Shown here: positions 1 through 64,000 of the stretch, piece after piece
Layout of the letters: each line of letters begins with the position of its first letter
How positions within the stretch are numbered: the first letter of the stretch is position 1
DNA from: Chrysomallon squamiferum
Taxonomy: Eukaryota > Animalia > Mollusca
Length of the DNA: 64,000 bases
Direction: 5' to 3'
Assembly: GCA_012295275.1 (NCBI GenBank)
Contig: CM022670.1
Coordinates: 20,708,001 to 20,772,000, forward strand
Translations under genes and position numbers: made by a program
The notes under the pieces: model-generated
Told to the model about the DNA's origin: nothing
What the model saw: only the letters and a program-made list of their open reading frames with translations
The model's database searches: none

Positions 1-206
1 CCTGTTTTTGTCTTTAACGAAGTAAAATACTGTTTCAGTATGGAATCCGTTGATGACTTCACATTATCTGGAGTGTTGATGCTGGCTGAAAACATGTCCC
101 AAGGAGAGTTCAGATCAGGCGAATGCCACATCCACATGACAAATAATGTTATTATCATTAACAAAAGCACAATTCGCCATTTTCCCCACACCAACGATTT
201 ATTCAT
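1..206 (-). CDS. 5' part of a type II membrane protein (Golgi transferase-like N-terminus), truncated by the window edge
   Basis: Hand translation from ATG at 206: MNKSLVWGKWRIVLLLMIITLFVMWMWHSPDLNSPWDMFSASINTPDNVKSSTDSILKQYFTSLKTK..., a short basic tail, one hydrophobic helix and a stem, open to the edge. Preceded by a strong acceptor (ccttttctttttcag, ~238-252). Not in the ORF track; the 40..294 + ORF is its antisense shadow. Confidence 0.7.
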   Translation of the reverse strand, partial: MNKSLVWGKWRIVLLLMIITLFVMWMWHSPDLNSPWDMFSASINTPDNVKSSTDSILKQYFTSLKTKT

Positions 207-2137
207 TTCAAACAAATTAAATTGTATTTTCTTCTATCTGAAAAAGAAAAGGAAAGAATATATATCATATATATACACACATCTAATACTTTAAAAAATG
301 GATATTTGAATTTTATTTCTCAGATTTTGTTACCAACAATACACATTTAACTGTTGCGTTATGTGAAGTGTAACTATTAGCTGGTGTTGCCGTTATAATA
401 ATTGTTTTAACTGGAGTGAAAGACGCGGTAGTGATAAATGACAAATTGACTCAATATTTGTTTAACGACACTCCAAAGTAACAATCTGCTGCTGGATGTC
501 ATTGTATGATCACAGTGTTGATACGTATAACAAAATGTATCAGTGTAAAAAGCTGCTTTATTATATTTTGACCTGTATATAATTAATAAAATCAAAATAA
601 GAACTATGATCGCCTATATCGCTTAAAATTTGTGATAAAAATTAGCTATAGTACTAACGAAAACAGCAGAACATCAGTGTATTCATTGAGCTATCGAAAA
701 ATTACAAATAAAACTAAATCGTAATATTTTGTACCTATTAAAATTATTCCTACCCTTTAAAATTACAAATCTATGTAGATATCTTAATAAGATATAAACT
801 AATGCAAAATAATTTGATTCATTGTCGTCAGTATATTAATTAATGTAAGGTTTCGTTTTCTTTTCCTGAAAATATTCAGAACATTTACAGGGTAGGAACA
901 ATAGATGGTTGTCCACGACTAACTGAATTTAGACAGACTCATACAGACAGATTCTGAAATTTACCTGATTGTAAACCTGTAACTCATTTTCAAGATATAG
1001 ACTTTCTTGATTATTTTGTTTTTCTGCTTAACCAGGAGAATATATAAACAAGTGTGCTATTATATGCAACATGATGATGATATAGCGATAAACTCAATGA
1101 GCACTAGTAAGGGAGTATCCTGTAAAGGATAGCACAAGACAGAAAAATACGTCAACGTTTTGACATATTTTTCTGTCTTGTGCCATCTTCGAAACATGCT
1201 GAGGTTCGGCCCAACAATGGGACAATTCGGCTACACAATGATACTGATAAAAATACATGAATTAAAAAAATCAGTTTTAGAAAAAAATCTCCGTTCTTTT
1301 TATTTCTTTTGAATATAGTAATCACGCACAGATATTTTCAAATAAATTATTTCACTACATTTGTATTTAAAGAAGATCATCACTTTAAAAAAGTTTAAAT
1401 ATTTTGCTTGATGAAAATAATAAATTAACATTAAACTGTCGTTGGAAATTGGGCTAAAAAGTGCATGAGCTGGTTTCTTTCTTTTCGTTTATTTTTAAAT
1501 TTGTATTTTGTTTTGCTTTGTTTGTTTGTTTGTTGTTGTTGTTTTAGTTACTTCAAATTTTAAAATGTTAAGTATAGAATTGGGCTTTTATGCAAAATTC
1601 AAAATACAAGAAATGAGATAACGCCTTAGGTCGTTTCTAATACCAGTATTTCAGACTGTGTCTTGAGTAATCTTGCTAAGTAAATTTTAGGTTTCGCTGT
1701 ATCATCATGTCGAGTTAGTACTCGCAGGCGTGAATAGCTTTAATAATAATAGGAAAAGATATTGTTATTTAAATGCTATTACGGCAATACTAATGATTCA
1801 GAAGCATATCGTGTTTTTTTTTTTTTGTTGTGTTTAACAAACTATTTAATGATATACTGGTTATACTTTCTTAAGAAAATTTGGATTATTATGTAATATG
1901 TTCTACATAAATTACCGAGAAAAACAACTAGAACGAGAACCAAATAAAATAAAAACAAAAATCCATGAAAATTTGAAAACAGCAGTACATACTATAATCT
2001 ATAAACAATAAATGTAAAATAAAAGAAAATAGAAATGTAAACAACAATTCAATCTTAATAAGAGTATTAAACATTACTTGAAAAGTCCAGTGCAATTTTA
2101 ATTGTGTTTCTATTGCTCTTCTGATATCCAGTTACAG

Positions 2138-3196
2138 TTACTTAATAATGCGAAAATTACCATAGTAAATATATCTAAATAATTCACCAACGGTATTATT
2201 TAACGTTTTTATCATTTCAGAATTGTAATTCAGCTTTCGAAACTTAAACCAGAAATGAATAATATAGTTGTTCTTTTTCCAGTCAAACTTTTCCCCGGTA
2301 CCATAAAGTTGGTTCATTCCTTTTTTGTCATAATTAGGACGACAGATAGATGATTTTTCTGTATGAATTAAATTTCTGTATTTGATAGCTAACTGGGCTG
2401 GAAGCCGAACCGAATGTTGGTTCCAGACTTTGTCATTAAACGTTGAGTAATTCGAATGCCATATCTTCATGAAGTCAGACCAAGGTGCAGCAATGAGCAC
2501 ACCATTGCACAAACCAACGTCACTTTCGTATCCCATTACCATTTCGTATTTCAGTAAAGGATCCAAATGTTTAACAACAATCAAATCAAAATCAAATTAC
2601 ATTCCTCCAAATTCTAGCACAGCTTCCAGGCGCATGACGTCAGAGATATGTTGCGGAACTTTTACCGGTCGACCATATATTTCTGTTGGAATATTTTTCT
2701 TAATTAGATATAGCTTTTGAACCTTTCGTCGCATTTCTTTAAAATATTATCCTTTTGGAATGCAATCAATCCATAAATATGTTCTGTCAGGTTCCAAAAA
2801 TTTCTGTGCTGCTAAAAATGCTATCATGTAATGAAACAGAAAAGGTTTCTGTTCCGGTTCAAGACAGGAAAGCCAGGTGAAGTGTACCAAATTTGTAACA
2901 ACTCGTCGATCGTGTTTTACAGTTTTGTTATAATTCACTTGTGATGGTAGCATTTGTTTAAAAGTACTGTTCCTGTGGTAGATATAATATTCCACAGATT
3001 TATTTTCTTTGCATATGTTTGGTTCCAAGCATAAATAATTATTTTATAGTTTTTTTCTTACATCTTGCTTAGAATCATGGATAATCACGAATACAGTTTT
3101 CTTTAAGAAATTTTCGAAATTTTGAAGAATTTTCTTTCACGTTACCGTTTTAGTGCCGTGCTAGAGTAAAAGAAAAATAATTTTTTTGAGTTTCAT
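2138..3196 (-). pseudogene. GT32-like (DXD sugar-binding) glycosyltransferase pseudogene, copy 1
   Basis: ORFs 2747..3028 and 2138..2584 are collinear with the intact 51158..52252 protein (VHFTWL, SDVMRLEAVLEFGGM, FRYIYYG). In-frame TAA at 2747-2749 and at 2597-2599 (GGM*FDFD, just before the DXD); N-terminus frameshifted after the ATG at ~3196. Confidence 0.88.
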
Positions 3197-3842
3197 ATCC
3201 TCACATTATATTATAATAAAAATTTATTTTTATCTTTTCGAAACAACGTAGTAAATAGTAGATTTTAAAAATAATTATTTCTAACAATACGGAAGAAAAA
3301 AGGTCTGATTTTTTAGACCATAGGAAACAATATCTTTGTCAACGTAGTTTCCATTCGTCTGTCAACAACAGGACATATATATATATATATATATATATTC
3401 TAGAAATATTTATGTAATATATCACAGGAAAATGGTGTAAAACTGGTTCAGCTTAGTATATCACTGATTAACTTTCCCAATCTTCTTATTAGAAATATAT
3501 ATTATTATAATTAATGTAAAAAAAGTGAATCTTAGGTTTACTGGATGTTATTATATTTTAATTATGTCCAAAATACGCATGTTCAAATGAATACAAAACA
3601 TAATAATTATGTTAACGCTTGTTACCTGATTCATCCTAGAATGTTTTGAATACATATTGATGTAAAAGCCAGATCACAATACTAATGCAGTTTTTGCTCA
3701 AAATTCCGAACACAACCTTTTTCAATGACAAATTTTAAACAGGTCACTTTAAACTTGTTACAAATATGAATATGTTAAAAAATAAATTATAGATACAGAC
3801 TAACAGATGGAATTTAAATTAATTATTCTGAATATCCTAGAG

Positions 3843-4186
3843 ATGGGGTGCGCAACCTGCGGCCGTGGGAAGGATGTCGCCTCATCACATTTAACATCTC
3901 ATTTGAAATATAACGAGGCTGCGTCTCAGTATAAACATTAATACATCAGCAATTTCTTCTGTTTCGTATACAACAAGGTATCCATTATTCATTTTTAGAT
4001 CCGAGGGTTTTAAAGGTGTTATTTAATAAAAGTAATAAATAGTATTAAGTCACAGTGATCCATTGTTAGAAAATTATACAAAATCATATATGTTACGCTT
4101 TTAATTTTAATGACATTTGTGCGGCCATACTGGCAGTGACGCTAAAGCTTTGCGGCCTATAAGATCAGAAAGTTTGCGTATCCCTG
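3843..4186. mobile_element. Non-autonomous hAT-like MITE remnant
   Basis: Imperfect terminal inverted repeats (ggggtgcgcaacct ... agtttgcgtatccctg) with subterminal GCGGCC motifs typical of hAT/Charlie-type elements. GC island in AT-rich DNA. Confidence 0.6.
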
Positions 4187-5020
4187 TTCTGGTAAATCAA
4201 TACCTTTAATACTTAATTAAGAAACAATTTACTCAGAAACCCTGTGTGTATGTGGGTTGTCTGTTTTTTGTAAAAAATATGTGACGTTGAAAATTGTTTT
4301 TCATCATTATCTCATCAAGCGAATATTATAAATGTGTATTTACAAAACATTATTCCTGCTGACGAAAATCAGTAATATATTATGAAAACTTGTTTACAGG
4401 AACGTTATCTGACCATATGTCAGTCTTTCTGCTCTTAACATTATTTTACTCACCCTTTCCTTAACAGTTACCAGTATCCGTTTCCTCTCTTGATTATATC
4501 TCCTTATCGAAATATTATTTTAACTTGATTATGTTCTGTTTTCTTGACAATTTTATTGCCTTCGATATGCCCACTTTTAATAAAAAGACTATTAGTTAAG
4601 GTACAACATGTGATTTTTGTTCTTGAGACGTTATATCATTTTCGTATTATAATGGATAGAGTGTAACTAAACACCTAACACCTATATAACAGCAATCGAG
4701 TGATGCGGCTGGTTTTCTATATTTTTTTTACATTCTCGCATGCGCAGTTACTTTCTTGTGTATCTACTTAGAATAATGTTGACAATTGTTTACAATGCGA
4801 GAGGTTTTTTAATTTGATTATTTTTAGGACATAATGATCAGCATTCTTGATTAATGAAATAATACTGTTACAAATCATTTGAACGTTGGCATTTTAACTC
4901 TTCACAAGTAGTTGTGACCTCATAGCAGAACCTGTATTATTATAAGAGTGACAATCGATAATCAATTTTGATGTAAGTAACATGGTGAGATAAGTATTTT
5001 GGGGGATGATCTGACATGGA

Positions 5021-5071
<51 letters not shown>

Positions 5072-5134
5072 TCATTATGTTTTTCTTTCTCTTTAGATTT
5101 AATAATAAACTTATTAACAACAAAATTAAAAATG

Positions 5135-5510
5135 TCAGTTTGGTGAGATCACAGAATTTGAATATGTTGTTGTCAAGGTTTCTAGCAAATCCCACGTTGT
5201 GCATGGCGCTGCTCGGGATGATCTGATTTTAGATGATAAACATGAAAGTACTGTGCTTCAGAAATTTATGAAAGTTATGGAGCGGAATGATCAAAGGGTG
5301 GTTTTTGTTCCAAATGAGGATGATACAGCTTCATTTACTGTGGAGGACATTTTGCAAGTTTCTTCTTAATCTAGCATTCTAAACAGGCAGGAAATCTGGT
5401 ATATTACCTAACTCATTACGCTGTATGAAGTAACACTCCTAGCAAGGTTAAAAAGAACAACTCATGCAAATGTGGTTACGCCTTGTTCTCCATTTACACT
5501 ATTCATGATA
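5135..5510 (+). mobile_element. Probable DNA-transposon coding remnant
   Basis: ATG-less frame ~5140-5370 reads GEITEFEYVVVKVSSKSHVVHGAAR...FVPNEDDTASFTVEDILQVSS*. From memory this resembles the beta-rich C-terminal domain of pogo/DDE transposase-associated proteins; not verified by search. Confidence 0.35.
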
Positions 5511-8500
5511 AATGTGAAGCTATTCATCCTGGATTTTGATTTTCATAACTGAAAAGCGTATGAACTAAGGTGCCTCTCCCCTACTCAAAACATTTACAAG
5601 TTTTGTGATATGAATGTAAATGGATTGGAAGGTGAAGATCACCTAGATGAATAAGATTTAAGAAAATATTTTGAGAAAGTATTTCTGAATACCTGTTTCT
5701 TGCTCTTGTTCTTACTTCTATTGCTGCTGTTTTTGTTACTGTTGTTAATTATTTTATCTATTTTGTGATGACCAGCAGCAATGTTTGCAATTTACTATTA
5801 TTATTATTATTATTATAAAGTAAGAGATTTGGTTATTCTGTCGATACATTTTTTTTCTGTCCTATTGTTACGTTATGAAGGCTGAATAAAAAATTTAGAA
5901 ATTTTAATTTTTATAAATATATAACACATATAAAAAGAAAAGAAGAAAGAAAAAATAAAGACACAAAGAGAAAACTACCACTAAATTTAAATTTGGTTGC
6001 AATGTACTGACTGAAAATTAAAAATATATTAATATTAATAATACTTATATCTTGCTTCTACTAATTATGAAGACGATAATGAAAATGATGATGTAAATAA
6101 TAATCCTTACACTGCTAGTGCTAATACTACTTTTATTACTACTATTACTAATTATTTTACTACTAAAATACTATTTACTGATGATAATAATAATGAAGAT
6201 GATAAAGAGAATGGTGATAATGATGATACTAAAAATAATAACATTAATAAAAACAATAATAAAATTATAACTGTATGCTCTTGAAATATTCTGTATTAAG
6301 ATTACATGCGAAAAGTAGAAATGATATTAACAGCAGAAAGACCACTGAAAATGAGAAATAATTGTTTGAATTATGATAATAATTAAATATAATTAGCCTA
6401 GTGGGTCAAACTGGGAGAAGGTCTGAAACTTAGTGAAGGGTTAATGTTTTTATGAAATGTTTATCGCGTAACACGATCTATCCCGATTTGAATTGTTGAA
6501 TTGCTCTATATTAATTTTCAGTTGTAACAGCAGTGTCTTTACACATGAGTCAGCTTGATGACGACATCCTAACCACCGAATTTTCAAACTTCAACGAAAG
6601 AGGCATCATGTTTGAGAAAAACTGTAAAACTTTGACACTGCTGAGTAAGAAATAAGGTATTCTGAAAAAACCTATGCAACAATATAATTTCAGTGACATC
6701 AGGCTAATATACATCACGATATTATTTAGTGTATACAGTATTATTTTATAATCAGAAAAATCATGTAAATAGTTTGATGTTAAAAAGTTGATAATAACAG
6801 GAACATGTTCTATGTTGTTGATCGTTCATTTTCTGTCGTTTCATTTGTCACCCATTCCATGCTCTCAGTCTCACGTATTACTATTATCCATTCATGACGT
6901 TGCCAGTTTTACGTTGTAATTAGTGGTTGTAGCACTGGGGACGTGGGGCTGTGAATTGTTTTTCACCATGTTATCAGCATTATATTTAAAGTTTTCTTCT
7001 TGTGCTTTTCATTGATATTAACATTATTCTGTATGAATATTCAACTCTGATCAGTTCATCAAGATATCTGTTTTAGTAGGTAATTTAAATATGTTATTTC
7101 TGTTTCTTAATTATCTTTTATATCCCTAACAGCTTCTATCGTCAAACACAAAGTTATTAGCTAATTTAGTTAACAAAATTTGTATTTGATGGATTTAATA
7201 GTCGTCTAATTGTTTTAGTAGATAATTTAAATGTGATGTTTCTGTTTGTCCATTGTGTTCCTATAAGCTTCTATCTTCAAATACATAATTACATGTTTGA
7301 ACAAAAATATCATATTACATATGTGAATAACACATGAAAAATAAATCATATGATACAGTCATTGAGTGTGTACTCCATAATTTTGAATTTTTTTATAGGT
7401 TATTGTTAATAAGTTTCAGTAATATCTAAAGCTATATCATTATTATATACCTGAATGACCTATCCGGGCTATTAATAATGAATACCTGCAACATCTCTAT
7501 TTCTTTTCTATGTTTAGTTCCTCTGTAATTTAGATATTAATTACTGTAATTATTTTCTAAATATTCGCGAGTTACTGAACTTAGGGCTCTATCGCCACAG
7601 CTTATTTTCCTTATAACATTATTGATAGTCGTCTAATTTTTTTTAGTACATAATTTAAATATGATGTTTCTGTTTGTCCATTGTATTCCTATAAGCTTCT
7701 ATCTTCAAATACATAATTACATGTTTGAACAAAAATATCATTTTAAATATGTGAATAACACATGAACATAAATCATATGATACAGTCACTGAGTTTGTAT
7801 TCCACAATTTTGATTTTTTTTTTATAGGTTATCGTTAATAAGTTTCAGTAATATCTAAAGGTATATCATTATTATATACCTGAAAGACCTATCCGGGTTA
7901 TTAATAATGAATTCCTGAGGCAATCAAATATTGAAAAGAAAAACAAAAACCAAAAAAAAAAAAACACCACCAAAAAACCCAGACACACACACAGACACAG
8001 ACACAAACACACAAAATCTGAACTAGTAGCTATTTTCAACATGATCATCATCATCATCATCATATTATTATTATGATTATTATTATTATTATTATTATTA
8101 TTAAAAAGTACGTAGACAATGGCTACTTTAATATTTCACTGAAAGTTTTGAAAAATAATTGACAATATATTTATAAAATGGATAATTGCGGATGGACGTT
8201 TGAGTTAGTATCCATAGTGTAGTGTAATCTTCAGTTTAGGTAAATATTATGTAAATATTATTCTACAATTTGTTTTTCTCAAAATGTCAGATAAAACCTT
8301 CTGAGGTGACTTTCGCTTGAGAATCTTTTCAGATCAACACATTTTACTTGTCATCGTTTAAAATTGAAAAAATAAAATAAAATAAAATAAAATAAAATAA
8401 AAAATACAAAAAAATCCCGCTGTTCATTCAAATATCCTTATAACGTTATTAAAACACTGAATATATTTGAAACACAATTCCATAATGATAAAATTTGAAG

Positions 8501-8747
8501 AAAATATTTGAAGAGAGATAGAGAGAAAAAAAAAAAAAAGAAAGAAAGAAAACAGACCTGAACGGGAAACCTAATATGAAAGAATTAAATTCACTTGTCC
8601 TCGTTTTATTTTGAAACGTGAAAATAAATTCCTTTTCTCCAGCTGAATTTAATCTAGTGTCTTGATATCAAACGTGATTTTACCAGTATTCGTTTTCATC
8701 CTGATCTGTAAGGTTTGTTCAGTTCAAGAAGAATATACGATGATTAA

Positions 8748-8895
<148 letters not shown>

Positions 8896-10280
8896 ACATG
8901 GAAAGAGAGACATTTGGAGTCATCTCACCGAATATTATGCATATACACATGTGCACTCATAATATATGGTCCACAAAATCTTTATTATAGAAATAAAATA
9001 CAAAATACTAGAAAGGAGAAAACGCCTTCGGTCGTTTGTAATACCAGGATTTCAGATTGTCTTAAGTAATCTTGTTAAGTAAATTTTAGGTTTCGCTCTA
9101 TCATTATGACAAATACTGGGAGGCTTGTATAGATTTAATATTAATAGAAACAGATATTATTAAACTGCCATTACAGTAAGAATAAAAATTCAAAAGCATA
9201 TTTTGTGGGTTTTGTTGTGCTGTTTTTTTTACAGGGCGTCTAGTGCAATCGCATTTGACGCGTCTTGTGACTAAATTTGCAACTCCCAAGAGGCGTAACA
9301 ATCACCCCAAAATAGCATCTGTACATACAGACCTATTTTATATACGTAACAAACATCTTTATATTTTAGATACAAACAGTTTTATGCCACAGAATTGCTC
9401 TCACCACATTAGTGAATATATGGGGGATATTAAATATGTTTATCTATCAGGGTAAAATAGCACATTTCAGTAACAATTTGAAGATCCTAGTATATCAAAA
9501 TAATGTGCTGTACAGCAGTACGTTGACGTAACAATAATACTTTCGTGGTATAAATGCTTTTAATTACTGTTGCTCAGTGATGACCTCAGATTCTCACTAT
9601 TCTCATCCCCTGTTGTAGAGGTAACAGCCTACAGGCTACTTTGATCGGAATGATCTCAGATTACCAGCTATTCTCACTAACGTTTAGAGATAATAGGCTA
9701 CAGTTTACTTTTTTCGGTCTGATCTCAGATTACCAGCTATTCTCCAAAATAATGGTTATACTATTTTTTTTATATATATATATATATATATTTAGTTTAA
9801 TTGAAATTTTCTAGAAAGCAACATCAAACTACCTTTCAGTCACTTAAACAGAGCCGTAAAAACTTAAAGTAAAGATTCAGAAGCATATTGTGTGTATTTC
9901 ACAGATCTATTTCATATATGTTTCAAACAAATATACAATTTAGATACACCCTGAATCAATAATGTAAAGAAAATGTCCTGATCACGTTTTATATTTTACT
10001 TTATACAACATCGCGTATAATTATGGTGAAGGTCAAGAAATATATTTAAAGAAGAAAGTTTTTGTTTTCAGTTTAAAAAAAATCATCTTTTAGATGTTAA
10101 CAAGATAATAAATTAAACAAGGAAAACAACTCTCATTTCCTTAAATATTAGAGTAAGCTTTAACGCCGATTATCTACCTTTTATTAACTTTTTTTTATCA
10201 TTTATCATTAACATTTTATTACTTTTAAAATAAGCAAAAGCATATCTAGAAGAAATAATGAAAGAAAGAAAATTTGTTAT

Positions 10281-10314
<34 letters not shown>

Positions 10315-10897
10315 TGATGATGATCATGATGATGATAATATTACTATGAGCATCTGTGAGAAATTAAAAAATTGACATTCCTTAAAACACGTGTTCTGAC
10401 TGACATATTTTAAGTATCATGAAATAAAAATGTTCGATAATAAGTTACATAGTTGTAAATAACAAAACTCTCATGTGTATGCTCTAAGGTAATAAGCCCA
10501 TGTATAAAAATTATTTTAGCAATAGTGTTACAATTTTATTAATATTCTTAACATCAGCGACCATTTCTCCTCACAAAACTTGTTATCTTGTCATTATTAA
10601 TTTAATTATTGGCTGCTGTATGCAAATAAACCATTAACCAAGAACGAGAACCAAATAAAATAAAAACAAATATCAAAGAAAATTTGAATACAACAGTCCA
10701 TGGAAAGCATTATTCCAGTAAAAAAGATCATTAATAAAACGTTTAAAACAATGGTATATACTATAATCTAAAGAAATAAATGAAATGAAATAAAAATGAA
10801 ATCAACAATTACATCTTACTAAGAGTGTGAAACATTACTTGAAATGACGAATGCAGTTTTAATTGTCTTTCTTTGCTCTTCTGATACCCAATTACAG

Positions 10898-11492
10898 TTA
10901 CTTAATGCGAGAATAACCATAGTAAATATATCTAAATATGTCACCAACGGTATTATATAATGTTTTTATCATTTCCGAACTGCAATTCAGCTTTCGAAAC
11001 TTAAACCACAAACGTTTCCTCGATGCATAAAGTTGATTCATTCCTTTTATGTCATAATTAGGTCAATGATTTCTCTGTATGAATTAAATTTCTGTATTTG
11101 ATAGCTAACTGGACTGGAAGCTGAACCGAATGTTGGTTCCAGACTTTGTCATTAAACGTTGAGTAATTCGAATGCCATAGCTTAATGAAGTCAGACCAAG
11201 CTGCGTCTATGAGCACACCATTACAGAAACCAGCGAGCATAATTCTTTGGAATTTCTTTCTTAATGAGATAGAGATCATGAATCTTTTGTCGCATTTCTT
11301 TAAAGTATTTTCATTTTGGAATGTAATCAATCCATACAAATATTCGGTCAGGTTGCAAACGTTTCTGTTCTGCTAAAAATGCTATCGTGTAATGGAACAG
11401 AAAAGGTTTGTGTTTAGTACCAAGACAGTTTAGAATTTGTTTAAAAGTATTATTCCTGTGGTAGATATAATATTCAACAGATTTATTTTCTT
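10898..11492 (-). pseudogene. GT32-like glycosyltransferase pseudogene, copy 2 (heavily deleted)
   Basis: Homologous to copy 1 (CNGVLI..WSDFIKLWHSNYSTFNDKVWNQHSV) but with several internal deletions, including the whole GGxYxDxD segment, plus frameshifts. Confidence 0.85.
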
Positions 11493-13421
11493 ACCTCGTC
11501 TGTCAAACTGGGAACAGTTATTTAACTTAGTGAAGGGTTAATGTTTTTATGAAATGTTTACCGCGTAACACGACCTTTCCCGATTTGAACTGTTGAATTG
11601 ATGTATATTAATTTTCAGTTGTAACAGCTGTGTCTTCACACATGAGTAAGCTTGATGACGACATCCTAACCACCGAATTTTCAAACTTCAACGAAAGAGG
11701 CATCATGTTTGAGAAAAACTGTAAAACTTTGACATCCTGAACCTGAAAAACCTTGCAACAATTTTTCAACATCAGGCCAACGATAATTTAGTGTATACAG
11801 GAAAAATCATGTAAATAGTTTTATATTAAAAAGTTGATAATAACAGGAACATGTTCTATGTTGTTGATCGTTCATTTTCTGTCGTTTCATTTGACACCCA
11901 TTCCATGCTCTCAGTCTCACGTATTACTATTATCCATTCATGACGTTGCCAGTTTTACGTTGTAATTAGTGGTTGTAGCACTGGGGACGTGGGGCTGTGA
12001 ATTGTTTTTCACCATGTTATCAGCATTATATTTAAAGTTTTCTTCTTGTGCTTTTCATTGATATTAACATTATTCTGTATGAATATTCAAATCTGATCAG
12101 TTAATCAAGATATCTATTTTAGTAGGTAATTTAAATATGTTATTTCTCTTTCTTAATTATCTTTTATATCCCTAAAAGCTTCTATCGTCAAACACAAAGT
12201 TATTAGCTAATTTAGTGAACAAAATTTGTATTTGATGGATTTAATAGTCGTCTAATTTTTTTTAGTAGATAATTTAAATATGATGTTTCTGTTTGTCCAT
12301 TGTGTTCCTATAAGCTTCTATCTTCAAATACATAATTACATGTTTGAACAAAAATATCATATTAAATATGTGAATAACACATGAAAAATAAATCATATGA
12401 TACAGTCATTGAGTTTGTATTCCATAATTTTGATTTTTTTTTTATAGGTTATCGTTAATAAGTTTCAGTAATATCTAAAGGTATATCATTATTATATACC
12501 TGAATGATCTATCCGGTTTATCAACAATGCATACCTGCAATATCTCTATTTCTTTTCTTTGTTTAGCTCCTCTGTAATTTAGATATTAATTACTGTAATT
12601 ATTTTGTAAATATTTGTGAGTTTTGAACTTAGGGCTCCATCGCCACAACTTATTTTCCTGAGGCAATCAAATATTGAAAAGAGAAACAAAAAAACAAACA
12701 AAAAAAACCCCAAAAAACCAACAACACATAAACACACACACACATAGTATCTATCTCATCTCGAAATCAAAATCTGAACTAGTAGCTATTTTCATCAACA
12801 TCATCATCATCATCATGATCATCATCATATTATTATTATTATTATTATTACTTTTGTTATTATTATTATTATTAAAAAGTACGTAGACAATGGCTGCTTT
12901 AATATTTCACTGAAAACTTTGAAAAATAACTGACAATATATTTATAAAAAGGATAATTGCGGATGGACGTTTGTGTTAGTATCCATAGTGTAGTGTAATC
13001 TTCAATTTAGGTAAATATTATGTAAATATTGTTCTACGATTTGTTTTTCTCAAAAGGTCAGATAAAACCTTCTAAGATCACTTTCGCTTGACAATCTTTT
13101 CAAATCAACACATTTTACTTTTCTTTATCTTATAACTTTATTAAAACACTGATTGTGTTTGTAACAGAATACAATAACGATAAAATTTTAAGAAAAAAAT
13201 GTGAAGAGAGAAAACGAAAAAGAATTGAGAGAAAAAAAAAAAAAAAAAAAGAGACCTGAAAGGGAAACGTAATATAAAAATATTAAGTTCCATTGTACTT
13301 ATTTTATTTTGAAACGTGAAAATAAATTCCTTTTCTCCAGCTGACTGGAAGAACATTAATACGAAAAGCTACATTATACATTAGAATGAAAAATCAATTG
13401 CTTTGCAAGCCACTGTGCAAT

Positions 13422-13503
<82 letters not shown>

Positions 13504-13710
13504 GTTATCTCATGCGCACTCATATTATACAAGGTCCATATACACATATATATTCATAATAAAGTACGTGATGTTCAGATTAGTTATGAAATAAAGCAGT
13601 TAAACTAACCATACAAAATGTTGTTCTTAATTTGTATTTCCATATATATATATTCTTTATTTATTGCTTACTTAGACATGTTTCAAGACTTAGTCCATAA
13701 AATACATCAA

Positions 13711-13853
13711 ATTATCTGGAGTGTTCATTCTGGCTGAAAACATATCCCAAGGAGAGTTCAAATCAGGCGAAAGCCACATCCACATAACAAATGATGTTAT
13801 TATCTTTAACAAAAACAGAATTCGCCATTTTCCTCACACAACGATTTATTCAT
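13711..13853 (-). pseudogene. Truncated, frameshifted duplicate of the 1..206 coding exon
   Basis: 13711-15350 duplicates 63-1455 with indels. ATG at 13853 is followed by a 1-nt deletion (ttg tgt gag vs ttg gtg tgg), and homology stops at 13711. Confidence 0.75.
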
Positions 13854-16106
13854 TTCAAACAAATTAAATTGTATTTTCTTCTATCTGAAAAAGTAAAGAA
13901 AAAAATATATTTATATATATACACACATTTAATACTTTTAAAAATACCTTCATCAGATTTTGCTGTTGAATGCATATGTGAATTTTTTTTCTCAGATTTT
14001 GTTAGCAACAATTATCAGCAAATACACATTTAACTGTTGCATTAAATGAAGTGCAACTATTAGCTGGTGTTGCTGTTATAATAATCGTTTTAATTGGAAT
14101 GAAAGACGCGGTAGTGATAAATGAGAAATTGACTCAATATTTGTTTAACCACACTCCAAAGTAATAATCTGCTGCTGGGTGTCATTGCATGATCAAAGTG
14201 GTGTAACAAAATGTATCAGTGAAAAAAGCTGCTTTATTATATTTTGAACTGTATATAGTTAATTAAATCAAAATACGAACTCTAATACTGATGAAAAGAG
14301 TAGTGTCTCAGTGGATTCACTGAACTATCGAACAATTACAAGTAATCGAGTAAACTGAAGGTGTGTCAAATCGAAGCTTGAAAACTTGACGTAAACAGCC
14401 TGAACGTGCCTTTCTTCTATTTTGTTGTATTTAAGAACTATAACATTCTTAAGTCACTCTAACGTCTTATCCTTCTAAAGCCATGACCACTCGGGTGGTA
14501 GCCTACGTGATTCAGAGAGACCTAAATAGGACTGCTTTATTTCCACAGAGATAACTTAGGAATGTTATAGTTCTTCAGTGGAAAAGATTCGTTGTAAAAC
14601 AAATGGAAGAAAGACGCGTTCAGACTGTTTAATGAAACCTTGCTTATGTCTAGTTTTCAAGTAATGTATACATATAAACTGCTAAAACGGAATAACTGTA
14701 ACATTTACATAATAAGGTATGTTTCTCGTGCAAATAACAGTCCGTTTCGTACCGATTTTGTAATTACAAATTAAATACCCATAAAAAGCACAACGAAGAT
14801 CATTATATAATATTGCATCTACCTGTTAAACACGAGCTCCCTGAAAAGGCAAGTCATGCGTACTATTATATGGCGCTAAAGAGGCAAAGAACAAACCAGA
14901 AGCCGCATAAGCCAAAAAAGAGACCGAAAAAGAAGTCATAGGTGGTGATGGGCATGGAATTCGCACATCACCTCGTGCTATGATACGAAATGAAAAGATG
15001 TAGAGGAAAACCAATCCGACGATGTAGGGATAAACTCAGTGAGCGCTATTAAAGAAGCATCCGGTAGAGTATAGCACAAGACTGAAAACTGTGTCAACAA
15101 CATGCTGAGGTTTCGCCCAAGAATGGGACTGTCCGGCTAAGCAATAATAATGATTAAAAATAAATGCATTTACGTGCTATCTACGTGCTATTTATTTCTT
15201 TTGAATTTGGTAATCACACACAAATATTTCCCATTAAATTATTTCAGAACACTTGTATTTAAAGTAGATCATCACTTTTGAAATGTTTAAATTTTATTTT
15301 GCTTCATGAAAATGATAAATTAATAGGAATCTGGCGAGGGAAACTGGGCTATGAAAACGACTTGGGTAACAAGTCTATTCATCAATGAAGTAGATTTCAG
15401 ATATATTGACGTTATATCTCACAAATAAAGTTAAATCCTTCTGTTCAGTTAATATCAGCCCTTTTCCAGCCCTTTGCTGACTTGGTGTGTATCACACAGT
15501 TTTACGTCTTCAATCCGTTCGGTTCTTTCGTTCTCCAACCTCGAATTCTCAAAATCCCATCTCCATTCGCTTTCCTTTTGTATGTCTGTTTCTCTAATCT
15601 ATACGCTGTCAGTGTTATTTTCTGAGCCGTATAACAAAACGAAACACTGTAAGTATTTAAAGACTGTGCATGTGTGTATTTGTATTTGTGTGTATTATAT
15701 ACATGTGTATGTATGTATATATGAACGTACATATGTGTGCGTATGAGTGATGAAGTGTGAGTGTCAGAGATAGAAAAAAAAATATCGAGAATGGAAAAAA
15801 TATATATTTAGTCGATTTCATCTTGAGATATAATGTTAAATTAATGATAAGGTATTTAAATACTGATAAAGCAAAATGTTTTGTTTTGTATGCATTAGAT
15901 TTAGTAATCAAACAGCTGCTCCACTGACATTATTTGAACATGGAGACCATATCATTTATAATACTGATGTAGAACTAATTCTGAACTAATTTTTCATATT
16001 CAGAAATGCCAATCCGTAGGCTTTTTTTGAATACTGTGAAGCGCATTAATATATGCATATATACACATTTCCGTATGGCTTTATTTTATATTATTTATTT
16101 ATTTAA

Positions 16107-16493
16107 TTTCGTGTTTATATATTCAGTGCGTTACAGCTGCTTTAACATTCTGAATAAAATTAACTAATTCAACCAACTGTATTATATGCATATAAATATA
16201 ATGATAGAGAATTTGCAATTTATAATTTATTTAGTAATTGTCAATCGAAATTGCCAATCTGTACATATTCACAGCAATTATTTTCGGTTAGTACCAAAAA
16301 ACAAATCGAAAGAAAATTAACAAAAAACCCAACGGCAATTAAATGAATGCATAAACAGTTAATTACTAAATAAATTATAAACTGCAAATTCTCTATCATT
16401 ATATTTATATGCATATAATACAGTTGGTTGAATTAATTAATTTTATTCAGCATGTTAAAGCAGCTGTAACGCACTGAATATATAAACACGAAA
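16107..16493. repeat. Long inverted repeat (~133-bp arms, ~120-bp spacer), foldback/MITE-like
   Basis: 16107-16239 is the reverse complement of 16361-16493 with only a few mismatches. Confidence 0.9.
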
Positions 16494-17053
16494 ATACACA
16501 AAAAGTAACGTATACAATAATATCCTTCAATTATGAAATTTGAAAATGGTCACTTTTAAATCACAATGAATAAGAAAAATGTTTTCATTTATTCAAAATA
16601 TAATAACAACTTTTGTACATTATTAGCATCTGAAATTTTCTCTAAGGTAAGTAAAAAATCTAATTAATATTCCATCAGTCAGTCAACATCGAGTTTTCAT
16701 GAATCTTTAATATATATATATATATATATATATCGACCTAACAACTATGACTCTTTATGAGGTTTCAATCGATTCCATGTCGATGACTGTCGTCGAATCG
16801 TTCATTTCCGGCCAGTGAAACTTGAAAAGTGTTTGTATACATCTGAATAGTGACTGGTGTTCAAATACATACATATATATATATGTAAACTAACAATTGT
16901 AAATAAATAACTTTAAAATGTGCTATTGGGTGATTTTTTTTTTTTTTTTAAATTAAAAATGTGAACGAATAACAGAGAAAGGGATGACACAAAATATGGA
17001 CAGACGAATAAAGAAACTGACAAATGGACATTTAGAATCACTGTTAGAAAAGA

Positions 17054-17102
<49 letters not shown>

Positions 17103-17805
17103 CTAAGCATCTGTAAACTAACAAAAAAATATCGGGAAATGCATGCTTCGGATGACTTAAACATCGCTAGTAACTAGTTTGCCGTCACAATTATTAAGGC
17201 GGTCCTAATTAAGCATATGATTTTCTTAACAATCCATTGTATATCTTAAAAAATCAACTATTATATTTCAAACGAAGTACTGTTAATTTTGTTTAGAAAA
17301 TCAGAGAACTGAAGCATCTGATTCCCTGCTAATTATTATAGTAATAAATTAATCAAGTAAAGAGAGTTATGTCCCTTGTGCTGTCTCGATTGTTATGATG
17401 AATAAAACCAAAATAAAAGTAATAACGATACCTGTTCCGATAGCGGGTTGCGAAGTAAACAATGTTGAAGTGTCAAGTGTTAAGAAGTTAAATTATGACA
17501 CACAGGTGTAATTACGAATAAAAATGGATTCTTTATTGTAGAAACTGACCTCATTGATTGAAAGTATTATTGTTACAACAAGTAATTTGAAAGAAGGTAT
17601 CTAGAACCGTTTCATTTGTTTCTTTAAATTTTCTTAAGTCCTCAAAAACACCAAATGGGCAGTCTGTAACTCTGTTAGCATTGTATGATTGTACAGTAGA
17701 GGCAAATTTTTATCCATCTGCAAGAATAATGTGAAAATTTGAAATAAAGATAATAAGAAAAAAAATTGCTCAAAAAGAACAAAGAGCAAAAGTAGTAGTC
17801 TTTGT

Positions 17806-17810
<5 letters not shown>

Positions 17811-17886
<76 letters not shown>

Positions 17887-17930
17887 TAACAATAACAATA
17901 ATAATAATTTTCAGTTATAAATTAAAGTTA

Positions 17931-17967
<37 letters not shown>

Positions 17968-17975
17968 TGTGTGTT
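17811..17975. repeat. (AAT)n/(AAC)n and (TG)n microsatellites
   Basis: Directly visible. Confidence 0.9.
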
Positions 17976-18038
17976 TTTTTTCTTATCATTATATTTTATT
18001 AAAATATTTTTTAATTTACAGTTTCAGATCAATTAAAA

Positions 18039-40935
<22,897 letters not shown>

Positions 40936-42175
40936 CTATAACAATATATGAAATTGCACTCATTGTAAAAATACCTACATGAATTCTGACACTTGACTGT
41001 GAATAGAAATACATGTTTCGACTAGAGAAAACTAATAATGTCAGTTTTATTAAAGAGTAAAGTTATTCTTTGAATGAAATTTGATTCTGTACCTGATAGA
41101 GAAAAGATTTATTTTATGAAATATTTTAATGTTCCAGATGAATGAATACAATGAAATGTTTGATTACACCCACCTCTAGAAAATTGAATTCTTCTCATTC
41201 ATTAGTGATAACTTACAATAATAAGAAAGTTAAATCTTTACTTTGAGGCCTGATCCAAAAAATTAAAAATATTATAAACTGGAAATATTTTTAGAAATGT
41301 TCAAAATATTTGGTATAAGCCAATGTATTATTAAAAAGTGCTATTTTCTGTTTTACTATTTTGTTTCTGTTAAAATATTGTCTAAACAAATATTAGCAGT
41401 AGGTATTTCTTAAATAGACGAGCAGTAATTATTAAAGCACTAATGCATATCATAACTTTAAAATTAAATGTCTGTTATGTTAACAAATGAAATTTTGTCA
41501 AATTAATCATTGTTATATGACCTACAATAGCTTAATGATGCAGAAGGCATATAACATTTTCAGAAATGTACATTTACTGCTTACTACAAGTCAACAATTT
41601 TAGTGATACAAAATCAACTTTGCCTCTGGAGTGGTTGTAAAAGTTTAAGAAAGTAGAATACAAGAAAGGTATGTTCTGGCCTTGTACATAACAAATACAT
41701 GCACACATCCATCCCCAAAAAACCAATTTGTATTGATACACACATTTAGACACACACTGACAAATGCACATAAACAAACTTGTGTACACTTTGTATACCT
41801 GTTGTTCCCACCTTTTAAATATTGTATCAACAACATCTATATTGTGTTGAATACTTGATTATTATCTTTAACTTTTCATTACTGATATATTGTATTATTT
41901 TCCATCACTTTGTAAATTAATTACTTTTTTTGACTGTTTGATACGTGGCAAATCATTTTTAAATTGTAGAAGAAAGATTAATAGAAAAACTGAATTCGAT
42001 GCAAGATATTTATAAATGTGATATATATATATTTTTTAATATGATATATATGAATGTCAAATACAGATTTTATTTTCAGTTTTACTTTTACAATACATTA
42101 TTCTTTGTATCTTATGTTATTAAATTTGTACAAATATAACTTATTTTGAATAACAGATACATTCTCCGTCCACTG

Positions 42176-42181
42176 AATAAA
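42176..42181 (+). terminator. Candidate polyadenylation signal of the kinesin/CCDC78 gene
   Basis: AATAAA ~1.25 kb after the stop, followed by a GT/T-rich tract (tgttgttgttatttttatg). Confidence 0.4.
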
Positions 42182-44192
42182 TGTTTAAAAAAATATAAAA
42201 TGTTGTTGTTATTTTTATGCTTTTTATTAAATAGTTAACATTTTTTAACAATCTCTTTTTAATCTCGGCAGAATTAATACAAGTCTAGATAAACGTTTTG
42301 TTGTGCCAGATGTCACCAATGTAGATGCACAGAAGATTGTTATAACTGTTGTGGAATGAAAAACCCACAAACAAACAAACAACATTGTATAATTCAACTA
42401 CTTGATTACAGAGCCAACTAAGTGTTGTCAGACTATTTATAGCACATCACTTCTTCCTGAATAATAAACAAGATTAGACCTATGTAATTATTTTTAAAAT
42501 GAAACTTTCACAATATTTTACCATCAGATGTGAGAAAAGTTCTAGGGCGAATCAGATGGAAAGTATATTTTAAAAATACTATATGAATTGCACATTTTTC
42601 TGTAAAATATATAATAAGTGGTTCATTTTGGAAAGAACACAGTGTTTGTTGATTAGAATTTCCTTCTGCAATTTTAAATTTTTATAACTTCTGATCTATA
42701 CATAACAGAATTGGTCTGTAACAAAAATAACAGAAGAGAATTTTAACATATATTTGTTTTCGAGATTCTTATTTTTCAACACTGCCATCGTCGTTATTTT
42801 TCGGTTTTGGTTCTGTCGCTACCGTTTAGAGACGGTAACGATGTTCTTTATTTTTATATATATGTGTATATACTTTTACATCTCAAATATATGCTACAAA
42901 TGTCAACAAAACTCATATCCTCGGCACTTTTCTGTTTATTTCCTATTAACTGTGATGATTTTTTCCGTTCTTTTTCAACATTTGCCATAGTGTTCGGTTA
43001 CTATTTGCACTTATTATACTCAGGCCAAAACATTTCATTTAACGGTATTTATTTATTAAATAAATAATTACACATACATTAACTTTCCCTCATAAAATGT
43101 GTTGCAGTAAGTAGTTCAACTGACGTATTTACTTTATATTCGTTTGTAAATTCCAGATAACATTATCTGTACACAAAGTTACGATAATGATTCAGAAACA
43201 AGGAATATGTTTGGAGGGTGCTTTTTATAACAGGAGTATTAAGAATATGATACGTTTTTACTTTTAACAGTTTTATTTGAATAGCATCCTGTATGAAAAT
43301 ATAATATAATTTGACTTAATATTTAACTATTAGTACAAATGGGACATTGCACCTTCCTCTAAATTGAACATAAATAATAAGTTGTTTTATAATAATTTTG
43401 ATAGTCATCTATTGTTTTATCGCATATTTTTCATTCTCATGTATTTTATATTTATATTTTTACCGTATTGAAATAAAATTTACGAATTTACTCACGTTTG
43501 GGAGAATGCCCCCCCCCCCAATATAAAATTATGCCAAAAATTTTAAAACAAATATATAAAATACTTTAATACTGTAACTTACTACATTCCACCTGTATGT
43601 ATCATTGTCTTCACCGTTAGAATCCAGTATACAATCCAGAAAAGTGCATTTCACTCCTACTCAATGCAGGAAGAAGCCGGATGACACACTTTTATTTGGT
43701 AATATTTGCTAGAGCACTTTGAACTGTGACTGTTTGTACAAGGGGAGCTGAAAACTGTACTCTTTTTATTAAGAAACCTCAATAGAAAACTGGAGGCACA
43801 TACTGTATTGTTTTATTGTTTTTATTTTAAACTCTTTATTAAATAAGACTGGATGGCAAATAAAACATGAAATACCTTGATTGTTACATAATGTAAGGTT
43901 AAGGCCATAAAACTATTTTTGACATGATAAAACTTGACAGATTTACATATGCATCATGTACAGTTATCTCGAACCAATCATCACTGCACTAGACAAAAAA
44001 AAAAAAAAAAAAAACACCCACTATTGTGTAATATTTGTGAAATGAGATACTTCAGTCTATTTTGCGTCATGTACAGTTATCTCGAACCAATCATCATTGC
44101 ACTAGATTAAAAGAAAAAAAAAGACAAACAAAAAAGCACTCACTATTGTGTAATATTTGTGAAAAGAGACGCAACTTCAGTCTGTTTTCTTT

Positions 44193-44233
44193 TATTGGTC
44201 TGAGTTATACGAGTCTGAGACGTCACGTGAGTG
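44193..44233. promoter_or_regulatory. Candidate promoter: inverted CCAAT box plus composite CRE/E-box (gacgtcacgtga)
   Basis: attggt at ~44194, GACGTCACGTGA at ~44219-44230, and duplicated ccaatca motifs at ~43975 and ~44087. Motif evidence only. Confidence 0.3.
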
Positions 44234-45533
44234 AATTAATATTTATTATTAATTAGTTAATTAATTAATTTTCTGTTGTTATTAATGGTGATGAAAATGG
44301 TGTTACTGATGGTCGTGGTTATTTGTTTAAAACTTTAGAGTTTTACTGATATAATTACATATAATTCCCAGGACCAGATCAAGAACAGAGGTTACAAATG
44401 CGACTAGAATTCTATACAATGAATATAACATTCATAAATAATAACCCTTGAATATTAGTTCATTTACGAAACAAATTTTCTATCTTTTTTATCGTAATTG
44501 GTGAGCAAACTGACAAATACTGGTCAGAGGAACTTTAAGTGAGTTGCGAAGGTTGGTATATACATTTGAGTATTTAGCACGAAGGCTCAATACTGTCCAG
44601 GCGAGGTAACCAAGTAATTATTTTTGAAAATGTAAAACTCTCATTAGTTATAACTGTAAAAAACGTGACAGAATAATATCGAAATTATTACCTGTCTTTT
44701 TGTTTGCTAATGTAATTTTAAAAACGACTTATTAATTTGTCTATTCGTTACGTTTGTGAGTAGCTCCCATCGATATTTTATTCCAAATGAGACCACAAAT
44801 CGAATACTTTTTATGGGAAATAAATAAACGTAAATCAGTGACCAGTTCTGAGTGCTGAAATATACAAACTATTCCGCATACAATAAATAGTTTTAATATT
44901 TGTTTCACAAGATTAATCATTAAATGGTATTAAACTAACTTAGTACATTTTATCTTTGTCATTAATTTCAGTAGGAATTATCGGCAGAGAAGAAAGTCTT
45001 TTTAGACAATTCTATCGAGAAAACCAAGTATCTTGATAAAGTGTGAAATTATATTTCTTTCTATCTGTTATTATATTATATTAATTATATTATATTATAT
45101 TATATTATATTATATTTGTTTATAATATATATTTAATATTGTATATCCATGTATGTACGTATGTGTTTGTGTTTGTGTGAGTCTGTGTGTGTGTGTGTGT
45201 ATATTTTTTTCAAATGATAAAGATAATACATTATGTTTCACCAACTCTTAAAAAGACATCTATCTCTAGATGTTTGTTTGTATTCACATGGAATACCCAT
45301 CCAGAGATTTTTTATTTAGTTATATATAAGATTTTATCATTTATTTTATACCTATTTGTCTAATTGGTTGCCTGACTGTATGTCAGTCTATCATATATCA
45401 TATTTATTATTTTTAGGAACAAATACAACGATTGGGTACAAGATGTCCCCCTTTCCTATAACGCTTGCGATAACAGGCGATTTTATGTGTAAGTTCGTGC
45501 TGTTTTATACAAACATGTCACATACTTATCGAA

Positions 45534-46260
45534 TTATGGTGTTATCGTCAGATTGCAGAGTAACCAAAACACGATAACTACCTGTTTATTTTTAACATCA
45601 AAATTACAAGAAAGATTATGTCGAGAATGATGTGATAATTCATTTTTACTTCTTTTCTTTCTTTCATTACTTAGGACTTTCTTGGCGTTGGTGTCAATAT
45701 ATTTATATGGTTCATTCCCACATTTGAAAAATGTATTAAAGAAATTTAAAATTTCAGTGGGTAAATCTAAAAAGTACCTATAATAACTGTATAAACATTG
45801 TGCAATCATTGGGATAAAGGTATATAAACAACGGATTAATGTAGAATATGTGTCTAGATTGTATAAAGTTGCATTACATGTGAAAACAAAATAGAGAACC
45901 AACATATATTCTAATAAAAAATGACAGATACATACATGAATAAATAATATCTTTATTAGTCCAACAATACAATCATATTTTTGCATGCACAGAAGATGTT
46001 GAATTTTTAAATTAAATGAAATAATTAGCATACACTGAAGCACAATCTATATGAAAAAATGTTTCTTTCTAATTTATTTTATTGATGACACTTCTTTCGT
46101 AACACTTATCCAGAAATGAATATAAATGATGTGAATCAGAATTAGCTATACTTTTTTTCCATATGTTTTTCTCCAGTAATTGTTTATTTGTGAGATTATC
46201 TTAAATATAATAAACATTTCGTATACTGTAAAAGATATAAGATATAGTAATAGAAGACAT
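45534..46260 (-). pseudogene. Unknown degraded ORF diverging from NS1, probably part of the viral element
   Basis: 169-aa ORF 45534..46043 plus stop-interrupted protein-like frames further upstream (SDSHHLYSFLDKCYERSVINK..., LYCWTNKDIIYSC). No recognisable domain. Confidence 0.4.
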
Positions 46261-46267
46261 ACATACA

Positions 46268-46298
<31 letters not shown>

Positions 46299-46754
46299 TC
46301 GTATCTACATATATGGATACATACATCTACTCGTATGTTTATGAGACTATAGTTTATTTACAAAATGAAAAATAATTATGTTAAGATTTATTTCAGATTA
46401 TAATAACATTTTATCTCCCTTAATTATACTGGTTGTCATCGTTACTGGAATAGCATGGCACAACAAGTACATTTTAATATTTTTAATGTTAATGTTTATT
46501 TTTGTATGAATGGATGGATGGGCAGAAATATGGATAGATAAAAGAAAAATAGTTTGTCAAAGAGAACGAATTACAGTGAGATGTTTCTAAAAGGTTGACA
46601 TTAATAACTGATATAATTGTTGTTAACAATTTTCGAATATTAAGATCTAAATTATCCCGTGTTTTTGTTTCGTTTTTTTGTTTGTTTTATAAGTATAATT
46701 GTATTTTTCTCAGACGTCTTTTTATAGATTGTATGTAGTTCATTTTTAGAGGAA

Positions 46755-48282
46755 ATGCACGTCCAGTATATATTTTCCTTCGTGGTCAAATCATAAAACT
46801 CGTGTGACGAAAACGTGCCGGTATATTCCTTAAATACCTACAATAAAATGACGAATATAAATTCATGGGGTGTAATGATATGAATTTACACGGAGACAAA
46901 AAAAAGTTGGCAAATTCCAAGGTTCTCTTGGAAATGTCATGAACGTCAAACAACCGATAGTAAATGGAAAGATAGGGCGAAGAACATCGACGATGCTCCC
47001 AAGCAACGTATTCAAACAGTTGCTGACATTCTAGTGATATGAAGAAAAACAAAAGCCTACAACGATTGCTTGATTCTGATGACGAAGGAGACGACATGAT
47101 TGCTGATGCACCTATTAAAGAGTATTCTCCTATGCAAGCTCTCTCGAGAGCTTATCGAGAAGAAAAAAAAAAGAGTTGAACAACTTTATGTTGAAGAAGA
47201 ACCACCATCTAAGAAATTGAAACCAACATTTAGAACTGAAGCAATATCAGTAAACTGTTCAAAGAATCGCGAGCTTGCAATCGCGACGAATTGTATAACT
47301 GGATAAGAACACATAAAGCTAGATCAGATAAGATTTGCTAGATGATAGCTCCTGGAATGCCACTTGGAGGTTTTACATATCTACAAGCTGAACATACTTT
47401 TGAAGATATTATGAAGAACTGCCTTGAAACAGTTCGATCGCAAGAAGACATGTCTCAGAACATAATTGAATATCCGAGACAAATTGAATTGCCAGAAAAA
47501 GATCAGTCTGGTCATCCTGTTGCTAAACCTGAAGAAAACATGATGAACTTCATTATTGGTGTAATCGTGCTGAGATTGATCCAATAACATTAGCAAGCAA
47601 AATAGTTTATATTTTAATCAAGGCATACAAAAACAAATCAACTGTTTGTTTACAGGGGCCTACAACAGTTGGCAAATCTTACTGGTTAATTAACCCGTTC
47701 ACACTGTTACCTGATCACATTACTGGAAGAGCTAGTAAAAATGAAACATTCGGATTTGAAACTTGCCCTAACAAAAACATAATTCTTATAGATCAGTGCA
47801 ACATCACGAAAAACACTGCTGAAAGATACAAAAGTATTTTACGAGGAAATGATGTTGAAGTAGAAAGAAAGAACAAACCACCTCAAGTTGGGCATAAAAC
47901 TCCAGTGATGATATGCTCCAATAGAGATCCTTGGTTCGGTTTAACATATGATGATATTGAACCACTTCTTGAACGTATATATAGAGTGCTCATAAATGAT
48001 GCCCTACGTTCTGAATTGAAAGATCATCTGTTTGGAGCTATATCACCAAATCCAAAAATGTGGGTTTTGTTTTATGATTGGCTTAATAAAAGCCAAATTG
48101 ATTTCAGTCAAATTTGTGCTCAAGACTGGGATGAACCTTTTGAATGTGAATTCGATCACCCAGCTTTCAACGGGACTATATTCCCTGCACAATATGTTCA
48201 TCTTAAAGATGATCTAACTGTCGAAGAGGTCGAAGAAGGCATAAAGTTGTCTTCCTCTGATGACGATGATGAAACAGTATGA
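46755..48282 (+). pseudogene. NS1: Parvovirus/densovirus-like NS1 (Rep) with SF3 helicase
   Basis: Open frame 47533-48282 (249 aa, no early ATG, so the track shows only 47905..48282): KSTVCLQGPTTVGKS (Walker A, 47656-47679), NETFGFETC, IILIDQ (Walker B), ERYKSILRGNDVEVERKNK (B'), TPVMICSNRDPW (motif C), LLERI (Arg finger), acidic tail. Upstream fragments (47100..47306, 47342..47587) join through frameshifts and stops. Confidence 0.88.
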
Positions 48283-49174
48283 ACGACTTAATCAATATGT
48301 GTAATAACACTTACTTATTTAAGAAATTTGTGGTACCATTTGTAAGAGTTCTGTTAGATAACTGGGTTTTTGTTGACTGGCATTGTTTACTACAGTTTAA
48401 ACATTATCAAAAACCGTATGACATAAATAATTGTAAAACATTACCAGTTGTTTATCATTTTGATTTAAATAGACTAACACAAAGCACGTATGCTACATTT
48501 ATAACTATTTTTGCACATGTTAGGAACATATAATTTTGTGAATTATCATTTGATATTAAAAAAGGTATTAAAACACATAAAGAACAAAAAAAACGATATC
48601 ATCATAACTAATAAAGATACATTACATTTATTACAGATTCTCGAAAAAGCATCAGTAGGTTTTGCACTTGATGACGTATGCAAATACGGAAAATTAATTG
48701 ATCATAGAACAGACTATCAAGCACTTGGAGCACAATATACTGATTTTAAATCACAAGCACCTTTGTCGATTTAATACACCAAGAAAATAACTAACACAAA
48801 GAAAATGGGTTTAGCAATTTTGAATCCTACTAACACTAATTTCAAAGATGAAAAACATCATACAGAAGTGCGTATCTGAAACTGTAGTGTACTTACAAAT
48901 ATTACAACATATGTATCCAGAAGAAAAAGACAACCACATGCATGTATTGCAAATATTAACAAAATGCATGGAACTATTCAATACGTACCGTGACACCAAA
49001 AGAAAGCATACGAACAAAATGATTTTATTAACATCACTCTATGATTTAGGAATACTAACTTCTGTTGTTGATTGTTATAATATTAAATGGACTTATTTTG
49101 ATAATATTTTATCATTATTTAATTTTGATGTTAAATCTATTTTTAATAAAGATACAAACAATTTGAAATTGTAA
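48279..49174 (+). pseudogene. Unknown viral-like ORF cluster downstream of NS1 (fragments 48279..48533, 48511..48774, 48848..49174)
   Basis: First ATG overlaps the NS1 stop (gtATGAac). Successive fragments overlap or abut on the same strand, as expected of one or two frameshifted genes. Confidence 0.5.
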
Positions 49175-51157
49175 TTAATAATTAAAAATATATTTTAAAT
49201 AAAAGAAAATTTATTAAATGAGTTAGATTGCAAATTATAATGAACAAATAATTTTACAGATGACAAAACGCAGTGAGATGATCAATAAGTATTATGGTAT
49301 CATTGAAAAGGAAATGAAGATCTGGGAAGATCCAAAAATGGGATATTCAATGAGAGAATTGGAATATATGTACGAATATGTTACAAGTAAAATTTAAATT
49401 TTAAACCTTATTGGTCTGAACATCAGATGCAATATCATGCAAGAGGATGCAAAGTACGACTGGAAAAAAAATCTGCTAATTGGAGAGAACGATTTTTCTT
49501 GGACCAGGATCTTCCAGAACAAGATTCTTCTCACCGACAGAAACATCATAAAATAACAGAACTGAAGAAGAACGTGCCAATCTTCTTGAAAATATTGACA
49601 TTAATTTCTATGCAAAAATAACTTACGTTTCGATATCCATCGATATGATCAATCATGTATTAATACTATTTCTTGATTATATTTGTCTTTAAATAAATAT
49701 TATTCTGTGCACGTTTAATTCGTCTATGTTGTTTATTGCATGAACACAAATTCATATATTCAAAATAGAAATAAAATAACACTAATTCATTATAGTCAAG
49801 TATCGGAAGTGTTCCCCACTCTCGGATTACACGCAGATGTTCAGTTGGTTTCCGGATCGCAGTCATCGTAAACAGTTTTCCACTGATCCGTGTTTCACAT
49901 GGATATGAGAACGGACATAACAAAAGTCAATCGGGTACGAAGAGCAAAAAGTTCATTATTTATTGAGAAAAATATCCATCACTTGTACAGTGACCTACAA
50001 TCAGTATTACGGATAAGACTGGACTGGAGCAAAAAAAAAAAAAAAAAAAAGAAGTAATAATAATGCTGTTAATGTTATTTCGCACTCTTTGCAGGTATTC
50101 TTAATACAGACATATTTGAAGAACATAAAGCTAAAGGTAATTTTATTGTTGTTATTATTATCATCATCACCATTATCTTTATCATTTTGATCCTCATTAT
50201 CGTCAGTAAATAGTAGTATTTTCAGTAGTAAAATAATTAGTAATAGTAGTAGTAGCAGTAGCAGTGTGATGATTATTATTTATATCATCTTCATCATCAT
50301 TATTATCATAATCATAATCAGTCGTAGCAACAGCAGTAAAGGTCGTAGCAGTAACAGTGTAAGTAGTAGTAGTAGCAGTTTAAGCAGTAGTAGTAGCAAT
50401 GTGATTATTATTATTTATATCATCATCATTATCGTCTTAATAATTAGTCATAGCAACAGCATTAATAGTAGCAGTAGTCTTAGCAACACAAGTAGTAGTA
50501 TTAATAGTATCAGTATCAGTTGCAGTAATACAAGCAAGAGTATAAGTATTACTAATATTATTATATTTAATTTTCAGTCACTACAGTGCACCTAAATATA
50601 AATTTAGTGAAAGTTTTCTCGTTTTGTCTTTAATTTTTCGATCTTTCTTTTTATAATTTTATACATTTTTAAATTTAAATTTATTTATTTATTTTAACTG
50701 ATTGTATAAATACTTTTTTTTATTTATTTGCCCTTCATAATTAAACGATAGGACAGAAAAATATAATAAAACGTGTAAACATCTAATATTGCGATATTGA
50801 CGAAATGTCTTCTTTTGTTTTAGTGTATTTCTGGTTTGGTTATTATTATTATTACTGCTATTACTACTACTACTAGTACTAGCACTGTAATTAGTTGTAG
50901 TAGTAGTTTTAGTAGTTATATCATCATTATCATTATCATAACTATAATCATCATCCTCACCATTATGCTTTCTGTTCCAGGTATTAATAACCTCAATTAG
51001 TTGTAGTAGTAGTTTTAGTAGTTATATCATCATTATCATTATCATAACTATAATCATCATCCTCACCATTATGCTTTCTGTTCCAGGTATTAATAACCTG
51101 ATTTTGCTAAATAAATCGACTAAACAAAATTAATATTTCAAAAAAATCTTTTTCCAG

Positions 51158-52252
51158 ATGCAAAACTGCCAATTGAAAATGAAGAAAATTCTTTTCTTGA
51201 CTGTTGTTGTCACCTCCATTTTCTTGCTGATTCTGTTTTCATCGAGGCATATTAAGGACATCAAAGTAATAAAGCAAACTATGTTTCAACCCTTAAATGT
51301 TAATGTTACCAAATCGCAGCAAGATAAAAGTGTACCTGCTAAACCTATCTCTCAGTGGTGCATGGAACAAAACATATGTAAAAAAAATGAATCGAAAACG
51401 TATTACGTTTACCACAGGAATGACACGTTTAAACGCATGTTAACTTCACCAGTGAATTATTCTAGAAATATAATCCACGAGAAAACCGTTGTTCCTAGTT
51501 TGGTTCATTTCATTTGGTTGTCTCATCTTGGACCGAAGAAAAAAATGTTTCAGTTTAAGGCTTTGGTAGCCATTTTAGCTGCACAAAGACTTATTAAACC
51601 CCAACGAATTTTTTTGTGGATTGATAGTTTTCCTGAAGGAAAATATTTTTATGAACTACTGCTAAAGGTTAAAAACCTATATCTCATTCAGAGAGAAATT
51701 CCAAAAGAAATATACGGAAGACCAGTGAATGTGTTAGAACATAAATCAGATGTTATTAGAATTGAGGCCATCTTGGAATTTGGAGGAATGTATTTTGATT
51801 TGGATTCTTTTGTTGTGAATCCTTTGGATCCTTTGCTCAAATACGAGACAGTAATGGGATATGAAACATCTAATGGTCTGGGTAGCAGTACAATCATAGC
51901 CACTCCTTGGGCAGAATTCATGAAACTGTGGCATTCGAAGTACAAGACTTTTGATGATACAAACTGGTCTGAACATGCCATATTAGTGCCTGCGAAAATA
52001 GCCCTTCAACACAAAAACTTAATTCACACTGAAGAAACCTCCCTGTGTCAACCTAACTGGAGTAAGGAAGGTCTGAATGTGCTCTATGGTACTGGGAAAA
52101 TTTACGACTGGAAGAAAAAGAATTACGTTGTACACTTGTGGTCGAAAAAGAGATCTGAAAAATATGATCCAGAAAATATCAAAGGAATGAAGAATATTGT
52201 TGGTGAAATATTCAGATATATTTATTATGGCAATGCTACGATTATTACGTAG
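51158..52252 (+). CDS. GT32-like DXD glycosyltransferase (alpha-1,4-GlcNAc/Gal transferase-like), intact, 364 aa, single coding exon
   Basis: N-terminal signal anchor (KKILFLTVVVTSIFLLILFSSR), VPSLVHFIW, HKSDVIRIEAILEFGGMYFDLD (DXD), YVVHLW. A splice acceptor tttttccag lies immediately before the ATG. Confidence 0.92.
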   Translation: MQNCQLKMKKILFLTVVVTSIFLLILFSSRHIKDIKVIKQTMFQPLNVNVTKSQQDKSVPAKPISQWCMEQNICKKNESKTYYVYHRNDTFKRMLTSPVNYSRNIIHEKTVVPSLVHFIWLSHLGPKKKMFQFKALVAILAAQRLIKPQRIFLWIDSFPEGKYFYELLLKVKNLYLIQREIPKEIYGRPVNVLEHKSDVIRIEAILEFGGMYFDLDSFVVNPLDPLLKYETVMGYETSNGLGSSTIIATPWAEFMKLWHSKYKTFDDTNWSEHAILVPAKIALQHKNLIHTEETSLCQPNWSKEGLNVLYGTGKIYDWKKKNYVVHLWSKKRSEKYDPENIKGMKNIVGEIFRYIYYGNATIIT

Positions 52253-52535
52253 TTAGCTTTGGTGTAACTGTTACTGCTGAGGTTGGGACTGCAATCATAT
52301 AAGCATTCTTCATTACAGATATATTTTTTATGGCAATGCTACTATTATTAAGTAATTTGCTTTTGGATCAGAAACTGTGTGATTACATCGATTGCATTGG
52401 ACACATGCTTTGTAGAATATCTAATTTTCTAGAATATTCTTAGGATCCTTATAATTTTATAGTCTTAGTAGGTTGAATAGATAACTCTGTCTCTGTTTGT
52501 CTGTGTGTGTTTCTCTTTATTAATATATATATATA

Positions 52536-52583
<48 letters not shown>

Positions 52584-53140
52584 GTTATTTTAAATCTGTT
52601 TTCACTATAATTATTATTTTAAATCTATTTTCATTTGCACTTTCATGTCTACGTAACATAAAAATAGCGCCTGTAATCTGTTTCATTCTTTTGTTATCTG
52701 CTTATGACTTAACCGCATGCACAACGCTACTTAGCTTTTATAATAATTCCAGAAAAAAAGAAAAAGAAAAAAAAAGATTTCTGATTCATATATAAAAATC
52801 AGTAAAAATCATTTTTGTTTTCTCCATTAGCTTATGTTAATTGACGCTTTAGTAACGTTGAAAATACACTTGAAAACATCTGGATTGGGCATTCTTTTTT
52901 TTTTTTTTTTTTAAATGTTCTTAATTAGTTTTTATTTTAAGTACATTTGTGTGAATACACAATAACAAAAATATATTTCTCTTACCAAAAATAACACTGA
53001 TCTATGTATACAACCTCCCAACGACCCCGAGACAACTAAACTAAAAAACAAAACACAAACAGCAAACAAATACCTCCCCACATCCCAAAGTAAAAAAAAA
53101 TAAAAAGTCTGAAAAATAGAAGAATAGAAGAAAAACAAGA

Positions 53141-55830
53141 AGTCTAACCACTGATCTATAGTCTAATCACAGATCTACAGTCTAACCACTGAGCTAAAGT
53201 CTGACACTGATCTATAGTCTAACAACTGATCTACAGTCTAACCATTGATCTACAGTCTAACTACTGATCTGTAGGCTGACCACTGATCTATAGTCTAACA
53301 CTGATCTACAGTCTAACCACTGATCTACAACCTAACCACTGATCTACAGCCTAACACTGATCTACAGTCTAACCACTGATCTATAGTCTAACAACTGATC
53401 TACAGTCTAACTACTGATCTATAGTCTAACCACTGATCATTATCTTACTACTGATCTACAGTCTAACCACTGATCTACAGTCCACCCACTGATCTACAGT
53501 CTAACCACTGATCTGTAATCTAAGCACTGATCATTGTCTAACCACTGATCATCATCTTACTGCTGATCTACAGTCTAACCACTGATCTATAGTCTAACCA
53601 GTGATCTGTAGGCCGTCCATTGATAACCACTGAGCTACAGTCTAACCACTGATCTATAGTCTAACCACTGATATGTAGTCTAACCACTGATCATTATCTT
53701 ACTACTGATCTACAGTCTAACCACTGATCTACATTCTAACCACTGATCTACAGTCTAGCCACTGATCTATAGTCTAACCACTGATCGACAGTCTAACCAC
53801 TGATCTGTAGTCTAAATACTGATCTATAGTCTAACCACTGATCATTATTTTACTACTGATCTACCGTCTAACCACTGATCTACCGTCTAACCACTGATCT
53901 GTAGTCTAACCACTGATCTGTAGTCTAAACACTTATCTGTAGTCTAACCACTGATCTACAGTCTAACTTCTGATCTATAGTCTAACCACTGATTTGTAGT
54001 CTAAACACTGATCTGTAGTCTAACCACTGATCTACAGTCTAACTTCTGATCTATAGTCTAACCACTGATCATTATCTTACTACTGATCTACAGTCCACCC
54101 ACTGATCTACAGTCTAACCACTGATCTGTAATCTAAGCACTGATCATTGTCTAACCACTGATCATCATCTTACTGCTGATCTACAGTCTAACCACTGATC
54201 TATAGTCTAACCAGTGATCTGTAGGCCGTCCATTGATCTACAGTCTAACCACTGAGCTACAGTCTAACCACTGATCTATAGTCTAACCACTGATATGTAG
54301 TCTAACCACTGATCATTATCTTACTACTGATCTACAGTCTAACCACTGATCTGTAGTCTAACCACTGATCTGTTGTCTAAACACTGATCTGTAGTCTAAC
54401 CACTGATCTACAGTCTAACTTCTGATCTATAGTGTAACCACTGATTTGTAGTCTAAACACTGATCTGTAGTCTAACCACTGATCTACAGTCTAACTTCTG
54501 ATCTATAGTCTAACCACTGATCATTATCCTACTACTGATCTACAGTGTAACCACTGATCTGTAGTCTAACCACTGATCTACAGTCTAACCACTGATTTGT
54601 AGTCTAACCACTGATCATTATCTTACTACTGATCTACAGTCTAACCACTGATCTACAGTCCACCCACTGATCTACAGTCCACCCACTGATCTACAGTCCA
54701 CCCACTTATCTACAGTCTAACCACTGATCTGTAATCTAAGCACTGATCATTGTCTAACCACTGATCATCATCTTACTATGGATCTACAGTCTAACCACTG
54801 ATCTATAGTCTAACCAGTGATATGTAGGCTGACCATTGATCTACAGTCTAACCACTGTGCTACAGTCTAACCACTGATCTATAGTCTAACCACTGAAATG
54901 TAGTCTAACCACTGATCATTATCTTACTACTGATCTGCAGTCTAACCACTGATCTACAGTCTAACCACTGATCTTTAGTCTAACCACTGATCTACAGTCT
55001 AACTACTGATCTTTAGTCTAACCACTGATCTACAGCCTAACCACTGATCTACAGTCTAACCACTAATCTACATTCTAACCACTGATCTACAGTCTAACCA
55101 CTGATCTACAGTCTAAGTACTGATCTACAGTCTAGCTACTGATCTATAGTCTAACCACTGATCGACAGTCTAACCACTGATCTGTAGTCTAAACACTGAT
55201 CTATAGTCTAACCACTGATCATTATCTTACTACTGATCTACCGTCTAACCACTGATCTGTAGTCTAACCACTGATCTGTAGTCTAAACACTGATCTGTAG
55301 TCTAACCACTGATCTACAGTCTAACTTCTGATCTATAGTCTAACCACTGATTTGTAGTCTAAACACTGATCTGTAGTCTAACCACTGATCTACAGTCTAA
55401 CTTCTGATCTATAGTCTAACCACTGATCATTATCCTACTACTGATCATTATCCTACTACTGATCTACAGTCTAACCACTGATCTACAGTCTAATCACTGA
55501 TTTGTAGTCTAACCACTGACCCATAGTCTAACGACTGATCTACAGACCAACCACTGATCGTTAGACTAACCACTAAAGTCTTACCACTGACCTGGATTCT
55601 AACCATTGCGTAGTATAGTTTAACCACTGAGCTACTGTAGGACAATGAACTGCAATCTAACAATGAGATACATTCTCTCCATGAGCAATAATCTAATCAC
55701 TGAACTGTAGTCTAACCATGAACTAGAGTCTAAAACCAGTGTAATGCAGTCTAACCATGAACTAGAGTCTAAAACCAGTGTAGTGCAGTCTAACCACTCA
55801 GCTACTATCTAACCATCGAGTTACAGCCTT
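53141..55830. repeat. 19-bp satellite (consensus TCTAACCACTGATCTACAG), roughly 125-130 units plus a degenerate tail
   Basis: Directly visible; recurring variant blocks indicate higher-order repeats. Confidence 0.97.
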
Positions 55831-56234
55831 GAAATGGAAAGTAAACGTTTTGATGAAGAATGATTTTTACCTTTCGATTGTTTCAACCTTTGTTTCCGAG
55901 ATTAATTGGTGAGTGGGCGAGGGCAACGACTTAGGATCCCGCCTCTTTAAATGTTAAAGTAGTATGATGTCACTGACATTATTTATTAAATTGTTACTTG
56001 AGTCATTGACTTCATTGATCAAAACATCAACTACCGCTTACGTTTGGAGAAACAACTACAATCATGACCAGTGTCTATTGATTATAAAAATATAAATATA
56101 TTTAATTGCTTAACTATTAAATAATTTGTTCTGGCAATAACAAGCTGTATTCTGTTATCGGTATTGGTATTTAGATTAAATAACAAGAACTCAATCGAGA
56201 AAGCAATAACATGATCATAAACGACTACGATGGT

Positions 56235-56276
<42 letters not shown>

Positions 56277-56887
56277 AATAATAATAATAATAATAGTAAC
56301 AGTAATAAGAAGAAGAAGAAAAAGAACATTGATAATAATAATTATTATTATAATTATGATGATGATGATAATAACAAAAGCAAGAAAACAACAAATATAT
56401 TTTATTGAATTAAAGAAAACATTTAGATATGATAAAGATATTTACTTTGTGAATAATTCTTTCAGAATACAAAATACATGCAGCTGACATAAGAGGTTCA
56501 TTTCCAGCGGTAAATAGTTTAAATACTTGACCTTTTTAAATCACCATTTCAGTTACTTCTGTCATAAATATTAAAAGTAGTGCTTCTCCTCTTTTTATCA
56601 AATTTAGTAACGCTAGCAAATATATTTAAAAAGTTTGTTTATTAATGTTGTTTTGTGCTGTTCTGGTATCTTACATAAAATGTTTCATATGAAAAATATA
56701 GATGTTTTTCTTCTTTCTTCTAATCTAAATGAAAATAATGTTGTTGATTTTTAAAATAATAGTAATAATAATAATAATAATGATAATGATGATGATGATG
56801 ATGATGATTTATTTTTTAATTTAGATTATATAATTTAGATAATAATAATTATTATTATTATTACTTATTATCTATATTATGTTTGTT

Positions 56888-58061
56888 TTATAAGCGTGTT
56901 TCTTCCTTCGAAACTTCATCTGGTCTTTCTCCGAAGTACTTATTTTCACTGAAACCACTATCAACAAAGTCTTCCAATGTCATTTGTGAATCCGTCTCAC
57001 CAGTTCTTGAAGATACAAGTGGATGATGTATGGACGAGAACAAAATTGTGCTTTTGTCTAGTCCTGAAACCTTTTTAACTTGTCTGCGAAATATATCAGT
57101 AAATTTCCTATCCATTATTTTACCTCTTGACATCTTTACATTTTGGAGATCGTAATGTAATATCTTGTAGTTAGCCCTGGTCTTCACACGCTCTGATGAA
57201 ACGTCAGCCGGTGTTTCTTGATTACTGTTTTTCAAGCTGTTTCTACAGGTTTGATCACAGTAATTAGCTACGTCCGTTCTTTCTGTTTTGTTGTCTAAAT
57301 TGTCTTTAACTGAAATGGATTGGCATTCGTTATTGTGACAAACACAGCGACTGTCGCAACCAATAGCGGTATGACTGTTTTCAAATTTACAGACGTTGCT
57401 ATTATTTCAGTATGTAACTCAGGATCACCATTCTTTTTACTAAAACGGTTTTTAATATCATTAACATTTTCTAAATAAGAATGCTTGTCAGTCGTATCAT
57501 CAGTCTTTGTTATTGTTAGGTTTTTAGCGCATGTGCTATTACAATGGAAGCTGTTGTTAACATGCTCTTTAACAGGTTTTGTGTTCAGTTCGATATATGA
57601 AATTTTCGGTGATGCTTCTTTTAAGGATACGACTTCATTTCTTCTACATCCTTTAAACAATCTGGTAGCGAGGCGACTCATTACTCGTCTGTAGTCTTTG
57701 TTTAGAATGATAAAAATTACGGGATTGACCGTGCTGTTGGCGAACGCCATTAGTGTGGTTAACAGGTCAGCGCTGTATGGTACCACGACATCTTCATTGT
57801 TAACAGACCAGAAATTGAGAATGACGTACGGCCCCCAGCACAAGAAGAAAGCAACTGGAAGAGAATGTATAAATAAATTATAGCATTATTATCACAACAA
57901 TGATTTAGAGTTGTAAAGAAGTAACGAGAACATCGTGCATATAGAAATTATAATTATTTTGGCTACACAACATCCATATTTCTGCTGCGGCTACTGCTAC
58001 TGCGATTATTACCACTACTTCTCTTATTTCTATTGTTGCCACTACTGCTACTACTACTACA

Positions 58062-58107
<46 letters not shown>

Positions 58108-58624
58108 TCATCACCATCACCACCTTCACCATCATCACTATTACTACAATCGTAAGTGGTAGTAATGGTGGGTAGTGATAGTTGTAGTAGTAATAATAGT
58201 ATTAGTATTAGTATTAGTAATAATGATAGTAGTTATATAAAATAAAATAAAGCAAATTATAAACAAAGCACTAAACCCTGCCTACAATTACTTCCGTACT
58301 TTTATTATTACTACCATTATTACCAGTACGTCACACTTCTACTACCACTGCTACTGTTGTTACCACTACTATTCTGTTGTTACCACTACTATTCTGTGAC
58401 GATTACTACTACGATAGTATCACACTGTATTTCAAAAGTATCGCTACTATCGTTAAAATTACTAGTACCATTACTGTTACTACAACTACTATCACCATTA
58501 TAGATACAATCATAACAAGTACTATTACCACTACTGATACAGTAACAACAACAATTACTTACTACTATTAATAATAATATTACTATTACTGAAACTGCTA
58601 CTACTATTACTACTACTACTACTG

Positions 58625-58657
<33 letters not shown>

Positions 58658-60127
58658 TACTACTACTACTGTAAGCGCTCGCGCGTGCGTATGGAACAGA
58701 ACTATTTTAATCACAAAATATTTCAATTTCTGCTATACAAATTCCTATAATTCTTGTTCTATTATAGCTTTAAATACAATTACTGTTAGTACAGCTACTA
58801 CCATCATTAAAATTACAACTAGTACTATTACCACTATTGATATAGTAACAACAACAACAATAACTACTAGTACAAATAATATTACTTTTACTAAAAATAC
58901 TACTTATACTACTACTACTACTACTACTGTAATAGCGCGCGCGTGTATGGAAGACAATATTTTAATCACAAATATTACAATTTCTACTTTAAACTTCCTA
59001 GAATTATGTCTTGATCTTCTGTGATTAATAGTTTTAAATACAATTACTGGTAACAAGTTAACAAGCTCAACAATGACTGACAAATTTACCTGATCTTATG
59101 GAGAAAGGAAGAGAAAGACAGACAACAAAGAGAGACGGACAGACAGACAGACAGTGTGTGTCTTCATATTGGATTAATATTAAAAGTTGTTATTTGTTTT
59201 AACTAATAATATAAATTATTACTTACCTACGGCTATTAAAACTCTTTTCACCGTTTTCAAATTTCTTGCAAACTTTGATCTGACATGGTGACGTTCTTCG
59301 TGTCGGTGCGATAATCGATCCGTTTCCGTCGTCCATACATCGATGCTATTACGATTATTGTCTCTATTATCCACATTGCTCGGTTCGTGACAAGTAAAAA
59401 CTACTTGTCTCTGAGAATCGTCTATTCGTCTGATGTGATCCCTTGCAATTTGAACTATTTTAATGTACGAAAATAGCATGAGGGAAAACGGAAGAGCCAT
59501 TCCGATAACGATAAGAAATATAGAGTAGCTAATATGTTCGAGATAAAATGGGTTGCATATCGGAATCGTCTGAGGCTGAAACCGATATTTTCCCCAACCA
59601 TACAGAGGACAGCTCGCCACAAATAGACACAATACCCAGATTCCTGAAACTACAAAACCAACTTTAAGATCTGTTGCTAGAACGGGATAACGTAAAGGGT
59701 GACGAATACAACAGTACAAATCGACGGCTATACCTGAAAGAAAGAATATAGAGCATTGCATGAGAGTGGTCGTGAGAAATGCTGTTAGTTCGCATAACTG
59801 ATATGGAAGAGGCCAACCTAATGATCCCGTAGAGATGATCCAAAATGGCAGCACTAGAATTCCTATGAGAATGTTAACAACTGCCAAGTTAGTCAAGAGA
59901 ATGGAAGAAACACTCTGTCTGGACGGCGACGTTGACGACGTTGACGTTTTGTACACAGCATAGAACATGAGAGAGTTGAATAATAGACAGGAAGCGATGA
60001 GGAGCGAGATGAGGAAGATCTGCACGCAGACGGAGAGTTGTGTGGTGAAAAACGCCGAGTCTTCGCTCACTTGGCAGAATTTGGTATGAACAGTGGTTGA
60101 GTTCAGGCATTTTTTCCACGTTGACAT
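56888..60127 (-). CDS. Rhodopsin-family (class A) GPCR, aminergic/orphan-like, two coding exons (60127-59227; 57854-56888 with a frameshift at ~57405)
   Basis: TM1-5 in 59219..60202 (LLTNLAVVN, LVLPF, WP...C, AVDLYCCIRHPLRY, W..C, LPF...F.Y.KI). Donor g|gtaagt at 59226 and acceptor ttccag at 57855 give IAV-VAFFLCWGPY (TM6) and ANSTVNPVIF...NKDYR (TM7/H8). As written, the frame stops at 57295. Confidence 0.9.
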
Positions 60128-61095
60128 TTTCTCTGAATTTACTTTAGCGCTGTTATACAGAGAGTTGTAAGAAAAATAAATTAAACAAAAACAATTCAGC
60201 AACCAGAATTTTGAAATATTTTAGTAGTGATAATTACTATTTTTAAAAAGAAATCGTTATCTTTTATTCTGTAATAGTACTATAATCATCCACATTACAT
60301 GAATTCTTCAGACAATAATATTTTCTGATCCTTCCAGATGATGATCTTGTTACCATCATGCCAGATTACTGTATGCGACTTTTTGTTAACTTTTCTGCGT
60401 TTTATAAAAGGTGTCATTGTCATACTTTGATTCTTTATTTAAAATCCAATTCCTTACATTGTCTGAAAAAATAATATAACTGAAATATGATGTAGTGTTT
60501 CAATAACAAAACAGTGGTTCACAAAATATTATCTTTTTTGATTTGTAAAGTATTGTAATACCCAGTAATTAACTGAATATCCATTCAGTTTGAAGCATAT
60601 ATCATACAAATCTTCATCAGGTAAATCCACTGTCAAACAAAATACAATTCACACTATAATCCTCTTATATTCTTTACAGAACACAAACTCCTTTATTTGT
60701 GTTTTCCGTACGAACCTATAATGCAATTGTAATAAAGTCTCCATGATATACACATATATATATATTTTTTTTTTTTTATTTTTTTAAGTCGCAAATGTCC
60801 TATATTGACAGCGCAAAACCTATTAATGTTTGAAAACAATACGCCTCTATACATACGTCACTAATTATACGTGACTATGCCTATCTTGATTTCTTTAAGA
60901 ACCAATGAAAAAACCGATATTGAACGAATGTAACAATCACCATTCATAGATTGTAATCTTAGCTCTGTGCTCGCAAACAGTTTCTCTTCTAGAAGTAGGC
61001 AAAATGTTCAGGAAGCAGTAATTATGGGTAGTGTTCGAGTCACGTAAAATCACAGAACTTGAGTATGAAGCAATAATAATAATAATAATGAAATA

Positions 61096-61147
<52 letters not shown>

Positions 61148-61554
61148 GAGAAACAGCTATAAACAATTTCTGGTTCACTGAAACAACCTTTAATGATTTT
61201 CGTGTAGTTAGAACTGCAAAAAATCGTGATAGAATTATATTGAAAACTATTACCTTTCTTCACATTTGCTAATGTAATTTTAATGCGGCGGCTTGTTTAT
61301 CGATTCTCTATGTTTATGATCAGCTACCTTAGAATTTTCGTTATTGTTATTCAGTTAATTATTAAAGTTCCGTTTGTATCAGAATTCAGATCACGTACAT
61401 TCCCATTCACCTACTTTGATTTGTTAGTGTTAGTGTTATTATTATTATTGTTATTGATATAAATTATTATTAGTAGTAGTATGTAGTAGTAGTAGCAGTA
61501 GTAGTAGTAGCAGTAGTAGTAGCAGTAGTAGCAGCATAGATAGTAAAAGGAAAG

Positions 61555-61640
61555 AGATGTGGCTCATTGGTTAAAATCCTGCCTGTGGAAGTCCTAGGTA
61601 AACGTAGCAGACATGTTTAATTTCTACCTGGTCACGTGTA
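61555..61640 (+). mobile_element. Possible tRNA-derived SINE head remnant
   Basis: A-box-like TGGCTCATTGGTTAA after a microsatellite; B box poor. Confidence 0.25.
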
Positions 61641-62324
61641 TGTATAAAATACTTTAATATTTAAAAGATTCCTTCTAGTCAGAATAGCTCATGGTTTTAT
61701 GCAGAAAGCCTCCTTTAGTCTATAATCATTATCAAAACACACCATATTCTAAAACACTAAATATAATGCATAATTTACTATTTTGGATTTATTCTCCAAA
61801 GGGCTCATTGATCACCAGTCGATAATTCAAGTCTTTATCGACAGCCTGGAAGGTCATATCGATTCCTGTGAATCGCTGGTGTGGTTAACAATGCCATCAT
61901 AGTTAACAGTTTCTAAAATATAATGATTTAATCTATCATAATATCCTACATTTTATTTTATTTTTTAAAAAGACTTCATATCACAGAGCCAAATTCTTGT
62001 AAAGTCTGTTTTACATTTTGTTTTTAAATATCAGTATTTAATTCCTTTAATATTCTAGGAAAGCAAAGACGAAGTTATTTTCCTCTAATAAATTATACAT
62101 TTACATTTCTTTATCGGTGATATTATTTTAGTAACTTTAAACAATGAATGCTTTAAAACTGATAGGCGTTGCATATTATATTATTGCTTTTTAAAAATTA
62201 TCTTACAGAAATCTCCAGTAGTTAGATAATAATGTCTAAAACTTGCGAGAACGACAAGAAGTAACGAAACCTACCAGCGTTTCCTAGAATGTGTTTCTTA
62301 ATCTTAGTAATGGTAACAACATCA

Positions 62325-62385
<61 letters not shown>

Positions 62386-63207
62386 CGACCACGACGATGA
62401 TGATGATGATAATGACTACGAAAATGACGATAATAAAGATGCTAAAATGATGTAAAAATAAATATCACATATTTATTAAACTGTTATTTTAATATAATAA
62501 TATGTTGTATTGTTGTCTGAATAACAGAGATAAAACATAAATATCAACAAACAGACATACAGACGTGCAAGGAAAACAGAATATAAAAAAAAACAAATTA
62601 ACAATCTGTACATAACTTGAGATTTGTAACAGTCCCATATAGTTTTCATTTTGCAGGGATTAAAATATTAATGGGCGACAAAAGTCTGTTACTAAGGAAA
62701 TAACAAATCGATTTATGTTTATTAACTGCAGACAATGCAAACGCTGCATCAATTCGTAATATTGTTTGCGTACTGTTTTGAACGCCTACCTTTACACTTT
62801 CGGAACTATTCGGAAATACCATAGGGAGTATTTTGTATATATGTATGTATGCATGCATATGTGTGTGTGTGTATGTGTGCATGTATGGTAATATCTACGT
62901 ATGTAGGAAGTAATTAGCTGTGTGTATTTGTGCACAAACGCACTGGTATTGTTATGTTTATAGTTGTAAGCGCCGTAAAACGGTGGAAAACTGAACACAT
63001 TCAGAAATAAACCATCACTATTGTTCATTTAATAGCACTGCAAATGCGCTAAAGCTATTACTAATTATTTATCTAACTGTACTAAGAAAAAAAAAAACCT
63101 GTCACAAATAAACTAAAGCGAACTATATAGACATATTCTGGAAAATTAGTCATTTTATAAAACATGTAATCAAATAGTCTCTGATCCAAAAACTACAACC
63201 AAACAAA

Positions 63208-64000
63208 CTATTTAATAATATTAGCATTGCCATAATAAATATATCTGAATATTTCACCGACAGTATTGTTGATTCTCTTTGATATTTTCTGGATCATATT
63301 TTTCTGATCTCAGTTTCGACCACAAGTGTACAACGTAATTCTTTTTCTTCCAGTCGTAAATTTTCCCAGTACCATAGAGCACATTCAGACCTTCCTCACT
63401 CCAGTTAGGTCGACACAGGGAGGTTTCTTCAGTGTGTAATTAAGTTTTTGTGTCGAAGGGCTATTTTCGCAGGCACTAATATGGCATGTTCAGCCCAATT
63501 TGTATCATCAAAAGTCTTGTACTTCGAATGCCACAGTTTCATGAATTCTGCCCAAGGTGTGGCTATGATTGTACTGCTACCTAGTCCATAAGATGTTTCG
63601 TATCCCATTACTGTCTCGTATTTGAGCAAAGGATCCAGAGGATTCACAACAAAAGAATCCAAATCAAAATACATTCCTCCAAATTCCAAGATGGCCTCAA
63701 TTCTAATAACATCTGATTTATGTTCTAACACATTCACTGGTCTTCCGTATATTTCTTTTGGAATTTCTCTCTGAATGAGATATAGGTTTTTAACCTTTAG
63801 CAGTAGTTCATCAAAATATTTTCCTTCAGGAAAACTATCAATCCACAAAAAAATTCGTTTGGGTTTAATAAATCTTTGTGCAGCTAAAATGGCTACCAAA
63901 GCCTTAAACTGAAACATTTTTTTCTTCGGTCCAAGATGAGACAACCAAATGAAATGAACCAAACTAGGAACAACGGTTTTCTCGTGGGTTATATTTCTAG
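63208..64000 (-). pseudogene. Near-identical inverted paralog of the 51158..52252 glycosyltransferase with two 1-nt insertions (5' end outside the window)
   Basis: Protein almost identical over 63440-64000. Extra base at ~63437 (attAcacact vs attcacact) and at ~63276 (aaagAgaatc vs aaaggaatg). The corrected frame ends FRYIYYGNANIIK* at 63208. Confidence 0.85.

What the first reader, a model, noticed from the sequence alone, without database searches (positions are those of the whole stretch)
45420..49950. Endogenous NS1-bearing virus with an unfamiliar gene set and no recognisable capsid
Seen: a parvovirus-type SF3 helicase with all motifs, a divergently oriented broken gene on its left, and a train of same-strand unknown ORFs on its right extending to ~49940. 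I see no PLA2 motif (YLGP...HDxxY), no Gly-rich VP N-terminus and no terminal hairpins. Knowledge: the K..T.xLQGPTxxGKS and TPVxxxxN pattern recalls NS1 of invertebrate hamaparvoviruses (brevi-/penstyl-), which lack PLA2; bidnaviruses also carry a parvoviral NS1. Inference: this may be the fossil of an undescribed invertebrate DNA virus or mobile element that couples NS1 to novel genes, rather than a standard NS-VP parvovirus.
Basis: partly seen in the sequence, partly recalled or inferred. Interest (0 to 1): 0.85.

Follow-up and report, generated by a model that had tools for sequence, protein, structure and literature searches.

The report
Decayed parvovirus fossil in invertebrate genome
An animal genome, likely a snail's, carries a broken copy of a parvovirus-type replication gene from an unnamed virus lineage, followed by decayed reading frames that match nothing known and are likely the rest of the same dead virus; such fossils are common, and nothing here shows that the virus lacked a capsid.

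Summary
The NS1 is real but dead. A 249-codon frame (47533-48282) is a parvoviral SF3 helicase (Pfam 2e-17). A profile of its relatives extends NS1 back to about 46811, through stops and a frameshift. The first quarter of NS1, with the HUH motif, is not detectable, and Walker B has lost its catalytic acidic residue, so 'all motifs' is not right. NS1 groups (100/94) with six unnamed proteins from public assemblies. Foldseek on one of them ranks unclassified Parvoviridae far above IHHNV, so the brevi-/penstyl- link is unsupported. The stretch is in host DNA: 7 of 11 listed runs hold 0.81 or more of its words, and a contig bridges flank and NS1. The downstream frames (86, 89, 116, 76 aa) and the left frame (170 aa) are longer than shuffles give (p<=0.001) but match nothing in Pfam or PHROGs; the frames searched in PDB found nothing either. 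No PLA2 and no hairpins were found. Linkage of these frames to NS1 elsewhere could not be tested, and the left gene's far end looks like the antisense of a host exon. Verdict: an endogenous parvoviral element of an unnamed lineage. An unrecognisable capsid is as likely as a missing one.

The parts
46811..47557 (+). Broken 5' part of the NS1 remnant: end of the nuclease domain (motif III region, 46826-46900), an acidic linker whose homology cannot be traced, and the helical domain before the helicase (47246-47557). In-frame stops just before 46847 and between 47338 and 47342, further breaks in the linker, and a frameshift near 47555.
   Evidence: Profile of P0001-P0005: positions 165-453, E 4e-19; per-segment hits; hhalign probability 97.8; motif III piece above 140 of 140 control tiles
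47533..48282 (+). Open frame with the SF3 helicase and C-terminus of NS1. Walker A and motif C are present, Walker B is degenerate, and there is no in-frame start codon before the helicase.
   Evidence: Pfam Parvo_NS1 2.1e-17; PDB AAV Rep 3.3e-8; 42% identity to P0001; motif columns
48273..48533 (+). 86-codon open frame; its ATG (48279) overlaps the NS1 stop codon. Unknown product, likely the start of the next viral gene (inferred).
   Evidence: Sequence; shuffle test; no hit in Pfam, PHROGs or NCBIfam; its frame found nothing significant in PDB
48505..48774 (+). 89-codon open frame, overlapping the previous one in another frame; unknown
   Evidence: GC by codon position 0.39/0.22/0.22; no significant hit
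48824..49174 (+). 116-codon open frame; unknown. Carries an HxH motif with a weak, non-significant resemblance to the NS1 nuclease domain.
   Evidence: hhalign E=0.18; rank 2 to 4 of 1461 segments but E 0.64-1.4; frameshift-aware tests not significant
49227..49621 (+). Two successive open frames (56 and 76 codons) in different phases, likely one decayed gene (inferred); unknown
   Evidence: no significant hit
45534..46046 (-). 170-codon open frame, hydrophobic first half, preceded by an acceptor-like T-run and AG. Membership of the element not shown.
   Evidence: 0 of 1000 shuffles; no significant hit in Pfam, PHROGs, NCBIfam, PDB or the word-indexed protein search; single-sequence model pLDDT 54, all helical, no Foldseek hit
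46257..46297 (.). 4-nt microsatellite between the left frame and NS1; laid contigs of three runs break here
45417..45489 (+).
   Evidence: Sequence; donor scan
51134..52252 (+). Host glycosyltransferase (DXD type) coding exon: the right-hand host context
   Evidence: Pfam Gly_transf_sug 1.7e-7

Best explanation
This is a broken, chromosomal copy of a parvovirus-type NS1 gene from an unnamed lineage, followed by decayed same-strand frames that are likely the rest of the same viral genome, a capsid or accessory genes that would be too diverged to recognise. Shown: NS1 homology over 46811-48282, its breaks, the degenerate Walker B, its place among host genes, its presence in several DNA runs of one organism, and the excess of long frames downstream. 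Inferred: a monosense ssDNA virus replicated by NS1 (HUH nicking plus SF3 unwinding, as in AAV Rep and other parvoviruses) entered a germ-line cell. A piece of about 2.8-3 kb (roughly 46.8-49.6 kb) that lacked or later lost the left end was joined into an intergenic site by host repair, and has decayed neutrally since. It is predicted to make no working replicase and no particles. The 170-aa frame on the left is more likely host or unrelated mobile sequence than part of the virus.
For: Pfam and PDB place the helicase with parvoviral NS1/Rep. The closest relatives are intact 589-707 aa proteins. The AF2 model of P0001 (pLDDT 77) has an ordered N-terminal domain and a helicase, and matches only parvoviral NS proteins in the top 50 BFVD rows that carry a name; two histidines of the HxH motif are nearly invariant in 25 relatives. 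The window's NS1 is truncated and broken and Walker B differs from 6 of 6 clade members. 7 of 11 listed runs (organism A, 3 studies; one may be the source of the assembly) hold 0.81-0.97 of the words. A run X7 contig spans 46305-47765 with 5 other letters and 1 gap, so flank and NS1 are joined and most breaks are shared. The first downstream ATG overlaps the NS1 stop, and A-rich plus-strand composition runs from 46750 to about 49600. The 1.34 kb from the NS1 stop to 49621 is room for a VP of about 450 codons. NS homologues outnumber VP homologues 356 to 107 in a survey of animal data, with molluscs among the hosts (PMC5013282, passages). A genuine parvovirus VP could be neither clustered nor modelled (PMC13426907, passages).
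Against: No downstream frame matches any solved capsid (0 hits under E=1 in 3 of 3 plus-strand frames). The frames are poor in Gly and Pro (G 0-5%, P 0-7%, mostly under 4%) and rich in Lys, Leu and Ile, which from recall is unlike jelly-roll capsids. An AT-rich, stop-filled gap splits them into at least two groups. No relative with context was found, so their viral origin is inferred from position and composition only. All traceable breaks in NS1 lie before 47557 while 242 helicase codons stay open, which uniform neutral decay would not favour. Real host tiles have heavier tails of long frames than shuffles do: the tile that holds the downstream frames without NS1 ranks 21st of 148.
Confidence: 0.55

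Rival explanations
1. One reading: the fossil of a virus, genome segment or mobile element that couples NS1 to novel non-capsid genes, with a divergently oriented gene on the left (as a circular genome or an NS-only segment would allow).
For: Both flanking sets of frames exceed shuffles and match nothing. Downstream composition is not capsid-like. The Logan contigs of the three nearest full-length Logan relatives are only 2850, 3243 and 3445 nt for NS1 genes of about 2.0-2.1 kb, leaving 0.7-1.5 kb. Parvoviruses with extra cassettes, circular genomes or segments are described (10.1101/2024.03.25.586562 and PMC13426907, passages).
Against: Those contigs may be incomplete. The left frame is T-rich on its coding strand while NS1 and the downstream frames are A-rich, lies beyond a microsatellite, and no laid contig among those shown bridges it to NS1. 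Its far end is antisense to a likely host exon. An unrecognised VP is common in divergent parvoviruses.
Confidence: 0.15
2. Only the NS1 fragment (46.8-48.3 kb) is viral. The frames on both sides are decayed host exons or transposon remains that happen to flank it.
For: Acceptor-like T-runs ending in AG stand before 48638, 49260 and 49794 and before the left frame (sequence). Spliced host genes surround the locus (DUF4472 exon at 32849; glycosyltransferase). NS1-only integrations flanked by host DNA are described in flatworms (PMC13055364, passages). Extra contig depth and a joint at 45815-45909 hint at another copy of part of the left frame elsewhere.
Against: The first downstream ATG overlaps the NS1 stop. 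The frames overlap one another like a frameshifted gene, not like exons. No transposon domain scores (DDE_Tnp_1_7 only 0.046), and no copy exists elsewhere in the 64 kb.
Confidence: 0.2
3. The insert is a permuted circle or concatemer junction: the missing 5' third of NS1 lies downstream (about 48640-49000), so part of the 'unknown train' is NS1 itself.
For: hhalign placed the 116-aa frame's HxH on the clade's HUH motif unprompted. The frame ranks 2 of 1461 segments on a 45-sequence nuclease profile. A near gap-free 108-column register with one frameshift appears in 2 of 3 end-to-end parameter sets.
Against: Nothing is significant: E=0.18, E=0.64-1.4, 10-18 of 140 control tiles and 4-22 of 200 shuffles score as high, pairwise tests sit at the null mean, and the best register moves with parameters. 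Far more distant true NS1 domains score 1e-24 to 1e-8 on the four-sequence starting profile, so an intact 116-codon piece should have scored clearly.
Confidence: 0.08

Closest known systems
Endogenous parvoviral elements of invertebrates (parvovirus-related sequences; PMC5013282, passages; PMC13055364, passages)
   Same: Chromosomal NS1-derived sequence with stops and frameshifts, no termini, no recognisable VP, among host genes
   Different: Belongs to an unnamed NS1 clade (window plus six proteins, 100/94), separate from the branch holding the named bivalve NS1 genes. Keeps about 1.3 kb of unidentified decayed frames directly after NS1.
Unclassified 'Parvoviridae sp.' NS proteins A0A7D3UI69, A0A7D3UD78, A0A7D3UWE9 (BFVD)
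   Same: Best full-length structural matches to the relative P0001 (E 1e-31 to 2e-29)
   Different: Only 16-19% identical; matched through P0001, not the window sequence; their genome layouts were not examined
NS1-like genes annotated in bivalve chromosomes (Mya arenaria XP_052817762.1; Mactra antiquata KAL4217968.1, KAL4240969.1)
   Same: Mollusc chromosomal NS1 homologues among the search hits (29-31% identity over the helicase)
   Different: They form another branch and are long open frames of 652-858 aa, whereas this copy is broken
Penstyl-/brevi-type viruses (IHHNV; Penbrevirinae in PMC13426907)
   Same: Monosense layout and no PLA2 (PMC11357303, passages)
   Different: No special NS1 closeness: IHHNV at ranks 26 and 30, E about 1e-13; no match to solved capsids in PDB
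Bidnaviridae
   Same: Parvovirus-type SF3 helicase
   Different: No PolB or other bidnaviral gene detected near the locus or among the 12 window frames of 130 aa or more

Membership tests
Parvoviridae-derived endogenous element | NS1-type SF3 helicase | tested here: met
   Pfam Parvo_NS1 63 bits against PPV_E1_C 25 bits; AAV Rep best in PDB. Walker B is degenerate.
Parvoviridae-derived endogenous element | N-terminal HUH nuclease in the same gene | tested here: inconclusive
   Only the motif III end is found (46826-46900); the HUH motif is not detectable. Intact relatives have it.
Parvoviridae-derived endogenous element | Integrated in host chromosomal DNA | tested here: met
   Flanked by host genes; 7 of 11 listed runs hold 0.81 or more of the words; an X7 contig bridges flank and NS1
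Parvoviridae | Single jelly-roll VP gene | tested here: inconclusive
   No Pfam or PDB match in any downstream plus-strand frame read with X at stops. The downstream frames were not folded. Sequence search has low power for divergent VPs (PMC13426907, passages).
Parvoviridae | Terminal hairpins | tested here: not met
   No stable hairpin or long inverted repeat at either end; loss is expected in a truncated insert
Parvovirinae / Densovirinae | PLA2 domain in VP1 | tested here: not met
   Lone FLGPG at 49495, no HDxxY on that strand; no Pfam PLA2 hit
Brevi-/penstyl-type (former Hamaparvovirinae) | NS1 clusters with these genera | tested here: inconclusive
   No named member was available for the tree. 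Foldseek of P0001 gives them no preference, which argues against.
Bidnaviridae | Protein-primed PolB linked to NS1 | tested here: not met
   No PolB hit in six-frame Pfam scans of 44200-46250 and 48280-49990; a gene on another segment cannot be excluded
Novel NS1-plus-unknown-gene element | Flanking genes co-occur with NS1 in independent copies | not testable with these tools
   No host assembly held; no loci for relatives in IMG/VR, JGI metagenomes or GTDB

The most novel reading that the evidence does not exclude
The fossil records an undescribed, deep-branching lineage of mollusc parvo-like replicons whose NS1-bearing molecule (about 3 kb, as in the short contigs of its nearest relatives) carries small helical accessory genes instead of a jelly-roll capsid: an NS-only segment, a circular genome with a divergent gene, or a capsid-less element that has entered this genome at least twice.
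Probability: 0.18. Interest if true: 0.6.

Novelty: new member of a known kind. Interest (0 to 1): 0.3.

Why it matters
As it stands it adds a host record: it ties an unnamed, well-separated NS1 clade, seen here only as unnamed proteins from public assemblies, to the germ line of one invertebrate (likely a gastropod, by earlier unverified notes), and a second copy could help date it. If the downstream and left frames proved to travel with NS1 in place of a capsid, it would be a new genome plan for parvo-like viruses or a capsid-less element, which bears on how NS1 replicons gain and lose virion genes.

Tried and rejected
Word-indexed protein searches found nothing for the helicase or the left frame. 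Power is low: the same helicase has 42%-identical relatives in the full HMMER search. Locus searches gave no context: IMG/VR, 6 of 7 scans empty; JGI metagenomes, 2 of 2 empty; GTDB empty. The seventh IMG/VR scan gave L001 and L002 for the left frame. L002's match lies antisense to a 326-aa gene that reads as a DNA ligase (label recalled) and rests on the seed octapeptide; L001 has the same range and score and was not opened; both rejected. C-terminal tails and N-terminal heads of the hits (62 and 120 pieces) match no flank. The AF2 model of the left frame is low confidence and its Foldseek result is meaningless. The ESM Atlas gave no answer. Rfam hits are microsatellite artefacts. Phage tblastn was empty. 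An 11-bp direct repeat at 43843 and 50013 is at chance level as a target-site duplication (41 of 100 shuffles with one mismatch allowed). The permuted-NS1 idea was tested several ways and not shown. No RNA holder listed. Organism B run X10 showed no long piece of flank or element, so no empty site could be read; holes in X1 and X2 over NS1 prove nothing. Third-position bias between the two NS1 copies is 8 of 16 listed differences, not significant by my hand count, and 189 rows were not shown. Five literature searches aimed at prior description listed no paper on this lineage or on a gastropod NS1 element; the library lacks most subscription journals, and no supplements were read (the table of mollusc hits in PMC5013282 could bear on novelty). 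Earlier scan notes held nothing on this element.
Full report
Setting. The window is AT-rich (GC 0.20-0.40) animal DNA with microsatellites, a DUF4472 exon at 32849 and a DXD glycosyltransferase at 51134-52252. No assembly is held. Earlier AI notes on other pieces call the host a snail, one of them a vent snail; I did not test this.

The helicase. The frame 47533-48282 (249 codons) matches Pfam Parvo_NS1 at 2.1e-17, well above papillomavirus E1, and AAV Rep40 at 3.3e-8 in PDB. A full HMMER search of 1.84 billion representatives gave 387 hits at E<=0.001, the best at 42% and 39% identity (P0001, P0002). The top ten are unnamed Logan or ENA proteins. On helicase trees the window groups with P0001-P0005 and P0013 (FastTree 0.999 on 144 rows; IQ-TREE 100/94 on 53 of those 144 rows, bootstrap not fully settled), and most closely with P0001 and P0002 (98/94). 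Of 30 hits looked up, three carried names, all bivalve chromosomal genes from Mya and Mactra, and these lie on another branch. No named parvovirus could be put in the tree. As a substitute I folded P0001 (pLDDT 77). BFVD ranks three unclassified Parvoviridae first (E 1e-31 to 2e-29, 16-19% identity) and IHHNV at ranks 26 and 30; PDB gives AAV Rep and B19V NS1. The brevi-/penstyl- affinity is therefore unsupported.

NS1 is broken. A profile of the five relatives, built without the window sequence, maps positions 165-453 to 46811-47557 (E 4e-19) and 419-610 to the helicase frame (segments; hhalign probability 97.8). There are in-frame stops just before 46847 and near 47340, further breaks in an acidic linker, and a frameshift near 47555. 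The first ~165 positions, with the HUH motif, are not found upstream. Walker B lacks the acidic residue present in 6 of 6 clade relatives; in SF3 helicases that residue is catalytic (recalled). The gene is predicted to be inactive. Against simple neutral decay, the traceable breaks all fall in the first half, while 242 helicase codons remain open.

It is chromosomal. Of 11 listed runs, 7 hold 0.81-0.97 of the sampled words (organism A, 3 studies; one may be the assembly's source), 2 hold small shares, and 2 runs of organism B hold next to none. Four runs were laid over the left flank, NS1 and the first downstream frames. An X7 contig spans 46305-47765 with 5 other letters and 1 gap, joining AT-rich flank to NS1. 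Contig depths there resemble those of the flanks, though the tool warns that depth is no copy number. One contig each in X1 and X2 differs at 16 listed places within 47307-47396, pointing to a second NS1 copy at roughly 85% identity elsewhere in this organism.

The downstream frames. Plus-strand frames of 86, 89, 116 and 76 codons between 48273 and 49621 exceed 1000 of 1000 shuffles in sum; the minus strand does not. Real tiles are less kind: the tile with these frames and no NS1 ranks 21st of 148. The first ATG overlaps the NS1 stop, the frames overlap like a frameshifted gene, GC is highest at the first codon position in all four, and plus-strand A-richness continues from NS1. This favours decayed viral coding sequence (inference). 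Nothing identifies them: Pfam, PHROGs, NCBIfam, PDB with stops as X (37-39), phages, IMG/VR (102), and the tails of the NS1 hits (78). There is no PLA2, only a lone FLGPG, and no Gly-rich stretch; Gly and Pro are scarce. No hairpin is found at either end. These negatives are weak. PLA2 is confined to two subfamilies, and one genuine parvoviral VP could be neither clustered nor modelled (PMC13426907, passages). Hepan-, penstyl- and metallo-type viruses lack PLA2 (PMC11357303, passages), as do hamaviruses from bird swabs (PMC9896142, passages). The downstream frames were not folded.

A side idea, that the missing 5' third of NS1 sits downstream as in a permuted circle, arose from an HxH motif at 48935. 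hhalign chose that register but at E=0.18; the frame ranked 2 to 4 of 1461 segments at E 0.64-1.4; frameshift-aware alignments were matched by 10-18 of 140 tiles or sat at the null mean. The positive control, the motif III piece, beat 140 of 140 tiles. I leave the idea as unlikely.

The left frame. 45534-46046 on the minus strand (170 codons) beats 1000 of 1000 shuffles but has no homologue (the hits are chance). Its model is low-confidence and helical. It is T-rich on its coding strand, unlike NS1. It follows an acceptor-like site and is separated from NS1 by a microsatellite at which the contigs shown break. The supposed broken continuation to 45420 is antisense to 45417-45489, which has the splice signals of a plus-strand exon, likely the last of several short exons at 44.4-45.5 kb (sequence only). 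Its link to the virus is not shown.

Comparison with what is known. Parvovirus-related sequences were found in 118 animal species including six molluscs, NS homologues outnumber VP 356 to 107, and many are degraded integrations (PMC5013282, passages). NS1 integrations flanked by host DNA are described in flatworms (PMC13055364, passages). Expressed parvo-like elements yield piRNA-like RNAs in starfish and anemone (PMC6085071, passages). Parvoviruses with extra genes, circles or segments are described (10.1101/2024.03.25.586562, passages). PMC10433990 (passages) added nothing on molluscs. Five searches listed no account of this lineage; supplements were not read.

Verdict. An endogenous parvoviral element, dead, from an unnamed NS1 clade: a new member of a known kind. 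The unfamiliar gene set is partly real as sequence but unproven as biology, because co-occurrence with NS1 could not be tested. Interest 0.3; the capsid-less or segmented reading has about 0.18 probability and would merit 0.6.

Noticed in passing
window 47307-47396: Contigs of runs X1 and X2 show a second NS1 copy, roughly 85% identical here, elsewhere in the same organism; not seen at this place in X7.
   Followed up: partly
window 44373-45489 (+): Several short exon-like pieces with splice signals, likely an unidentified host gene ending near 45460; no Pfam hit. A diverged second copy of 44526-44949 appears in runs X1, X2 and X7.
   Followed up: partly
window 47557-48282 against 46811-47557: All traceable breaks in NS1 lie in the first half; the helicase half is open for 242 codons although Walker B is degenerate. 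Chance or a period of selection: unexplained.
   Followed up: no
window 39800-40560 (+): One exon of the DUF4472 (CCDC78-like, name recalled) gene is tandemly repeated about six times with its flanking intron sequence (translations).
   Followed up: no
window 2138-2596 (-) and 51134-52252 (+): Two similar glycosyltransferase-like coding stretches about 49 kb apart on opposite strands.
   Followed up: no
P0024, P0028, P0044, P0163, P0164: Long open NS1-like genes (501-858 aa) annotated as hypothetical or uncharacterized proteins on chromosomes of Mya arenaria and Mactra antiquata, at least four in Mactra: possibly recent or retained parvoviral elements in bivalves.
   Followed up: no
P0003 and P0151: Clade relatives on long ENA contigs (161 kb and 70 kb); P0003 is an intact 589-aa NS1 and would give the best gene context for this lineage.
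   Followed up: no
window 43950-44188 and 50889-51099: Short tandem duplications (about 113-122 bp and 106 bp units) on either side of the locus.
   Followed up: no
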